Virus record (IMG/VR): IMGVR_UViG_3300043077_000092
Origin: a virus
Taxonomy: Duplodnaviria > Caudoviricetes
Length of the DNA: 64,000 bases
Direction: 5' to 3' (one strand)
Translations under genes and position numbers: made by a program
Shown here: positions 1-64,000 of the stretch, in pieces
Numbering within the stretch: position 1 is the first letter of the stretch
Layout of the letters: each line of letters starts with the position of its first letter
The notes under the pieces: model-generated
The model's database searches: none
The model's input: the letters and a program-made list of their open reading frames with translations, nothing else
What the model was told of the DNA's origin: nothing

Positions 1-556
1 ACATATCAAGTCGATACATGAAGTTTACATTCTGCCCAAATCCATAGTTGTCAAACTTATCATATGATGTTGGTCTTGTAAGCGTTGTTCCTTTCTCAAG
101 TACGTCTCCTTCTTTAAGGTTATCCAGTACGTGATGGTCATACTGAAATCCATATTTTTCAGGAAGGTTTTGTACATCCTGCTTATAAATCAAATCATAC
201 TCATCTCTTTCTCTATTATAGAAGATAATGAGTGCAGGTTGAGTCTTACTGTCAATTTTTAGTTTGTCGAACTTCGGGATAATCTTCCATACTTCCAAAT
301 CAGACTTGGCGATTACGTTATACGTGGAACGATGTCCAAACATATTTTCTGAGTTGGTGAATACATATGGAAACTCCGTATTCTCAACAACCACTCTCTG
401 CAACTGATGATTAACATCCATGATGGTTCTGGATGAGTCAATGTATGCAGGGAATGTCAATGAACTGATACCAAGTATTGAGTTATCCCCCTCATACTGT
501 TTCTGTTTCTCCTCCAACACCTGCTGAAGAAGAACTCTGCTTTGTGTTAAAGCCAT
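1..556 (-). CDS. Split RNA polymerase beta-like subunit, C-terminal-half type (runs off the window edge)
   Basis: Hand translation from ATG 556 (RBS AGGAGG): MALTQSRV...FPAYIDSSRTIMDVNHQLQRVV...DNYGFGQNVNFMY. This resembles RpoB DANRALMGSNMQRQAV and GQNMRVAFM. Absent from the ORF track because it is truncated. Confidence 0.8.
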   Translation of the reverse strand, partial: MALTQSRVLLQQVLEEKQKQYEGDNSILGISSLTFPAYIDSSRTIMDVNHQLQRVVVENTEFPYVFTNSENMFGHRSTYNVIAKSDLEVWKIIPKFDKLKIDSKTQPALIIFYNRERDEYDLIYKQDVQNLPEKYGFQYDHHVLDNLKEGDVLEKGTTLTRPTSYDKFDNYGFGQNVNFMYRLDM

Positions 557-579
557 AATTTTATCCTCCTATCATGTCT

Positions 580-951
580 CTATAATTTCGTGACTTTAAA
601 TTTAAATTCCTGATGTTTATATCCATATACATACAACGCACAATGGTCACACCCAACTGTATCATATATAACACATTTCTTACAAATGGTAGACCTGTAG
701 TTGTTATCAGGGTCTTCATCAGTTCCCTTTTCATCTACTTTTGGTTTAGGTATATCCGTTTCTTCTTTAAATATATTTGATTCTTCCTGTTCTCTCTGAA
801 TAGGACGTAACGGCTGACCCTGTACTACTTCCGTTACGGAAGTAGTAACTGGGGCTAATCTTTTTGTTGTAACCGAGGTCACCTCAGACTTTGTTTCATC
901 TTTTTTTGTCTCATCGGGTAAAGGTGACTCGTGTACCATTATATCTATCAT
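580..951 (-). CDS. Hypothetical protein with C-terminal Cys cluster
   Basis: ORF 580..972; RBS AAGGAG favours the ATG at 951; CKKC...CDHC. Confidence 0.6.
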   Translation of the reverse strand: MIDIMVHESPLPDETKKDETKSEVTSVTTKRLAPVTTSVTEVVQGQPLRPIQREQEESNIFKEETDIPKPKVDEKGTDEDPDNNYRSTICKKCVIYDTVGCDHCALYVYGYKHQEFKFKVTKL

Positions 952-999
952 GTCTGGTCTCCTTTCTGTCATTACTTTAATATAGTTTCGACATAAGTA

Positions 1000-2253
1000 T
1001 TATTTCACTGAGAACATTTCTCTCATTAACTTCTTAGTTTCAAGCTTGCTTGAACCACCACGAATGATGTCCTTATCGTTTGATATATCTACAATAGGAA
1101 TTAAGTTCATCAGTGGTTCCCTGCACTCTGTGAACAATGCTCTTATGAGGTCAGGCTTATCTGCAAACTCCTTTATGATATATCTGGTATCGAACTTCAC
1201 CTCAGGAGTAGAAGTAAAGTAGCAACCCGGATTTCTTCCAGAGATTAATCCTTTTTCCTTTGCAAATCTCATCAGAGTAATTCTTGAGTCAAATCCAGAC
1301 TCCTGAACAAATTCCATTGTAGTTGAGAAACCACCCTTTGATGTACGAGACTTAATGACATAAGCCTCTGTTGGAACTCCATTCCAACCGTTGACATCTT
1401 CTGTCTTAATATCATCTTTTGATGTAAGTGGTTTAAAGTAGATAATGGAAGATGACAATAACTTTATCTTGTCTCCGCCTGACATATACTTCCCCGATGG
1501 CATAAACGTCATCTGTTTTGGTTTCTGCATACCAGTCATAGTTGGCATTGCATCACCCAAGTGATTGATTACGAACACGTTGATATTGTACCGATACATA
1601 TAGTCCAATGCATTTCTAAAAAATACACCGTTATATATAGCACTTCTACTGCCAGAGGTTAATCCATTAATCATATCAGTAGCCTCTTTCTCTGACATGA
1701 ATTTCATAAGAGAGTCAATGATAATAACCGTTGGAACATAGTAACGATACTCATTTCCCCAGATATCGTGCTGACCTGTATTGTACTTTGCAGTCTCACC
1801 CTTCGCCTCTTTCTCATTGGCAATCTCAATAATCTCTGCAAGTACATTCTCCCACGTACAGTTATCTTTCTCTATATTATAACAAGCCGCAATCTTCTCC
1901 TCGTCCCAGCCACTTACAGCCTGAACACGAGCATAACTTGTACTCTTCTCTCCATCTCTGTGAATAACATAAGCTTCTTCTCCAAATGGTTCAACGATAT
2001 TACAAGCCGCCTGAATTGCCGCTGTTGTTTTACCACTTGAAGTCTGACCAGAAAAGATAGTAAATGTACCAGCAGGAATTCCGACATGAATATCTTTGAT
2101 AATCTCTCCGTCTGGTCTTTTTCTAATATATACTGCACCAAGCATCTGATCTAATACGGGAAACCCCATAGAATATGAGATGGAAATCTCATTACTTGAG
2201 AATAAACCCTTCTTTTCATTCTTTTCTTTTAACTCTTGTAACGCACTTGGCAT
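1000..2253 (-). CDS. uvsX: RecA/UvsX-like recombinase
   Basis: Walker A GQTSSGKTT, DGEKS, Walker B IIIDSL, VINH, SGGDKIK; RBS AAGGAG. Confidence 0.85.
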   Translation of the reverse strand: MPSALQELKEKNEKKGLFSSNEISISYSMGFPVLDQMLGAVYIRKRPDGEIIKDIHVGIPAGTFTIFSGQTSSGKTTAAIQAACNIVEPFGEEAYVIHRDGEKSTSYARVQAVSGWDEEKIAACYNIEKDNCTWENVLAEIIEIANEKEAKGETAKYNTGQHDIWGNEYRYYVPTVIIIDSLMKFMSEKEATDMINGLTSGSRSAIYNGVFFRNALDYMYRYNINVFVINHLGDAMPTMTGMQKPKQMTFMPSGKYMSGGDKIKLLSSSIIYFKPLTSKDDIKTEDVNGWNGVPTEAYVIKSRTSKGGFSTTMEFVQESGFDSRITLMRFAKEKGLISGRNPGCYFTSTPEVKFDTRYIIKEFADKPDLIRALFTECREPLMNLIPIVDISNDKDIIRGGSSKLETKKLMREMFSVK

Positions 2254-2406
2254 AACTTAAAGTCTCCTTTCGTTGTTTATTTCTAAATAGATGTATTTTA
2301 CATTGTTATTCTTAAGACAATACAAAAAAAAGAAACAGAGAAGAGTATCGGTAATTAACCGAACCCTTCTCTGTAATATATCTAAAAATTGCGGGATCAC
2401 TGATTC

Positions 2407-3348
2407 TTAACGCTGTCCGTTACGTCTGAAGTTCTTACCACTTCCACCTTTGTTGGAAGTGTTGTCATTTCTGTACTTGGAGGGGAACTTTACACTTGGG
2501 TTTCCGTTTCCACGGGAGTATCCGTTGTTGTTACCACCTCTGCCGTTTCCATTCTTTGCGTTAAAGTTTCCTTTGCCGTGTTTCTGATGATGGTCTTCAT
2601 CTCTGGACTCTTCAGATCTTCTTGCTGAAGTACCCTTCTCGGACTTCTCGTTTAAGATACGCTCGGATTCATCAAGATAATCCTTTGCAGTCTGGGCATC
2701 AACCTCAACAATCTGGTTCTTCACAACCTTGTTCTCGGTTCTTGATCCTAACTGGATTCCGCCGTAGATCTTCTCACCCTGCTCAATGTACATGTAAACA
2801 GGGAACTTGAGATTTGACCAGATGGGCCACTTAACCATAATAAGGGCGATCTGATAATCATCAGTGGATACGATAACCGGCTTACCTGCAAGATTTCTGC
2901 CGTCTACTCTTACGTAAATATTCTCGTCCCCTTCATCCTTAGGGCAAATAAGAACGATCATATCTCTCGGGTATCTCTTTGGTTTGTCACCATCTTCCGC
3001 ATTCTCTTCTACGAGATTCACGTTGATTGGTACAGTAGGATTACCATCCTTTGTCTCGCAGACAAGAGCAATCTTCTCACCCTTTACATAAGCTGCGATT
3101 TCAGTCGGTTTCTCAGCCAAAGCTGTCGATGCCGCATTGTCCACCTTGTATAAGGTATTTGTAACCTTTCCTACATTCTCGATGGAATGTCTGATACTTG
3201 TGGCAAGTCCCGGAACGCTTGACTTTAAGATGTCTACTTCCTCATCATTGGGAAGTATAAGAGTAACCCCACAGTCGTCATTTTCTGTTCTCATGCAAAT
3301 CCCAAAATTGGAATTTGGTTCATCTGTTAAATTTTTGATGAATAGCAT
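2407..3348 (-). CDS. Hypothetical protein with G/N/R-rich disordered C-terminal tail
   Basis: 313-aa ORF with RBS GGAGG, upstream ACA-N6-TA motif and downstream terminator. Confidence 0.7.
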   Translation of the reverse strand: MLFIKNLTDEPNSNFGICMRTENDDCGVTLILPNDEEVDILKSSVPGLATSIRHSIENVGKVTNTLYKVDNAASTALAEKPTEIAAYVKGEKIALVCETKDGNPTVPINVNLVEENAEDGDKPKRYPRDMIVLICPKDEGDENIYVRVDGRNLAGKPVIVSTDDYQIALIMVKWPIWSNLKFPVYMYIEQGEKIYGGIQLGSRTENKVVKNQIVEVDAQTAKDYLDESERILNEKSEKGTSARRSEESRDEDHHQKHGKGNFNAKNGNGRGGNNNGYSRGNGNPSVKFPSKYRNDNTSNKGGSGKNFRRNGQR

Positions 3349-3474
3349 TTAATATTACCTCCAAATATGTATGTTTTTGCCAAGTACCTACCATTGGCAA
3401 TTAATTTTCTGTTATATTACTGATAAAATATTATACTGAATCCCCCGTATAGTTCTATCAACTTAGTGAAAAAA

Positions 3475-3511
3475 TATTTCCCGAGTGCATTAAATTCACA
3501 CTCGGGAAATA
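3475..3511 (-). terminator. Intrinsic terminator
   Basis: TATTTCCCGAGTG/CACTCGGGAAATA stem with adjacent U tract on minus. Confidence 0.7.
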
Positions 3512-3534
3512 AGTTCCCATATAGAAATTGTTCG

Positions 3535-4728
3535 TTACGCCAGATAGGTCATCGCCTCTGAATCCTCATCCAATACCTGCATCAAGCCCTTCTTCACGTT
3601 ATCGAACTTAGATGCATCTGTCGATACGAAGATTGTCTTGAGTGCGGTATCATGCTTACGAATAATCTTTACATAAGTCAGGACGTAAGCGATATCCTTG
3701 ATGTCATACTCATCCAACTTGGTGTAAAGCATCTTGATGAAGTCCTTATATACGGCTTCCTGAACATCCGATTCAAATGTTTCTTTAACCGGTGTTGTCA
3801 GGTATTTACCGATAACTTTAAGTGCGGTCTTGCTCTTACCGAAGAACTTTGTATAGAGCATCCCCTGAACCTCATAGTTGAGAACATCCATATTGTCCTC
3901 TGCGTGACTCAGCATCTTATCAAGGAATCTTCCATAGAACGCATCAATGTTCGAACCGTTCCATTCAGTTCCAACCATCGGCATTGCAATGATAAGATCC
4001 AGTGCTAAGTCTTTGGTAACACCCGTCTCCTCAACGATCTCATTGATCTCAGGCTTCCACATACGTGGGAGAATAACCGTTGCATACTTGCGGACTGTAT
4101 CTCCGTGCATAGCCTCGTATCTGGTCTCCAGAGCAATTGACAATGCAAATGCAATGTTTCTCCAGATTCTGTCATAGGTTCCATCCTCTGACCAAACCCC
4201 AGACTCTAACGTACTGTCAAGTGCGTTTGCAAACTGGGATGTACAGATAGTCTTGATTAGGCGGTTCGCTGCATCAATATACATCGGACCATTCTTCTGA
4301 TTGTAGTATCCTTTGATATGCTTAATCGCATCCGGAAACTCATCGATAACAACATCTCTCATTCTCTTGAAATCCTGACTGCTGTCTGTGAAGTCATCGC
4401 AGAATGCATTGATGACACCGGCTCTGCGATCATCTCTCTCCTGAAGAACCTGCTCAGTCTTATCAGACTTGTCCTCATTATTCATAGACTCTCTGATTTC
4501 ATCTGTCAGATAAGACGATCTCATGAACTGATAATCATCATTCGAATATCCTCTCTTGCGATCGTTCTGGTTGTTGTTTCCGTTGTTGTTCTGGTTGTTC
4601 TGAAAGAACCCGCCATTGTTACCGTTCTGACGGTTGTTATTCTTCCGTCCGTTGTTGTTACCATTGTTACCTCTGCGATTGTCAAACGATTCTCCATCCA
4701 GTGTAACTTTTCCATCCATTAAACTCAT
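3535..4728 (-). CDS. Hypothetical protein with N/G/R-rich N-terminal tail
   Basis: 397-aa ORF, RBS AGGAGG, TATATTAA upstream. Confidence 0.75.
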   Translation of the reverse strand: MSLMDGKVTLDGESFDNRRGNNGNNNGRKNNNRQNGNNGGFFQNNQNNNGNNNQNDRKRGYSNDDYQFMRSSYLTDEIRESMNNEDKSDKTEQVLQERDDRRAGVINAFCDDFTDSSQDFKRMRDVVIDEFPDAIKHIKGYYNQKNGPMYIDAANRLIKTICTSQFANALDSTLESGVWSEDGTYDRIWRNIAFALSIALETRYEAMHGDTVRKYATVILPRMWKPEINEIVEETGVTKDLALDLIIAMPMVGTEWNGSNIDAFYGRFLDKMLSHAEDNMDVLNYEVQGMLYTKFFGKSKTALKVIGKYLTTPVKETFESDVQEAVYKDFIKMLYTKLDEYDIKDIAYVLTYVKIIRKHDTALKTIFVSTDASKFDNVKKGLMQVLDEDSEAMTYLA

Positions 4729-4836
4729 TTCTTATTACCTCCTTAAAATTTGATTCTGTATGCTTTTAACTTATTTTAGGACGAGATGGAAACGGTTTTC
4801 CATCTCGCCTATGTATTCTTTTAATATAGGTCTGAA

Positions 4837-6084
4837 TTACTTCCCAGCATTCTTCTTATCCATAAAACGCTTGAGTAAATCTTCCTTTGAAGCATCCCCA
4901 TCCTTTGATGCATTGACGGCTGATGTCTCGTCGGCAAAACTCTGCTTTGCTGTAACTGATTTAAGCTTTGAGCTTTCCTCAATCTTGCTAAGCTTTGAAG
5001 TTGCTGCCTTTCTTGATAAGATGCTTTCTTCCAACTTCTTGCTTCTGTTGATGATGCGGTCAATAACCATTGCAGGTTCGGTTAAGCCCGATAATACAAC
5101 AGCGATTTTTCCCTCATCCTCATCGGAGAAGTTTGTAACATCCTTGATATGCTCGCCAAATGTTTTCTGCAAATCATTCTTGATGGCACTCTTAACCGAA
5201 TCGAATTCCTCACCGAGTGAGTACATCAATGCTGATGCTAAGATTTCCTTATCAGAAACCAGTTCTGCATGAGCAGACTCTGTATCGATATGGTTCTTTA
5301 AGGTTTTAATCACAGAACCATCTTCAATGTCTGCCATCTCAAGACCTTCCATAGAATCGATAACGATTCTGCCTGCAACCGATAATACTGTAAGCATATC
5401 ACGCTGGTCGATACCACCTGTTCTTGTCTCGCTAATGAAATCGCCCTGAAGAACTCTCAGGTCATTTACAAACGATTCGTTTACTTTTGCCGCTGCCTTG
5501 TTTGGCGACATCTTGTCAGCAAAACGATTGTTATCGTAGATCATATAGGTCGGGTTCAATGCTCCGATTTCCTTAAGCCAAGACTTTGTACCCTCGAACG
5601 CTGCCGAACCTTCGTCAGAGAAGGGTAACACACCTGCAACGATGAAAACCTTATTCTCGTACATAGACTGGAGTAACTCCAACAACTCTGTTGAAGAACC
5701 TGATCCATAACCGCCGCCAGTACTGGTGGCAATAACGATAACGTCATTGTTCTCGATAACTTTGATAAACTTGTTATCAAGTACGATTCCGGAATCTGCA
5801 AGGAAGAACTGCTTTGCACGATCTCTGTCCTTTCCTGTACCTTTCCCATCACCTACTACAATTTTTACTACTTTCGGGCAAGTGATCAGATCCAAATCTT
5901 TCTGGGAACCATTGATAGCTACACTATCTAACCCCAACTCTTCAGATGCTGATGATGCCAACATGGAACCGCAATTACCTGTTCCGATAACCGCAAGTCT
6001 TAACAACTTCTCCTGCTCAACAGGAGTACTTGCTACTACTGTTGGTACAGTTGTTGTACCTGTTGTTGTTTCCTTTTCACTCAT
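4837..6084 (-). CDS. Tubulin/FtsZ-family GTPase (PhuZ/TubZ-like)
   Basis: GTGNCG, GTGKD and the tubulin signature STGGGYGSG; PFSDEG, YDNN, IDQRD. RBS GGAGG places the start at 6084. Confidence 0.9.
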   Translation of the reverse strand: MSEKETTTGTTTVPTVVASTPVEQEKLLRLAVIGTGNCGSMLASSASEELGLDSVAINGSQKDLDLITCPKVVKIVVGDGKGTGKDRDRAKQFFLADSGIVLDNKFIKVIENNDVIVIATSTGGGYGSGSSTELLELLQSMYENKVFIVAGVLPFSDEGSAAFEGTKSWLKEIGALNPTYMIYDNNRFADKMSPNKAAAKVNESFVNDLRVLQGDFISETRTGGIDQRDMLTVLSVAGRIVIDSMEGLEMADIEDGSVIKTLKNHIDTESAHAELVSDKEILASALMYSLGEEFDSVKSAIKNDLQKTFGEHIKDVTNFSDEDEGKIAVVLSGLTEPAMVIDRIINRSKKLEESILSRKAATSKLSKIEESSKLKSVTAKQSFADETSAVNASKDGDASKEDLLKRFMDKKNAGK

Positions 6085-6138
6085 GATAAATTTACCTCCA
6101 TAATATGTATGTTTCTTGGTATGTCTAAAGACCAAGAG

Positions 6139-6212
6139 TCCTATTAATCGGATTCGAACCGATTTTCACAGCACTTAATTTGATGTGAATACTCCATTTA
6201 GATTTTAATAGG
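6139..6212 (-). ncRNA. tRNA-like element (pseudo-tRNA, anticodon not assignable)
   Basis: 7-bp acceptor stem CCTATTA/TAATAGG and perfect T arm ATCGG-TTCGAAT-CCGAT. The D arm is weak, the middle stem TTCACA/TGTGAA has a 13-nt loop, and there is no CCA. Confidence 0.6.
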
Positions 6213-6391
6213 CTATATGAAATTGATTACTCCATATAATCGAGAGGCAACCCTTATTGCTAAGAATTACCTCCCATTATAAGTGTACGGGTGATGAACC
6301 CCGTGATGTATACCCATTGTCGCCGTACATAAGAAACATACAGAATTTGGAGTTCGTTTGTTTAACTCATCACGGTTATTTCATCATCAGT

Positions 6392-6399
6392 TTAATATA
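6392..6399 (-). promoter_or_regulatory. Early-type promoter motif TATATTAA (representative copy)
   Basis: Exact copies at 977, 4781, 6392, 8780, 16181, 39512, 40085, 52272, 61158 and 62304, all upstream of minus-strand genes. Confidence 0.7.
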
Positions 6400-6474
6400 T
6401 AACTAAAACAAAAGTTGATAGAGTATGGTAACTGATTTTTCTGGTATTACTCAGTCACCATACTCTAAATCCAT

Positions 6475-6675
6475 TTATTCTTCCGTTGTATATCCAACCA
6501 TAGTTGGTCCAACCATAGCCCCCGGAATGGACTCAATACCTGCAACTTCCATTGTTGCTGCAAGACCCGGAAGTGTTCCGCTAGTAGCTACTCCAGCGTT
6601 TGTATACATATTCTGGTTATCATTTGGTACGTTGTTTCCACTACATCCGTAGTGGTTGTCAAATGCATTACTCAT
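6475..6675 (-). CDS. Small hypothetical protein
   Basis: RBS AAGGAGG before ATG 6675; overlaps the upstream stop codon. Confidence 0.55.
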   Translation of the reverse strand: MSNAFDNHYGCSGNNVPNDNQNMYTNAGVATSGTLPGLAATMEVAGIESIPGAMVGPTMVGYTTEE

Positions 6676-7240
6676 CGATAGATCCTCCTTCATCATTTTG
6701 ATTATCTGCTTGTTCACTCATACGTTTATTAAACTCCCGCATGATATTTTCTGAAGCATCTTTCATAAATGAATTGCTGTCACCTGATGTAACAAATGGA
6801 ACCTGACCCGGTTTTGCCAATTGCTTATTGAGTAAAGCAACGCCTTCTGATTTCTTCTCGGCATTTTTCTTATCAATAGCTTTCTTAGCCTCTGTATCAT
6901 ACACGATAAATGCATTTACAACAGGTATTCCATAATGTTCAGCACTAATGGTTGCGCCGATGTTATCAATGATACCATGCCAATTTAATGAGACCTTAAG
7001 CATCTGGTCAATATAGACCGTTGCCGTTATGTCTCCATTAGCGATACGTCTGATATTGTAAGCCTCCCCCATTTTATTGTCAGAATCCACAACCAATTGT
7101 TCTTTTGGATTATGGAGATACTGATATATGATAGGAATCGATTTGTTTCTTTTACAAGCACGCAGAAGAGCAGTCAATACATCCTTATTCATAGTCTTTT
7201 GTTGTTTAGCCGATCTTATGACGACATTATCTACAATCAT
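6668..7240 (-). CDS. Hypothetical protein
   Basis: 190-aa ORF, ATGA-coupled to the upstream gene. Confidence 0.65.
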   Translation of the reverse strand: MIVDNVVIRSAKQQKTMNKDVLTALLRACKRNKSIPIIYQYLHNPKEQLVVDSDNKMGEAYNIRRIANGDITATVYIDQMLKVSLNWHGIIDNIGATISAEHYGIPVVNAFIVYDTEAKKAIDKKNAEKKSEGVALLNKQLAKPGQVPFVTSGDSNSFMKDASENIMREFNKRMSEQADNQNDEGGSIDE

Positions 7241-7986
7241 TTCTTTTCTTCTCCCTTCTTGATGGTAGAGATTAAGAGATTGCTTGGAGTTATCAAGTCC
7301 GTTCCAAGACCAGCAGTCATATAGTAAGTATCAATGGTTTCAAGAGCAAGTCTATCTTCAATACCTGCCTGAGATTCAATATCCTCTAATGAACATGAAC
7401 CTGTCTTGGCAATTTGAGCATAAGCATAATTCTTACGCTGTAAACCATCTGCTCTAAAACCATTAAGTTCTCTCAATATGTTAGTTGCACCAATAACTGT
7501 GAGGGCTATATTCTCCTGATCAGACGAACGACCATTCTTATCGTGACCAACTACCTGACCAGTAGTAGCAGAACGCTCATCAATATGAGTTGACGTACTG
7601 TTCTTTTTGGTGTTGGTCTGCTCCATTCTCTTATCTATATAGTAACCAGTGATACATTTTTCCTTTGTCACCATTGGATTTTCCTGAGATTTTGATACGT
7701 GAGGTAATACAACATATTCTTCCAGTGGTATACCAAGAACCTTTGCCGCTTTCTCGATTTGCTCAATTTTAAGCTCACGTTCGAATTCTTTAATCTCCAA
7801 GGTGAAATCAATGTTTTCATCATCAAACATGCATTTCATAAAATTCTCAAACTTTGCATCTGACATGGTACCGAAAAGTTTTTTATATCTATTCGTATTA
7901 GTACCACTAGGGTCTAATGCATCCATTACAGAATATACCAATTGTTCCGCCTTTGCACGTTTTGACATGTCTATTTTGTAGTGCAT
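7237..7986 (-). CDS. Split RNA polymerase beta-like subunit, extreme C-terminal fragment (probably virion RNAP)
   Basis: RSATTGQVVGHDKNGRSSDQENIALTVIGATNILRELNGFRAD aligns by eye with RpoB [43 protein letters not shown]. Confidence 0.8.
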   Translation of the reverse strand: MHYKIDMSKRAKAEQLVYSVMDALDPSGTNTNRYKKLFGTMSDAKFENFMKCMFDDENIDFTLEIKEFERELKIEQIEKAAKVLGIPLEEYVVLPHVSKSQENPMVTKEKCITGYYIDKRMEQTNTKKNSTSTHIDERSATTGQVVGHDKNGRSSDQENIALTVIGATNILRELNGFRADGLQRKNYAYAQIAKTGSCSLEDIESQAGIEDRLALETIDTYYMTAGLGTDLITPSNLLISTIKKGEEKK

Positions 7987-7987
7987 A

Positions 7988-8317
7988 CTATCCCTCCTTA
8001 CGCATTTCTAAGACATTATACCCTTGTGGGCTACGAGTATAAATATCAGGGTGGTAATAAAGGTAGTTGTGACAGATAAAATCCTTTTCTTTCTGACCAA
8101 TAGTTATACTGGTACAATTGATATTATCTCCTACTTTTTCCGTAATTACAACAACTGCCGTTCTATCATCAATTGGATCATAGAAAACATCAGTTGTATT
8201 GGGCGTACTGTAAAACCAATATACCATTTCTGGTGTCGGTTCACCCAAAAAAATCCGTTCTCGACCAAAAACCTGTCGGAAAGGGGCGTTTACCGCCCCA
8301 TTCTGTTTAACTACCAT
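7988..8317 (-). CDS. Hypothetical protein
   Basis: RBS GGGAGG favours ATG 8317 over GTG 8416. Confidence 0.55.
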   Translation of the reverse strand: MVVKQNGAVNAPFRQVFGRERIFLGEPTPEMVYWFYSTPNTTDVFYDPIDDRTAVVVITEKVGDNINCTSITIGQKEKDFICHNYLYYHPDIYTRSPQGYNVLEMRKEG

Positions 8318-8336
8318 AACTCTCGCATTCCTCCCA

Positions 8337-8750
8337 TCAATCTGTGAGGTTTCCCTGTGACATGGTAAGTAGCGTTGTGAACTGCTTACTAATATAGATT
8401 CCATGCTTGGTCTCACGTATTGCCAGTTGGTTTAGCGTGGAGCCTTTTTCTACTTTCCCGTGAAGGACAATTGCATATTTACGTTTTCCTCCATTTGCAA
8501 CTGCATTTGAAATACAGTTCTTATCTTCTTTGGTGAGCTCTGTCAACTCACAATCAAAGATGAAAATGGATGCGTTCTTGTAATCATAAAATATATCAAG
8601 AACATCTGCATCCGGAAAGACCAACTCTAAGTCTTTCATGATTTTCCTGTGCTCTGCACTGGTGGTGTTTTGAAATACCATAACTAACCCGAGCTTATCG
8701 CTCGTAATGGTGATTCCGTTACCATCATTTCTGATAATCTTTAGCTTCAT
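8337..8750 (-). CDS. Hypothetical protein
   Basis: RBS AAGGAG, TATATTAA upstream. Confidence 0.65.
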   Translation of the reverse strand: MKLKIIRNDGNGITITSDKLGLVMVFQNTTSAEHRKIMKDLELVFPDADVLDIFYDYKNASIFIFDCELTELTKEDKNCISNAVANGGKRKYAIVLHGKVEKGSTLNQLAIRETKHGIYISKQFTTLLTMSQGNLTD

Positions 8751-8855
8751 ATTAATAGCTCCTTTCTGTATGTAATGGCTTAATATATTCGCTAATTTTA
8801 CATTAACAAATACGATGGTATAGACGGAATATTTCTATCCGTCTATACCAAATAT

Positions 8856-10055
8856 CTAAGCAAGTTTCTCAATTGTAAATACAAAAAACATGAATATTGC
8901 TTTTCGATAGTTACCGAGTGATCCAACAGTACTGACCTTTCTTCTCAAGTCTAATTCTTCTACCCACTTATCAAGAATACTCTTAATCTCAACGATGTTT
9001 TGATTCGTTGTATTCGACTGTCTATAGACTTTAATGCAATACACGTAAAACTTGTTCGTATGAACATCGTTTACTGATACTCCTTTGTCAGTATTACCTG
9101 TCAGATATAGTGATAGTAGACATTCAATCATACGTCGAATGTCATCTCTATTATCTTCTGATATGAGAGTTAATACACTCGTCTGTAGGGTATTTACAGA
9201 TACACTACAGTTCTTGGCAGATAGTTCAACAAGTTGTCTATCCGGACCGTTTACAACAAGGTTCGTCAATACTTTATTTGTAATACGATCTATTGCAAAG
9301 CTATCATTATCAGCCTCGTAAAAATGTTCATCACTGTAGTCATCATGTTCGGACTGTAAATAATTTCCGCTCTTGACATTCTCTCCAAATTCGTTACGTA
9401 ACTTTCTCATAAAGCTGTTGATTCTGGAAGTAGCATCGTTAATGAATTTTAAGATGTCAGTATCCGTACATCTTTCAATTCTTGGTTTATGAGTCTCATA
9501 ACAAGTAGTCATAATATCCATAAGAGCCGCAAGAATAGTCCCAGATTTCTTTAACTTAAACCTTTGGGATAGATTTGCAATTGTATAAGCCATTACAGCT
9601 TCGTTTGGAGTATACTTCCAATACTTCCAGAACATGTACTGATAGATGTTTGTAACCATATACAAAAGACCATTTCGAACCTGTAAATCATCTTTTGCTC
9701 TTTGGAAATACCGAATAGAAAGAACAATTCCAATATTGTAAGGACTATTAAAGTTCTTCCAAGCGGAATTGTTTCCTTTAACTTCTTTAAGACATTCCTT
9801 TACAGTATTATCATCCAATCCGACAGTTTCCATGAACTTGGAAACATCTGACTGAGAAAGTGCTGGTCTTTTTGAAGGTCCAATACTTGAATACTCATCA
9901 ACATGAGCCGCCATATATCTATCAATGTTCTCTTTATATTTCTTTTGATTCTGCTTATCATCCAATGACTTTGAGACTATCGGATACAATTTATCTCTAA
10001 CAACGGTTGATTCACCTTTATTACTAGATGATTTTGTGTTAGCCAATTCAATCAT
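8856..10055 (-). CDS. Hypothetical alpha-helical protein (late-type promoter)
   Basis: 399-aa ORF, RBS GAGGAG, ACA-N6-TA at 10066-10076. Confidence 0.75.
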   Translation of the reverse strand: MIELANTKSSSNKGESTVVRDKLYPIVSKSLDDKQNQKKYKENIDRYMAAHVDEYSSIGPSKRPALSQSDVSKFMETVGLDDNTVKECLKEVKGNNSAWKNFNSPYNIGIVLSIRYFQRAKDDLQVRNGLLYMVTNIYQYMFWKYWKYTPNEAVMAYTIANLSQRFKLKKSGTILAALMDIMTTCYETHKPRIERCTDTDILKFINDATSRINSFMRKLRNEFGENVKSGNYLQSEHDDYSDEHFYEADNDSFAIDRITNKVLTNLVVNGPDRQLVELSAKNCSVSVNTLQTSVLTLISEDNRDDIRRMIECLLSLYLTGNTDKGVSVNDVHTNKFYVYCIKVYRQSNTTNQNIVEIKSILDKWVEELDLRRKVSTVGSLGNYRKAIFMFFVFTIEKLA

Positions 10056-10087
10056 CTCCTCTCTTTATTCTTCTGTGGAAATAGACA

Positions 10088-10130
10088 AAAAAGAGTAAAG
10101 GGAGATTATCTCATCCCCTTTACTCTTTCT
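10088..10130 (-). terminator. Intrinsic terminator after the gyrase operon
   Basis: AAAGAGTAAAGGG/CCCTTTACTCTTT. Confidence 0.7.
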
Positions 10131-10135
10131 AATTG

Positions 10136-10411
10136 TTATTGTATTGGGAGCGGTGGAATATGTGGTGGTGCCCACGGAATATTCCATGCTCCTGCTACAT
10201 ATGGCGGAAGATATTTGTCAAGCGGATAAGCACCAGCATACCCAACCATATCCGTTGGCATATACGCTCTGTTCTCTTCATAGAATGGTGATACCCACAT
10301 TGGACTACTTATAAAGTTTTCTTCACCATAGAGTCCGATATTATCATACCCACGGCAATTACTAGCCCAAATCCAACTGTCAGAGTTGGCAATATCAAAT
10401 TTATCGTTCAT
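10136..10411 (-). CDS. Small Pro/Tyr/Trp-rich hypothetical protein
   Basis: RBS GAGGTG; overlaps the end of gyrA and is followed by a terminator. Confidence 0.55.
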   Translation of the reverse strand: MNDKFDIANSDSWIWASNCRGYDNIGLYGEENFISSPMWVSPFYEENRAYMPTDMVGYAGAYPLDKYLPPYVAGAWNIPWAPPHIPPLPIQ

Positions 10412-12863
10412 TCATCTCACCTCTAACTCTAATTCTGATGATAGAATCACCTCTGCGAACTGGTGCAACTTTTGCACATTTTGCATGTCTGGTAAGAACT
10501 TTGATACTTGATACAGGAACTTCCGTCTTATCTCCAGATTGCATCTGGAATACTAAGGTAGAATCAAACAACCCCTTACTCATAGGGATTACTTTAAACA
10601 GTTCATCACCTTCCTGAAGTCTTGTAAGTTCAAGCATTGTTTGTCGTTTCTTTGTAGCTTTAAATGCCTCATCTAATTCTACTACTTTGGCGAATCCTTT
10701 CTTGGTAATAATGCAAACTTCATTAACACCTCTGCTCGCACAAACTCCCTGAACCTCATCACCATTTTCAAACTTGATAATACGCTGTCCTTTTGTCATC
10801 CTTCCAGTTGATGGAGACATTGATAATCTGAGTATAATACCAAGCCCCATCTTTGTATATACCAATCGTTCATTATCACTATCACTAAGAAGACCCATAA
10901 AGCATACGGCGTCTCCAGTGTTTAATGAGATTGCCCCAATTCTAGTTCTTGTAAGAACGAAATCAGAGAATGGAGTTGCTTTAATCAATCCTCTCTTTGT
11001 AAAGCAATAGAGACGATATTTCTCTGGATTATCCTTAATAGAAGAAATCGAAGTCTTAATTGCAGTAATCGCATTTCCTGTCATGCCAAGTAACTCTTCC
11101 AACGCCATACCTTTGGCGGATGGATCAGTTGCAGGTATCCTGTCAATAGGAAGATAACACCACTCACCACTATCACTACCAATATGAATGTAATCAACTG
11201 ATGTAATGTCATTGAAGTAGGCAACCACATCATCATTTGGTTCTAAGAAGCCAACCCCAATTCCATTAGGGGATAATCTCTTCACATACTTCTTTGTGAT
11301 AGCAACTCTGTAATGGAATATTGGTGTCTCTGTATCTTCGGGTTTGATAATCTGACACTGTCTTGGTTTACCAAACAGTTTCTTTCCCTCTTCCAATTCG
11401 TTCCAGATAATCTGCTTAATCTTGGTTCTTGAGGATAGTATCTCCTCTTTCTCTTTGATGCGGTCATCAATCTCTGCGTAGTTCTTCTTATACTCAGCGA
11501 TACTACCACGTTTCTGGTTCTTTAACTTCATATTAGAAATCAAGTCTGCCTGATAAGATGAGAAACCAAACTCTGTCATCAATCGATGAATGATTTCATC
11601 ATCTGTATTGGATGTCTTTACAACCTCAAATACCTTATCAATAAGTTCCTGACTACCTAACCGAACCAATGCCTCTAAACGATGTTTCTCTTCCTTAATC
11701 TTCAAGAGTTCCTTTGCAATGGTTCTATGCTTAATGTCAATTCTCCAGTCAATCCATGTAAGAATTGCATCCTTTAATGGAACTGAACCAGTATCCGACA
11801 TCATCCTTGTACGGTCTGCATAATTAAGCAAAATCTGAGCATAAGACTTCAGACCAAGCTTTGTATCATTATACAGTTCGTTTATTACATAATCTGGGTC
11901 TACCCCCTTCTTTAAGAGTATCCAGAATTCATTAGTCTCAAGATTAGACTTATCTGAGATATCCTTAATGCCAAGAGGATTGGAATGCTCACGCTGACCT
12001 ATTGCTTTGATAATAGAGTCCATTGTAGTCTTCTCAGGAAACCCATTGCATAAGATATAGTTTCCTTCCTCATGATAGATGAGCTTAGCCCTAATACGAA
12101 CTGTGCCAGAACCAGTTGCACATACATCTTTGATTACTCCATCATCAATGATGTCATATCCTCTCGGACTATCCGGAAAGAGATAAACCCTTTCCATTTC
12201 AGGATGCTCTAACAGAGCCTGTGTTAAACTAAACGCTTCAACCAGATTGAATGGAACTTTAACAAATGAGTTACCCCATGCAATACCAATCGTAAGGTTT
12301 AATAAGAAGTTTGGATACCTTGCAGGTAATACTACAGGTTCGACATCACTTCTCAAGTAGTTCTGTTGCATTTCAATAACTGAACTATCAAATTCCTCAA
12401 AGAAGCATTTCCAAGCATACTGGCTTAATCTTGCATCCAGATAACGAGGAGATGCTGCGTCATCACCTGCAACGGAACCTTCGTTTCCATCCATCTCTAT
12501 ATAGAGTGCATTGTTCTCCCAAGTCTTTGTAATGTTCTCAAATGCCGTTGCAATTGATTGGTCACCGTGAGGGTGATACTTGGTTGTTGCAGGGAGAAAC
12601 TCCAATGCTTTCTGATATCTCTTATCCGGATAAAGTTTCTTATCATGATACATGAACCAAAGCATCTTTCTAACAACAGGGATTAGTCCATCATATAACA
12701 TTGGACAACCTCTTGATACGGATACGTTTGTTCCATATATAATAATTGATTCCTTTGTATGGTCACCAGCATCGATTTCTTCGATATTCTGGTCATACAT
12801 CTCTTGTGTTTCTATAATATCCTGTTTCTTCGGTTTCTTAGAAACCGTTTTCTTCTTTGCCAT
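10401..12863 (-). CDS. gyrA: Type IIA topoisomerase subunit A (GyrA/ParC)
   Basis: DGLIPVVRK, YHPHGD, AASPRYLDARL (catalytic Tyr), GIAWG and C-terminal pinwheel repeats; RBS GGGAGG. Confidence 0.93.
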   Translation of the reverse strand: MAKKKTVSKKPKKQDIIETQEMYDQNIEEIDAGDHTKESIIIYGTNVSVSRGCPMLYDGLIPVVRKMLWFMYHDKKLYPDKRYQKALEFLPATTKYHPHGDQSIATAFENITKTWENNALYIEMDGNEGSVAGDDAASPRYLDARLSQYAWKCFFEEFDSSVIEMQQNYLRSDVEPVVLPARYPNFLLNLTIGIAWGNSFVKVPFNLVEAFSLTQALLEHPEMERVYLFPDSPRGYDIIDDGVIKDVCATGSGTVRIRAKLIYHEEGNYILCNGFPEKTTMDSIIKAIGQREHSNPLGIKDISDKSNLETNEFWILLKKGVDPDYVINELYNDTKLGLKSYAQILLNYADRTRMMSDTGSVPLKDAILTWIDWRIDIKHRTIAKELLKIKEEKHRLEALVRLGSQELIDKVFEVVKTSNTDDEIIHRLMTEFGFSSYQADLISNMKLKNQKRGSIAEYKKNYAEIDDRIKEKEEILSSRTKIKQIIWNELEEGKKLFGKPRQCQIIKPEDTETPIFHYRVAITKKYVKRLSPNGIGVGFLEPNDDVVAYFNDITSVDYIHIGSDSGEWCYLPIDRIPATDPSAKGMALEELLGMTGNAITAIKTSISSIKDNPEKYRLYCFTKRGLIKATPFSDFVLTRTRIGAISLNTGDAVCFMGLLSDSDNERLVYTKMGLGIILRLSMSPSTGRMTKGQRIIKFENGDEVQGVCASRGVNEVCIITKKGFAKVVELDEAFKATKKRQTMLELTRLQEGDELFKVIPMSKGLFDSTLVFQMQSGDKTEVPVSSIKVLTRHAKCAKVAPVRRGDSIIRIRVRGEMNER

Positions 12864-12876
12864 TTCTACACCTCCC

Positions 12877-15396
12877 TTAATTGTCAATTTCGTCAAGCGA
12901 TAAGTTTGATGTCTGCACTAATTGCTTACGGATACGACGTCCCTTTGGATTCATTACGAATAAATCATCCATTGTAGCCTCGAATCTCTGTATGTCAGCT
13001 ACAGTATAACGTACCAACCTACGATAGTTTGGATTCATGGCAAATTTCCACATTTCGTACTTGGACATTTCACCAAGTCCTTTGTAGCGGTTTACAATGT
13101 ATGGAGAATACTTCTGACAAAGCTCCATAATCTGTCCGATGGTGAGTCTTCCTACATAATTAAACTCAGAGTTCTCACCCCTTCTGTCATAAAACTCGTA
13201 CTGATAGATTCCATCATTACTCTTTTGAATAACCTGTCTTAAGAAGTCAATCTTCTCCATAAGAGATTTGTTCAAGTTTACTGCTACAAACTCCCCCTTG
13301 AAACATCCAAAGATTTGACCATCTGCATAAGATAACTCAGGGTCTAAATCCTTAATATGTTTATCAAAGTCAGGTGTCGCTGCAATAAACTCAATGACTT
13401 CCTTTGGAACTGTTTCAAATGTAGATATCTGGTCAAGTACCTGATAATAATCTCTGTTTGCAACCAAGAATCTTCTCATATTATCAGTAGAGATATAATC
13501 ATCATTGGTTGTAAATTTAAGTCTTGCATACTTACCTACATTGCGTTCAAATCTATCAAACAGTTCCGATTTTGAGTAGACATAATCATCTACATTGATA
13601 TCTGTCTTACTCATCTTATTTGCTGCGGCTTGTGACTCTGCAATCTTATAGAGTGGAGTAAGAACTCTGTAGCAATGTCCACCCAATACAAGTTGCGGTG
13701 CAATAGCATAAGTCGATGACAACGTAAGACCTGCCATATGCTCACCATCAATATCAGCATCAAACGAGAATATGATTTTATCATAAATCAGGTTATCCTC
13801 ATTGAAGTGATTCCCATATCCACATCCAAGTACTTTATCCATCAATACTCCATAGACATTTCCCGATGGGAGATTTGTCGAATGAGTTAAACGAAATGTA
13901 CTATAAAAGTTGTCTGGTTTACCTGTGAAGTTTAAGATACCCTGATAATCAGGATTGAATCTTGCCTTTCTTGCTTGACCACCAGCGGAATCTCCTTCTA
14001 CCAGATAGATTTCCAGTTTCACATTAAGGTCTTCCTTTGGAGTTCCGATTAAGTTTGCCGCTACATAGTTTCCTATAAGTTTAGAATCCATAAGAGATGG
14101 AAGAGATGTCTTTACTTTCTTTCTCTCGTTAGCCGCATTATTACGGATTCTTGCATTGAGCTTTACGAAATCCCCAATCTTCTTTAACTCTTTCTTTCCA
14201 TCAGCCGTTTCAAAGTAAGCTTCAATTGCTTCCTTATATAATTTCTTTAATGGCTCAATGAATTTTCTATTGCCAAGTTTATGCTTGGTTTGTGATTCAA
14301 ATCCTGTACTCATTGTCGTATTAAGATTTACTACGGCAACTAATCCCGTGAGTGCATCCTCAGGAATGACAGGAGTTTCATTCTTCTTTAATGTAGCAGA
14401 TATCCTTTCATGAATAGAGGTTGATAATACTGTCTTTAGTGCATTGACATGAACACCACCATCCATCTGTTCAATCATGTTTGTAAACCCATATACCAAT
14501 GGTTCTACAATCTTTGGTGAATAGTTAAATGCAAATTCAACTGCGATTTCACGCTCTCTTTCCGTCATTTCAATGGTTACGGTTCCATCTTCATTATCCG
14601 TCTTAACCGGAATATTTGTCTCCATAATACTCATGGAGTTGTTCAGTACAACTGGTGTCTTCATAAGATATCCAATATCAGTACCAACGATAGCAGGTAT
14701 AAACCCACCAACATTACCATCTGTATTCTGATAAGTCTCATTGAATATCTCTTTTCCATCTACATCAGTTGCAGTAAATGTAATGCAAATATTTGGTTCA
14801 AGAGTAAATACAGTTCTCTTTAACCATTCTGAAAAGCTATGCAATGGTACCGCAGCATCCTCTCCTAAGAATGCCTTTGAAGGTTTAAACCCAACATTCA
14901 AACCGTGAAGTTTGGGGTCTGAATCAATAATCCTGTCTTCAATCTTTCTACCATTGACAAACTTTAAAAATCGTGATTTACCCTCTCTTGTAGAGGTGAT
15001 TTCAAATTGTTCAGATAAAGCATTCGTTGCTGTAAGACCAACACCGTATTCTCCACCAGATGCTCCACCTGTTGCTCTATCCATTTTTGTACCAGCCTGT
15101 AATACGGTACACGCATCTTCTAAGTCATCAAAGTTGATACCACGACCAGTATCTTTAAAGTAAATCATTCCTGTCTCACCGTCTAAGAATATTTTCATAA
15201 TACCGTCGGACAGAGTATTCTTGTTCCTGTGCTCGTCAACCATGTTGTTAAACATCTCATGGCATAACTGTTCTGTTCCAGCTTCACCACGAAATGAAAT
15301 ATAGAGGGTGGGTGACTTTTGTAACTTGTCAATATCGTTCTTCAACTTTGTAAATTCATCATCTACAATAGTTGGTTTCGAACTTCTTGTACTCAT
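12877..15396 (-). CDS. gyrB: Type IIA topoisomerase subunit B (GyrB/ParE)
   Basis: EMFNNMVDE, DTGRGI, GEYGVG, NALS, EGDSAGG, DADIDGEH, RYKGLGEM. Confidence 0.95.
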   Translation of the reverse strand: MSTRSSKPTIVDDEFTKLKNDIDKLQKSPTLYISFRGEAGTEQLCHEMFNNMVDEHRNKNTLSDGIMKIFLDGETGMIYFKDTGRGINFDDLEDACTVLQAGTKMDRATGGASGGEYGVGLTATNALSEQFEITSTREGKSRFLKFVNGRKIEDRIIDSDPKLHGLNVGFKPSKAFLGEDAAVPLHSFSEWLKRTVFTLEPNICITFTATDVDGKEIFNETYQNTDGNVGGFIPAIVGTDIGYLMKTPVVLNNSMSIMETNIPVKTDNEDGTVTIEMTEREREIAVEFAFNYSPKIVEPLVYGFTNMIEQMDGGVHVNALKTVLSTSIHERISATLKKNETPVIPEDALTGLVAVVNLNTTMSTGFESQTKHKLGNRKFIEPLKKLYKEAIEAYFETADGKKELKKIGDFVKLNARIRNNAANERKKVKTSLPSLMDSKLIGNYVAANLIGTPKEDLNVKLEIYLVEGDSAGGQARKARFNPDYQGILNFTGKPDNFYSTFRLTHSTNLPSGNVYGVLMDKVLGCGYGNHFNEDNLIYDKIIFSFDADIDGEHMAGLTLSSTYAIAPQLVLGGHCYRVLTPLYKIAESQAAANKMSKTDINVDDYVYSKSELFDRFERNVGKYARLKFTTNDDYISTDNMRRFLVANRDYYQVLDQISTFETVPKEVIEFIAATPDFDKHIKDLDPELSYADGQIFGCFKGEFVAVNLNKSLMEKIDFLRQVIQKSNDGIYQYEFYDRRGENSEFNYVGRLTIGQIMELCQKYSPYIVNRYKGLGEMSKYEMWKFAMNPNYRRLVRYTVADIQRFEATMDDLFVMNPKGRRIRKQLVQTSNLSLDEIDN

Positions 15397-15522
15397 TATA
15401 TTTGCCTCCTTATCCTTATAGGTTAATAAATTTCTGACAAAAAATAAATCTTGTAAAGAATGGATGGTGACGTAAAATCACCATCCATATACTCTCCACA
15501 ATTGGATGTTCCGGCTGACGGA

Positions 15523-16014
15523 TTAATAGTTCCTTGCGCCGCCGAACATTCCGCTGTCGACACCAATGTGTCCTTTGTTGTTGGAACGGTTTCTCTTGTT
15601 GCCCTTGTTTGAACCGAGCTTCTCGACCATATTGTCGTAATATGTCGTAACGATTGCTAACGTGTCAAGAGCCTCGAAACCTTTCTGGATCATCTGCTTG
15701 TCCTCATCACTGAGGTTCGCAACCATCTTGATCTGGTGCAACATTGAAGTGAACATGTAGAGTCCAGACGACGTCTCATCACGCTTGTAAGAATCAGCTT
15801 CGAAGACTGCGCCGCAACCTGTGCAGTATGCAGTTGACTCAGGAAGCTTATCCTTGTCCGGAAGGTAACCTTTCCAATCCTGAACCGGAATAACTCTTCT
15901 GTTACCCTGAGGTTTGTGGTTGCAATCTCTTCTGTGCTGCTCCTGTAAATGCTGGACAGTTTTCATGCCCTGAGATATTTGTGCTGAATAATCAGCTCCG
16001 TTGTTGTTTGCCAT
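15523..16014 (-). CDS. Hypothetical protein with possible Zn site and N/K/R/G-rich tail
   Basis: RBS AGGAGG; CNH...CTGC. Confidence 0.7.
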   Translation of the reverse strand: MANNNGADYSAQISQGMKTVQHLQEQHRRDCNHKPQGNRRVIPVQDWKGYLPDKDKLPESTAYCTGCGAVFEADSYKRDETSSGLYMFTSMLHQIKMVANLSDEDKQMIQKGFEALDTLAIVTTYYDNMVEKLGSNKGNKRNRSNNKGHIGVDSGMFGGARNY

Positions 16015-16227
16015 TTTTTGTTCCTCCTTTTAAGATTTTTATCGGATTCTATGTCATTCCGGAATGACACAACCGGAGATAGAATAGGTCATGGCATGAA
16101 CCTAATCAACCGGTTTACACTTCTGTATAGCCAGTAATGTAAATCTATCTGGTTCAACCTATTCTCTTCCAGTCCGACGTTTAATATATAAATAAAATAG
16201 TCGTTGGACTATTCTAGTTACCGGAAA

Positions 16228-16527
16228 TTAGAACATATCAGAGATAGACTGTCTGTCTACGTTCTTGATATCGCCCATTACAACAGCCTGAAGATAATCA
16301 AGTGGATGATAGTTAATAAGCTCGATATCGTATGTGAAAGTCTTCTTATTGCGGACATATACTTTTTCTTTATACATCCACTTTCCACCAATTTGAACGA
16401 AGTCAGACTCTTCACAACTCTTCTTATCTGTGTTGATAATAAGTATACTGTTATCAAAGATCAGTAGTGCAATATTTTCAAATCCACCACCGTCATTGAC
16501 GATTGCTTTGAATACATCCCATTCCAT
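16228..16527 (-). CDS. Hypothetical protein
   Basis: RBS AGGAGGTG. Confidence 0.65.
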   Translation of the reverse strand: MEWDVFKAIVNDGGGFENIALLIFDNSILIINTDKKSCEESDFVQIGGKWMYKEKVYVRNKKTFTYDIELINYHPLDYLQAVVMGDIKNVDRQSISDMF

Positions 16528-16551
16528 TATTTATTCACCTCCTGTAAAATT

Positions 16552-17511
16552 CTACTCAGCCAATATTGTTACCAAATATCCATACAGCTTGTTTCCATCT
16601 TCCCCAACGATGTTCTTTAACATATGGTAGTTGTTTACATACGTTGTCTGGTTCACAGATAATATATTGTAAATCAAGTATGGGAACGACTCTAATGCTA
16701 AAGTCATCGGAGCATTGTAGAGGGTAACAAACATCTGTATGAATGAATTGACATTCATCTTTCCGATACGACCACGAAGTTCCGGTATAGATACCAACTT
16801 CGTAATAAAGGTTGCAATGTTTGTAAAATCGCCAACCTCAAACTGGTCGTTTACGATTCTTATAGAACCGATATCAGGATTCTTCAAATCGTATAAGCAG
16901 AAATTCTCAACAGTTGATGAATCAGGATTATACCCCAATACAGTGTTAATGAAATATCTGGAAATCATATATGAAACCTGATTGTTCACAGACTGATCTA
17001 ACTTCACAGAGTACTTTCTGTTGATACACTCCAGTATCATGTGAGTATAGATTTTGTTTGCAGGACGAATGAGACTTGGAGCTGTAAGTTTCGGATTGTT
17101 AACAGCATCCAAATCCATAATGCGGAGAGCGAAATAACAACTCTCAAGAGATACCTTTAACTTTCTTGCGTCAGCCATATATTCCGTTTCTCCCGGAACG
17201 CATTCGCAATGATTTAAAAATACAACTCCTGCATTATTATTCTTCTCTCTTTGTAATACTACGAAAGGTAAGTATAATGGTACCTTAACACTTTCGCAAT
17301 ATACCATGACAATCTTACCAGACTCAATCGCCGAAAGAATCTGCGGCATGATTGGACTACGAACTCTGTTTCTGATTGTTGCAAACGTGGTACTGAGTTT
17401 ATCAGGGGATATTTCTTTACCATTTTTGATTATCTCAGCTATACGTGTAGTGATAGCATTATCTTGGTTCATTAAGTTCCACTGATAAGAACTTGATAGA
17501 CTTGCATACAT
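16552..17511 (-). CDS. Hypothetical late protein
   Basis: 319-aa ORF, RBS AGGAGG, ACA-N6-TA upstream. Confidence 0.7.
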   Translation of the reverse strand: MYASLSSSYQWNLMNQDNAITTRIAEIIKNGKEISPDKLSTTFATIRNRVRSPIMPQILSAIESGKIVMVYCESVKVPLYLPFVVLQREKNNNAGVVFLNHCECVPGETEYMADARKLKVSLESCYFALRIMDLDAVNNPKLTAPSLIRPANKIYTHMILECINRKYSVKLDQSVNNQVSYMISRYFINTVLGYNPDSSTVENFCLYDLKNPDIGSIRIVNDQFEVGDFTNIATFITKLVSIPELRGRIGKMNVNSFIQMFVTLYNAPMTLALESFPYLIYNILSVNQTTYVNNYHMLKNIVGEDGNKLYGYLVTILAE

Positions 17512-17658
17512 AGTAGCCAGTCCTCCTTTCTTTTCAAATTATATCTTTGTGAGCCGCACCCGTATTAATTACATTTTTTAACTAACAAAAAAGAGACAAG
17601 GTGGATTAATTAAAATCCCTAAACCCTGTCTCTTTTTCTATTTAATTGTCAATGTTCG

Positions 17659-18078
17659 CTACTTCTTATTTTCGGTCTGCTTTGTTTTCTTTTCATTCTG
17701 CTTATCAACGATATCACCGATTGCATTTACAACTTCATCAACCGTAATGCCACTGTTTTCAAGTAACTTTAAGATGGCATCCGCAGTCTTTGCATTCAAA
17801 GACCATGAGTTGTTCATCCAGTATACATACAGTGTAGCGATGATTGTGATTGCTGTTGCAATGAGATACACGGCTGACTCCGATACAGCAGGAATCGAAT
17901 AGCCACCGAATGTAACGGCTAACTGATTAAGCCATGCAATTACAAGCACGATAAGTCTTACAACTGCTCCAACCTGAACCTTACCATCCTTTGCATCGGA
18001 AACGGCGGTTTCAAGTTCAGTCTTAAGTTCAACGGTGTCATTGATAGTCTCTTTTAAATTAGTACTCGTCTCTCCCAT
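17659..18078 (-). CDS. SPP1-family holin
   Basis: Two hydrophobic segments; VRLIVLVIAWLNQ...IP...YWMNNSWS matches the SPP1 holin pattern; late-type promoter. Confidence 0.7.
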   Translation of the reverse strand: MGETSTNLKETINDTVELKTELETAVSDAKDGKVQVGAVVRLIVLVIAWLNQLAVTFGGYSIPAVSESAVYLIATAITIIATLYVYWMNNSWSLNAKTADAILKLLENSGITVDEVVNAIGDIVDKQNEKKTKQTENKK

Positions 18079-18153
18079 TTGTGATTTACCTTCCTTTCTT
18101 ATGGTATTAATTTAATGTGGTGATAAGAAAGGTGCCTCTACAAATTTAGATGG

Positions 18154-18861
18154 TTAGTACGGATTAGATACACCCGGAACTACTTCGAAGAACTCATACT
18201 TACCATACTTCTTATTCTCTATAGCAAATCTATAGTTCGTAATCATATGGAATACATCACCTTCAAGCATAGTTTCCTTTGCGGTTTCTGTTTGGAACTC
18301 AATGCATAATCTACCCTTATCAAACTTTAAATTTGCAGGTTTGGTAGGGTTACCAACATATTGAACATTGTTAAGTGGTCTTTCCATAGTAAGATTATTC
18401 GGATCATTATCCGCAGTCCATGCCTGAATGTGTTCATTATTCTCAGGTCTATATCCGTTGTTAAATAACTCTCGTATAGCATATATTATAGAAGATGCTG
18501 AACTCCTATCAAGTGTGGTTGATGATATTGGAGAATCATCATGCTTCTTCTCCAGATAGATTTTTTCTATACGATATTTCTGAGTAACCTCAGGGTATTT
18601 TTCTGTATCAACTTCACCAAGGAACATCTCCTTTGGTCTAATCCAAATCTTTCTCTCAGGTTCGAGACTAACTACCTCATAAACTGCATATTCCTCTTCT
18701 GTTTCTGTATTCTTGCCATATCCAATGAACTGGATGATCATACCTTTAAAGTGACGTCCAAAATCACCCCTCTTAAATTCCCTATCATATGAACCGTCAC
18801 TAAACTTTATCGCCTTAGTAGTAACGTTATCCATATCTAACATTTCTTTATTAATAATCAT
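18154..18861 (-). CDS. DUF1653-domain protein
   Basis: RHFKG...NTETEEEYAVYE...IWIRPKEMFLGEVDTEKYPEVTQKYRIE. Confidence 0.75.
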   Translation of the reverse strand: MIINKEMLDMDNVTTKAIKFSDGSYDREFKRGDFGRHFKGMIIQFIGYGKNTETEEEYAVYEVVSLEPERKIWIRPKEMFLGEVDTEKYPEVTQKYRIEKIYLEKKHDDSPISSTTLDRSSASSIIYAIRELFNNGYRPENNEHIQAWTADNDPNNLTMERPLNNVQYVGNPTKPANLKFDKGRLCIEFQTETAKETMLEGDVFHMITNYRFAIENKKYGKYEFFEVVPGVSNPY

Positions 18862-19051
18862 ATTCTCTTCCTCCTGCTCCTGATAATGCCATTCCTGAAT
18901 TTGCTATGCAAAACGGAAAACATTCCCCATATGATGAATAACTTTCTATCTCTCCAAATCTTCTTATATGATCAGAGAGTTCTTCAGTAGTTACAGCTTT
19001 TGGCATACCATCATACCCGACGATATACCTAATTCCATTAGTATCACCCAT
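18851..19051 (-). CDS. Small hypothetical protein
   Basis: RBS AGGAGG. Confidence 0.55.
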   Translation of the reverse strand: MGDTNGIRYIVGYDGMPKAVTTEELSDHIRRFGEIESYSSYGECFPFCIANSGMALSGAGGREYDY

Positions 19052-19135
19052 AGTATCTAGCCCTCCTTTTTAACTGAAACAGATGAAGAGTGGAATAATC
19101 TCCTCTCTTCATCTATATTCATTTTCTGCTCAAGA

Positions 19136-19900
19136 TTACTTGATACGAATCTGCTTTTTCACGTCTTCGAGGAAATCATCGATATCTTTAACCGACGGTG
19201 CATAAAGAACACCATCTTCCCAATATGTAACCTCGCAAAGCGTGTCGGCAACTTTCTTGATCACATCATCTTTGTATAACTTGTTGTAGCGGTTCTGCCC
19301 TGTCTGTACGATAGACATCAAGAAAATCTTGATGAAGTTGTCTGTCATCAGCTCTGTACGGAACTCTGATCTCTGAAGCATACCGGTGTATACTCTCAAA
19401 GTCTCTTCATCGGACGTCTCATCATCGAGCAGCATCTCATTCATCTCACGATCAAACTGATTCGTAAAGAAGATTGCATCTTCACCGCTGGATAAAGTGG
19501 TATAACGAACCATGTTAAGCTGTCTCTGATTTGCCAGAAGAGACAGGTACTTATCCATCTGAACTGCATCTTCTGATGGAAGGTTAAATAAGTTCGTAAG
19601 ATCAAGAGTGTTGATTACAACCGATGTATCTCCTGTCGCTGTGTCTCTGATAAAGAGTACATAGTTAGAACTGCCCGAAAGGTCATCAGCAATCTCAACC
19701 TTTGGGTTCTGTCCTTCCTCAGTGGCATTCACAATACCGTATCCTAAGTTTAGCCCCTCTTTTGCGTAATCGGTCAGCGTCTTGTCATCTTCAAGCTTAA
19801 GCTTGGTGATCTTTGCACAACCGATAACCTTGTCGCCAACCTTAAGTCCATCCCCTGTCTGGGAAGAAAGAATGGCGATTTCTTCAACGTTCATCTTCAT
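19136..19900 (-). CDS. Hypothetical protein
   Basis: RBS AGGAGG, terminator downstream. Confidence 0.7.
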   Translation of the reverse strand: MKMNVEEIAILSSQTGDGLKVGDKVIGCAKITKLKLEDDKTLTDYAKEGLNLGYGIVNATEEGQNPKVEIADDLSGSSNYVLFIRDTATGDTSVVINTLDLTNLFNLPSEDAVQMDKYLSLLANQRQLNMVRYTTLSSGEDAIFFTNQFDREMNEMLLDDETSDEETLRVYTGMLQRSEFRTELMTDNFIKIFLMSIVQTGQNRYNKLYKDDVIKKVADTLCEVTYWEDGVLYAPSVKDIDDFLEDVKKQIRIK

Positions 19901-19947
19901 TGTAAGATTCCTCCTTAAAAGTGTTTTAATGTATAGTGAATCAGGTC

Positions 19948-20880
19948 TTAACTATTTATAACCTGATACGTACCATAGCCTGTAAAAGCCTGCCTGAACA
20001 ATTTGTTCATCGGAAGTTTCTGCTCTTCCATTATAAATATATATCCCTTATTTCGACAGAGTCCGTTGAGTTCTGCGTTTTGAACACTCAGAATATATAC
20101 ATTTGACTGTACAGCGGTGAACTTCTCAAAGGTATTAACCAGACTCATAATCTTAATCAGGTTAAGACTGGTTACTCTCTTTTGAATAAACTCTTTAACG
20201 TAAATTCCACCTTCTGCAATCTCTACAACAAACGCCTCATCAGAAGTTATTGTACATCTGATAGAGTCTGTCGATGCTGACTCTATTCTCATATTTGGGA
20301 ATAATTTCTTGAGATTTTCAGTAAGTATTTTTGATATACGAGATAACGGTGGTTCTATTCCAATGGGAGTATTATTAATAGACCTTTGAGCTTGTTCAAC
20401 CTTTGTATCTCCGTTTTGGGTTGTAGCTGTATCAGTTGTATCTTCCTCATCGCTTACAGCTAATAGGTAGAACCCGAACTTTGTATTGTCATTGTTAAAC
20501 ACCGACTTCAACTTATTGTAATAACCAATTGGTACTGTAACATACCTGTCATCTGTAACTAAAGGGGCGTTACAGTTGATACAAGCCTGCTGGATTGCAG
20601 ATGTATTTCCGATTAATGATATAAGAACGGTAACTTTTGTCTGTCCCATAACGGTACGGACTATCTTCTCATATATCGGTTTCAAATAAGTTGTCGTTAC
20701 TGGTATTACATCATCAATCACTAAGGCGTTATTCACCTCTTTGATTTTTAATTTTACAACTTCGTCCAAGACCAGATAGTAGAAATCGTCTCCTTCAACC
20801 AAAGATGGTTTATAGAAGAATGTAATCTTGAAGTCCGTCTTGAACAAGTCAAATACCTTATTGTTTTTCTTTTTGCTCAT
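19948..20880 (-). CDS. Hypothetical protein
   Basis: 310-aa ORF, RBS GGAGGAG. Confidence 0.7.
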   Translation of the reverse strand: MSKKKNNKVFDLFKTDFKITFFYKPSLVEGDDFYYLVLDEVVKLKIKEVNNALVIDDVIPVTTTYLKPIYEKIVRTVMGQTKVTVLISLIGNTSAIQQACINCNAPLVTDDRYVTVPIGYYNKLKSVFNNDNTKFGFYLLAVSDEEDTTDTATTQNGDTKVEQAQRSINNTPIGIEPPLSRISKILTENLKKLFPNMRIESASTDSIRCTITSDEAFVVEIAEGGIYVKEFIQKRVTSLNLIKIMSLVNTFEKFTAVQSNVYILSVQNAELNGLCRNKGYIFIMEEQKLPMNKLFRQAFTGYGTYQVINS

Positions 20881-21382
20881 AGTTGATTTTCTCCTCCTGC
20901 TTCATTGTACGGTTAATTACCAGATTCTTATTGTATACATAATCCATAGTATTCTTAACAATGGAAACTAAGTCATCTGATATATCACCAAGTCCTTCCA
21001 ATACGTAGTTATAGTATTCTTCGCTTGGTAATTCTCCCATTCTTGCATGGGTTTCCTCATATGTAGCCATTTTATCGCAGATATACTCCGTCAATTGAAG
21101 TATATGCATTCCTTTAATACCAGTTTCTCCAAAGTAAGCCGGTATATAATCGTTTACATTTCCATGTATTGATGATAAAACATCTCCGAAATGTTTCTTT
21201 TGTTCCTGAGTAACCGCATTCTTCATGCGGATAAATACTCCCATTTCAGTGTCATCCGTATAGCTATTATCGTGACGACGTCCTCTTACGACAAGGTCAT
21301 TTCCAATCAATGTTAATTTCTCAGAGACCTTATCTCGATGACCGATCAACCATTTGATGACATGCATCCTAGTGTACTCCAT
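20858..21382 (-). CDS. Degenerate HD-domain (DUF5662-like) protein
   Basis: H...RGRRHDNS...EYICD pattern. Confidence 0.45.
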   Translation of the reverse strand: MEYTRMHVIKWLIGHRDKVSEKLTLIGNDLVVRGRRHDNSYTDDTEMGVFIRMKNAVTQEQKKHFGDVLSSIHGNVNDYIPAYFGETGIKGMHILQLTEYICDKMATYEETHARMGELPSEEYYNYVLEGLGDISDDLVSIVKNTMDYVYNKNLVINRTMKQEEKINYEQKEKQ

Positions 21383-21404
21383 ACTTCTTTAATTCCTCCT
21401 AAAT

Positions 21405-21839
21405 TCAGCTTTCTGTATAGACTTCTGCTTTGTTTGTTTTTATGTCGTCGTTTAACATTGTAAGCAACTCTGTTATTGCAGTTTCAATATCAGTAGTAAA
21501 TACTTTAACCTTTTTATTTGTAAAGTTTGCTACTGATTTGCAATTATTAATATAAAGTATCCAAGACCATAACTCTGGTGTTCCATATAAATCTGAGGAT
21601 AAGAGTTTTGGTGATTGATAGTACCTGTGATACTCATCATCTGTAAATTCTATATCCATAATATAGTTACTCAAGATATAGTGATATTTACAGATAAATG
21701 ACTTATGGGGAACGACGATATTCCCTATCCTTGTTTTAAACTGCATATTACCATGAGATATCTCAACCTCTTTACCTGCTTCGACTTCAGATGGTAAATC
21801 ATATGCACTCTCTGGTTCATAGTTTGTTGCAAGAGCCAT
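21405..21839 (-). CDS. Baseplate wedge protein, T4 gp53/LysM-like
   Basis: YYQSPKLLSSDLYGTPELWSWILYINN. Confidence 0.65.
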   Translation of the reverse strand: MALATNYEPESAYDLPSEVEAGKEVEISHGNMQFKTRIGNIVVPHKSFICKYHYILSNYIMDIEFTDDEYHRYYQSPKLLSSDLYGTPELWSWILYINNCKSVANFTNKKVKVFTTDIETAITELLTMLNDDIKTNKAEVYTES

Positions 21840-21845
21840 AATTCA

Positions 21846-22235
21846 TCACACCTTTCCTGTAAATTTTATATCAGTGGGGTCATTATATAAGACCTCAGCC
21901 ATAAATGTATTTCCGGGAAGTACTATAAGGTTCCCAGAACTATCCTTTGTAGCTTTTGAAGTAAAATCAGGAGTTTCATTATCATAATGATTAAGCGTAA
22001 CGTATCCCTGTTCAGTTACCTTTATTGGTAATTGGACTTTACACTCAGACGCATTCATCTGATCACCAAGTGTAATTGGATAAGGAGTCTGCCATTTTCC
22101 CTCTGTTACATAAGGCATATACTTTGGTATATAAGCCTTAATTGAAGATGGTTTTGGTGAAATCTTTTCTACATTACGGAAATACTCATATGAATCAATG
22201 TTATAACTCTTAATATTCGTTGACACGGAAGCCAT
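21846..22235 (-). CDS. Hypothetical late protein (possibly baseplate)
   Basis: RBS AAGGAG, late-type promoter, next to the gp53-like gene. Confidence 0.6.
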   Translation of the reverse strand: MASVSTNIKSYNIDSYEYFRNVEKISPKPSSIKAYIPKYMPYVTEGKWQTPYPITLGDQMNASECKVQLPIKVTEQGYVTLNHYDNETPDFTSKATKDSSGNLIVLPGNTFMAEVLYNDPTDIKFTGKV

Positions 22236-22363
22236 AATAAATCATCTCCTTTATTCCGTTTATTTTGACCATTACTTCGGTGTGAACGTCATAACTAAAT
22301 AGTAAAATTATATGTCGCGTTTTACACAGTTCTAATATATTTCATGAGAGGAGATTTAATTAT

Positions 22364-23569
22364 ATGGAATTTACTTTAAATAAAATGCAGGCTGTAGCGT
22401 CTTCTATGTTTCAGGAGTGGTATAAACATCCAGAAACTAGAGAGCGTCCTTGGTTTGAAATATCAGGTGCCGCTGGTACAGGAAAGACAACGGTTGTAAA
22501 GCATATTATAGCTGAACTTGGATTAAATGAATCTGAGGTTGTATTTATGGCTTTCGTTGGTAAGGCGGCATTAGCATTAAGGTTATCTGGAGTAAATGGA
22601 AGGACAATCCATAGTGTAATATATCGTATGATAAAACGATACAAAAGAGTAGACGGGCAGGTTGTATATCAGCATGGTCGTCCTGTACTTGAAACTGTAT
22701 TTGAGAAAGTTGATGACTTACCTGAGAACATCAAACTCTTAGTAGTAGATGAGGGCGGTATGGTTGGAAATGATATGGCTTTGGATATTCTATCATTTAA
22801 GATACCACTTCTTGTATTGGGTGATTTACATCAGTTACCACCAGTATTTGGTCAAGGAATGTTCTTACAGAAACCAGATGTAATCTTAAACGAGATTATG
22901 CGTCAGCATAAAGACAGTGCAATTATCTACTTGGCACAATTAGCAACTCACGGCATTCCTATTTCATATGGAAGATACAATGGTGGAGAGTGTCGAGTAA
23001 TAAAGAAAGAAGACATCACTGATAGAGAATTATCTGAGGCAGATTTGATAATATGCAGCACGAATGTCGTAAGAGACCAAATAAATTGGTATGTGAGAAA
23101 GAATATATGCGGAATTGATTCTAATTCCATAGTAATAGGAGATAAACTCATATGTAGACAAAACTGTTGGGATACAATTCTACCTGACAAATCACTTGGT
23201 ATGGAAGTTGCATTGGTTAATGGATTAATTGGTTCAGTTACAAGCATCAATAGAAATCCTCATGTATCTGGTGGTAAACTTACTATGGACTTTAAACCAG
23301 AGTTTTCTAAGATAAGCTTTAATAATGTACCAGTAGATCCAACGTATGTACTCAGCGAATATCAATACAGGAAAACAGTAAACCCAATGTACAGTCAGGA
23401 AGTAATGTTTGAATTGGGTTATTGCTCAACTTGTCATTTAGCTCAGGGTTCTCAATACCCAAGCATCTTAGTATATCTTGACTTGGAAGCATCAACATCT
23501 GATTATTCAAGAAAGTGGTTATATACTGCCATTACACGAGCACAAAGTCACCTTGTTATAGCGGCATAG
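22364..23569 (+). CDS. SF1B DNA helicase (Dda/RecD-like)
   Basis: GAAGTGKTT, TIHS, VVDEGGM, GDLHQLPPV, MRQ, QGSQY, YTAITRA. Confidence 0.9.
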   Translation: MEFTLNKMQAVASSMFQEWYKHPETRERPWFEISGAAGTGKTTVVKHIIAELGLNESEVVFMAFVGKAALALRLSGVNGRTIHSVIYRMIKRYKRVDGQVVYQHGRPVLETVFEKVDDLPENIKLLVVDEGGMVGNDMALDILSFKIPLLVLGDLHQLPPVFGQGMFLQKPDVILNEIMRQHKDSAIIYLAQLATHGIPISYGRYNGGECRVIKKEDITDRELSEADLIICSTNVVRDQINWYVRKNICGIDSNSIVIGDKLICRQNCWDTILPDKSLGMEVALVNGLIGSVTSINRNPHVSGGKLTMDFKPEFSKISFNNVPVDPTYVLSEYQYRKTVNPMYSQEVMFELGYCSTCHLAQGSQYPSILVYLDLEASTSDYSRKWLYTAITRAQSHLVIAA

Positions 23570-23591
23570 GTTTTTAACCCACACTAAAGTA

Positions 23592-23805
23592 ATCGAGTAT
23601 ATGGCAGCTCGATTTGGTTCTAGGTGTACTTCACATATACAGCACCATAACTAACCTACATTACTACATACTTTCTTTTTTTGCAGAAACAGGTATTATG
23701 TTTTTGAGTGTTTCCAAGACGACAGGAAACATGAATCCTCCTGAAAAGATTCGTGACGACATGGGAAGAAGAAAGGTGGAATTTCGGTTCCACCTTTCTT
23801 CTTAC
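23592..23805 (+). ncRNA. Candidate late small RNA A
   Basis: ACA-N6-TA at 23581-23591, several hairpins, and a 15-bp-stem terminator-like hairpin at about 23767-23802; no ORF with an RBS on +. Confidence 0.5.
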
Positions 23806-23873
23806 GTTCTTATACAAAAAATATTAGAGTAGATAGGAAAAAGAATAAACTTCCTATCTACTCGATTCTTTCT

Positions 23874-25502
23874 TTATACTGGTTCTAAATCAAAAATATC
23901 ATCTGTAATAAGGTCTTTATCCATCAATGGATTTTTATGCGTTGAACGACCACGACTATTGAATAACATATTTGCGTCGGCACCTTCCATATCAGAATCA
24001 AGACTAATTATACCTAATGGTTTTGATAATAAAATATCATCCATAAGGCTAAACTCATTATCCTTCTTAAAAGGCTGATTGAAATATGTTAATTTGGTAG
24101 ACGGTCGATATCTTTCCTTTAATCGGTTGAACGATAGATATAATACTTGATTATCTCTCTTTCTTTCCAAGTTAAGACCAATTGTCATATCAGGATTTTC
24201 CATAACCTCATACGCAGAACCGACATTTTCACCACCGACAAATCTTCCTAAATCTGCTTTATTATCTCTCGCACCTGCATTGATTGTTGCTAATGCACTA
24301 CGATTGTACTGATGAGCAGACGCAACTGGAATTTGATAGTCAATCGCAATCTGTCTAAGTTCATTTGTAATATTCTTTAATTGTTCCTTTTCATCTCTTG
24401 CTCTTTGATGAGGAAGAATACGCTTTATGTAGTCAAAACTCAACATGATAACTTCACGACCTGTCATTTCGATTTCATCAATAATATCTCTGATATCATC
24501 CGTTGTAATACTCATATTCGGACGATATGCAAATAATATTCCGATATCATCATTGGCAATAATCTTCTTATCCTTTAACTTTGCTACAATGTCACTCGGT
24601 TTACTTCTTTCTACATCAGTATCTTCGATAGCCATATTCCATACACGAGCAAATGATTCATCTATGGTATTCTCCATAGTAAGATATAGAATATATGGCT
24701 TTGCTCCCTCTTTCTTTGGTTTGAATGTCTTTGCATTGTATTTTGCACAGTCTAATACAATTTTTAGGAGCATTGCTGATTTGTAACCACCAGTTACTCC
24801 TAAAAATACGTATAGCTTTCCCGGACGAAATCCCGGAGAAAGCATCTCATTTAACATTTGTATTCCTGTAATGATAATAGATGACGTATCACCTAATCGT
24901 TTTACAATGTCTCCTACTCTCTCTTCAACATTTGGGTCATTGAAGTCTAACATACCACTGTTCCAAGTAGTGCTTACTCTTCGTTGAGCCGCTGTATAAT
25001 CTCGAATCCAATCTCTTACCTTTGCATTTGCCTCTGCATAAGAAACGAACTCTCCATCTTCCAATTTCTCTATAAGGTTTTTCATTACGTCAACTTTGTT
25101 TATAAGAATTCCATGAACTAGTCTATCTTCTACAAAATTCGTAATGAAATCTATCTCTTTGTAGTTTAATGACCGATAACGGTCTAAGTTCTTAATGATT
25201 TCGTCAACCACTGGGTTTTCAAAATCAGGTGTGCAATATTCCAAGATGATTGCATCATCTTCATATTTTAAATCTAGTCGTGCTTCAAGTGCCTTTAGTA
25301 TAAATTTAATCCGTTCCATAACAACGGGACGATTTTCGTATGGTTCATGATTACAGCTCTGCAATAATTTCTGTACATTGCGGAGATTTAAGTTGTTGAT
25401 GTTCTTACTCTTCTTAAAGGTATATCCTATGAGTTTATTTAACATCGAAACATCCCATCGGATGTTCAATGGTTCATTGGTTGTAGATTCCAATACATCC
25501 AC
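23874..25502 (-). CDS. dnaB: Replicative DnaB-like (SF4) helicase
   Basis: Variant Walker A GVTGGYKS, YLTMEN, FDYI, LRQIA, SAHQYNR, KERY. Confidence 0.85.
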   Translation of the reverse strand: MDVLESTTNEPLNIRWDVSMLNKLIGYTFKKSKNINNLNLRNVQKLLQSCNHEPYENRPVVMERIKFILKALEARLDLKYEDDAIILEYCTPDFENPVVDEIIKNLDRYRSLNYKEIDFITNFVEDRLVHGILINKVDVMKNLIEKLEDGEFVSYAEANAKVRDWIRDYTAAQRRVSTTWNSGMLDFNDPNVEERVGDIVKRLGDTSSIIITGIQMLNEMLSPGFRPGKLYVFLGVTGGYKSAMLLKIVLDCAKYNAKTFKPKKEGAKPYILYLTMENTIDESFARVWNMAIEDTDVERSKPSDIVAKLKDKKIIANDDIGILFAYRPNMSITTDDIRDIIDEIEMTGREVIMLSFDYIKRILPHQRARDEKEQLKNITNELRQIAIDYQIPVASAHQYNRSALATINAGARDNKADLGRFVGGENVGSAYEVMENPDMTIGLNLERKRDNQVLYLSFNRLKERYRPSTKLTYFNQPFKKDNEFSLMDDILLSKPLGIISLDSDMEGADANMLFNSRGRSTHKNPLMDKDLITDDIFDLEPV

Positions 25503-25505
25503 GGG

Positions 25506-26714
25506 TTATTCCTCCCTACTCTTGATTCTACTATCTTTTGGATTAATAACTTCCAAAATGTTCTCTAAAGAGATGTTAGCACCGGCTTTCTTTTTGATGA
25601 ATGCCGCAATTTTTGCCTCATCCTGCATGGATTTATCATATAAGTAGGGTCGTTCTTCCATCAACTGTTCTTCTGATATAGGAGATGATTTAGATTCATT
25701 CGTAGATTCACTCTCCGTATCAGGATTTGTAGCCTTTAACATTAATTTTACATTAGGTATATTTCCAAATGAAGCAAGTACGAAATCTCTCATTACAATA
25801 AACGTATTAAGAGATGGATTAATCGTTACAATTAATCTAGTTTTATCTGCCGTATCTTTTACCTTATTAAGACGTTCCATAATCTTCTTTTTCAAATCTT
25901 CAAGGTCATAATCTTTCTTAATCGAAAATGCTACCGTCGGCAAAATCGGAGCATATTCGTTTTGAACATATTCTTCTATAGCAAGTTTCGTGGTTGTATC
26001 ATATTCAACGTAATAGAAACCGCACTTTCCATCTTTATCAAATTCCCATCGGCTAACCGTACCAATGGATTTGAATCTACCATCTATTCCAGATGCAATA
26101 TTGTAATGGAAATGACCAAAGTATGAATACTGAGCAACCTTACATAAATCATCTGCTTTAAATACAGTTGCTGCTGAATGTTTCTCAACTGGTTCTGAAT
26201 TAGTCTTATTCATATACCACATTAAATCCGTTGGTCCATGTCCAAATATAAAATCATAATGCTTCATGAAATACGGCTTATAATATAATTCACTATCTAT
26301 AACGTATTCTTCTGGGATATATAGAATATCTAGTCCCAATACACTTTCTTCATTAACTTCACTAAATATCTTTATCCTATCATTATTCATCAACTGGGTA
26401 AATATAATATCCAATGTCTCTAACTGTTTTGCATCATGCGTTCTGGTACCTTCAATAAACCGAAATTGGGTACCATAGTCTTTTGTCATTTCAAGTAATT
26501 CTTTCATTATAAGAAAGAATACCTTTAATGTATCTGAGGAGAAGTATTCCTTCATGTCGAAAATATCTCCAGCTACTACAAATAAATCAAGTGACTTCGA
26601 TTGTTTTAATTTATGGTCAACCATACGCAGTAATTCCAATCGAAATCTATATGGGTCAGTTGCACCCATATGCCAATCTGCTGACACAATCAATGATACC
26701 ACCTTATGCGTCAT
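25506..26714 (-). CDS. sbcD: SbcD/Mre11-like metallophosphoesterase nuclease
   Basis: ADWH, AGDIFD, GTRTHD, GHG, GHFH; RBS GAGGTG before ATG 26714. Confidence 0.8.
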   Translation of the reverse strand: MTHKVVSLIVSADWHMGATDPYRFRLELLRMVDHKLKQSKSLDLFVVAGDIFDMKEYFSSDTLKVFFLIMKELLEMTKDYGTQFRFIEGTRTHDAKQLETLDIIFTQLMNNDRIKIFSEVNEESVLGLDILYIPEEYVIDSELYYKPYFMKHYDFIFGHGPTDLMWYMNKTNSEPVEKHSAATVFKADDLCKVAQYSYFGHFHYNIASGIDGRFKSIGTVSRWEFDKDGKCGFYYVEYDTTTKLAIEEYVQNEYAPILPTVAFSIKKDYDLEDLKKKIMERLNKVKDTADKTRLIVTINPSLNTFIVMRDFVLASFGNIPNVKLMLKATNPDTESESTNESKSSPISEEQLMEERPYLYDKSMQDEAKIAAFIKKKAGANISLENILEVINPKDSRIKSREE

Positions 26715-27402
26715 TTGTATCACCTCTCTCAACTAACTTTTGAATGGAGTCTTCCGTTCCATTCAAAAAATAATATATATCTCGTAATTTGTTAAAGATT
26801 GCGAGTTCTCTCCAACAATCCTTCGTTGTTCTTATATTTACAAGTTCTGGAGAACGTAAATCCTTTGATAATAGAATTACTCCAACTTCTTGTACAGGTA
26901 ATCTATATAATTCCTCTACTAATTGAACGTATCCCATAATCTGAATCCAATGACTTTGACGAACTTCCTTGGAAGTCTTTAAATCAAATATCATAAGGCA
27001 ATCTTTCTTAGAGTTATAGCATATCATATCAAGAGTCCCACCATATGTACTTCCTTCCATTGGAAGTTCCATATTAAGAACTTTAATCCCAAGCTTTTCA
27101 AAATACAATTCTATCATACGGAATTTGTATATGATGAGCCTATATTCATCCTTAGAGAGAATATCCGTACTTCCATTAGCAGACATTGTAATTCCCATAA
27201 AGTATTTCTCAAATAGTTCATGACAATGGGTTCCATATGCCGCTTTTTCTTCTGTATAAATCTTCGTGTTTATCTTCTTGAAGCCCATATGGTTTGCCCA
27301 ACCAACAAGTTCAGGTTTCCCAAGTAATCCAACAATCGTTGTACATGATGGAACCTCTATTCCATCATGATAGTATTTTCTATGATCCGTGGTTTCACCC
27401 AT
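26704..27402 (-). CDS. PD-(D/E)xK exonuclease (Cas4/RecB-like)
   Basis: PSCTTI, GTHCHE, E...GTLD, DLKTS, QIMGY. Confidence 0.8.
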   Translation of the reverse strand: MGETTDHRKYYHDGIEVPSCTTIVGLLGKPELVGWANHMGFKKINTKIYTEEKAAYGTHCHELFEKYFMGITMSANGSTDILSKDEYRLIIYKFRMIELYFEKLGIKVLNMELPMEGSTYGGTLDMICYNSKKDCLMIFDLKTSKEVRQSHWIQIMGYVQLVEELYRLPVQEVGVILLSKDLRSPELVNIRTTKDCWRELAIFNKLRDIYYFLNGTEDSIQKLVERGDTNDA

Positions 27403-27529
27403 GGTTTTATCTCACCGCCTTCTGTTTAAAGTATTTAGACCCATGTGGAAAAACACATAATATCCTAAGACGTACGTAGAACCTGACGCTGTCCACAAGG
27501 GAGTAATTAGAATGAAAGGAGAGGATTTC

Positions 27530-28792
27530 ATGTCACTTACAATATCAAACCCTTCGATTGTTCATACATTTGGTAATGTCGCATGTGTTGCCATGAATTA
27601 TATACAGTCATTCTTCCCTGAAGATTTCTTTACAAAGACTCATATAAGTACAAAGATGTCTCATCGCCAGTTAAATGTATATAGAGCAGGAACAGGGTTT
27701 TGGAAAAATAAAAAACCAATGTTAGTATTAAGACCCCGAATTGATTTTGATAGTTCATCGAATTGGTTCTATGGTTCTGCTATGATGAGCAGAATGACTC
27801 ATAGTAGTTCACCAATGGAATTCGGAGATTTAGTACCAATCATACACGATCCAGATAATGCTGTAGATGTACAGTTCTTATGGAATCGGTATCGTATCGT
27901 TTATGACGTAGCAATCATTGTCGATACATATAATTCTCAGATTAACATTATGAATGATTTGAGAAATAGGTTGAATATCGATTGTCCATATCGAATTAAG
28001 ACTGTATTAGAGGCGTACATTCCAAAGAGTGTTATATTCTCAATTGCAGACTATATGAGAATCGATCATAATGATACGGCTACTATATTGGAATATCTGA
28101 ATACAGTTTCTTCAGTTCCCATAACTTATAAACTACATGACGGTTCGGGTACAGAAGAATTCTTTATGCTTTACCCAACAAGCGTCGAGTCAATCAGTTC
28201 TGATTTAACGCCAGATGATGGGGAGACTAGGGGTATTATCAGTGATACCTTTACAATAAGCCTATCTCTATCTATGGAGTTTAATGCCGTTGGAGTATGG
28301 TATACGTTTATGATGGACGGAGATGACGTAAAGAGACAGGCTCCAATGGATAATATTGTTGGTAATAATGGTGAACGTATTATTCCAATATCATCAATAC
28401 CTTTGGGATATGACCTTGGATTGGAAGCAGGATGGAAGATATTAGAATCACCATTCTATTTTCCTAATAACGTGGTAAATGGAGTAGATGAGACTGATAT
28501 CAGTTCTATATTAGACCGTTCATCTGTAAAAGCTCTTATAGAGCATCATACTCAAATGCATATTCCTTTGGAACAGTTCTTAGACTTTAGAGTATTCAGG
28601 GGTAATAAGGAAATTCCTAGAGGGGTTAAAGGTTTCGATATAAGCTTAGAGAAAAAATGTATCTATACTTATAATCCAGCACCTGAGATTCAGCATAGAC
28701 TTTTTGTACTCATTAATTCATTAGCTATTAACAATATGGCTACTGAGATTATGAATTATGGAAAGATAGATTCTACGCAGTACACAAAATAA
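27530..28792 (+). CDS. Probable virion structural protein
   Basis: Long ORF, RBS AGGAGAGG, late-type promoter 27495-27505. Confidence 0.6.
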   Translation: MSLTISNPSIVHTFGNVACVAMNYIQSFFPEDFFTKTHISTKMSHRQLNVYRAGTGFWKNKKPMLVLRPRIDFDSSSNWFYGSAMMSRMTHSSSPMEFGDLVPIIHDPDNAVDVQFLWNRYRIVYDVAIIVDTYNSQINIMNDLRNRLNIDCPYRIKTVLEAYIPKSVIFSIADYMRIDHNDTATILEYLNTVSSVPITYKLHDGSGTEEFFMLYPTSVESISSDLTPDDGETRGIISDTFTISLSLSMEFNAVGVWYTFMMDGDDVKRQAPMDNIVGNNGERIIPISSIPLGYDLGLEAGWKILESPFYFPNNVVNGVDETDISSILDRSSVKALIEHHTQMHIPLEQFLDFRVFRGNKEIPRGVKGFDISLEKKCIYTYNPAPEIQHRLFVLINSLAINNMATEIMNYGKIDSTQYTK

Positions 28793-29022
28793 GTAATCTG
28801 GGTAAATAACAACGACTAGCGTATCGTATCCCATCAAAACCCTTAACCTTTAAGTGTGGGGTGAGATATGCGTGTCCCCAGATACCCTTATATATTTATA
28901 GATTACCGTCAATTAGCATTGGAGCACTTTAGCAGGTTAGTACCTATTGAAAAGAGACAGCATTGTTGAATCACATACATAAGAGAAAGTCAAACACAAT
29001 CAACTTGTTGACGGAACCTGTA

Positions 29023-29072
29023 GAAAAAAAAAAGAAAGCCAGAAGGGAGAATCGTTCCCTTCTGGCTTTTTT
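29023..29072. terminator. Bidirectional intrinsic terminator
   Basis: A tract, AAAGCCAGAAGGGA/TCCCTTCTGGCTTT, T tract, between convergent genes. Confidence 0.8.
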
Positions 29073-29108
29073 GTATGTATATTCTTCTTATATTATAGCC
29101 CGTGAATC

Positions 29109-29573
29109 TTAATGAGCTATAAACAAAATTGGTACATTACATCTTGGGCAACTGCGTTCACGGCTAAGCGGTGTGCCACATCTGTCGCAAAATATAACTT
29201 TGTGGGATTTCTGTTTTTCTACTTCTTTGGTCAATTCCGAAACAAGTTCTTCACATTTTGTTATTGAATCTCTGAGTTTCGTCATCCGACCTTCCGCAGC
29301 AACAATCTCTTCAACTGCGATTTGATACATCTCAAAAGACCTCTTGTCGATAGCCTTGTAGAGTTTACATATATCATTGTAGTGATTAATGTCTTCTACT
29401 AAACCGTCTCTAATCTGAGTGGTCTGTTTTAGGTGTTCTCTTAGAGTATCACAGTGGCGTTTAAGCCAACTTCTCATTTCCTGCATATCGTCCAGTTCAA
29501 AATAACTGTTTTCAATACAGTAATCAATACTCATACCCCCTTGTAGTAAATTGCAAATACCTACGATGTTCAT
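29109..29573 (-). CDS. Coiled-coil protein with C-terminal zinc ribbon
   Basis: CDRC...CPRC; RBS AGGAGG. Confidence 0.65.
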   Translation of the reverse strand: MNIVGICNLLQGGMSIDYCIENSYFELDDMQEMRSWLKRHCDTLREHLKQTTQIRDGLVEDINHYNDICKLYKAIDKRSFEMYQIAVEEIVAAEGRMTKLRDSITKCEELVSELTKEVEKQKSHKVIFCDRCGTPLSRERSCPRCNVPILFIAH

Positions 29574-29710
29574 TTTTTAAAAGTTCCTCCTTTAAGTTAA
29601 ATTGTAATTAGCATTAAGTTCCCACTTTCCTTTACTTATTACTAATCCATAAGTTTAATATTGTTCTATAAAGTCTATTAACAGAAAGTTCTCTGAAATA
29701 CCCTCTCTGG

Positions 29711-29722
29711 AACAATATCTTA
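29711..29722 (+). promoter_or_regulatory. Late/nvRNAP-type promoter AACA-N6-TA (representative copy)
   Basis: 17 intergenic ACA-N6-TA copies, each oriented toward the next transcription unit. Confidence 0.75.
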
Positions 29723-29748
29723 AATAATAGTAAAGGAGGTCATAATTT

Positions 29749-32700
29749 ATGAATACAAATTCAGAGACTCCAAAGGAAGAATTAATTGGCACAATTGATG
29801 ATTTGGAAATAACTGATGATGTACTCTATGCAAACAACACATTCAGTTTGCGTGCGTTAAACGAAACGCTGGAGAGATTATCACTTATAAATTTCTGGAG
29901 TTTGTACCAGACTCAACGGGCTCGCTTGCATATGGAACGATTCGATATCCCGTTCAGCGAATTTAAGGCGGTTTATCGTCTTGCTGGTGAAAAGAGTAGG
30001 GACTATTATCCCAGAAGATATATAGCGTATATGGATTATACGTTCATTCGTCCCGAACTTCGTAAGAAGTACAAAAGGTCTGAGTTATATGGTCTTGCAT
30101 TAAACCAAGAACAGATAGCCTCAAACTCTGATATTTTCCGATATAATCACCTTGTGTTTATCGATGGTGATTATATCTTTACAACTGAAGTTTATCCTCA
30201 GGAGTCAAAGACGGGAATTATCATTGACGTTGAAAGTAACCATAACGAGCATGGTATCACTTATTCTGATTATGTCAGATACTCTGAGACCAATCCAACG
30301 GTTACAATCATTATGGTTCCGAACTACAAGTTCTCATCCCTTACAGCTAATCAGTACGTAATTGATAAGTATAATGGGGTTGTACCATTTGATAAAATCA
30401 ACAGGTCTAGCTTGTTCACCAAGGACACGATATGCTTCTTAAACAACGAAGAAGGATTAGCTCGTAGATTCATATCTTCCAAGATAGCGATTGATATGGA
30501 TAACAAGAATGTCGTATTTGGAAACGACTTAGGTGCTGGGGGTAAGAAATATCTCTTAGCATTTATGACGTTTGATTCCTTATATGACAGACTGGAAGTA
30601 ACTACTGACAATCCGTATATCCAACTTCATACGAAGATGCCTTGTCCAAAGGAACAGCTTCTCGTTATGATAAAGGGTACTGATGGGAAGATTAGATTCG
30701 ATTCGGGTATAACGATTGATATGTTTTATCCGAATATTTATAGAATTAATAATATCCCTGAGGGAGAAACGGCAGTTGTATTTGTTATGCAGGATGAGGA
30801 GACAGTTACAGATTCCGAAGAATATGTCAATGAATTGGCTAAGTATGAGGAATATGTAAGTATGCTTCCGAAATATACCGACATGACGATACCAGAAATC
30901 TTAAAGACATACAGACCAGCATCATTCATATATTCTATTGAGGATTATGAGGGTTCGATCTACATGCCAAATACGTTAAACTACAAAGTTGCAAAGTTGC
31001 ATAAGACAATCTATGAGAATCCTTGGGCATTGGTAGTATATCTTGACATACTGAATTTACCTTCGGACAAATTCTATCTTGATATGGAAAAGATTGATTT
31101 GGATAATCGTATCCGAAGAGATTCTTCCAGAGAAGATGTTGATAGCGGTACGCCGATTGCTGAGTTTGACGAGGATATGTATGTATTTGCAATGAATCGT
31201 CATTACGTGGATACTCGTAGCTATGGATTCCGTATATTTATTGACGGATTATTCCAGTTAGATAATACCTATACAATACTCCCGGGACCGAACTTCTATT
31301 TCATTTATATCCCTGCAAGTAAAATCACTCCAACCTCAATGATTGAGATTGAGAGATACAAGTTATTTACAGTGGAGAAGAGAAGTTCGACTGATTCATT
31401 TGATACACCATTACTTGAACTTGATTTTTCTGATAATAGAGGAATGATTGGTTATTCAAGGGAGATTTATGTTGTCGATACAACCGATATGATGTATATT
31501 GGAAGAACCGATTTCAGGATTGACGTTCTCTATAAATTTGCTGAGAAAGCAGATAAATGGACAACTATTCCCGACCATAGAAACATTGCTCTTGAGAATA
31601 AGGTGAGGGTGTATATTACAAATGAGAAATATCTGGGTAGAACTTTAAGAGTTGGTATCCAGAGAAGATGTGCAATGTCAACTGGTGATGTATATCATGA
31701 ACCATCTGAAGAAGATAAGCAGACATTCTGGTATACTAAGGGAAGAATCAATAATTTTGGTGGATATGACAGAGGAAGTTACCGTATCTTCAACAATGGA
31801 CGGTTGTTGTTACCTGTTCAGTATTATATCAACCAGACTATGAAATATGGCGGAGAAGATTTCTTTAGAACCAGTTGTGAACTTCACGAGGGAGATAGAT
31901 TTACAATCGACCATGTTCCTGCTCAATTCCGTGTCATCTATTATCAGCATGAAGTTGATATGGATAATAAGAAGGGATACGTTGATTTGGATGGAAAAGT
32001 TCCATTACCAATCTCCTTAAAGTGGTATGACATTTACCTTGATGGTAGAAAACTTAATAAGAAGAATCTTGAGATTATATCTCCTACAAAGTTCTATGTA
32101 CAAAATGTCGATTCGAGGTATCACCTTGTAATCGTTGCAAAGAACCGTGACCCTGAGTTCTTCCATCTTCCATCTTATACGAATTCGATGGAAACTCCAG
32201 ATGCAGTTGACTGGAATAATACAGTCATTGACGACCTTATGGAAACGGCTAATGAACTGAAAGAGATTATTGATGCTTCTAAAGAAGAGATTGACCCCAA
32301 TGGCGAAACTTACAACATTGCAACGAATGTATGCATGAACATCAACGCTATGATTTTCTTCTTTGAGCACTTCATGTATACATTTATAAACGCAAACTGG
32401 AGCCAAATAACACAAAATATTAAAGAGGCGTTCCCGATGCTTCTTAATGATTGGGGAGTTATGCCTATTGATAGTAACGATGGATGTGTAAGAGATGAAT
32501 CTATCGGAGGCTATTTAATCAAACCAATAGATTGTAATATAAAGGTAGGTGAAGAAGATATGTTTACAGATCCGAATGTCGATTACAAAGGTATTGGTGC
32601 GTTACAGGACAGATTTGCCATAAGACCACTTAATACTGACAATTACGAATTCGGTCTCAAAGACGAGTTTATGACTGACCCTAATACCGCTGAACCTGCA

Positions 32701-33174
32701 ATCGTAAATGAGGACGGAACAGTAACTGCACTCAACACCATGGTTCGTATCAAACACCATATCGAAACATTCAGTAGTAACATTACTCTGTATGGAATGG
32801 GTTATGCTGATATCTATCAGCTTACGTTTGATGATGAATATAAGACCAAACTCTTCGTAAACGATGAAAATCTTTTGACCGAGGAGATTGAAACCGACAA
32901 ACCTATTGAGAAATTATGTATCAGTCTTGATACTACTTTCTTGACTCAGGTTGGCGATTGCAAGATGTTAAAGGTTGCAGATATTGACCCGACTGTTTCG
33001 GTTGGATACTATGTAGACGGTGCAGCTAAGGGCTTTTCATGTACACTCACTAGACTGAAAGATAATCTCATTGAAGAGGATGGTAAAGTGGTGAAATTGT
33101 CTAGTATTGTAATCAAGGATATTCCTGATACAGTTACGAAGGCGTTTATCCATTCAATTCTTCTGGCATATTAA
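29749..33174 (+). CDS. Large virion structural protein (baseplate/tail-associated)
   Basis: 1141 aa; repeated (V/I)FxxG(R)L...Y beta modules; late-type promoter AACA-N6-TA. Confidence 0.65.
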   Translation: MNTNSETPKEELIGTIDDLEITDDVLYANNTFSLRALNETLERLSLINFWSLYQTQRARLHMERFDIPFSEFKAVYRLAGEKSRDYYPRRYIAYMDYTFIRPELRKKYKRSELYGLALNQEQIASNSDIFRYNHLVFIDGDYIFTTEVYPQESKTGIIIDVESNHNEHGITYSDYVRYSETNPTVTIIMVPNYKFSSLTANQYVIDKYNGVVPFDKINRSSLFTKDTICFLNNEEGLARRFISSKIAIDMDNKNVVFGNDLGAGGKKYLLAFMTFDSLYDRLEVTTDNPYIQLHTKMPCPKEQLLVMIKGTDGKIRFDSGITIDMFYPNIYRINNIPEGETAVVFVMQDEETVTDSEEYVNELAKYEEYVSMLPKYTDMTIPEILKTYRPASFIYSIEDYEGSIYMPNTLNYKVAKLHKTIYENPWALVVYLDILNLPSDKFYLDMEKIDLDNRIRRDSSREDVDSGTPIAEFDEDMYVFAMNRHYVDTRSYGFRIFIDGLFQLDNTYTILPGPNFYFIYIPASKITPTSMIEIERYKLFTVEKRSSTDSFDTPLLELDFSDNRGMIGYSREIYVVDTTDMMYIGRTDFRIDVLYKFAEKADKWTTIPDHRNIALENKVRVYITNEKYLGRTLRVGIQRRCAMSTGDVYHEPSEEDKQTFWYTKGRINNFGGYDRGSYRIFNNGRLLLPVQYYINQTMKYGGEDFFRTSCELHEGDRFTIDHVPAQFRVIYYQHEVDMDNKKGYVDLDGKVPLPISLKWYDIYLDGRKLNKKNLEIISPTKFYVQNVDSRYHLVIVAKNRDPEFFHLPSYTNSMETPDAVDWNNTVIDDLMETANELKEIIDASKEEIDPNGETYNIATNVCMNINAMIFFFEHFMYTFINANWSQITQNIKEAFPMLLNDWGVMPIDSNDGCVRDESIGGYLIKPIDCNIKVGEEDMFTDPNVDYKGIGALQDRFAIRPLNTDNYEFGLKDEFMTDPNTAEPAIVNEDGTVTALNTMVRIKHHIETFSSNITLYGMGYADIYQLTFDDEYKTKLFVNDENLLTEEIETDKPIEKLCISLDTTFLTQVGDCKMLKVADIDPTVSVGYYVDGAAKGFSCTLTRLKDNLIEEDGKVVKLSSIVIKDIPDTVTKAFIHSILLAY

Positions 33175-33200
33175 AAAATGAAAGGTGGTGAGGACCTAAA

Positions 33201-35549
33201 ATGAAACTAATAAAGGTTCGCGACAACAAAAATAGACCCATTAACAATTTAGATGTCATGATGGGTGCATTATTCGGCGATAAAGTACCGAGAGAATTTG
33301 TCGTTGACAAATACTACAAAGCTGGAGATAGAGTTTACACGTTTGATGACGATGGGAACTTGAACGTCTGGATTTGTAATCTCAGTGGTACATTCAAGAC
33401 TTGCAGAGAACCAAACTTTTCAGAATGGTCTCTCAATTCGATTATTGAGCAATACAAGAATCGCCCGGTTACAATACCGGGCGAAACAATTAATCCTCAG
33501 ATGTATGAGTGTAGATCCGCTGTATCTGAAAGAGATGAATACATTGAATATGATGGATTCGCTCATTTTGATACTAATGTAAAAGGATTTAATCTGGGTG
33601 ACTATAATGGTGAAGATGATATCGTTGATATTTATTTACGTAGAGAGCATTCAGACCATTACTTACGCAGAGAGGATTACAAACTTGCAGGATACAAGTT
33701 GCGTATATCACTTCCTCTTGAGGATATGGTAGACGAATCGACAAATACGACAAAGTTTCTTCCTGAAGGAACTCTTGTTGAAGATACTGCGAACGAGAAT
33801 TACTGGTACAATGAAGACGGTGTTAATAAGACATGTGGTACCGGTGTTAATGGTATTCAGGAAGACAATATTGATGTACTTGCATCATTTGGAAAATCAA
33901 TTGAGTATGGATACAAAATTGCTAGTGTCAAGGCTGTATCTGTACATACCGTAGTTGGTTCTCCATTAAATTATCAACTTGAAAAGCCTATATACAGATT
34001 GGATGAAATCGAAGTTCCTGAACACGATGCAATAGGAAACAATGTCGATGGAGATGTACAAACTGTATCGTTCAAAGTAGATATTGAGCCCGATAGAGGA
34101 GTATATGATGTCGTTACATTATCCTATAGTAAGGATACTCAAAAGGTTTCTATCCACTCAGAAAACGGCTATGTACAGCAGGTGAAATTCACCGTTGTTG
34201 CAAGAAAAGATAAACCGCTTAGTGTCTTTATGATTGGAAGTAAAGCGGTAAGTCCAATGGCTCGGTTTATCAAAGTTATCAATGAATATGGAGAAGTGGT
34301 TGAAGTAGATGGGGAGCATTTAATCAAGATGCCTTGTCTTGACTTACTTCGTCATAACAGCTTTGAATTCGAGCTTTATGTAGACAGAGTATTTCGTAGT
34401 GACTATGAAGAGGTCATGGATGAAGAAGAGGGTTCAATCTATATCAGATTACTTGATACAACTGGTATTGATTGGGAGAATACTACGTTCTTATTCCACA
34501 TTTTCTATTGTATCTCTCAGGATGCTGCGATTATTAAGTCAAGCGATACAAAACTTGTGGAAACAGATAAGGATGCGTTCCGCATTGCACTTACAACGCA
34601 GTTTATCAACAAGTTCCAATGGCTTAAGATGAGAGAAGACTCAAAGCTTATCCCACCAGAATATACGGTTGGTAGTAAAGGAACTGCAAATATCATCAGT
34701 GAAGACCACTATCTGTCTATTGGACATAAGCTGAAAGCAGATGTCTTCAGTCTGGTCTTCAAAGATAACATTATTCGTCGTGCAGACAGTGCGACAGACA
34801 CATGTAACTCTGAGTCTTATCCTATTATGGAAGATACCAGAGACCTTACAGTACCATTTATGGATTATGATCCGGAATATGATGATTTCTTAATCTTCAA
34901 ATCTGGTGGAGTTCTTGTGAGCTCATCCAAGTGGTTCTTGAATAACAAGTATGTCAACTTGTATATACATGAGAATCCATTACTTCGTGGAGATTATGTA
35001 GATTTCAGATTGCTTGACCGTGATGATACGGTTCGTGTGGATAGTTTCTTCCTTGATGTCAATGTAGATGAGAAATCAGTTGATACTGGAATTGACTTAG
35101 ACAAATCTGCTTTCTATTTATTATTCACAGTAAGTGGAGAATACATCAGCAACTCCAAGTATACAGTTGATGGTTCGACCATTAAGTTCAAGGCAGAATC
35201 TGATGGTTGTGATCAACCATATACACCAACTCATGGTGGAAGATTGGAACTTGTAGTTGGAGTTTACAAAAAAGAATACAGTACGACACTTTATAAGATG
35301 ATTCAGATCGAAACAACCGTTGATGACCAGCGTGAATTCAGTTTCGAGGATAACATTGAGTACAACCCATCATCTGATAATCTCCTGATTTTCAGAAAAG
35401 ACGGAATGTATATCGGCGAAAGGTTTTACCATACGGATGAAACATGCGGAAAGATCATTATCGATAAAGGATCAGGAGTTCCGCTTGGAAGCTATATTGA
35501 CGTTCTACTTATACGAAATATGTCCGTAAGAGTAAAACCGACTATATAG
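33201..35549 (+). CDS. Virion structural protein with repeated beta-rich modules
   Basis: 782 aa; repeated LIF..G.Y...Y...G.I...G.Y.D modules; same operon as the previous gene. Confidence 0.6.
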   Translation: MKLIKVRDNKNRPINNLDVMMGALFGDKVPREFVVDKYYKAGDRVYTFDDDGNLNVWICNLSGTFKTCREPNFSEWSLNSIIEQYKNRPVTIPGETINPQMYECRSAVSERDEYIEYDGFAHFDTNVKGFNLGDYNGEDDIVDIYLRREHSDHYLRREDYKLAGYKLRISLPLEDMVDESTNTTKFLPEGTLVEDTANENYWYNEDGVNKTCGTGVNGIQEDNIDVLASFGKSIEYGYKIASVKAVSVHTVVGSPLNYQLEKPIYRLDEIEVPEHDAIGNNVDGDVQTVSFKVDIEPDRGVYDVVTLSYSKDTQKVSIHSENGYVQQVKFTVVARKDKPLSVFMIGSKAVSPMARFIKVINEYGEVVEVDGEHLIKMPCLDLLRHNSFEFELYVDRVFRSDYEEVMDEEEGSIYIRLLDTTGIDWENTTFLFHIFYCISQDAAIIKSSDTKLVETDKDAFRIALTTQFINKFQWLKMREDSKLIPPEYTVGSKGTANIISEDHYLSIGHKLKADVFSLVFKDNIIRRADSATDTCNSESYPIMEDTRDLTVPFMDYDPEYDDFLIFKSGGVLVSSSKWFLNNKYVNLYIHENPLLRGDYVDFRLLDRDDTVRVDSFFLDVNVDEKSVDTGIDLDKSAFYLLFTVSGEYISNSKYTVDGSTIKFKAESDGCDQPYTPTHGGRLELVVGVYKKEYSTTLYKMIQIETTVDDQREFSFEDNIEYNPSSDNLLIFRKDGMYIGERFYHTDETCGKIIIDKGSGVPLGSYIDVLLIRNMSVRVKPTI

Positions 35550-35570
35550 AAGAGAGGGAGGGCGAATTTA

Positions 35571-36218
35571 ATGTCATTCTTAGGAAGATTGAAATGGCTC
35601 ATTACCGGAAACGGTGATGCACCATCAGCAACAGATGATAAAACCGCAGCGGGTACATCTAGTAGTCCAAACCACCCACTTACCGATGACAACACGGGAA
35701 TGACAGACGAAGAGTTTGTGGCAATACTTATGAATCATCCTATATTCGCTGAGTTAAGAGAATGGGAAGAGTATAGGGTAAGAGTACTTGACATTACAGA
35801 TCCGATCAAACGGAATATGGCTAGATTTTACCTTGGACTGTTCTTCAACAAATTCAAATGTGCTGTAGAGACATCGGTGAAAGAACATCACAAATATCTC
35901 GACGATACAGTAGCATTGAACAATTTAATAATCGAAACGATCAATGACGTCCGAGAGTCCGCTTTGGCAGGTGGGGTTCCGGAAATATTTCTGGATAAGT
36001 TTACGAACTATCTTTACACCCAGACTAAAATTTTCGACTCCACTTGTAAGGATTTGGATAGATTTGAATATTACAATAACCCACTCGCTCGTGCAACGTT
36101 CAGACTTGATTTGGAGTTTATGACTATACGGAATATAACTTCAGAGATAGAGTCTGTAATAAACGACATGAACGGACAGCTACATATGGCGTTAGAAGGT
36201 TCAGTGTTCGATGAGTAA
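35571..36218 (+). CDS. Hypothetical protein
   Basis: RBS GGGAGG. Confidence 0.65.
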   Translation: MSFLGRLKWLITGNGDAPSATDDKTAAGTSSSPNHPLTDDNTGMTDEEFVAILMNHPIFAELREWEEYRVRVLDITDPIKRNMARFYLGLFFNKFKCAVETSVKEHHKYLDDTVALNNLIIETINDVRESALAGGVPEIFLDKFTNYLYTQTKIFDSTCKDLDRFEYYNNPLARATFRLDLEFMTIRNITSEIESVINDMNGQLHMALEGSVFDE

Positions 36219-36248
36219 GGTTTTTGTTTTAAGAAAGGACTGAATGCT

Positions 36249-36857
36249 ATGCAATTAATACGTTTAGTTAGTCAGATCCCACCAGATTTGAGACGGTTAA
36301 CGCTTATTGTAGCTACAAGCACAACAACAACAACATCATCATCAAGTACAGCGACAGAGACGGTATCAACCTTGTCATCTTTAGTTAAACTAATTTCAGA
36401 TTTCGGAGTAGAGATAGTAATTACAGCAGTAATGGTAATCTTTATGTACCGCTACATGAAGAACCTCATAAAACGAGACAACGAACTCTATGAAAGCATA
36501 ATCCCGAAAGTAGAGGGTTTGAGTACGTCAATTAAGTCTATGGAATCTGACATCAACAAACTTGTGAGCAACCACAACACGCATTCAAATGCGATGTTAC
36601 GTGCTTTGGAGAAGGATCAAGATGAGATTCGAGACATAGTCTTCGAAAATCAGAACCAATTGAGAAATTTAGCTGCGAAAGTAGCTGCCTTACAAAGTAA
36701 CCAAGATATTATGCTCCGAATGATTGCGGCATTAAATAGCTACAATATGTCCAGAACTATATCTGGTGGTGAGGTAATTGATTTCACTCAACCGGAAGGT
36801 AACAGTAGTGTTGGGGATAAACCTTCTGGAAACAGTGACCCCCAGACAAAAAAATAA
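36249..36857 (+). CDS. Membrane protein with coiled coil (possibly holin-like)
   Basis: Thr/Ser tract, one TM segment (FGVEIVITAVMVIFMY), coiled coil. Confidence 0.5.
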   Translation: MQLIRLVSQIPPDLRRLTLIVATSTTTTTSSSSTATETVSTLSSLVKLISDFGVEIVITAVMVIFMYRYMKNLIKRDNELYESIIPKVEGLSTSIKSMESDINKLVSNHNTHSNAMLRALEKDQDEIRDIVFENQNQLRNLAAKVAALQSNQDIMLRMIAALNSYNMSRTISGGEVIDFTQPEGNSSVGDKPSGNSDPQTKK

Positions 36858-36861
36858 CAAT

Positions 36862-36915
36862 AGAAGAGAAACGAACTTGCAACAACCAACTTGTCAAGTT
36901 CGTTTCTCTTATTTT
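36862..36915. terminator. Bidirectional terminator
   Basis: AAGAGAAACGAACTTG/CAAGTTCGTTTCTCTT between convergent genes. Confidence 0.75.
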
Positions 36916-37624
36916 AATGCTTTACTTCTATTTCCCGATACTTATCAATATCAATAACGCCATTGGTTACATGATAGATACTGGAGTTGTATTCTCCTGC
37001 CCAGAATTGATAATACTCTAAATACATATTGTAATTATCTACATTCATATCAAGCTGGGTTTCTGCGACGTAGATATCTTGTAGTGTATCAAGTATGTCA
37101 GAATCTGCTTTAATCTCTGGATGGTTATTGAGTAATGCATTAAGGGTTATATATCCATTATACGGATCATTTGAATAATCTTCATCCGATGGAAATTGGG
37201 TTTTGAATAATCTCTGTACAACTTGATCTTCTGAGTTGGTGCAGATTTCCTTTATCATATAGTATAAATCCGTAGATAACGCTTCAATCTGGTCATAATT
37301 AGTTGAAATCTCTAATGCCGTAGAAGCCATCATATCGGAATACAGTATCGCCCGTTCCTCTGCGTACTTACCATTATACGCATCCTGTGTCAATAATCTA
37401 AACCCAATGCAAAGGTTAAATACAACAACCATGAATAATACGGTTGGGTATAGGTATCTCATCCAACCATATTTGAAATAAACCCATTTGGAACCTTTTG
37501 CTCCATTAAACTGCGTTCCATTCTTGAGATATCTATTTCTTTTTCTATCACCTTCTGACAATATAGGTCTCCATTCCCTTTTTATCTTTTTTCTTGCTCT
37601 CGTTTCTTCTAAGTGACGATTCAT
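36914..37624 (-). CDS. LemA-like membrane protein
   Basis: TM segment, then HPEIKAD...LQDIYVAETQLDMNVDNYN resembling LemA YPDLKAN...LQ...E.I....YN. Confidence 0.55.
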   Translation of the reverse strand: MNRHLEETRARKKIKREWRPILSEGDRKRNRYLKNGTQFNGAKGSKWVYFKYGWMRYLYPTVLFMVVVFNLCIGFRLLTQDAYNGKYAEERAILYSDMMASTALEISTNYDQIEALSTDLYYMIKEICTNSEDQVVQRLFKTQFPSDEDYSNDPYNGYITLNALLNNHPEIKADSDILDTLQDIYVAETQLDMNVDNYNMYLEYYQFWAGEYNSSIYHVTNGVIDIDKYREIEVKH

Positions 37625-37671
37625 GTGCTCACTCTCCTCTTCCTGAAAATGAATTTTTAAACATTATGGTA

Positions 37672-37935
37672 ATGCTTTAAACCGGCGCTGTGTGTATAAG
37701 ATTGTGTAAATCAGGTATTCTCCTGTTATCGCTAATACGATTGAACTGGTCATTTGTTTTGATGTTGCGCCTTATGAAATAGTATTGCATGTTTTTCATT
37801 TGACATAGAAGACTCCTAAGAATTCAGTTATGCTTATACGATAATAACCTCTCGTGTAAGATTTGTAACAGCCGGTAAAGCAGACATTGAGTAACCGTAT
37901 GCATCTTTTTGCCAGTGCATACGGTTACTCTTTGT
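37672..37935 (+). ncRNA. Candidate late small RNA B
   Basis: AACA-N6-TA at 37660-37671; the ends pair (TGCTTTA/ACCGGC with GCCGGT/AAAGCA); 15-bp hairpin GAGTAACCGTATGCA/TGCATACGGTTACTC. Confidence 0.55.
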
Positions 37936-37947
37936 TCGTTTCATAAT

Positions 37948-39444
37948 TTAGATGTTTGCATATGCATAAATACCTGCGATACCATCTTTAAATGGCGCAG
38001 TATCAATATCATAGTTACCATCATTATGGGAAACAAACATATTGCTACGTGGGTTATCACGCTTATAATATTCTTCCCCAATCTTCCCTATCTTGTGGCA
38101 GAATATATTCTCGATATCACCATCGAAATCCGCATTTGCTTTGTTCAGTACATATGTCGGAATACCCATACAATAATCCGTAATATCGCATTCAATCTTT
38201 GCAACTCGCATGGTAATATACGAACCAAAGTTGATTGATGGGTTTCTGTCAATACTGATATACAAGTTTTGATGTGTCATAAGATGAATCATGAGCTTAT
38301 ATATCTTCTCAGAATATACAACGGAAGCCTCAGATAACATATCCCAAGCTTGCGGGTATTCCTTCTGATATAAATCATGGATGAGTGCAACAAGTTCCAT
38401 CTTATAAAGTTCCATGAAAGTTGTATAGCCAAGACCAATGTGGTCTGCTCTTAACTCCGGATCAGGAACGATAACATTTCGTCCTGTGAAGTTTAATCGA
38501 CCACCAAGAATCTGCTCGTTGATAATACCTTCTTTTCTCTTAATCGTATCAAAGGACATATCCCATAAGCTATTCACATAACCCTGAATACGATACAGAA
38601 TATTTTCCTTTCTCAGATAAGCGGTATCTTTCTTTTTCTTTTCTCTGTAATCGACACGACGTTTCCATTCAAAATCATCGTTTAACAACATATGGTCAGA
38701 GAACAACTTCTGGAAGATTTTATCTTCATCCGAATATCTTATATCGCCATTTCTGACCATCCATTTTCTTAACATCATATTGTAACAAGGGATACAATGA
38801 ACGAATACTTCGTCTCTTCGAATACGGAAGAACTCATATCCCTCATGTTTCTTATTCTTCTTGTAATATACTTCAAGTATCTCATCAAATCGTTCAAAGA
38901 ACTCAATCATACCAATTCCATAATACGGTGATGACTTATTGTCCATATACTTCGAACGTTCCTGTTCAGGTACATAATGTAACATCTGATACAGATGCGT
39001 ATTGCTAAAATACCAACCGAGTTTCAGATACATACCCGGATTGATTATATAGTTTCTATCTAACACGAACCAACCTGTTTTGCGAATTCTTGTATCAATA
39101 AATCGTACAGGTTTGTTACATACTGGACACAGAGTCTCAGAATCCATATATCTTCTTCCGATAAGGTTACCGCATGGACAAGAATACCTATCCTCAAAAG
39201 CATTCTCATCTCTCCAGTCAGTACCATATAGCGGAGAATGTATAGAATAAAGACCGGGGTCTAAATCTAAATCTGTCTTTCCTTTCTCTGTAATTCTAAA
39301 TCCGACGCCAGTGGTCAATTCATCTTTACATCTTGAATCCCAATCTGAAATAACGATTCGGAATCTAGGATTACATATCGTTGAACCATCTGCTGTCGTT
39401 TTGTGTTCTTTTTGGAGTAACTCTCCTGTTAAGTACGATGGCAT
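37948..39444 (-). CDS. Split RNA polymerase beta-prime-like subunit, N-terminal half with catalytic motif
   Basis: Zn finger CPCG...CPVC, GGRLNFTGRNVIVP, RNPSI, NADFDGD. Confidence 0.92.
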   Translation of the reverse strand: MPSYLTGELLQKEHKTTADGSTICNPRFRIVISDWDSRCKDELTTGVGFRITEKGKTDLDLDPGLYSIHSPLYGTDWRDENAFEDRYSCPCGNLIGRRYMDSETLCPVCNKPVRFIDTRIRKTGWFVLDRNYIINPGMYLKLGWYFSNTHLYQMLHYVPEQERSKYMDNKSSPYYGIGMIEFFERFDEILEVYYKKNKKHEGYEFFRIRRDEVFVHCIPCYNMMLRKWMVRNGDIRYSDEDKIFQKLFSDHMLLNDDFEWKRRVDYREKKKKDTAYLRKENILYRIQGYVNSLWDMSFDTIKRKEGIINEQILGGRLNFTGRNVIVPDPELRADHIGLGYTTFMELYKMELVALIHDLYQKEYPQAWDMLSEASVVYSEKIYKLMIHLMTHQNLYISIDRNPSINFGSYITMRVAKIECDITDYCMGIPTYVLNKANADFDGDIENIFCHKIGKIGEEYYKRDNPRSNMFVSHNDGNYDIDTAPFKDGIAGIYAYANI

Positions 39445-39579
39445 TTTATTACCCTCCTTGAAAAAGTTATTTCATGTAACAACACGTTATTCTCTTGTCC
39501 GTGCCATCTTATTAATATATACTTTAACTACATACAAAAAAATGAGAGGAACGAATTCTGTCCCTCTCATCAATTTTAG

Positions 39580-40032
39580 TTATTCTTTACCAAACTCGTC
39601 AATCTTAAAGACTTCGTTATTATAATAATCAATCCTATCTGCGGCAACCAATTCATCACCACACTCATTTGCAAGTTTCTCTGTTGAGAAGATTCCCATT
39701 AGGGATGCATCGCAATACCACGGGTCGGTTCCCTCGGTATATCCCATGACGCAATAGATATCGGGATTATATGGAACCAGTTCTTCATCCGGCACATCGA
39801 TCTCAGTCGGTTCGTCATGATCCTCTAAATCCTTAAGAGTACTCTCAACGAGTTCTTTAATGTTACCAACTGCATCCATATGTACGCACTTATTGATGTG
39901 GTCTACATCGATGATGCATTTCTCTCCTAATGGATGAAATCTGTAACCTTTTGGTAGGGTTAGTAGAATCTTTATTGCATCCTCAACTGTCTCGATAGGT
40001 CCATCAAATGCCTCAATTGCTTTCTTTTTCAT
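39580..40032 (-). CDS. Hypothetical acidic protein
   Basis: RBS AAGGA before ATG 40032; TATATTAA upstream. Confidence 0.6.
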   Translation of the reverse strand: MKKKAIEAFDGPIETVEDAIKILLTLPKGYRFHPLGEKCIIDVDHINKCVHMDAVGNIKELVESTLKDLEDHDEPTEIDVPDEELVPYNPDIYCVMGYTEGTDPWYCDASLMGIFSTEKLANECGDELVAADRIDYYNNEVFKIDEFGKE

Positions 40033-40144
40033 ACTTAATCGTTCCTTTCTTGTACAAGTTTTTATTTTACTTTGGTACTCCAATTTAATATAGGTTTAAA
40101 AAGACGAGAGGATAATCTATGAAAATCCTCTCGTCTTAATGTTT

Positions 40145-41398
40145 CTAAACAAATATATCTTTAGGGTCTAAGATATAAGTACGAACTGTACTGTCATGAG
40201 ATTTCTTCATCTTTGCTCGAAGTGTCGAATTGGAAACTCTACCAAAGGTAAGCCCAATGGTATTAATTCCCAGTAGATAGTATCTATCTCCAGCACATCT
40301 GTTACAAAGTTTCTTACCGATACAGTAATCTGGTAATCTAATCTGTACAGTCTTACCCATATATTTATCTTGATTACTTGGCTCCAATCTGATGTATTTG
40401 CCTCCAGACTTAATGAAATGATACAGATAATAATTCATATTGGTTTTATCCAACGTAACTGTTGCACAATTCTTACACCCGCAATCTGTTCCACGTTCAT
40501 CTAATACAACGTCCTGAAAACCAGCAGACAGTTTCTTTGTAATATATCCGCATTCACCTGTACCAATTGCCTTTGGATAAAATCCAGATACAACTGCGTT
40601 TGCAAGTGATGGAATGTTCTCTTTCGGTATTCCTTCATATAAGGAATTTGTTACAATCTCAAACTCACCTTTATATGCATTCCAAATAGGTCCCTTTGTA
40701 CATAACCATTGACGATATGCATTATCAAAAGAACCTCTCGCACCAGATGAATACAATTCATATGATGGGTCATCTTTTAATTCTTCTTGGGCTAATGCAA
40801 CAAGTTCGTCCTGAATATGTTTGTAAGTGATAGCATCGTTGTTTTCAATTGCCTCTTTATTCTCAGCAATCAATTGTTTCTTACGAGCTGTAACCTTAGG
40901 TAATGGTTTTGCAGTCTTGATACTGATTGATGAACAAATTTGGGTATTAACAGTAAACGCTAACCAGCATAATCGATTCATATACTCGATATACTTTGTT
41001 ACGCATTCACCAGTCTCATCAAGCATAATTGCAGTTGCAATCATATCATCAATCTTTCCAAGACCTTTCTTTGTGATTTCAAAATTAACATATCCAACCT
41101 CTTTCTGAAAATAGGGCTCAATCAGATACTTATTGAATATGAATAGTCCACAGTTTGTGAGCACCTTTTCGCTATTAAAATACTCTCCCTTTTCCAGAGT
41201 CATCTCGTCGAATGTATTAAATTTTGATGGGATTATTTTTGGAACCATTTTCCCAGTGTCTGGGTCTTTCACCTGTTTTGTCGTATCTAACTTATCTGCG
41301 AATAAATCGTCGAATAATGTCTGAGTTATGTCGTCTGGTTTCAAATCCAAAAACATCTGCTTTTCAGCAGCCGTAATGGTTCGTTTCTGTCTTGCCAT
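40145..41398 (-). CDS. Split RNA polymerase beta-prime-like subunit, C-terminal part (probably virion RNAP)
   Basis: SSGARGS, bridge-helix-like TGECGYITKKL, TDCG, C...CNRCAG. Confidence 0.88.
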   Translation of the reverse strand: MARQKRTITAAEKQMFLDLKPDDITQTLFDDLFADKLDTTKQVKDPDTGKMVPKIIPSKFNTFDEMTLEKGEYFNSEKVLTNCGLFIFNKYLIEPYFQKEVGYVNFEITKKGLGKIDDMIATAIMLDETGECVTKYIEYMNRLCWLAFTVNTQICSSISIKTAKPLPKVTARKKQLIAENKEAIENNDAITYKHIQDELVALAQEELKDDPSYELYSSGARGSFDNAYRQWLCTKGPIWNAYKGEFEIVTNSLYEGIPKENIPSLANAVVSGFYPKAIGTGECGYITKKLSAGFQDVVLDERGTDCGCKNCATVTLDKTNMNYYLYHFIKSGGKYIRLEPSNQDKYMGKTVQIRLPDYCIGKKLCNRCAGDRYYLLGINTIGLTFGRVSNSTLRAKMKKSHDSTVRTYILDPKDIFV

Positions 41399-41437
41399 TT
41401 TTAATCACCACCTTCATGAAGAGGAGTATAGCGCAGG

Positions 41438-42334
41438 TTATGCGCTATACCACCTGTACACTATACTCATGTCTTTCTCCATATGTAATGGATCATTCGT
41501 GAAGTGGCAGCAAGATGCCTGTCTAACCTGTTTATACTCATGGCGACCATCTTCAACCTTTGATAATACGCCTGTACAAAGACCGATTTCATTGAAACGA
41601 ACTTCATCGATATCATCATAGAGATCGAACCATTCCCTGAAATCGTTTTTCTCAATTGTACATACGCATTCTGCGAATACTTCGATTGGTGTTTCTCTTG
41701 TTGATGTATAGTCAGATTCAACAACCGGACTACCATCTACATCATCACCAGCATCTTTCCATAAAGGTTTGATAACCGGATCACTCTCGAATGTCTTACC
41801 ATAATAAGCGTACTTACCATCGTCTAACTGTCTCATCAGATAGTACTTATCGTACTCTTCCATACCCTCAACAAATGGTTCCTCTACTACACGGAAAGGA
41901 ATCATATTGTTTAAGGCTCTCTGTTGCTGATAGACATGGGTAATATCCTTTCTGGAATCACCGCATCCACCAATACCAACTGTCCAGAGGCAGATACCAT
42001 TCTCCCTTGGATATTTGTCGGTTACAGATGGACCAGTTGTTCCGATATTCATGATGTTGTTAAGATACTCTACGTGCAGGTCACAACTTACGTTGAACAT
42101 TTTCTCAAGAGCATAGATAGATCCACCAAGCAAGATTTCGTTTGGTTCTCTTCTTACTACGTTTTCCCCAAGAATACTAAGACCAGTCTTAGGGTCAACC
42201 ATTCTCTTTCCACGTATTACAATTGCTTCCCCATGCAAACCGGGTCTGTCTCTCTTAACTCTTCGGTCATAGTGGGTAGCAGAATTATCTCTCAGAATTC
42301 GTGTGAATTCATTTACCTTCGTCAAAATAGGCAT
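41438..42334 (-). CDS. Probable virion protein (tail-collar/baseplate-like)
   Basis: VGIGG...FNEIGL pattern typical of tail-fibre/baseplate N-terminal domains; late-type promoter. Confidence 0.5.
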   Translation of the reverse strand: MPILTKVNEFTRILRDNSATHYDRRVKRDRPGLHGEAIVIRGKRMVDPKTGLSILGENVVRREPNEILLGGSIYALEKMFNVSCDLHVEYLNNIMNIGTTGPSVTDKYPRENGICLWTVGIGGCGDSRKDITHVYQQQRALNNMIPFRVVEEPFVEGMEEYDKYYLMRQLDDGKYAYYGKTFESDPVIKPLWKDAGDDVDGSPVVESDYTSTRETPIEVFAECVCTIEKNDFREWFDLYDDIDEVRFNEIGLCTGVLSKVEDGRHEYKQVRQASCCHFTNDPLHMEKDMSIVYRWYSA

Positions 42335-42396
42335 TTCAACATTCCTCCTTTATATTTGTAATCATTCTGCATTAATAAATTAATTATTTGTGCCTT

Positions 42397-45066
42397 TTAA
42401 CTGTCGTGATAGATGATTTTGAAGCGGTCTTCCATACGCATACTGCTGTCTTTGAGAGTGCATGAACACTTTGAATACAGTACGTCTATGTATATTCTGA
42501 TCATTCGTTCAACTAATGACATCTTATCACCGCTTATACTAATCGCATTATCATATTGAGTCGTTGATGTATCCTTCATGGTAATCTCTGAAGATATAGA
42601 GGCTCTCTCTCGTAACAATTCGCTCTTATCACTAAGCTTCATATATCCAGAGCTAAATGATGATATAGCATCGCCATATGTCCAGAGCATATTGTCCTTT
42701 AATTTAAGTTTAGCTACCAGATGGATAGCATCCCTCATGCGGTCACCCATTTCTTTATAAGACATGGATTCAGACATTCTAAGAATCTCAAATAACTTGT
42801 TTCGAGTCTCAGAAATTTTCATTGCAGTTGACATTGATTGAACCCATTCATGGTAGCCTATATCAGTTTCATGAATTACCATTCTCTCATGGAACCACAT
42901 ACGGTTCATCATCTTCATCATATTATAGTACTTACTGTCAAAGAGATAAACTACTTCCATCTCTTTAATTTCAATCGTATAAGACTTGAACCATCTGAGA
43001 AGTTTAATAAGACCATTAACTACTGTAAGGTCTATTGGGTTCAAATACTTTGTATATTTCGTACTTGTAAACCAAGTAGAAAACTTCGTTGCGATGTAAT
43101 TGATTTTATCAACGCAGGCATCAGAATCCAATGCGTCGATATACTCATACATAGAGTAATCATAAGCCTTTAGCCAATCCATATAAGTCTCTGGTGTTGA
43201 ACCATCTGGTAGGTTAAATACTTCATTGTGAACATCCGTTACAAGTAATGCTGTATAGAGTTTCTTATATGCATGATATACCTGCTCGGATGTGGTATTC
43301 TGCATCACCTCTATCATAAGTCTCGATAATTCCCTTACATTAGAATACATCTCATTGACGTCTGATACAGAATAGAACTGAATATTCTTAATATACTGAA
43401 TCAGTTTCTGGGAATATATCTTAGGGTTAGAAGTAATCTCTGTCTTAATGGCTTCCAAATCTGCATCAAAGTTAAACCCAAGAACAGCAAGTGCTTTCGA
43501 TGGAGTTGTTATAAGGTCAGGTATCATATTATTGTACCTGCTCATGATACAAATAAGAACTACTTCCAATTCAAACAGAGATATTGGAGTTGATGTAATA
43601 AGAGGAATATCAACTGTAATTAAAGAAGTCTCTTTACTCTTATCACATAGCATCTTTTGTAAATATACATGCTCAAATACAACATCCTGCATATGAAGTG
43701 TAATTGAGATATTGGTATACTTGGTTTCAACATAGTTGATTTCATCATCCTGTAACTTTTCAACCAAATCTTCATCTTCAATCCATAATTCATCAGGATT
43801 AGTAACTTCCTCATAAGAATGAGCATTCGCATCGGTTTGCTCAACCAATGTAATATCTGTATCGTTCATTGGAACTCCGACGAAGTAATAATCATACGTC
43901 TTGGTCTTATCCAATTCATAAGAAGCGTTTCCATCATCATCAAGTATAGTACGATAGATGAATATGGGCTTTGGTTCTGATTCATCATTAATCTGAGCCG
44001 TCTTATGCTGTTTCACAAGAAGATACTTTGTCAAGTCGTACTTATCATATTCAAGCAGACTAAGAATGTCATATAATACCTGAGAAGTGCACTTCTTTGA
44101 TATCAAGATATTCAAGTTTTTGACAAGTGTCTTCTGCTGTTGCAATGTAAACATCTCGATGAACGGAACTCCATAAGCATCAAGAAACATTCTACAAGTC
44201 TCCAAGTCATAGAAGTCACGGTCAACCATGACTTCAAACATAGAGTTCACCATCCTCTGAATAGCCATTACCAGAATAAAGAATCCTATATAAGACTCAT
44301 AGAAATCATATCTTGAACTATAGTGGAAATTGTAAACCTGATTCAAGAAGTATTGTCTTGCTTCTTCATAATACATAGAGAAATCTCTATTGAAACGATT
44401 CGCATTATCTGGTCTTGGAACATACAAAAGTTCAAAGTGACCAGCCATTCTTGCCTGAATTACATCAATTCGCTTAAGCCCAAGATACTTGATATATTCC
44501 GCATTGTAATTGGAGTCTCCCGCATAAGCCTGATAAACTTCGTCTAAGTAACCATTTGCTTCCATAGAGTTTAATACATATTGAGGTAACTTATGAATTG
44601 GAGTCAATGCATCCGTATTGTCATTATCGAAATCTTCATCTTTATCTACATCATATCCAAAAGTTCTAAGTTCTCTTGGGTCGAGATAGACAAATTCAGC
44701 ATCGACATCCGGAAGACCCATCAACATACGATAGTAGTTATTCGTTTCCTCAAAATTATCAATGATATATCGCCGTCTAAGACTAATGAGTCTTGCTCGT
44801 TTTGCCTCAGGAACAAGAAAACTATCTTCCTGTATCTGATGTATCAGAGCTTTATCATAAATACCGACTTGATTCAGTAATGGTTCAGTTAAGGAATCAG
44901 GACGAATCATAAGCCATGTATCAGTCTCAAGACAGGCACTAACATATTCATCACCAGCGAGTCTGGATGCTTCAGTTTCGTACTTTTCTGCTTCTCGTGC
45001 CGACTTAAAAACAATATTCGGTACGATTGCCTTTAAATAACGCTTGAAGCTATTTATCATTTCCAA
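42397..45066 (-). CDS. Large probable virion (baseplate) protein
   Basis: 889 aa, TTG start with RBS AAGGAG, late-type promoter. Confidence 0.55.
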   Translation of the reverse strand: MEMINSFKRYLKAIVPNIVFKSAREAEKYETEASRLAGDEYVSACLETDTWLMIRPDSLTEPLLNQVGIYDKALIHQIQEDSFLVPEAKRARLISLRRRYIIDNFEETNNYYRMLMGLPDVDAEFVYLDPRELRTFGYDVDKDEDFDNDNTDALTPIHKLPQYVLNSMEANGYLDEVYQAYAGDSNYNAEYIKYLGLKRIDVIQARMAGHFELLYVPRPDNANRFNRDFSMYYEEARQYFLNQVYNFHYSSRYDFYESYIGFFILVMAIQRMVNSMFEVMVDRDFYDLETCRMFLDAYGVPFIEMFTLQQQKTLVKNLNILISKKCTSQVLYDILSLLEYDKYDLTKYLLVKQHKTAQINDESEPKPIFIYRTILDDDGNASYELDKTKTYDYYFVGVPMNDTDITLVEQTDANAHSYEEVTNPDELWIEDEDLVEKLQDDEINYVETKYTNISITLHMQDVVFEHVYLQKMLCDKSKETSLITVDIPLITSTPISLFELEVVLICIMSRYNNMIPDLITTPSKALAVLGFNFDADLEAIKTEITSNPKIYSQKLIQYIKNIQFYSVSDVNEMYSNVRELSRLMIEVMQNTTSEQVYHAYKKLYTALLVTDVHNEVFNLPDGSTPETYMDWLKAYDYSMYEYIDALDSDACVDKINYIATKFSTWFTSTKYTKYLNPIDLTVVNGLIKLLRWFKSYTIEIKEMEVVYLFDSKYYNMMKMMNRMWFHERMVIHETDIGYHEWVQSMSTAMKISETRNKLFEILRMSESMSYKEMGDRMRDAIHLVAKLKLKDNMLWTYGDAISSFSSGYMKLSDKSELLRERASISSEITMKDTSTTQYDNAISISGDKMSLVERMIRIYIDVLYSKCSCTLKDSSMRMEDRFKIIYHDS

Positions 45067-45173
45067 TTGTAATCACTCCTTTCTGTATAATATGCTTAAA
45101 TGTATGTTAAAATGGCTTATATTTATTGGGCTTGGAAACAAGGACGTAAGTAAAAAGAAAGGGGTTATTTATT

Positions 45174-45761
45174 ATGATTATACTTGTCGGTCCGACAGGG
45201 TCCGGAAAAACATCTACACTTAAAGCACTTTGTGAGATAAATGGAATGGTTCCATTATATACATTTACAACTAGACCACCAAGAGGTGATGATGATTTTG
45301 GAACTTATTGCGTATTACCCGAGCAGTTTGAATCAATGCTTGAGCACAATGAGTTCATTTCTCATGCATCTTTTGACGCTACATTCGGTAAAGTATCATA
45401 TGGAATAAAGAAAATGTCTAATGGGGATAATATAAGAAACGTAGTAGTCGTTGGTACTTATGAATATATGAAAGACCTCTTACAATATGGATATGACAAC
45501 GACGGTGCTCCGTTCATTGTATATTTCCATATGTCTGATGAAGATATAATTAGTAAATACGAAGAAACAATCGGGAGAGCCGATGCTAGAGCAGATGCAA
45601 TAGCTAGACTGGAAAGAGATCGCAAAAAGAATAATGAGTTAGAAACCATGGCTCATATGACGATTAAAAATCCCGGTTACAAAGATACTCCAAAAAAAAT
45701 AGCAAGGGATATAATTACTGCTTATCAGAAATTTACCCAAGGGAAACGGTGGTGTGATTAA
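45174..45761 (+). CDS. gmk: Guanylate kinase-like NMP kinase
   Basis: GPTGSGKT, TTRPPR, YGI, RLERD. Confidence 0.75.
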   Translation: MIILVGPTGSGKTSTLKALCEINGMVPLYTFTTRPPRGDDDFGTYCVLPEQFESMLEHNEFISHASFDATFGKVSYGIKKMSNGDNIRNVVVVGTYEYMKDLLQYGYDNDGAPFIVYFHMSDEDIISKYEETIGRADARADAIARLERDRKKNNELETMAHMTIKNPGYKDTPKKIARDIITAYQKFTQGKRWCD

Positions 45762-46460
45762 ATGAAACAAGAAAAGACTATGCCGGGTATTATATTTGAC
45801 AGAGTTGATGCTCCGCATCCAAGGGTAGATTCAGATAATGCAAACTATTACTTGGAGTTCGATAAGACAGAAGATTACTTTGAGTACTTTGATAATGAGA
45901 TTGCTTTTATCAAGAACGTAGAGAGATTAGTTAGGAAGCATCAGTTTATCAGAGTTACTTATCCGAGATATCTTAAAGAGATAATTGGATTAAAGGAATG
46001 CCAAGTAATGCCCGGAATTAAAGCAGATGACAAAGGAAAAGTATCACTTGAGATGCATCATGGACCTATTCTTACATTGTTTGATACATGTGAGATTGTA
46101 ACAAATGCATATCGTGCAAGGGGTGCTAAAGATGTCAATACATTCGTTATTGCTAATGAAGTAGTTGAGCAACATAGACTAAATCACGTAAGGGTTATGT
46201 TCTTATGTAAGTCAGCTCATCAGAAAGTTCATGATGAAGGGATATTCTTAAATTATCGTCATGGATTTGGAGATACTTTAAAGTTCTTGGAGATTTTCAA
46301 AGATGGAGTTGATAAGAACATGAAAATTAAAATCAATGAATATCTCGCATGGAGTATGGAACATGACTCTACGGATAACAATGTATTCCGTATTGCAGAT
46401 ACAATGCGTGAATGGGGTAATAATGACTTTGACGAATTTGACTCAGTTGCATTAGAATAA
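45762..46460 (+). CDS. HNH-like protein, paralog of 53193-53888
   Basis: LEMHHGP...LCKSAHQKVH. Confidence 0.55.
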   Translation: MKQEKTMPGIIFDRVDAPHPRVDSDNANYYLEFDKTEDYFEYFDNEIAFIKNVERLVRKHQFIRVTYPRYLKEIIGLKECQVMPGIKADDKGKVSLEMHHGPILTLFDTCEIVTNAYRARGAKDVNTFVIANEVVEQHRLNHVRVMFLCKSAHQKVHDEGIFLNYRHGFGDTLKFLEIFKDGVDKNMKIKINEYLAWSMEHDSTDNNVFRIADTMREWGNNDFDEFDSVALE

Positions 46461-46478
46461 TTTTTGGGAGGGAATAGT

Positions 46479-46994
46479 ATGATAGATACAGTTTGTACCG
46501 TTTTACTTATTTTACTGGTGATGATTTTGATTATCACCAATACTTATCAAATCTTTACAGACTACTATAATAGAAAGAGGATGTACGATGTACAAATCGA
46601 AATGGCTCAGGCTCAACAGATGATGTCAAAAGATATGTCTTGGGATGATGCAAGAAAGATTTTAAATGACATTATATCGTTTACTGTAAGCAACTATATC
46701 ATCAATAATGGTATTACGAAGATGAAAGATGATGAATTGTCTATCATGTGGACAATGATGCTTGGTGATATATGCACTACTGTTGAGATGGCAATGTCTG
46801 ATGAATTAAAACGTCAGATAATGAAGACAGTAACAAGAGAATACTTTAGTCAGTATGTAAAGAATTCTGTACAGATTACAATCGTATATCAACTTGAGAC
46901 TAATAAGAAGAATACGGTTAATACTAGATTGGAACGTATACAAAATGCGTCAGCTTCTCCAAAGACACCTGAAGGAGAAAATACAAAAAAATAA
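46479..46994 (+). CDS. Membrane-anchored hypothetical protein
   Basis: N-terminal hydrophobic helix; RBS GGGAGG. Confidence 0.65.
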   Translation: MIDTVCTVLLILLVMILIITNTYQIFTDYYNRKRMYDVQIEMAQAQQMMSKDMSWDDARKILNDIISFTVSNYIINNGITKMKDDELSIMWTMMLGDICTTVEMAMSDELKRQIMKTVTREYFSQYVKNSVQITIVYQLETNKKNTVNTRLERIQNASASPKTPEGENTKK

Positions 46995-46996
46995 AT

Positions 46997-47052
46997 CAAT
47001 GGGCAGTACGTCACACAAACGCGTGATAATCGTACTGTCCATTGCACTTTTC
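46997..47052. terminator. Bidirectional terminator
   Basis: CAATGGGCAGTACG/CGTACTGTCCATTG with flanking A and T tracts. Confidence 0.7.
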
Positions 47053-47114
47053 TTATATAATCTTTAAATTCAAATTCAAATAATCTTAATTATAAACTCA
47101 TACTCTAAAATTCA

Positions 47115-47625
47115 TTTATCGGGAGTTTACCCGCTTGCTAGAATTGGTGGCAGGTGTAAAGGGTTTATCAATCCCTACGATCACTCTGTAGTTCACACCA
47201 ATAATGCTTTACCGGCGATAGTGCATAACACTAAACATCCGTTTCTACTCAACATCAATATTATTGCAGAGTCACTCCCAATAATACTGGTCAGAAAGGT
47301 CCTTCCAACCATAAGAATTCAACTTCAATTGCAATCTTGTCATATCTTTCACGACGTCTATTCTTCCACGCCGAGGGCGACCGTTTACCAAGTGTCCTTT
47401 TGTCTAATCTAATTAATGACCATCCTTAGATGCACATTCCTACTTTTATTTGTTTTGGTATCTGTTCTCGGCTTATCGGTTCTATGTGGTCTACATACGT
47501 TTAGCACCACCACCCAACGATATCACGTTGTGCATCTTTGGCAGGTGTAAGCATCCCATGCATTGAATAACTTACACTGGTCTTCGATAAGCTATAGTCG
47601 GAGCGACTCTTCTACCAGTCCGAAC
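47115..47625 (-). ncRNA. Large structured non-coding RNA candidate (~510 nt)
   Basis: ORF-poor 650-bp gap with many nested helices; G-U pairs favour the minus strand; 12-nt motif TTACACCTGCCA occurs twice. Confidence 0.65.
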
Positions 47626-47652
47626 ATTTTTTTCCAATTGAGTCCTCTTTTT

Positions 47653-48537
47653 CTATCTGGTTGTTTTCGATTGCGTACCCTTTCCAACTCCTATGGATGC
47701 CATATTCAGCATGGGTACTAAAATGTGATTGAAGTTGTAGCGTATGTCGATAAAATTCATAACCGTTTTGTCGGCTTCTTCAGTTTCGTAGGTCTTCCCC
47801 TCAATTTGCAACTTGAATGTGGAATCCCCATTAAATTCCCGATAACACTCGATTGGCAATCGGAAAAATTTGTAGTCATCAATAACTCTAACGATATACT
47901 TCGTAGCACCCTCATAATCGAACTTTATAAGATACCTCAGGTACCGTTTGATAATAGGTACAATACCGTCCTGATGATGGTTCTCTAACAGTTCATTTCT
48001 GATGCCTTTGAAAGCAATATCGTCATCAAAGCTATTATAATAGACTTCATAAGTTTGGTGTCTGGACTCAAAGTTCGTTCTTAGTTCGTCCTGACCCAAT
48101 AGAAAATAAATATCATACGCGTGTTTCTCTGCGAATTTAATATAGTTACCAAATTCAGTTTGGTTCACATAATGTTTCAGAAACACCGCATCACGCTTGA
48201 TGGAAAAAATATCATCAACGTCAATATCATTCGCATTACAGAATATGATTCTGTACTTTGCAAATAGTCGTTCAAGACGTTTTCCAATATCTCTAACACT
48301 AGGGTCTTTGGAATATTTTAACTTTCCAACTGCCTCGTTTCGCTCAAACCCTTTTGGAATTTTTGAGAGTCTGTCAATCTCGTTTGGTGGAAGAAGCATC
48401 TCTTCCTTTATGATTGAGAATCCTCCATCACTCATATCATACTCAACAATATCCCCGATGTACAAATCCACTGGGTTTGTCCATCGGGGTTTCATTAAGA
48501 GATTTTTTGTTTCCTCTGTAATCAATTGCTGTCCCAC
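47653..48537 (-). CDS. Small divergent family-B polymerase-like protein (palm only, no exonuclease domain)
   Basis: Motif-A-like EYDMSDGGFSII, motif-C-like SIKRDAVF, then FKGI; only 294 aa. Confidence 0.55.
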   Translation of the reverse strand: MGQQLITEETKNLLMKPRWTNPVDLYIGDIVEYDMSDGGFSIIKEEMLLPPNEIDRLSKIPKGFERNEAVGKLKYSKDPSVRDIGKRLERLFAKYRIIFCNANDIDVDDIFSIKRDAVFLKHYVNQTEFGNYIKFAEKHAYDIYFLLGQDELRTNFESRHQTYEVYYNSFDDDIAFKGIRNELLENHHQDGIVPIIKRYLRYLIKFDYEGATKYIVRVIDDYKFFRLPIECYREFNGDSTFKLQIEGKTYETEEADKTVMNFIDIRYNFNHILVPMLNMASIGVGKGTQSKTTR

Positions 48538-49424
48538 TCGATCATTCTTCTTACATCGAGTCTCAGCTCATGGAGGATTTTGTCAACCAAGACTTTCTTG
48601 GAAGTACCCGGAACAATTCGGATTCCTTTACTACGGCAAACATCTTTGATGTCATCCTCGGACCTCTTCATCAGCAGTTCCTTTACCTTGTCTTCCATAT
48701 CCTCTGTGAAACGATTAAAGAAGACTGATAAGAAGTCATTTTCCGTTCCGGGGTCTGCTGCCATAGCCGCTGCTGTTTGTTCCTGTAGTACCAACCGTTC
48801 TCTGATTTCATCAACATTTCCAATGTTATTTACGATGCAGTCAATGTTTTCTCCGTCGAATTCATCAGAAACACCGAACGGTAAAGATTTCACGATTTTC
48901 TCATACTTTGGTTTATCATTATAATAAGTGATTAACCTTTCCAACTCGTCATACATATAACCATGCAACCCGAATTCACTGAGAATGAAATCTCTAATGT
49001 AATCCAAGATTCCGGCTACTGCTTCATAAGAAGCCATGACAATCAACACTTTCTCGCCAAGGTTTACCACCATATCTACGACGGCGCATAAGTCAGTGAA
49101 TGGTTCAACACTCAACAGATGAGAATTGAACATTTCAATGAATCTCTGCTTATCGCCGCCATAACAATACTCCATCGTCTGAGCAGTCGGTCTTAAAGAA
49201 TCAACAAACTCAATGTTGTCATACTTTGAAGCATAACTGATTCCCGTAGATACTCCAGACATAACTCCCTTTGTCTTAAGCGAGCCAGATAACTCATGAC
49301 TCGCTATAAGAATGGAATAGTCTGCAAGGTCGTTATACCTTGCAAACTTCATAATAAGATCATCGAAGTTAATAAAGATTAACGACCCTGTTTTCTCTCC
49401 AATGTTATTCATCGTCTCCGACAT
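48522..49424 (-). CDS. Hypothetical protein, DUF488-like N-terminus and C-terminal SAP/HeH-like motif
   Basis: LRPT...F...FNSHL...VLIV..YE; C-terminal LMKRSEDDIKDVCRSKGI...SKKVLVDKIL. Confidence 0.45.
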   Translation of the reverse strand: MSETMNNIGEKTGSLIFINFDDLIMKFARYNDLADYSILIASHELSGSLKTKGVMSGVSTGISYASKYDNIEFVDSLRPTAQTMEYCYGGDKQRFIEMFNSHLLSVEPFTDLCAVVDMVVNLGEKVLIVMASYEAVAGILDYIRDFILSEFGLHGYMYDELERLITYYNDKPKYEKIVKSLPFGVSDEFDGENIDCIVNNIGNVDEIRERLVLQEQTAAAMAADPGTENDFLSVFFNRFTEDMEDKVKELLMKRSEDDIKDVCRSKGIRIVPGTSKKVLVDKILHELRLDVRRMIEWDSN

Positions 49425-50985
49425 TCAAATTCATCTCCTCTCCAACCTTAATCGGTGTCCCATTTATAAATATCTTTGACTCTTCAGACGTTGATGAGGT
49501 TCTATCTTCATAAGCCAACTTGGTATCCTCGGCGGAAGATTCCTCAACCTGATCAACCTCATCATGCTCAGGAATATCCTCTGTAGGAACATTCTTTGGC
49601 TCCTGTGTATCAACGTCTTCTTCAACGGTTGGTTTGTTCTCCTGCTTGGTTTCCTGTTCCGGCTTCTTATTCTCTACAGGAGCCACAGGCTTCTCATCCT
49701 GAGCAGTTACCGTATACGTTGTCGTCTTCTGAGGCTTACTGGTTACCTGACGATTACGAATCTGGTTCAAATACTCATCTTCCTGACTTCTCTGATCTTC
49801 CTGATACTTCTCTTCAGCAGCTTTCTGACTCTGACGTGTCTTCTGAAGTAATGCAGAGAATCCGCTTTCCATATCGAAGTCATCATCTTCCTCATTCATA
49901 TTTGGTTCGGGTTCTTCCGCTTCCTCACCCAGATGGGCATATAATCTCATCACCGGAGGCTTTCCGTACATATAATTCTCCTGATAATTCTCAGTGTAAA
50001 CCGGCTCGGGAATATTCTCCTCTTCACTCAGGTTCTCAAACAATACCTTCTTAGCCTCTTCATCCTGTGGGTTCTTTGCGATCTTTACCAAAGCGGCAAA
50101 TCTTTCTGTTAGTCCATTCATATCTTCTTCTCCTTCCAAACTGTTTAACATTACCTTCATCATCATATCCTCCTTAAGTTTCTGATAACGATAATTGTCT
50201 CCGGGATTATCGATGACATATATATTATCCCCAACTAGCTTGTCACCGAACGTCTCGATATCTTTTTGCTTAACTCCCTCAGGGAGTTTAATCGATGATG
50301 CCTTTTGTTCTGCTATCATCTTAATATCTACTTCTTTTCCTTGTATCCTTTTTCTTTCGTTATACGTATACCTCGCTTTACATCCGCTTCGGTCAGTACA
50401 CATTAACACGTCATACGAGGAATCGTAGGTTAATACGCTACCGCATCTACTACAAGTAAACAGATTTTCTGTTGCTCGATGGCAATAAGCGTAATCTAAG
50501 ATTACTGGTTTTCCATTACGGATTCCCCAGTTGGTCATATTCTTTTTGACATATCCGACATCACCAAGAAGATAATCTTGACATAACGTATCTAACACTT
50601 TTCGGATTTCGTATCGATACAGTTCCCACTTTTGAGAGGTATTAATAACCTCTACACATTCGGCAATCAAAATATAACCATTAGTCTCAAAAGACTTAGT
50701 GACATACGGTTGAAGTTCAGGACTGAGGCTATACTCTATCAGGTTATCCTGATATCCCTGTTCATCCATTGCAAACTTTACCGCATACCCATCAATCTGG
50801 AGTACGATTCGATTCGTGGCACCACCAAGAATCTCAAAATCAATACCCCAAGTATAAAGTAAATTTCCAAGTGTAATCATTTTTTGAGCATTCGACTCTA
50901 TACGTTTGGTATCACAGATTGCAGCGATATACCGCAACTGCTCATCATTGAACATGATTTTCAATTTGCTCCTGACTGTTATCAT
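49405..50985 (-). CDS. Protein-kinase-like enzyme with zinc ribbon and acidic tail
   Basis: LGGATNRIV, AVKFA, E, DVG...NWG, ILDYAY; CSRC...C...C. Confidence 0.75.
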   Translation of the reverse strand: MITVRSKLKIMFNDEQLRYIAAICDTKRIESNAQKMITLGNLLYTWGIDFEILGGATNRIVLQIDGYAVKFAMDEQGYQDNLIEYSLSPELQPYVTKSFETNGYILIAECVEVINTSQKWELYRYEIRKVLDTLCQDYLLGDVGYVKKNMTNWGIRNGKPVILDYAYCHRATENLFTCSRCGSVLTYDSSYDVLMCTDRSGCKARYTYNERKRIQGKEVDIKMIAEQKASSIKLPEGVKQKDIETFGDKLVGDNIYVIDNPGDNYRYQKLKEDMMMKVMLNSLEGEEDMNGLTERFAALVKIAKNPQDEEAKKVLFENLSEEENIPEPVYTENYQENYMYGKPPVMRLYAHLGEEAEEPEPNMNEEDDDFDMESGFSALLQKTRQSQKAAEEKYQEDQRSQEDEYLNQIRNRQVTSKPQKTTTYTVTAQDEKPVAPVENKKPEQETKQENKPTVEEDVDTQEPKNVPTEDIPEHDEVDQVEESSAEDTKLAYEDRTSSTSEESKIFINGTPIKVGEEMNLNVGDDE

Positions 50986-50987
50986 GG

Positions 50988-52238
50988 TTAATCACCTCTC
51001 ATTAGACTCGTAAGTGCATCGACGAGATTTTCATCATCACAATACATCGGGTCAATTCCTTCTGGAGCATTCATCATATTCCCATACATCATTTGAATAT
51101 CTCCACCAGTTTCATTACTGTCATTTCGACGACGTTTCTTGTTCGCTTTCTTCTTTCTGCTCATTCTCTCTAATGATGAGCCTACATTCGAATACGCAAG
51201 TAAACGTGATTCTGACCATCCATTCGTTCTTGCTAACATACGGATAGTTTGTCTTGATAGATATTCTCTTCTGGTCATAGAACGACCAGTTACCTCATCC
51301 TGAACCATCTCATTCATACTTGGCTCAGCCTCTTTGATTTCCTCACCACTTGCAAGGCGAGAGAGTAACCCCGGTTCAGAGAACCCTAAATTCTCTTCAT
51401 ATCTTCTCTTAATATTCTCTGGGGCATTCTTAAACATTTCATGCTTCTTATCTGCATTATCGGTTTTATACCATGACTTAAATACACGATTGAGTTCTTC
51501 CAAACTTTCAATCTTGGTGGTCTTTCTATATCCACCACTATACTCTTCATCGAGCATACGCTCAATCGCATTTATTCTTCCTATAGATGTCTCTACATCG
51601 GATGATCGTTCAATCTCGACACCCTCAACATCTTCCTGCATTGCTTCCAATACTTTTCGGGTTGTACCCTCTGGTAAAGTTTTAGTCTTCACTGGTATCA
51701 TTCCAGTAACAAACATTTCATAGTCTGGTGATCGTTTTGACATAGTTGGGATTGGAGGTATCCAATCTCTAATCAATCCCATAGACAATTTTTGCATGAA
51801 TACATCTTCGCCATATTTCTCTATTAAGGTGTCGATATATGCGTTTCTTATTTTCATTGCGTTGAGATAATCAGTATATGATGTATAGATACGTCTTATT
51901 TGTCGAGCCGCTTTAAGCTCTGGAGACGCTTCGTTATCATTATAGTACTGGTCATAAAACTCTAACGATGACTGCATAAAGACTTCTGTATACTTATGAG
52001 CACACCTTGTTCTCCTAAGAATTGTCATAGTCTCATCATCAATCTTCGTTAATGTATTCTTTGACAAGACCGTCTTTGTTGACGGCTTGTCGGATGATTC
52101 TTTCTCCTGAGAGTTGGTCTCACCAGAGTTTTCATCTTCCTCATCAGTGAGATTATGCTGTTTCTTAAACTTTTCATAGGATTGGTTACTTCCTATGAAT
52201 ACACCGCCTAAATCTTCTAACTCTCTCTCATCATCCAT
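50988..52238 (-). CDS. Hypothetical protein
   Basis: RBS AGGAGG before ATG 52238; basic patch RKKKANKKRRR. Confidence 0.7.
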   Translation of the reverse strand: MDDERELEDLGGVFIGSNQSYEKFKKQHNLTDEEDENSGETNSQEKESSDKPSTKTVLSKNTLTKIDDETMTILRRTRCAHKYTEVFMQSSLEFYDQYYNDNEASPELKAARQIRRIYTSYTDYLNAMKIRNAYIDTLIEKYGEDVFMQKLSMGLIRDWIPPIPTMSKRSPDYEMFVTGMIPVKTKTLPEGTTRKVLEAMQEDVEGVEIERSSDVETSIGRINAIERMLDEEYSGGYRKTTKIESLEELNRVFKSWYKTDNADKKHEMFKNAPENIKRRYEENLGFSEPGLLSRLASGEEIKEAEPSMNEMVQDEVTGRSMTRREYLSRQTIRMLARTNGWSESRLLAYSNVGSSLERMSRKKKANKKRRRNDSNETGGDIQMMYGNMMNAPEGIDPMYCDDENLVDALTSLMRGD

Positions 52239-52271
52239 AGAAATCCCTCCTTTCTGCATTCGTATGTTGTC

Positions 52272-53096
52272 TTAATATATATCTATCTTTCCGAATCTAT
52301 TTTCCTCTCTAAATATAGAATTGAGGCAGATAATTCCATTGGTATCAAGACGAATGTCATGTTGATATCTTGACTGGAATAATGTCCATCTATCAGAGCT
52401 TGTTCTGAAATTCATTCTATGTTCCCGCTTAGAATACCATACCATATGGTTATATTCATAATTAGAGAACGCAGGAATATCCATATCTGGGTTGGTGACT
52501 TCTTTAAAAATCAGAATACGCATAGGATGAGCATCAAAACTTATATCATCTATGGTGGTATTATTCGGTATGACATTCCTCATGAACCGATACTGATAAT
52601 AGAGTAGATCTGATCCTGAGTCCTTGGATGTTTCAAGTGAATATTGTCCAAGGACATACTCAAGAATGTCAAATAACTCTGCAAGTGTCGGTGAATCAGA
52701 AATCTGGGTTAATGGGTTACACTCTGAATTTTTACTGAGAACTGGATGTGCGTTAATGAGTGAATGAATAATTGCTGAGTAGATAACGTAATATGGATTA
52801 CGTGAAGCGTATATCCAATCTTCCTCTTTAATATATCCACCCGGAAGTGAAACAGTTCCCGTCTCATCGTTTTCAAGTAACCATATTCCGTCATGAGTAG
52901 GATTGGTCAAAAGTAAATCACACTCGAAACTTACCTTCTCAGGAACCATCATCTGGAACCCTTCGGGATAAGTATGGGCTACCATTTTACCGTTTATAAA
53001 TAACTCTGGATTTAACAACGGTGTCATTACATCCGTTGCTCTTCCGGGGCTAAACTTTAGTTCAAAATCTTTTCTCTTTAAATAAATATCTCTCAT
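52272..53096 (-). CDS. Hypothetical protein, possible degenerate Nudix fold
   Basis: IWLL...SLPGGYIKEED without the REUxEE part of the Nudix box. Confidence 0.45.
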   Translation of the reverse strand: MRDIYLKRKDFELKFSPGRATDVMTPLLNPELFINGKMVAHTYPEGFQMMVPEKVSFECDLLLTNPTHDGIWLLENDETGTVSLPGGYIKEEDWIYASRNPYYVIYSAIIHSLINAHPVLSKNSECNPLTQISDSPTLAELFDILEYVLGQYSLETSKDSGSDLLYYQYRFMRNVIPNNTTIDDISFDAHPMRILIFKEVTNPDMDIPAFSNYEYNHMVWYSKREHRMNFRTSSDRWTLFQSRYQHDIRLDTNGIICLNSIFREENRFGKIDIY

Positions 53097-53192
53097 ATTT
53101 ATGCATTACTCTCCTTTCAAGAATTTTAGTTAATTGTCAATAGCATAGTAAATTGGTATAATGGTAAGAAATACCATTATACCAATTCTTGT

Positions 53193-53888
53193 TTAAGCGA
53201 ATGATTTAAGCATCGATGGATCTACTCCATCTTCCATGTTAGTCTCTCCGTCTACATCCAAATACACAAACTGCACATAAAGGATCTTGAGTGCTTCTCT
53301 TAATTCCTCTGGGTGAGCTTTGAATCTTCTTGACTCCTGTACTTTCTCATCTAAAGCCATGAGTAATTCATCAGGAATCCAATCGTAATATCGTTTTGTA
53401 AACTCAACGAATCTACCATATACGCACCATAATGGTACGGGTAACTGGTTGTCGTGTACCAATTGATGGCACGTAACTGAGAGTGGGATTAAACCAACAA
53501 GTCCAGAGTAGTGGAGTCTCATAACTTCCTCTGCTACTTTGAGTTCGTCGATATAACCAATCTGATCTTCATGCTTACGCATTACGACATCAACGATAGA
53601 AAAAAGAGTGAATGGCGAATGATGAATTTCAATCATGCCCTTCTTTTTTCCACCTTTGAATTCATTCATGAACGTACATTCATTCATATCAACGTACTTA
53701 TGAAGATAGGTGATTAAGTCCGTATATTCAAGAGAACTTCTGCAATACGATTCGATCTGTTTTGTGAGTTTCACTCTCTGTTTGTCTGTTGTAGTAACAG
53801 GGAGTCTCGGTATAATAATTGGTTTATCAATATGAACAGTCTTAACGGACGATTGGTTTAAACTTGTTTCTTTTGGTGGAACTCTCAT
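53193..53888 (-). CDS. HNH-like protein, paralog of 45762-46460
   Basis: IEIHHSPFTL...LSVTCHQLVH. Confidence 0.55.
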   Translation of the reverse strand: MRVPPKETSLNQSSVKTVHIDKPIIIPRLPVTTTDKQRVKLTKQIESYCRSSLEYTDLITYLHKYVDMNECTFMNEFKGGKKKGMIEIHHSPFTLFSIVDVVMRKHEDQIGYIDELKVAEEVMRLHYSGLVGLIPLSVTCHQLVHDNQLPVPLWCVYGRFVEFTKRYYDWIPDELLMALDEKVQESRRFKAHPEELREALKILYVQFVYLDVDGETNMEDGVDPSMLKSFA

Positions 53889-53945
53889 ATTATCACCTCC
53901 ATAACGATTATTCCATTATGGAGGTGTGCCTTTTAATTCTTGATG

Positions 53946-54905
53946 TTACATTCGGATATCGTCGAGGAACTTGTCATAGTCATCATAGGTCTGTCTTAAT
54001 GAGTCCAATATAAGTTCATACCAATCATGATAGGTTTCATCATAAACTCCCATCGATTCCTCGAATCTGTCAATCGGAGAAAGCGTCCTGTAGGTTACCT
54101 TTGGCTTTGCATCCGGCTTAGTTGCCTTTGGAACACGGCTCTCAACAATAGGATTTCTCTCCTTTGTCTGTCCGTCAGATTCATACATAAGAAACTCACT
54201 GACAAACTCTGTGAACATGTGATATTCCAGATTGTCTTTGGTTCCATCTAAAACCTTTTGTAACTCTGCTAAGTCATCTTTCCATGATGCAATCTCTTCA
54301 TCAGTCCAAGTTACCGGAATCTTCAATGTATCGAAATAACCTGTCCTGAACAGTTTACGTGTTTCATATATACATGCATGGGTTAATTCATGCTTAATAA
54401 TCTTCGGATACGTATCGGGATTAATCGTAGAAGAACCTTCGGCAATCAATATGAAATGAATAGTCGCCCAATCTTTGGTTTCTTCATTTACCTCATCATT
54501 ATCAACATTATTAAAATCAACGCACCAAGAACAGCATACACCATCGACATCATAGTCATCAACCCCGATTAAGTCAACAAGCTCTTTTGGGATTGAATCA
54601 ACTGACTTGTCTGCGAAATATTCAATCAACATGTCACCACTCTCTGTCTCATAAGAATAGTGTTTAAACGTGTTCGTATCTGCTATAGCAGTTGCAAGAT
54701 ACTTCTTTAATTCAGGGCATAGTTCATATGCTTGAGATTTGGATATAATATCCTCTTTTGCTTCTGCACCACTATAAGTACGTGGACCATCTGTAGCGAT
54801 CTTCATAAAGAACTCGCTTCTTATCTGGGAGAACCTCTGCTTAATTCCTGTCCTAAGTAAAGTTCTCCAAAGTTTTGGGTAATCCAAAGTTGTCGTGATT
54901 TCCAT
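53946..54905 (-). CDS. Putative zincin-like metalloprotease
   Basis: HExxH motif IIKHELTH and a downstream E (TEFVSE). Confidence 0.5.
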   Translation of the reverse strand: MEITTTLDYPKLWRTLLRTGIKQRFSQIRSEFFMKIATDGPRTYSGAEAKEDIISKSQAYELCPELKKYLATAIADTNTFKHYSYETESGDMLIEYFADKSVDSIPKELVDLIGVDDYDVDGVCCSWCVDFNNVDNDEVNEETKDWATIHFILIAEGSSTINPDTYPKIIKHELTHACIYETRKLFRTGYFDTLKIPVTWTDEEIASWKDDLAELQKVLDGTKDNLEYHMFTEFVSEFLMYESDGQTKERNPIVESRVPKATKPDAKPKVTYRTLSPIDRFEESMGVYDETYHDWYELILDSLRQTYDDYDKFLDDIRM

Positions 54906-54999
54906 TTCTGGTTATCCTCCTTCTAAAATTTATAAAATAAACCATGGGCAAGAATCTTCTACCCATGGTTTTATAATATCGTAAGAATTATTCTTTTAA

Positions 55000-55461
55000 C
55001 TATCCCAATATTTCAAATGAGGATAGGTTGGTGTTTTCTGAAAGTTCAGAGTCCAATACGGTAATCAAGTCCACAGAAAACAGGTTTGTGATAACAAGTG
55101 TCCTATCCGCTAAGTTCGGATCTGATTCCATTGTAGCTCTGTAAAAACAGATGTACTTTTTATTTATGTTGATATCATCATTAAGTTCGATATTGACATA
55201 GACGATACCATTTTCAACAGTAACTTCGAAGATGTGACCTGCTATAGAAATAGAATCTACTTTATGGTAGTCTGCAAGCTTTGTATCATAACGATAATCA
55301 TAGAGACTACTATGTAAGATAACAGCCCCATTACCAGTATGAATGTAATTCTCTATAGCTTCCTTTAAAGCTTCGGCAGAAGGAAGTCTAGTTATCGTAT
55401 GGTTTCTTCTGGCATCTTCTGAACCGCTGTTTTGTACTTCAATCTTGAGACGCATAATCAT
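55000..55461 (-). CDS. Hypothetical protein, tandem family member 1
   Basis: ATGA-coupled; shares a motif pattern with its neighbours. Confidence 0.65.
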   Translation of the reverse strand: MIMRLKIEVQNSGSEDARRNHTITRLPSAEALKEAIENYIHTGNGAVILHSSLYDYRYDTKLADYHKVDSISIAGHIFEVTVENGIVYVNIELNDDININKKYICFYRATMESDPNLADRTLVITNLFSVDLITVLDSELSENTNLSSFEILG

Positions 55462-55916
55462 TGACCCCCTTTCTTCACGTAGTCTAACGCTATAATGCGG
55501 ACAGGTATCCTCATGCTTTCCTTTGGTACATCGGTACAGATATCATCCTGAGAAGATGAATCTTTGCTCTGGTATAATGCACGAACGATAAATCTACCTC
55601 TACCACCGTTCATTTCATCAATATATTCATCGGGAATATCAATGCTTACAAAATAAGCATCATTGTCTGCATCGATGTCAGCGTCGATATAACGTACACC
55701 ACTGACGCAATTTGTTGGGTCAATAGTCATCACCCTTATTAATTTATTAGCAGGTACTTCTTCCAATGTATATTGTCTAACAAGTTCAGTCTCAAACACC
55801 TCAAACTGAGGTCCCGGATATTCTTTCATAAACCTAACATGTTTATCCAGAAGTTCTGCGAACCTTTTAGGTTCTGCAAAACTCGGTCTCCTTACTTCTA
55901 TTACATATTTCATCAA
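55458..55916 (-). CDS. Hypothetical protein, tandem family member 2
   Basis: Coupled ORF; RIIALDYV. Confidence 0.65.
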   Translation of the reverse strand: MMKYVIEVRRPSFAEPKRFAELLDKHVRFMKEYPGPQFEVFETELVRQYTLEEVPANKLIRVMTIDPTNCVSGVRYIDADIDADNDAYFVSIDIPDEYIDEMNGGRGRFIVRALYQSKDSSSQDDICTDVPKESMRIPVRIIALDYVKKGGQ

Positions 55917-56488
55917 TCAACACCCCATCTTTCTACTAATAAAGTACCAGCGTCGGTATAACTATATCCACATACTTCACTACTGTCTTTATCATATTGA
56001 CAGAATATGTCCGACGTAATATCCTTATGGTCTGGTGTTATAATATACCATGGTTCCGGACGACAAACAAAATCGATAGCAGTAATCTTTTCAACAGGAA
56101 TTTTCCCAATGACTCTTCTGCTATCTACATGATAATCACTCGGCACCACTACTCTAGGCATGAATAAACCATCCTTGAGAGAATAGAATCCCTTCCAGTT
56201 ATCATAATCAACCGAAAGCTCTGCGTGTTGAACGTCATGCGAAGTACTGTAGAAATACTTTATTCTACACTTATTTTTGGTGAGAGTTTCAGGGTCAATA
56301 CCCATCCTTCTAACATGCATCTGTAGGCTCATAATCCTCACCTGTCTCTCACCTGCTGTGCGGTATTCCTCTATAATGGTTTCTTCCGATATAATCTTAT
56401 CCATAGCCGCTTTCAATTCTCTGTCAAACGATTCAGGTTCGAATATCGGATCAACGAAAACTCTAAATGTAAAACTCATTTTGCCCAT
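55913..56488 (-). CDS. Hypothetical protein, tandem family member 3
   Basis: KITAIDFV; RBS GGGAG. Confidence 0.65.
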   Translation of the reverse strand: MGKMSFTFRVFVDPIFEPESFDRELKAAMDKIISEETIIEEYRTAGERQVRIMSLQMHVRRMGIDPETLTKNKCRIKYFYSTSHDVQHAELSVDYDNWKGFYSLKDGLFMPRVVVPSDYHVDSRRVIGKIPVEKITAIDFVCRPEPWYIITPDHKDITSDIFCQYDKDSSEVCGYSYTDAGTLLVERWGVD

Positions 56489-56512
56489 TTATCTTCTCTC
56501 CTTATAATATTT

Positions 56513-57124
56513 TTAATCTATAAACACTGCATCTGCTGGGGAAGAATCTACTCCTGCCCCCTGTATACAAGTAATATGAGATGAATTAGACCTATCTAAA
56601 TATCTCCAAAAATATACCATATCAAGTAACTCTGATACTGGGGTAGTACGAGGACCCGTCCTGAGCATTTGTTTAATACTTGTATATTTGTACGCAACAA
56701 ATAACAACGTGGATATGAGGTCTTTACTATCCGTAATAAGATATGGTACAAACGGTGATGCCTGTAACATTGTATGAGTTATAGCACTGAATATCTGAGA
56801 CGAAACTTTCATCTCTCTAATATACTCATCTGAGAATAATTCTGCATATCTCTCTTTGTATATAACATAACACCTACCATCTTTTGATGTTTTTGTAACA
56901 AGATGACATCCAAGAACGTCATGGATATCGGTTGAGTATTCTTCATTTAGAATATGAGATAACAACATGGTACTCTCACATTCTATGGTAATCATTTCGG
57001 ACATATCATCCATTTGTTTGTATTCACGGAAGTATGAAATCGCAACGTATGGGTTATCTGACCAACCCACAACGCATTTCAATACATCTTCCCAATCAGT
57101 TAGAATAACATAAAATTTTCTCAA
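56513..57124 (-). CDS. Hypothetical protein
   Basis: TTG start with RBS AGGAGGTG. Confidence 0.65.
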   Translation of the reverse strand: MRKFYVILTDWEDVLKCVVGWSDNPYVAISYFREYKQMDDMSEMITIECESTMLLSHILNEEYSTDIHDVLGCHLVTKTSKDGRCYVIYKERYAELFSDEYIREMKVSSQIFSAITHTMLQASPFVPYLITDSKDLISTLLFVAYKYTSIKQMLRTGPRTTPVSELLDMVYFWRYLDRSNSSHITCIQGAGVDSSPADAVFID

Positions 57125-57142
57125 TTATTAATCTCACCTCCT

Positions 57143-57946
57143 TTATTCATTATCATCATCTCCATAACATCCACCAACGTCAGTGTAAGCCAAAGATCCC
57201 GGATAATTGTAGGCATATAAAAGATAATACCATACAAGATATGACGAATCTGTTAAATCAGCACTTGTTAATGTTTCTATTGGTGCTGGAAAATCAGCTT
57301 CTTTTGTAAAGTACATTTTTAAGTAATCTGGTAATTTTAAAAACCAGTTCTCTGGGAAATCCATAAAGTCACAACTATTTGTCAGCAAAACATACAATGG
57401 GACATAGACATTTGAGAGTTTGTATATAAGTTTATTGATGACTTTCAAATCCTCATTATCTATCAAATAGTCTTCAAATCTCTTAAGAAACTCTTTAGTA
57501 CCCATTATGAAGTCTAAGAAAACGCAATCCATTAAGTCTCCACTTTCAGAATTAGCAACGTTTGCATCCTCTTCCATTTGCCCAGTTACATAGATAACTA
57601 TACTGTCAACCGTATTAAGTTGATCCATCCATATAAACTCTAGGCTACAATTAACTTTGTGATTACACTCACGTTGCATATATTCTATATATTCATCATT
57701 TGTCAATGGGGGTGATTCCATTATGTCATATTCCATATTTTCCAAATAAATACCCCAAAACTTGATAAACTGATTGAAAATCCATCTATTGTTAGAATAC
57801 GCATATTGTAATGAGTCACATAGACTGCTATACGAATCTTCTAACCGCCCATAATCATTAATGCATAAAGTATAGAAAACATACTTTTTACTTGCATTTT
57901 CTCCAACCCAAGGGATATTACTTGTGTTCATAACTGTCACCACCAC
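57143..57946 (-). CDS. Hypothetical protein
   Basis: 267-aa ORF; start may be ATG 57931. Confidence 0.65.
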   Translation of the reverse strand: MVVTVMNTSNIPWVGENASKKYVFYTLCINDYGRLEDSYSSLCDSLQYAYSNNRWIFNQFIKFWGIYLENMEYDIMESPPLTNDEYIEYMQRECNHKVNCSLEFIWMDQLNTVDSIVIYVTGQMEEDANVANSESGDLMDCVFLDFIMGTKEFLKRFEDYLIDNEDLKVINKLIYKLSNVYVPLYVLLTNSCDFMDFPENWFLKLPDYLKMYFTKEADFPAPIETLTSADLTDSSYLVWYYLLYAYNYPGSLAYTDVGGCYGDDDNE

Positions 57947-57974
57947 CTTCCCAGATATCCCAAAAATTAAAGCA

Positions 57975-58313
57975 TTACTCGTCTTCTTGCAAAGTATCTG
58001 CTATTGAACTAATCTGCTCAATAGATGCTCTAGCTGATACGCTAATCTTGTTATCCAGTGTCTTGATAGAGTCCTCATCGAAGTCTCTTAGAATCTTTGG
58101 AATATCCAAAAATTCCCCTATTGCCCGAGTCGTTTCTGCATGTTTCAGATCATAGATTAAATTATTGAGTGCATTCATACCTCGCTTGAAGAGAATTTTG
58201 TCCTCTTCAGACTGCGGTACTAATGCAGGTAATGCAACCATTACATCGTTTAATCTATCAACTGTAACATCCCTAAACTTCTCTACTACTTTTGCTTCAT
58301 CTTTATTAGTCAT
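57975..58313 (-). CDS. Hypothetical protein
   Basis: RBS AAGGAG before ATG 58313. Confidence 0.65.
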   Translation of the reverse strand: MTNKDEAKVVEKFRDVTVDRLNDVMVALPALVPQSEEDKILFKRGMNALNNLIYDLKHAETTRAIGEFLDIPKILRDFDEDSIKTLDNKISVSARASIEQISSIADTLQEDE

Positions 58314-58380
58314 AAAAATAATCTCCTTTCTAGTCTTTCTCATAATGTAATATATATTCCAAAATATCATGGGTGGATAC

Positions 58381-58425
58381 AAAAAATAAAGAGGTAACGT
58401 ATTTTGTTATACGTTACCTCTTTAT
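58381..58425 (-). terminator. Intrinsic terminator
   Basis: ATAAAGAGGTAACGTA/TACGTTACCTCTTTAT. Confidence 0.75.
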
Positions 58426-58429
58426 CCAA

Positions 58430-58531
58430 TCACCAGTCATCATCTATATCGCTCTCATCAAATGGTGACCCACATACGTTACAATCTGTCTCATAATCAT
58501 ATGGTTCGATAAGTTCATCCATTGTGTACAT
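58430..58531 (-). CDS. 33-aa acidic CxxC micropeptide
   Basis: RBS GAGGAGGTG; MYTMDELIEPYDYETDCNVCGSPFDESDIDDDW; terminator follows directly. Confidence 0.5.
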   Translation of the reverse strand: MYTMDELIEPYDYETDCNVCGSPFDESDIDDDW

Positions 58532-58564
58532 TCACCTCCTCTCTTTCGTATGTAATCATACGAA

Positions 58565-58846
58565 TTAGTATGGAGGGATGTCTCCGCAAACGGAACACGA
58601 CAAGATGAATAAAGCCACCAAGACGAGCATCAGAAGATTTTGTTTCCGTCTATATATGACCAGATCATGGAAGTATTGCTTATCCGTACCTATATACTCC
58701 TCTCTCGGATAGCATAATTCCGCAAATTCCATCAGGTTCTGTTTCCGTTTCCTATGGACTCTTCTTGCGAGTTTATACACTCGCTTGTTTTTCTCCTTAC
58801 TAATGAAATAGATCATCAGTAGGGATGCTTCTGTTAATGTAAGCAT
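58565..58846 (-). CDS. Small membrane protein
   Basis: RBS GAGGTG; hydrophobic ends. Confidence 0.55.
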   Translation of the reverse strand: MLTLTEASLLMIYFISKEKNKRVYKLARRVHRKRKQNLMEFAELCYPREEYIGTDKQYFHDLVIYRRKQNLLMLVLVALFILSCSVCGDIPPY

Positions 58847-58971
58847 TTGTTCAACACCTCTTTCTTCTAGTTAGGTAATTTGAGAGGAACTATGATGTAG
58901 CTTAAGGTGTCCCTCTATCCTTTGGTTACAGAGGTTTAATATCGTTATAAAACCACTTGCATCATGATTTT

Positions 58972-60123
58972 CTAACGTCTTGCAAATATAGACTCATATG
59001 GCGATTGATTGTCATAAAGAATCTGTTGAGTCTTTGGTTTTATGATCTCAATCGGAAATTGTTTGAAGTATTTCTCATTCATCTCATTAAGGGTTGCATC
59101 GTCATACTTGTCAATTAAACAACTCTTAATCTTATGAAGCTCAACTGGTTCAATATCCTTTAGTTGATACTCCAAATTTGTACAATGATAATTCCGAACA
59201 AATATCTCTCTATAATCATTCTGAATTATAGACTCAAACATTTCAACGTCCTTTGTGTTCTCCGATATAAGACCTTTAGTGATTGCGCTGTTAATCAACT
59301 TTAGTATAGTAGCAATACCAACTCCAGTTAATTTCGGAATACTTCTATCAGAGTCGCCCATAACTGCATTGATAAACTCAATGAACCCAGTTGGTGCTGA
59401 TAATACAGAAGATACTCCGCATTTATTCTTTAATACATCGATTACATTCTTATCCGTAACAAGAATTGGTGTTTTCTTTCTAATAGATGGAGATATAATC
59501 TTAAACCCATAATTTACATAGGAGTATTCATATTGACTTGATGTAACTAAGATATTCATGGTCTTTACGCCATCTTCTGAATATACTTCTCTATCTAACA
59601 GTAAAGGTATTACAGAAGATTCAATACCAAGTGGGTTTATTAGGTATACTTCATTTACATACTGAATACAAGTCTCAATAAACTTCTGAGCCTCTTCAAG
59701 ACATTCCAACAAACTTGATATCTCCATATTCCTCTGATATCTCTCATTATGAGTTGTACGATATGTCGGGATGTATAGTCTATTCTTATAATCCTCTGGG
59801 ATGGGATAATTCCAATACAAAATTATCCTAGAGTCAATATTCTGCTTTGTTAGCCATAACCGATAATGCTGGGCTAAGTTAATGATGTTACTTACAAGGC
59901 TTAATGAGAACTTCTTCATATAGTCTCCGTGTTCATCAACACTTGCAGCCGCCTGTAAGAAATTATTTGTTCTTGGAGTCATGATAATACGAAATACATT
60001 CTCCAGATTTATATAAACGATTGCTCTCGTAATACTCTTATCTACAAAATTCCATTTATCTAATGTATCGAACTTGATTTTATGCATATTGAAAATGGGA
60101 TCTATAAAATCCATAAACGTCAC
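58972..60123 (-). CDS. 5'-3' exonuclease/FEN (T4 RNase H-like), possibly degenerate
   Basis: H3TH motif MGDSDRSIPKLTGVGIATILK; PIN-like N-terminus YINLEN. Confidence 0.65.
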   Translation of the reverse strand: MTFMDFIDPIFNMHKIKFDTLDKWNFVDKSITRAIVYINLENVFRIIMTPRTNNFLQAAASVDEHGDYMKKFSLSLVSNIINLAQHYRLWLTKQNIDSRIILYWNYPIPEDYKNRLYIPTYRTTHNERYQRNMEISSLLECLEEAQKFIETCIQYVNEVYLINPLGIESSVIPLLLDREVYSEDGVKTMNILVTSSQYEYSYVNYGFKIISPSIRKKTPILVTDKNVIDVLKNKCGVSSVLSAPTGFIEFINAVMGDSDRSIPKLTGVGIATILKLINSAITKGLISENTKDVEMFESIIQNDYREIFVRNYHCTNLEYQLKDIEPVELHKIKSCLIDKYDDATLNEMNEKYFKQFPIEIIKPKTQQILYDNQSPYESIFARR

Positions 60124-60266
60124 CCCTTCTTTTTCTTATTCTCCCGTCTCAGTTTCTTAGATGATACAAAAAGAATATTCTTTGCCTTTATGACACTTAG
60201 TCTTTCAGGATTATCTATATTATAACGAATATCTTCCAGTATCTCATACTGCGGTAATTTTCTCAT
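60120..60266 (-). CDS. 48-aa basic peptide
   Basis: RBS AAGGAG; MRKLPQYEIL...KKLRRENKKRRG; stop overlaps the GTG start of the FEN-like gene. Confidence 0.5.
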   Translation of the reverse strand: MRKLPQYEILEDIRYNIDNPERLSVIKAKNILFVSSKKLRRENKKKKG

Positions 60267-60357
60267 TCTTTACGCTCCTTTGACAAAAAAGAGACAAGGC
60301 ACGTTGACCGTACCTTGCCTCCTCTTATTATCGGTAGCGACTATTTGCTTACTAGTA

Positions 60358-61086
60358 TTAATAGCTTCTGCCGCCGCCGTTATTGTTTCCACCGCCGTTA
60401 CCGTTGTTAACTCTACGGAACAGATCCTGCTCGATGCGGGCATAGTTGATGCCTGAAGACTTGCCCTTCTTGCTTCCGTTCCCTGCGATGTATTTCATGT
60501 AGAGCATTGTATAGTTGCTGGTGTTGGCAATCGGAGTCATCTGGAGAATGATGTAATCATACTGATCGTTCGGCATAATACCGAGAATCAAGCACATCAC
60601 TGAACTGAAATCCAGCTCCAAGGATGCTACGTTTGTTCCCTGAACTGCTCTCAGGTTCATCATCGGCTTTCCGTTGTCTGCATTTACTCTGCATAATGGC
60701 TTCATAACAGATTCGAATTCCTTGGAAGTTCCAAAGATTCCTGCTCCACCACTACCAGAACCGGCAGTCTGCAACAGAGAGATTCTTCCTTCATTGGTCT
60801 TGTTGGCTCCGCCCTTACCACGATAATATACATTACCACCGGCTCCACCTACGGCGAAATAAGCTGTCACGGTTACGTCGGACACACCCGTTGAGTTACG
60901 AGCGAGCTTCGGTGTAATGATAATCTTATCCATCTCAGGAATACCATAGGTTGTTCTGAACTCGTCGAGCAGCTTCTCTGCCAAGCCCTGTGTTGTGTCA
61001 TTGAATACTTTGCCTATTTCCGGTGTTTCGATTGCCGGAGCCAATCCTGCAATTAAGTCGGCTCCATATTTGTTGTTGTTTGACAT
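60358..61086 (-). CDS. Hypothetical protein with G/N-rich tail
   Basis: RBS AGGAGG, TATATTAA upstream, terminator downstream. Confidence 0.7.
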   Translation of the reverse strand: MSNNNKYGADLIAGLAPAIETPEIGKVFNDTTQGLAEKLLDEFRTTYGIPEMDKIIITPKLARNSTGVSDVTVTAYFAVGGAGGNVYYRGKGGANKTNEGRISLLQTAGSGSGGAGIFGTSKEFESVMKPLCRVNADNGKPMMNLRAVQGTNVASLELDFSSVMCLILGIMPNDQYDYIILQMTPIANTSNYTMLYMKYIAGNGSKKGKSSGINYARIEQDLFRRVNNGNGGGNNNGGGRSY

Positions 61087-61225
61087 GATCATGTCCTCCT
61101 TTAAAAGATTATTGTGTTTAATACTAATTGAGATGACTAGTATTCTCAATCAGCAGTTTAATATATAAACAAAATGCAGATTGACGAACAAGAGTCTGCA
61201 TATTGTATATACAGAGAGTACCGAA

Positions 61226-62053
61226 TTATTCTACTGTATCCATAAGTTTATTTATTAACGAGTTGTAGAGATAATTCATTTGTGTAGATACCATTTCTTC
61301 CCACTCTCTATTGGGTGGGCAATATACGGGACCGATGTCCCAAACTGAGAGTAAATCTTTTTCCACATAAACCCTATTGAGCATACCACCCCACCAAAGG
61401 GTGTTATCACCTAAATCTGCCCAACTTTTGTTGCTGATTTCTATGCCGTAGTAGTTATGCCTACTACTAGCTCTAACAGACGTTCCTGATCCTGATTCAA
61501 TTGTGGATACGGACATTGCAAATATGGCATTAATTCCGTATGTCTGCTCAAGATTCATTAGTGTTTGTTCGTATCCTTCCCACCAAGTTCCCTCAGTGAG
61601 CAATTTGTAATCCTCTATATCATTTAATCCCGTGACTCTGGAAATATCGCTTGTATCGCAGACAATTGAGTTAATATAGTCAATCCTTTCTTGTCTTGCA
61701 ATCTCAAGTTGGCGAAGTCTCTCCTGCTCCTCTTCCTCTGCTATTTGTGAAGCGATTTCTTCTTCCAGAGTCAATTGTATTCGAGCCTGCTCAGCAATTT
61801 CCTGTTGTACAATAGCATCTTCTTCTACGTTAGGGATAGTAGTAGAAACAACTACTGCTGTTGATGAATTTTGGTTTGCTGAATAGGTGAGTGTTTTGTG
61901 GGTTGAATTTATTAATGGTTTAATAGACATCGTATAAGATGTCGGGTTTAATGACGATGCAAAAATAATCGACGCTAAAAGTATCAATATTGCCAAATGA
62001 TCAGTTTTGACACATGGTCGTTGTCGTTGTATTGACGCTATATAGGTTCGCAT
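61226..62053 (-). CDS. Exported glucosaminidase/lysozyme-like peptidoglycan hydrolase
   Basis: N-terminal hydrophobic helix, coiled coil, then YGINAIFAMSVSTIESGSGTS...HNYYGI...YCPP (GH73-like). Confidence 0.7.
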   Translation of the reverse strand: MRTYIASIQRQRPCVKTDHLAILILLASIIFASSLNPTSYTMSIKPLINSTHKTLTYSANQNSSTAVVVSTTIPNVEEDAIVQQEIAEQARIQLTLEEEIASQIAEEEEQERLRQLEIARQERIDYINSIVCDTSDISRVTGLNDIEDYKLLTEGTWWEGYEQTLMNLEQTYGINAIFAMSVSTIESGSGTSVRASSRHNYYGIEISNKSWADLGDNTLWWGGMLNRVYVEKDLLSVWDIGPVYCPPNREWEEMVSTQMNYLYNSLINKLMDTVE

Positions 62054-62315
62054 TGATAGTTACCTCCTTAAATGTATGGGATTCCTTTTAATCCCCGTTA
62101 GTTTAGTTTCTGTAGTCTGGACGATAATACTATCCAAACATTCTCTAGTACATTCCTTCCTTTCATTTTTATAGTAGTTCCAGTAATTTGTTAATCGCGT
62201 ATTAAATATTAAAATCCCTCCTGCTGTGCGTATGTATTTAACAAAGGTTGAGAGGGAACCGATATACTTTTTAAGTATCAGCTCCCTTCTCACGACCAAC
62301 TTCTTAATATAGCAA

Positions 62316-63986
62316 TTAAGATCGTTTTGTCTTTAACATATCAGTCACATAGGACTGTGCGGACTGTTCATACTTCGATATCCCACCCGGGACGCTTTTA
62401 AGCAACCCTGAATAAGTGGTCACATCTCGTTCGATACACTCCTTTATGGTTTGTAACCCATCATTTGGTACTCCCGTATCCATGACGACAGACTCAATGA
62501 CCGACATAAGTGCTTTCTCTCTAGCGATACTATTTGCCGCACTTTCCAAGTTTCCGTTTAACAATCCCTGATTCAACTCATTGTGAATTGTTTCTGCACA
62601 CTGGGTAATTACTCCGGTCTCCTGTTTTTTAAGGCTAATACTTTCAGATACCTGCCCCTTGTCCTGCATAATAGTTGGGGAGCTTAAAGCACCCAAAGTG
62701 CCCTTAACATTCTCCATTGTACCAGTGCGTTGGCTGTATGCCGTAACTTCACTAAAAATCTCATCAAGGTCAAACAAAAGTTCGTTTAGTGCGTCATCTA
62801 GTGATTCGTCAGAAAGACTAAAGCTATCCATCGGTTTCTTGTCTATATCCGGATTAGAAATACTTTCTGAAGTTGAGCTTACGAATTCGACGTATTCATC
62901 CACCAAATTTGAAATACGAAGAATCTCAGTCTGACTATTAAAGACGGATGAACCATCGCGGTCAAGTGAGTTTACCAACATTGATAATTGGTCTCTCAAT
63001 TTCTCAACCGTCGTTACTGTAGTTTGGGTATCATTACCCCGTTCAATCATAATATATCTCAAAAGCATCGAGCGTATCATCATCTGCGAAAAGACGATAC
63101 TCGATACCGGACCTGATTGTCCTATGATTTCATTTAAACATTTATCAACTGAGCAAAGTACGTATATTGCCGTTTCCGTATCCATCTCAAAAAGATTACA
63201 GATGAACTGAGAAGTTGCGGTTAATACCTTGAAATTAGCTAAATTTGCAAGGTAGCATTTCGGATGATAAAACCGTCTCGAATCAAGTTCTTCTCTCGGT
63301 CCAATTAGTTCAACCATCTCAGATGGTGTATTGGGAAACCAATCCACCAGATCGACAATCAAACCACGAACGTTGAGTTTTACTTTCTCCAAATTCGGAA
63401 TGAAATCATCTAACGACAACATTGGGTTTTTAGCGACATCACTTCCTTCGGTTGAAGGGGAGTCTTTCCCCCAGCGACGGTTTATATCACTACACGCTGT
63501 TGCTATCGTGTGACTTCTATCATCGATTAGACTTTGTAACTCATTAGAGTCCAATAATCCATACCGCTCCATTGTACTCAGTATCTTCATCTCATCGAGT
63601 TGGGATACATCCTTATCAACTTCGCTCATATTAATTTGTATGTTGGCATCCGATTTAGAATTTATGGTCACATAGTCAGATAAAGATTCTGCAAGAACCA
63701 TCAGAAACGCTAACAGAACACTTGGTTCAACCAATTCCTTAAGTTCATTGACCATACTCTTAAGTTGGGTAATGCATTCATCCAAATCATCATTACCGTA
63801 ATTAAGTTTATCTATAATGGATGTTTTAATAGAAGATAGAACGACTTTTAATACATCGTTGTCTTCATTATCAAAATTCACATTTTTTGTGAATAAATCC
63901 CATATAGAGCTAATCTTACCAGAAGTTGATAAGATATCTGACTCTAATAGGAGCTCTTTTGTTGCTTCACTGTTTAATGACGACAT
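62316..63986 (-). CDS. Hypothetical alpha-helical protein
   Basis: ~556 aa, RBS AGGAGG at the window end. Confidence 0.7.
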   Translation of the reverse strand: MSSLNSEATKELLLESDILSTSGKISSIWDLFTKNVNFDNEDNDVLKVVLSSIKTSIIDKLNYGNDDLDECITQLKSMVNELKELVEPSVLLAFLMVLAESLSDYVTINSKSDANIQINMSEVDKDVSQLDEMKILSTMERYGLLDSNELQSLIDDRSHTIATACSDINRRWGKDSPSTEGSDVAKNPMLSLDDFIPNLEKVKLNVRGLIVDLVDWFPNTPSEMVELIGPREELDSRRFYHPKCYLANLANFKVLTATSQFICNLFEMDTETAIYVLCSVDKCLNEIIGQSGPVSSIVFSQMMIRSMLLRYIMIERGNDTQTTVTTVEKLRDQLSMLVNSLDRDGSSVFNSQTEILRISNLVDEYVEFVSSTSESISNPDIDKKPMDSFSLSDESLDDALNELLFDLDEIFSEVTAYSQRTGTMENVKGTLGALSSPTIMQDKGQVSESISLKKQETGVITQCAETIHNELNQGLLNGNLESAANSIAREKALMSVIESVVMDTGVPNDGLQTIKECIERDVTTYSGLLKSVPGGISKYEQSAQSYVTDMLKTKRS

Positions 63987-64000
63987 TCTCAAATCCTCCT

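Follow-up and report, generated by a model that had tools for sequence, protein, structure and literature searches.

Large, ornate RNAs of bacteria and phages are rare, with about twenty classes, and for three of them, assembly into dimers or nanocages made of RNA alone has recently been demonstrated. In GOLLD, self-complementary loops form intermolecular bridges within RNA-only cages, while in OLE the switching between palindromes supports a symmetric kissing-loop dimer; the intermolecular kissing loops of both were backed by the same kind of covarying-loop evidence that we describe below (PMC12286853). Structured non-coding RNAs are also encoded beside polymerase genes, namely, in retrons, DRT systems and telomerase.

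The locus studied here lies in a window of 64,000 nt (the whole stretch of DNA that was analysed), which belongs to a 220-kb AR9/PBS1-like jumbo phage. An earlier note had read it as a polymerase-RNA pair at the end of a minus-strand operon. We find it somewhat more probable that the two are independent things standing side by side, that is, an old accessory polymerase that works without the RNA and a large ornate RNA that was acquired by one clade and self-associates. The operon and its transcript end comprise the following features:

52279-52272 (TATATTAA), also as 52272..52283 (GATATATATTAA), minus strand: AR9-type early promoter-like motif (enrichment, conservation, AR9 consensus)
50988..52238, minus strand: 416-aa protein with a basic C-terminal patch; its ATG follows a strong RBS, and an upstream ATG would give 423 aa
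49405..50985, minus strand: protein of 526 aa, probably protein-kinase-like, bearing a four-Cys Zn ribbon and a low-complexity acidic tail (invariant motifs, phrog_4301)
48522..49424, minus strand: alpha/beta protein of 300 aa whose C terminus (residues 241-292) carries a HeH/SAP/Rho-N-like motif (AF2 pLDDT 81, VIA)
47653..48537, minus strand: stand-alone mini family-B DNA polymerase (mini-PolB) core, 294 aa (AF2, Foldseek, VIA, phrog_21037)
47118..47661, minus strand: pseudoknot-rich non-coding RNA of ~545 nt without an Rfam match (homologues, covariation)
46984..47044, minus strand: intrinsic terminator hairpin with U-tract (z -7.7 on one strand, -6.6 on the other)

Much of the earlier description of this operon holds. 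The open reading frames of the window confirm four abutting or overlapping minus-strand genes, and the motif placed ahead of them at 52272 is promoter-like: TATATTA is enriched upstream of the phage's ORFs (22 observed versus 4.3 expected) and resembles the AR9 early promoter consensus (PMC5312081). The motif overlaps the stop codon of an upstream 274-aa gene and is kept in two related loci, L048 and L050. Likewise, we found no credible terminator between the polymerase gene and the RNA, the first one being the hairpin and U-tract at 47044-46984 (z -7.7), close to where it had been placed (46997-47052). This terminator is probably bidirectional, shared with the convergent gene at 46464-46994, and terminators stand 3' of the RNA in its homologues as well.

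None of the operon proteins had a match in PDB sequence searches or in an Atlas search. For the 416-aa protein, whose homologues hold the same position in the RNA clade and in sister clades, the family and fold search gave no match either. The 526-aa protein, a match to phrog_4301, is probably protein-kinase-like, judging from its invariant motifs: K70, E84, D142, N152 and D164 are conserved in all 16 homologues and follow the pattern of a beta-3 Lys, an alpha-C Glu, a catalytic-loop Asp/Asn and a DFG-like Asp. These motifs and four cysteines (Cys178/181/196/202) agree with the proposed kinase with a Zn ribbon, but HMM searches of PDB and Pfam did not confirm the kinase identity. The SAP/HeH-like motif predicted for the 300-aa protein is supported by its helix-extension-helix fold, for which VIA gave Z scores of 6.5 to the T4 endonuclease VII C terminus, 5.9 to the Rho N terminus and 5.3 to a SAP domain; residues 241-292 reach Z 4.5-6.5 with many HeH, SAP, LEM and Rho-N domains, scores that are modest for a small domain. 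A DUF488 profile matched weakly (E 0.023) in one of 16 homologues of this protein, and its fold matches include no DUF488.

The 294-aa protein had been described as polymerase-palm-like, and its PolB palm with both catalytic Asp could be verified by modeling and homologue comparison. The AF2 model (pLDDT 89) consists of palm, short fingers and thumb, with neither an exonuclease nor an N-terminal domain; Foldseek places it with PolB (E 1e-6), and VIA aligns 256 residues with RB69 gp43 (Z 11.0, rmsd 4.4). The presumed metal ligands D34 (motif A) and D116 (motif C) are invariant in 54 diverse homologues (~30% identity). By its modeled fold and both metal-binding Asp, the protein is a genuine family-B polymerase core with predicted enzymatic activity, even though Pfam gave no PolB match. 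Its start is probably the TTG at 48525, which overlaps the upstream stop, as suggested by the alignment. The protein matches phrog_21037. Its family counts 925 clusters, with 224-290 aa in all of the best matches listed, and includes AR9 g239, PBS1 gp130 and phiR1-37 g276, all annotated as hypothetical. It also occurs in staphylococcal jumbo phages and was not found in phiKZ. Since the phage genome encodes a separate phiKZ-type replicase of 654 aa (phrog_2927), mini-PolB is a second polymerase of this phage; that it might be one half of a split replicase is ruled out by this separate enzyme and by the lack of profile similarity between the two.

The folded region behind the polymerase gene had been placed ~30 nt past the stop, with a length of ~510 nt. 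A conserved and covarying RNA is indeed present, but it begins at the stop codon: ACCAG (47661-47657), the first helix strand, is still part of the final polymerase codons, which brings the length of the RNA to ~545 nt. We collected 12 full-length homologues (~59% identity). The longest ATG-initiated ORF inside the region has 44 aa, neither the window nor the RNA homologues matched Rfam at the gathering threshold or at E up to 10, and ARAGORN found no tRNA or tmRNA, the genome being without tRNA genes. There is a single copy per genome; in phage and plasmid records we found none outside the polymerase-adjacent context, and scanning IMG/VR for its motifs brought up clade members and chance matches only. 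Apparent likenesses to RNase P, group I and group II RNAs were ruled out, given that the GCUUAU segment pairs locally and no model matched. A late promoter (AACA-N6-TA) at the polymerase stop codon was also rejected, because its AACA element lacks conservation, while the CCAG that is conserved serves as one strand of a helix; no conserved promoter of the RNA's own was found. The best reading is that of an uncatalogued, clade-specific large ornate non-coding RNA carried on the early transcript. In the literature, of which our coverage is incomplete, neither this RNA nor the mini-PolB family was found described.

Three elements of the RNA stand out in the comparison of homologues:

47597..47661, minus strand: 5' double-pseudoknot module, in which two upstream strands pair with the loop of a hairpin (47623-47619/47602-47598)
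47558..47563, minus strand: palindromic hairpin loop and candidate intermolecular kissing loop (AUGCAU here, GUGCAC in others)
47120..47248, minus strand: conserved 3' module with GUAGAAACGG, CCGGUAAAGC and a terminal T-loop-like hairpin

The case for structure is made by covariation and not by folding energy, which is unremarkable for the single sequence (z -1.1 to -1.8). In the 5' half, 88% of cells are paired and 23 of 37 pairs show double changes (0/500 shuffles; slid controls, 34-44%), where the shuffle counts are not probabilities, since the structures were drawn from the same alignments and the sequences are related. The 3' half has 78% of cells paired and double changes in 21 of 42 pairs. 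Altogether the RNA carries at least four pseudoknots. In the 5' module, 47661-47657 pairs with 47618-47614 and 47644-47640 with 47609-47605; the matching upstream strand is present in 14/14 loci, with CUGG/CCAG swapped on both sides in three of them. The hairpin loop is palindromic in 13/13 sequences and has no shared intramolecular partner. Its AUGCAU carriers do not form one clade (p-AU 0.0004), so that the double switch between GUGCAC and AUGCAU occurred at least two independent times. Because this loop is always a palindrome and has switched repeatedly, we propose that the RNA probably self-associates into dimers or higher RNA-only assemblies.

Does the RNA belong to the polymerase? Wherever found, it directly adjoins the 3' end of the polymerase gene (14/14 loci), yet it is restricted to one clade. 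At 16 more distant polymerase loci, including those of AR9, MarsHill and LPJP1, the gap measures only 13-234 nt and holds no RNA, and a model of the RNA scored at most 18 bits against nine whole records of polymerase-encoding phages, versus 136-225 bits for true copies. Sister phages have the same operon without the RNA, and L050 keeps all four genes followed by a gap of 37 nt. Within the clade, L056 and L058 have lost half or most of the RNA, with the polymerase and the ~13-aa loop insertion specific to RNA-clade polymerases intact. In a sister clade this slot is occupied by another non-coding insert, for which homology to the RNA was not detected; two different inserts in one slot suggest that this position favours RNAs. 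The polymerase fold and the strictly adjacent RNA of the proposed pair are therefore real, but most family members have no downstream RNA; that the two form a dedicated pair is improbable and weakly supported.

Among other explanations, the RNA may work in cis and not as a free RNA: as a structured 3' UTR, or as a ribozyme active in processing, it would stabilise, dimerise or mature the mRNA of the operon. An element that has no conserved promoter of its own, starts inside the last codons and stops at the operon terminator would fit this role. To our knowledge, however, ~545 nt with at least four pseudoknots goes well beyond known 3' stabilisers; the operon also exists without the RNA (L050) and no known ribozyme was matched, and we consider this explanation unlikely.

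It is quite unlikely that the RNA is a partner of the HeH/SAP or the 416-aa basic protein, both of which are also conserved where phages have no such RNA, or that it descends from a mobile ribozyme, for example as a leftover piece of a group II intron. HeH/Rho-N motifs do bind nucleic acid, the RNA contains internal duplications (e.g., a 12-mer at 47550 and 47159), and we take its terminal T-loop-like hairpin to be reminiscent of group II intron domain IA. On the other hand, Rfam gave no group II match even when E values up to 10 were allowed, no domain V is recognisable by eye, and the single copy per genome was seen in no other context.

Improbable, too, is a clade-specific ribonucleoprotein in which the RNA was recruited as scaffold, primer or template of the adjacent mini-PolB. 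The unbroken adjacency, with the 5' strand of the RNA overlapping the stop codon, the clade-specific insertion and the other RNA-like insert of the sister clade all favour it. However, the linkage stems from one acquisition in one clade, and synteny is therefore no independent evidence; the polymerase and the whole operon occur without the RNA, L056 and L058 retain the inserted polymerase beside a lost or shortened RNA, and the enzyme has a PolB fold and not that of a reverse transcriptase. Moreover, no stretch of 16 nt or more in the RNA matches another part of its genome, and no templated product or priming site was detectable. The template, primer and kinase-control roles suggested earlier found no support. 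Least probable is the boldest version, in which a 545-nt, self-dimerising RNA became the scaffold, primer or template of the clade's mini-PolB, making the two the first natural PolB ribonucleoprotein, and the sister clade recruited a second RNA independently.

We thus favour two independent neighbors. In the AR9/PBS1/phiR1-37 group of jumbo phages, mini-PolB would be an old accessory DNA polymerase that needs no cognate RNA, probably working as a low-processivity primer-extension or gap-filling enzyme beside the phiKZ-type replicase. One clade would have acquired the RNA at the 3' end of the early operon, where read-through from the early promoter would produce it up to the terminator. As the covariation shows, it folds into a compact multi-pseudoknot structure, and it most likely self-associates via its palindromic loop, as OLE, ROOL and GOLLD do. 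Speculatively, 5'-to-3' decay of the mRNA may be stopped by the double pseudoknot that the RNA forms at the stop codon, leaving a stable RNA, whose job would be accessory, probably sequestration or scaffolding in early infection. Counted against this account are the position of the RNA, always behind the polymerase gene and never elsewhere, the sister-clade insert in the same slot and the ~13-aa polymerase insertion.

With its kissing loop supported by phylogeny, the new RNA class is a ready target for cryo-EM and tests the generality of RNA self-assembly. Mini-PolB, in turn, is an unannotated and widespread second polymerase of AR9-group phages. Neither DnaG nor AEP primases are present in Group 1 jumbo phages, which nevertheless keep RNase H (PMC7824862), a puzzle on which the activity of mini-PolB bears, and AR9, which encodes g239, is culturable; as mini-PolB was not found in phiKZ, it is not a universal answer to the primase question.

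Compared with known systems, mini-PolB shares with RB69 gp43, Pol alpha and archaeal PolB the palm/fingers/thumb topology, the motif A and motif C Asp and the KxxY and xKG thumb motifs, but differs from family-B DNA polymerases in its size of only 250-295 aa and in having IK(K/R)DA instead of DTDS in motif C, no fused 3'-5' exonuclease and short fingers. Retrons, DRT systems and telomerase use a reverse transcriptase where this locus has a PolB, and here the RNA is not family-wide and no templated product is detectable. Group II introns, including circularly permuted ones, gave no Rfam match, and the 545 nt of the RNA compare with ~900 nt for the permuted class (PMC8637638). A compact 5' pseudoknot that opens a 3' untranslated region recalls, as an analogy and not a demonstrated homology, the flaviviral xrRNAs, which resist Xrn1 and RNase J1 (PMC7603331). 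Unlike ROOL and GOLLD, the RNA matches no Rfam model and lies in no tRNA island but at the 3' end of an operon in a lytic AR9-like jumbo phage, and its oligomers are predicted from sequence; like them, it exceeds 500 nt, has multiple pseudoknots, is phage encoded and has covarying self-complementary loops (PMC12286853). From OLE it differs in sequence and structure, in being phage borne and not chromosomal and in having no known protein partner, and with OLE it shares a palindromic loop, which changes from one palindrome to another among the homologues.

The four abutting or overlapping minus-strand genes that the earlier note had placed ahead of a folded RNA are all present as ORFs, and the signals it had read around them were recovered as well, namely a motif in front of the operon and a terminator beyond the RNA (47661-47118 on the minus strand, ~545 nt). 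The features are as follows:

52279-52272 (-), promoter-like motif TATATTAA, upstream of the operon
52238-50988 (-), 416-aa ORF, operon gene 1
50985-49405 (-), 526-aa ORF, operon gene 2
49424-48522 (-), 300-aa ORF, operon gene 3
48537-47653 (-), 294-aa ORF, the polymerase (mini-PolB); a TTG start at 48525 matches homologues better
47044-46984 (-), terminator-like strong hairpin with U-tract, 3' of the RNA

The motif belongs to a class enriched upstream of ORFs (22 versus 4.3 expected), is retained before the same gene in two relatives (loci L048 and L050) and is resembled by the AR9 early promoter (PMC5312081). Because the motif shares bases with the upstream gene's stop codon, transcripts may also begin further upstream. 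A second TATATTAA copy lies within the polymerase gene (48144-48137, minus strand), ~480 nt upstream of the RNA; it is probably a coding coincidence but might serve as an early promoter within the gene. As had been proposed, no convincing terminator was found between the polymerase gene and the RNA.

The searches assigned no family to the 416-aa protein. The 526-aa protein, previously read as a kinase with a Zn ribbon, keeps a four-Cys ribbon and kinase-like residues (K70, E84, D142, N152 and D164), while HMM searches did not confirm the kinase fold. The 300-aa protein carries a HeH/SAP/Rho-N-like motif at its C terminus; it may belong to DUF488, a family that one of its 16 homologues matched weakly (E 0.023). 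Two phrog_12252 paralogues, whose family might be that of AR9 g233-like proteins, flank the region on opposite strands (45762-46460, plus; 53193-53888, minus). A match to the Tad5 family of Thoeris inhibitors (E 1.4e-9) came from a single sequence of alignment A7, probably one of the two nonhomologous genes that lie upstream of mini-PolB in loci L010 and L013.

The structured RNA behind the last gene is real: a related noncoding stretch with covarying structure occurs in 14 loci with 60-73% polymerase identity, 12 of them holding full-length copies (mean identity, 59%). Identity to the window is 50-62% in the RNA versus 26-59% at the neighboring gene's four-fold degenerate sites, and none of five copies checked contains an ORF of >65 aa. 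Pairing holds in 88% of cells for the 5' half, with both-side changes in 23 of 37 pairs, and in 78% for the 3' half, with such changes in 21 of 42; these counts are not probabilities, since the structure was drawn from the same, related sequences, but single swaps are clear all the same. None of 500 shuffles matched the pairing of the 5' half, and slid controls reached 34-44%. At least four pseudoknots are supported in the RNA alignment:

first-hairpin loop with upstream strands (-), two pseudoknots
47582-47578 / 47422-47418 (-), pseudoknot
47460-47457 / 47389-47386 (-), pseudoknot

The first helix strand, ACCAG (47661-47657), falls within the final codons of the polymerase ORF. In all 14 loci the upstream strand complements that locus's version of the loop, three of them swapping CUGG and CCAG. 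This indicates that the RNA starts at the stop codon, rather than ~30 nt after it as originally stated; a late promoter considered at this site is better explained as the helix strand. Variable loops hold duplicates of other parts of the RNA:

47550-47539 and 47159-47148 (-), 12-mer duplicate
about 3860-3930 of locus L057, hairpin duplicate

The predicted exonuclease-less PolB-like protein also stood up. Its AlphaFold model (pLDDT 89) retrieved only family B polymerases as top Foldseek matches and aligned with the RB69 gp43 polymerase domain over 256 residues (VIA Z 11.0); the exonuclease domain is absent and no Pfam family matched. Across 54 homologues (~30% identity), no exception was seen to D34 of motif A (EYD) or D116 of motif C (IKKDA/IKRDA), and K138/Y141 and K177/G178 are nearly invariant; the modeled fold and both catalytic Asp indicate a PolB core with an intact predicted active site. 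The family, of which we found no description in the literature searched, comprises 925 clusters at 50% identity (224-290 aa in the best 150) and includes AR9 g239, PBS1 gp130, phiR1-37 g276 and members in LPJP1 and staphylococcal jumbo phages; it was not found in phiKZ. Mini-PolB as half of the phage replicase was rejected, as the genome encodes a separate phiKZ-type replicase (phrog_2927, 654 aa) with which it shares no profile similarity. Near mini-PolB, AR9 and MarsHill both have guanylate kinase and RNase H genes, LPJP1 has RNase HI, and MarsHill and loci L047 and L048 have dCMP deaminase; in the window the neighbor is guanylate kinase:

45174-45761 (+), guanylate kinase, near mini-PolB in AR9, MarsHill and the window's clade

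These neighbors fit a role in DNA metabolism, where mini-PolB might act in primer extension or gap filling.

The earlier note had proposed that the RNA serves mini-PolB as primer, template or scaffold. Strict adjacency to the polymerase gene, a loop insertion of ~13 aa in the RNA-clade polymerases and a different 400- to 550-nt insert in the same slot of a sister clade speak for such a link:

L008:6800-7060, L009:6810-7290, L031:6800-7340 (+), sister-clade noncoding insert behind the same polymerase gene

The inserts share the motif UUCC(G/U)GGGA...ACCC...GAAG, match neither our RNA model nor Rfam, and are possibly a second new RNA. Against the link, the RNA and the polymerase are distributed independently. 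On the polymerase tree, only a single well-supported clade has the RNA; gaps behind the polymerase at 16 other loci measure 13-234 nt, and in L050, where the four-gene operon is complete, the gap is 37 nt. True copies score 136-225 bits with the covariance model, and nothing above 18 bits was found anywhere in AR9, MarsHill, LPJP1 and six polymerase-encoding IMG/VR records (two of them only 53-62% complete), so the RNA is not simply located elsewhere. Two clade members retain intact polymerases beside decayed RNAs, L058 lacking the 3' half and L056 keeping only the 5' part (44 bits). No RNA match of ≥16 nt occurs elsewhere in its own genome. Given that adjacency, insertion and sister insert reflect one or two events, we consider service to mini-PolB improbable.

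The source, a single contig of 220,062 nt, comes from a jumbo phage in the AR9/PBS1/phiR1-37 group. It encodes NAD ligase, DnaB, terminase and the split subunits of a multisubunit RNA polymerase; no tRNA genes were found. Judging by its strong GGAGG ribosome-binding sites, the phage may have a host among the Bacillota. A ThyX-like motif (RHR...S) at 190493-191188 of the full record (G000:C1) hints that this AR9 relative may use thymine instead of uracil in its DNA, in which case mini-PolB would not be tied to uracil DNA. In a 1232-aa protein of the same record (G000:C1:115248-118946), an AR9-type Zn-finger endonuclease domain is fused to GNAT acetyltransferase domains, and three stretches of 0.9-1.7 kb without ORFs of ≥100 aa (G000:C1:60320-62034, 10583-11564 and 98838-99751) may hold further RNAs.

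The best available clue to mechanism is a palindromic loop, which points to RNA-RNA self-association:

47563-47558 (-), palindromic loop, in a domain present in 13 copies

It reads GUGCAC in eight copies and AUGCAU in five, with no nonpalindromic mixes, and no shared intramolecular partner was found among the copies. AUGCAU carriers do not form one clade (p-AU 0.0004), so both loop ends changed together at least twice; the decayed L056 copy has lost the palindrome. The operon genes and the RNA would be cotranscribed, from the early-type promoter motif across the terminator-free junction to the terminator beyond the RNA, and a stable RNA would be released or persist. Its 5' double knot might help by halting decay that proceeds from the 5' end, an analogy drawn with xrRNAs (PMC7603331). 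The RNA would self-assemble and have an accessory role in scaffolding or sequestration. Palindrome-preserving changes of this type also backed the intermolecular kissing loops of OLE and GOLLD, and cryo-EM has resolved the oligomers of both (PMC12286853). The phage RNA has no Rfam match and differs from the ROOL, GOLLD, OLE and group II families, belonging to none, but its mode of action is probably that of the self-assembling ornate RNAs.

Follow-up and report, generated by a model that had tools for sequence, protein, structure and literature searches.

What fills the gap of 658 nt that separates a minus-strand gene of 294 aa (its end at 47653) from a convergent gene of 176 aa (its end at 46994) in the genome of an uncultured phage, and what might it do there? 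The original prediction placed an ornate non-coding RNA of about 510 nt at this site, at 47115-47625 of the window (the whole 64,000-nt stretch of DNA that was analyzed). The window is part of a virus record of 220,062 bases (93% complete), which encodes a subunit of a multisubunit RNA polymerase, virion proteins, and the divergent polymerase (divDNApol) typical of phiKZ/AR9-like jumbo phages. The source is an uncultured, AR9-like gut jumbo phage of ~220 kb. Strong AAGGAG ribosome sites, together with kinship to phages of Bacillus, Listeria, and Staphylococcus, suggest a host among the Firmicutes. In this 220-kb, 93%-complete record, ARAGORN detects zero tRNA or tmRNA genes, and no replication-origin-like skew switch is found at the RNA locus.

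Other regions of the record deserve mention in their own right. Long gaps without an ORF of at least 80 aa also occur at G000:C1:214812-215465, 10584-11563, 60321-62033, and 98839-99750; the first of these has a raised G+C content (0.40) and might hold another RNA. Within the window, two proteins of ~230 aa (45762-46460, plus strand, and 53193-53888, minus strand) are apparent paralogues, the first of which matches phrog_12252, and their His-rich motifs recall what we take to be those of HNH nucleases. A 526-aa protein (49405-50985, minus strand), encoded in the same operon as the 294-aa protein and matching phrog_4301 (unknown function), has an N-terminal part that appears kinase-like by eye, four Cys arranged as two pairs, and a long acidic tail.

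Comparative evidence for the RNA

Single-sequence folding gives only modest z-scores (-1.7 on the minus strand and -2.5 on the plus strand), so the proof of the RNA is comparative. The upstream 294-aa protein, hereafter called mini-PolB, was used as bait (56 homologues), and the DNA flanking its homologues was compared. The full RNA lies at the same place in ten other phage loci, with lengths of 460-600 nt and identities of 49-85%. Covariation among homologues, proposed as a check with the original prediction, turned out in its favor: in the 11 mutually related loci with the full RNA, both partners change in 64 of the 101 modelled pairs, against 37.8 expected and with 0 of 500 shuffles reaching 64, in a structure derived from the same sequences on which the pairs were counted. 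Paired cells make up 86.6% of this 101-pair model, compared with 73.7% for shuffles and, for slid controls, 34-43%; these totals include one helix that was dropped later, and the per-helix counts (Table 1) weigh more than they do. No held-out homologue was obtained, the last locus added (L216) being one without the RNA.

The alignments show a conserved, multi-pseudoknotted fold on the minus strand, present as a single copy in the genome and at a fixed position. The existence of a conserved structured RNA at 47661-47120 is practically certain, and, judged by sequence comparison, this RNA is real, large, ornate, and uncatalogued, with a fold supported by covariation in 11-12 relatives. It spans several hundred nucleotides, has many covarying helices and several pseudoknots, and contains no conserved reading frame. 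The minus strand, correctly named in the original prediction, is assigned because G-U outnumbers A-C by 43 to 10 over the core pairs of 11 homologues. The predicted boundary, by contrast, had to be corrected: the 5' end was moved ~36 nt earlier, to 47661, because the first four-base strand of helix P0 pairs into a loop across loci. The 5' helix overlaps the last codons of the mini-PolB gene. Synonymous conservation does not rise at the 3' end of this gene, which argues that the RNA does not reach far into it.

The slot behind mini-PolB differs among loci. It holds the full RNA in 11 of them, and partial or chimeric versions in L085 (2350-2960), where only the 5' knot is kept, and in L093 (2058-2550), where only the 3' domain and a GUGCAC-capped hairpin are kept. 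A 121-aa gene occupies the slot in L216, and AR9, LPJP1, and L019 have nothing in it, the protein being kept with no gap behind. The more distant loci L034-L037 (mini-PolB identity 38-42%) have gaps of 400-550 nt filled with other hairpin-rich sequence, which gives no match to the RNA of the window. They share a hairpin (L034:3300-3340, L035:3570-3610, L036/L037:3470-3510) with the palindromic loop hexamers GUCGAC, CUGCAG, and CUCGAG, whose inner two bases switch, a pattern that has served to argue for intermolecular kissing in GOLLD. A blastn search of the RNA against 50,697 phage records gave no match, DNA pattern scans of viral and genome collections returned only loci already in the set or chance matches, and an HMM of the RNA matched none of the remaining loci from these scans.

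Architecture of the fold

Table 1. Features of the RNA locus, in window coordinates.
Feature	Position	Strand	Remarks
Large structured non-coding RNA, ~542 nt	47120..47661	-	Alignments and pair counts; single copy in genome; contigs from four RNA libraries
5' knot, three mutually crossing helices	47597..47661	-	94% of cells paired; double changes in 8 of 16 pairs
P0	47661-57/47618-14	-	Helix of 5' knot
P1a	47644-40/47609-05	-	Helix of 5' knot
P1b	47625-19/47602-597	-	Helix of 5' knot
Domain 2	47471..47592	-	Closing helix 47592-85/47478-71, 98% paired, 4 double-change pairs
Domain-2 stem	47577-47545	-	Capped by self-complementary hexamer 47563-47558
Domain-2 further hairpin	47530-47515	-	
Domain 3, double pseudoknot	47339..47460	-	Two helices, each 98% paired
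Two tandem small-loop hairpins	47259..47311	-	Double changes in 9 of 10 and in 6 of 11 pairs; z -3.1
3' domain	47120..47246	-	AGAAA, helix 47241-47213, GUAAA, variable arm 47207-47137, presumed T-loop-like hairpin 47133-47120
12-mer copy 1	47539..47550	-	Diverged 3' strand of conserved domain-2 stem; sequence varies freely
12-mer copy 2	47148..47159	-	In genome-specific insert of variable 3' arm
Candidate dedicated promoter TATATTAA	48144-48137	-	Predicted start 48130; inside mini-PolB gene, 476 nt upstream of RNA
TATATTAA motif ahead of four-gene run ending in mini-PolB	52272..52279	-	Presumably active
Long hairpin with T-runs on both sides	46982..47059		z -5.7; between RNA and convergent 176-aa gene
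Mini-PolB, 294-aa stand-alone family-B polymerase-like protein	47653..48537	-	Palm, fingers, thumb; no exonuclease

In the 5' knot, the first four-base strand of P0 and its partner in the loop are CCAG/CUGG in nine loci and CUGG/CCAG in two that are related, while a single locus has CUAG/CUAG; measured from where the stop codon ends, the offsets are -24, -8, 0, and +1. Stop-codon read-through or frameshifting by the knot was considered and rejected, because the knot stands at four different offsets from the stop. A long-range pair (47617-12/47258-53) was dropped in favor of pairing between this loop and the 5' CCAG, where the double changes are cleaner; a second one (47514-11/47223-20) is 91% paired, competes with local pairing, and is a weak candidate.

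The loop hexamer of domain 2 is AUGCAU in five and GUGCAC in six of the 11 loci; it is thus palindromic in all of them, with its inner four bases invariant, and is flanked by an unpaired A and G in five. L085 has a GNRA-like loop where the others have the palindrome. In domain 3, one helix joins 47460-57 to the loop at 47389-86, with all four pairs changing on both sides, and the other joins 47420-16, in the loop of hairpin 47432-47406, to 47343-39, with one counted double change. The AGAAA and GUAAA joiners of the 3' domain are invariant and flank its helix, and the final hairpin, which we take to be T-loop-like by resemblance, has a loop of 7 nt in L020, L083, and L093. L092 (2440-2620) and L093 (2340-2520) each contain two copies of a small module of this domain, a bulge with a short helix that ends in UACC, and the module survives in L085, a distribution which suggests an independent tertiary or protein-binding motif.

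The helices listed in the original prediction are all present in the sequence, as are both copies of a 12-mer that had been read as a duplicated module, and three of these helices (47545-51/47571-77, 47256-66/47279-89, and 47120-47133) are conserved in homologues. The others (47339-47355, 47576-81/47614-19, and 47153-60/47192-99) are not, and the same is true of the 9-bp helix 47428-36/47529-37, a perfect inverted repeat of a length that arises in 607 of 2000 shuffles. As a functional module, the 12-mer did not survive the comparison: 0 homologues carry the duplication, shuffling the region yields a repeat of this kind 59 times in 5000, and 23 of 406 genome tiles of the same size contain one. 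The duplication is explained by chance or by a recent local duplication and is incidental. That this RNA family does undergo local duplication is seen in the middle of the L083 RNA, where a hairpin is partly copied in an exact direct repeat of 25 nt. The long-range pseudoknot proposed between GGTGGTG and TGCCACC needs the genome-specific insert and is not conserved; the pseudoknots that are supported are different ones.

Transcription of the locus

The motif TATATTAA, one copy of which is the candidate dedicated promoter of the RNA, shows enrichment ahead of genes on their sense strand (17 vs. 2). At 29 intergenic sites, it faces a co-oriented gene in 26 cases, with a purine at +7 in 25 and T at +6 in 21, and the AR9 early promoter shares its geometry (PMC5312081). 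The codons at the internal site show the highest synonymous conservation in the mini-PolB gene (rank 1 of 189 windows along it). They are TAT and ATT in 11 of 11 RNA-bearing loci, the latter a choice of Ile codon that occurs in only 1-6 of about 10 at other conserved Ile columns of the protein; the base at +7 is A under three different amino acids, and T is absent from +6. The motif is lost in L216, which has no RNA, and in L093, which has a partial one, and it is weakened in L085; across the aligned loci, it tracks the RNA and not the protein. Conservation supports this internal promoter well, and it is presumably active, and active early. No gene follows on the strand before the terminator, so the RNA is its likely product. 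An AR9-type late promoter at the 5' end of the RNA was rejected: it matches in the window and is not conserved.

Downstream of the RNA, the long hairpin with T-runs on both sides is, from its sequence, likely a bidirectional terminator, and terminator-like hairpins follow the RNA in eight homologues.

In addition, parts of a 2.2-kb query occur in 17 gut RNA libraries, five of which contain roughly a quarter of its words. At an identity of at least 99%, the RNA is covered by contigs from four gut RNA libraries; these libraries are maybe from one sampling campaign and may hold DNA, and the contigs are silent on strand, ends, and level. They extend 120-150 nt or more into the mini-PolB gene and so mark no 5' end, and one of them extends across the RNA and the mini-PolB gene into the gene after it. 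Between 45900 and 47100, none of the four runs has contig cover; near the locus, three of the runs cover only 47105-47810, and two stop at 47147-47148, which, for contigs, allows no inference on ends or level. Runs X1 and X7 contain contigs of a related strain's version of the RNA (window 47437-47532), whose three listed changes either lie in an unpaired joiner or preserve a pair as G-U. Small-share matches in freshwater DNA runs are no evidence of habitat.

Known RNA families and the role of the RNA

No Rfam family matches the window at gathering score, none matches locally to an E-value of 10, and none to an E-value of 5 in 15 related loci; ROOL, GOLLD, OLE, and introns, for which an Infernal search had been suggested, are all without a match. 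No description of the RNA was found in the literature, the supplementary models of PMC10690425 (29-151 nt) lying outside the comparison. Judged by the tests run, the RNA belongs neither to ROOL, GOLLD, or OLE nor to RNase P, tmRNA, or the introns of group I or II. The initial comparison with ROOL, GOLLD, and OLE therefore stands as an analogy of size and complexity and falls as a statement of membership, given the lack of an Rfam match. Like ROOL and GOLLD, the RNA is large, phage-borne, and multiply pseudoknotted, with inserts that vary around a conserved core (ROOL env-120 measures 659 nt, and many GOLLD RNAs exceed 800; PMC12286853; 10.1101/2024.12.08.627333). It differs from them in having no sequence or model match, in its helix order, and in being confined so far to one jumbo-phage clade, behind the mini-PolB gene. 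Their frequent location beside tRNA islands, typical rather than strictly defining, also finds no counterpart in this genome, which has no tRNA genes. OLE is likewise ornate, at ~600 nt, and dimerizes partly through a palindromic kissing loop, but it is a chromosomal RNA of Gram-positive bacteria held in a membrane-bound protein complex.

The invariably palindromic loop of domain 2 may be an indirect sign of a homo-oligomer of the ROOL/GOLLD/OLE type. Palindrome switching served as evidence of intermolecular kissing in OLE and GOLLD (10.1101/2024.12.08.627333); here, however, the change touches the outer pair only, and an ordinary closing base pair explains it equally well. Another analogy is offered by the flavivirus xrRNAs: the extreme 5' nucleotides of the RNA lie in a knot that could halt 5'-3' decay, including decay by the bacterial RNase J1, which a folded viral RNA can block (PMC5760640). 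The present knot differs in its three crossing helices, with no three-way junction ring shown, and in belonging to a DNA phage, and its resistance is predicted by analogy.

The reading that we favor, with a probability of about 0.5, is that of an early accessory RNA that stands alone, works in trans, belongs to one clade of AR9-like gut jumbo phages, is trimmed out of a longer transcript, and serves as a scaffold or decoy. Early transcription by the phage's own RNA polymerase would start at the promoter inside the mini-PolB gene, presumably with read-through from the operon in addition, and run as far as the terminator hairpin. Hypothetically, a leader of ~470 nt would then be removed and the 5' knot would halt 5'-3' decay, so that a stable RNA of ~540 nt would be left. 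During takeover or counter-defense, the folded RNA might bind a host or phage factor as its scaffold or decoy, a role modelled on proposals for ROOL, GOLLD, and OLE. Such a role in trans is hypothetical, and by the same analogy the RNA possibly forms a dimer through its palindromic loop.

A role tied to the neighboring protein has to be weighed against this. The structure model of mini-PolB (pLDDT 89.9) aligns with RB69 gp43 (Z 10.4, rmsd 4.7, 251 aligned), and Foldseek matches it to an archaeal PolB (E 1.9e-7). Both of its acidic motifs lie in one chain, whereas those of the phiKZ replicative enzyme are split over two large subunits (PMC13648687), and the replicative divDNApol subunit has its gene at a different place in the genome; for these two reasons, mini-PolB was rejected as a split replicative subunit and is an extra mini-polymerase. 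Both motifs are also kept in its homologues in AR9 (BI022_gp238; L211:2998-3765) and LPJP1 (L212:3007-3801), which are hypothetical proteins. That the RNA is a cofactor, primer, or template of mini-PolB, in an RNP that could prime replication, would suit its constant place directly behind the gene, co-oriented and with a 5' helix overlapping or adjoining the stop; it would also suit a phage group without known primases (PMC7824862; PMC13648687) and the other hairpin-rich sequence in the L034-L037 slot. It is nevertheless unlikely: AR9, LPJP1, and L019 do without the gap, a model of the 5' domain, which recovers three positive controls, has no match in five distant genomes, and a conserved single-stranded template region is not evident. 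In L216, whose mini-PolB is 66% identical and in the protein tree nests among those of RNA-bearing loci, the slot is taken by a protein gene; 2.9 kb of this genome are covered, and an RNA copy elsewhere in it is possible. Since AR9, LPJP1, and L216 keep the protein without the RNA, the latter looks like accessory cargo in an exchangeable slot and not like an obligatory polymerase subunit. A tie of the RNA to the polymerase is unsupported, and the broader scheme of an RNP polymerase/primer system, in which mini-PolB with a different RNA in each clade would supply the priming absent from phiKZ/AR9-like phages, is a long shot.

Several pseudoknots and invariant unpaired residues might also point to a new or strongly diverged ribozyme, whether RNase P-like, intron-derived, or self-excising from the operon mRNA, and the AGAAA/helix/GUAAA element of the 3' domain presumably bears a superficial likeness to the T-loop strands of the bacterial RNase P specificity domain. 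This element has no model match, however, and patterns for RNase P CR-I/CR-V (the P4 pseudoknot), group II domain V, the 3' strand of group I P7, and the hammerhead are absent from 11 of 11 loci, in line with the original prediction, which had seen no hallmarks of RNase P, tmRNA, or group II domain V. A group I intron interrupts a gene, and its P3/P7 core, which has a G-binding site, encloses a P4-P6 domain; here, the upstream gene ends with a stop, and only ~35 nt separate the 5' strands of the two pseudoknots. The lack of tRNA genes also speaks against a ribozyme, as does the separate retention of the 5' knot in L085 and the 3' domain in L093, which argues against a single catalytic core; a ribozyme is about as unlikely as a polymerase partner. 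No more probable than a ribozyme is a cis-acting 3' element that stabilizes or regulates the mini-PolB operon mRNA. The position of the RNA between the last stop codon and the terminator, and the contig that joins it to the operon, would fit such an element, but a 540-nt multi-domain fold, a conserved internal promoter serving only the RNA region, and the loss of the RNA from a close relative (L216) that keeps the operon argue against it. Most doubtful of these is a tRNA- or tmRNA-like mimic engaging ribosomes or tRNA-targeting defense nucleases: what presumably resembles a T-arm in the 3' hairpin, with its 7-nt loops in three loci, comes without an acceptor stem, a conserved 3' CCA end, a canonical T-arm, or a conserved (tag) reading frame, ARAGORN finds nothing, and the CCACCA of the window lies in a genome-specific insert.

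To our knowledge, the large and highly structured RNAs of bacteria or phages fall into only a few known classes, and those with a known function are mostly ribozymes or core machines. The family represented by the RNA described here is uncatalogued; its ends are defined, it has a candidate early promoter, and its three-helix knot is unusual. Conservation of the mini-PolB ahead of it, itself uncharacterized, extends to Bacillus phage AR9, in which the annotation is that of a hypothetical protein. If the early promoter is true, the RNA would have a role in host takeover or replication, and not in virion assembly.
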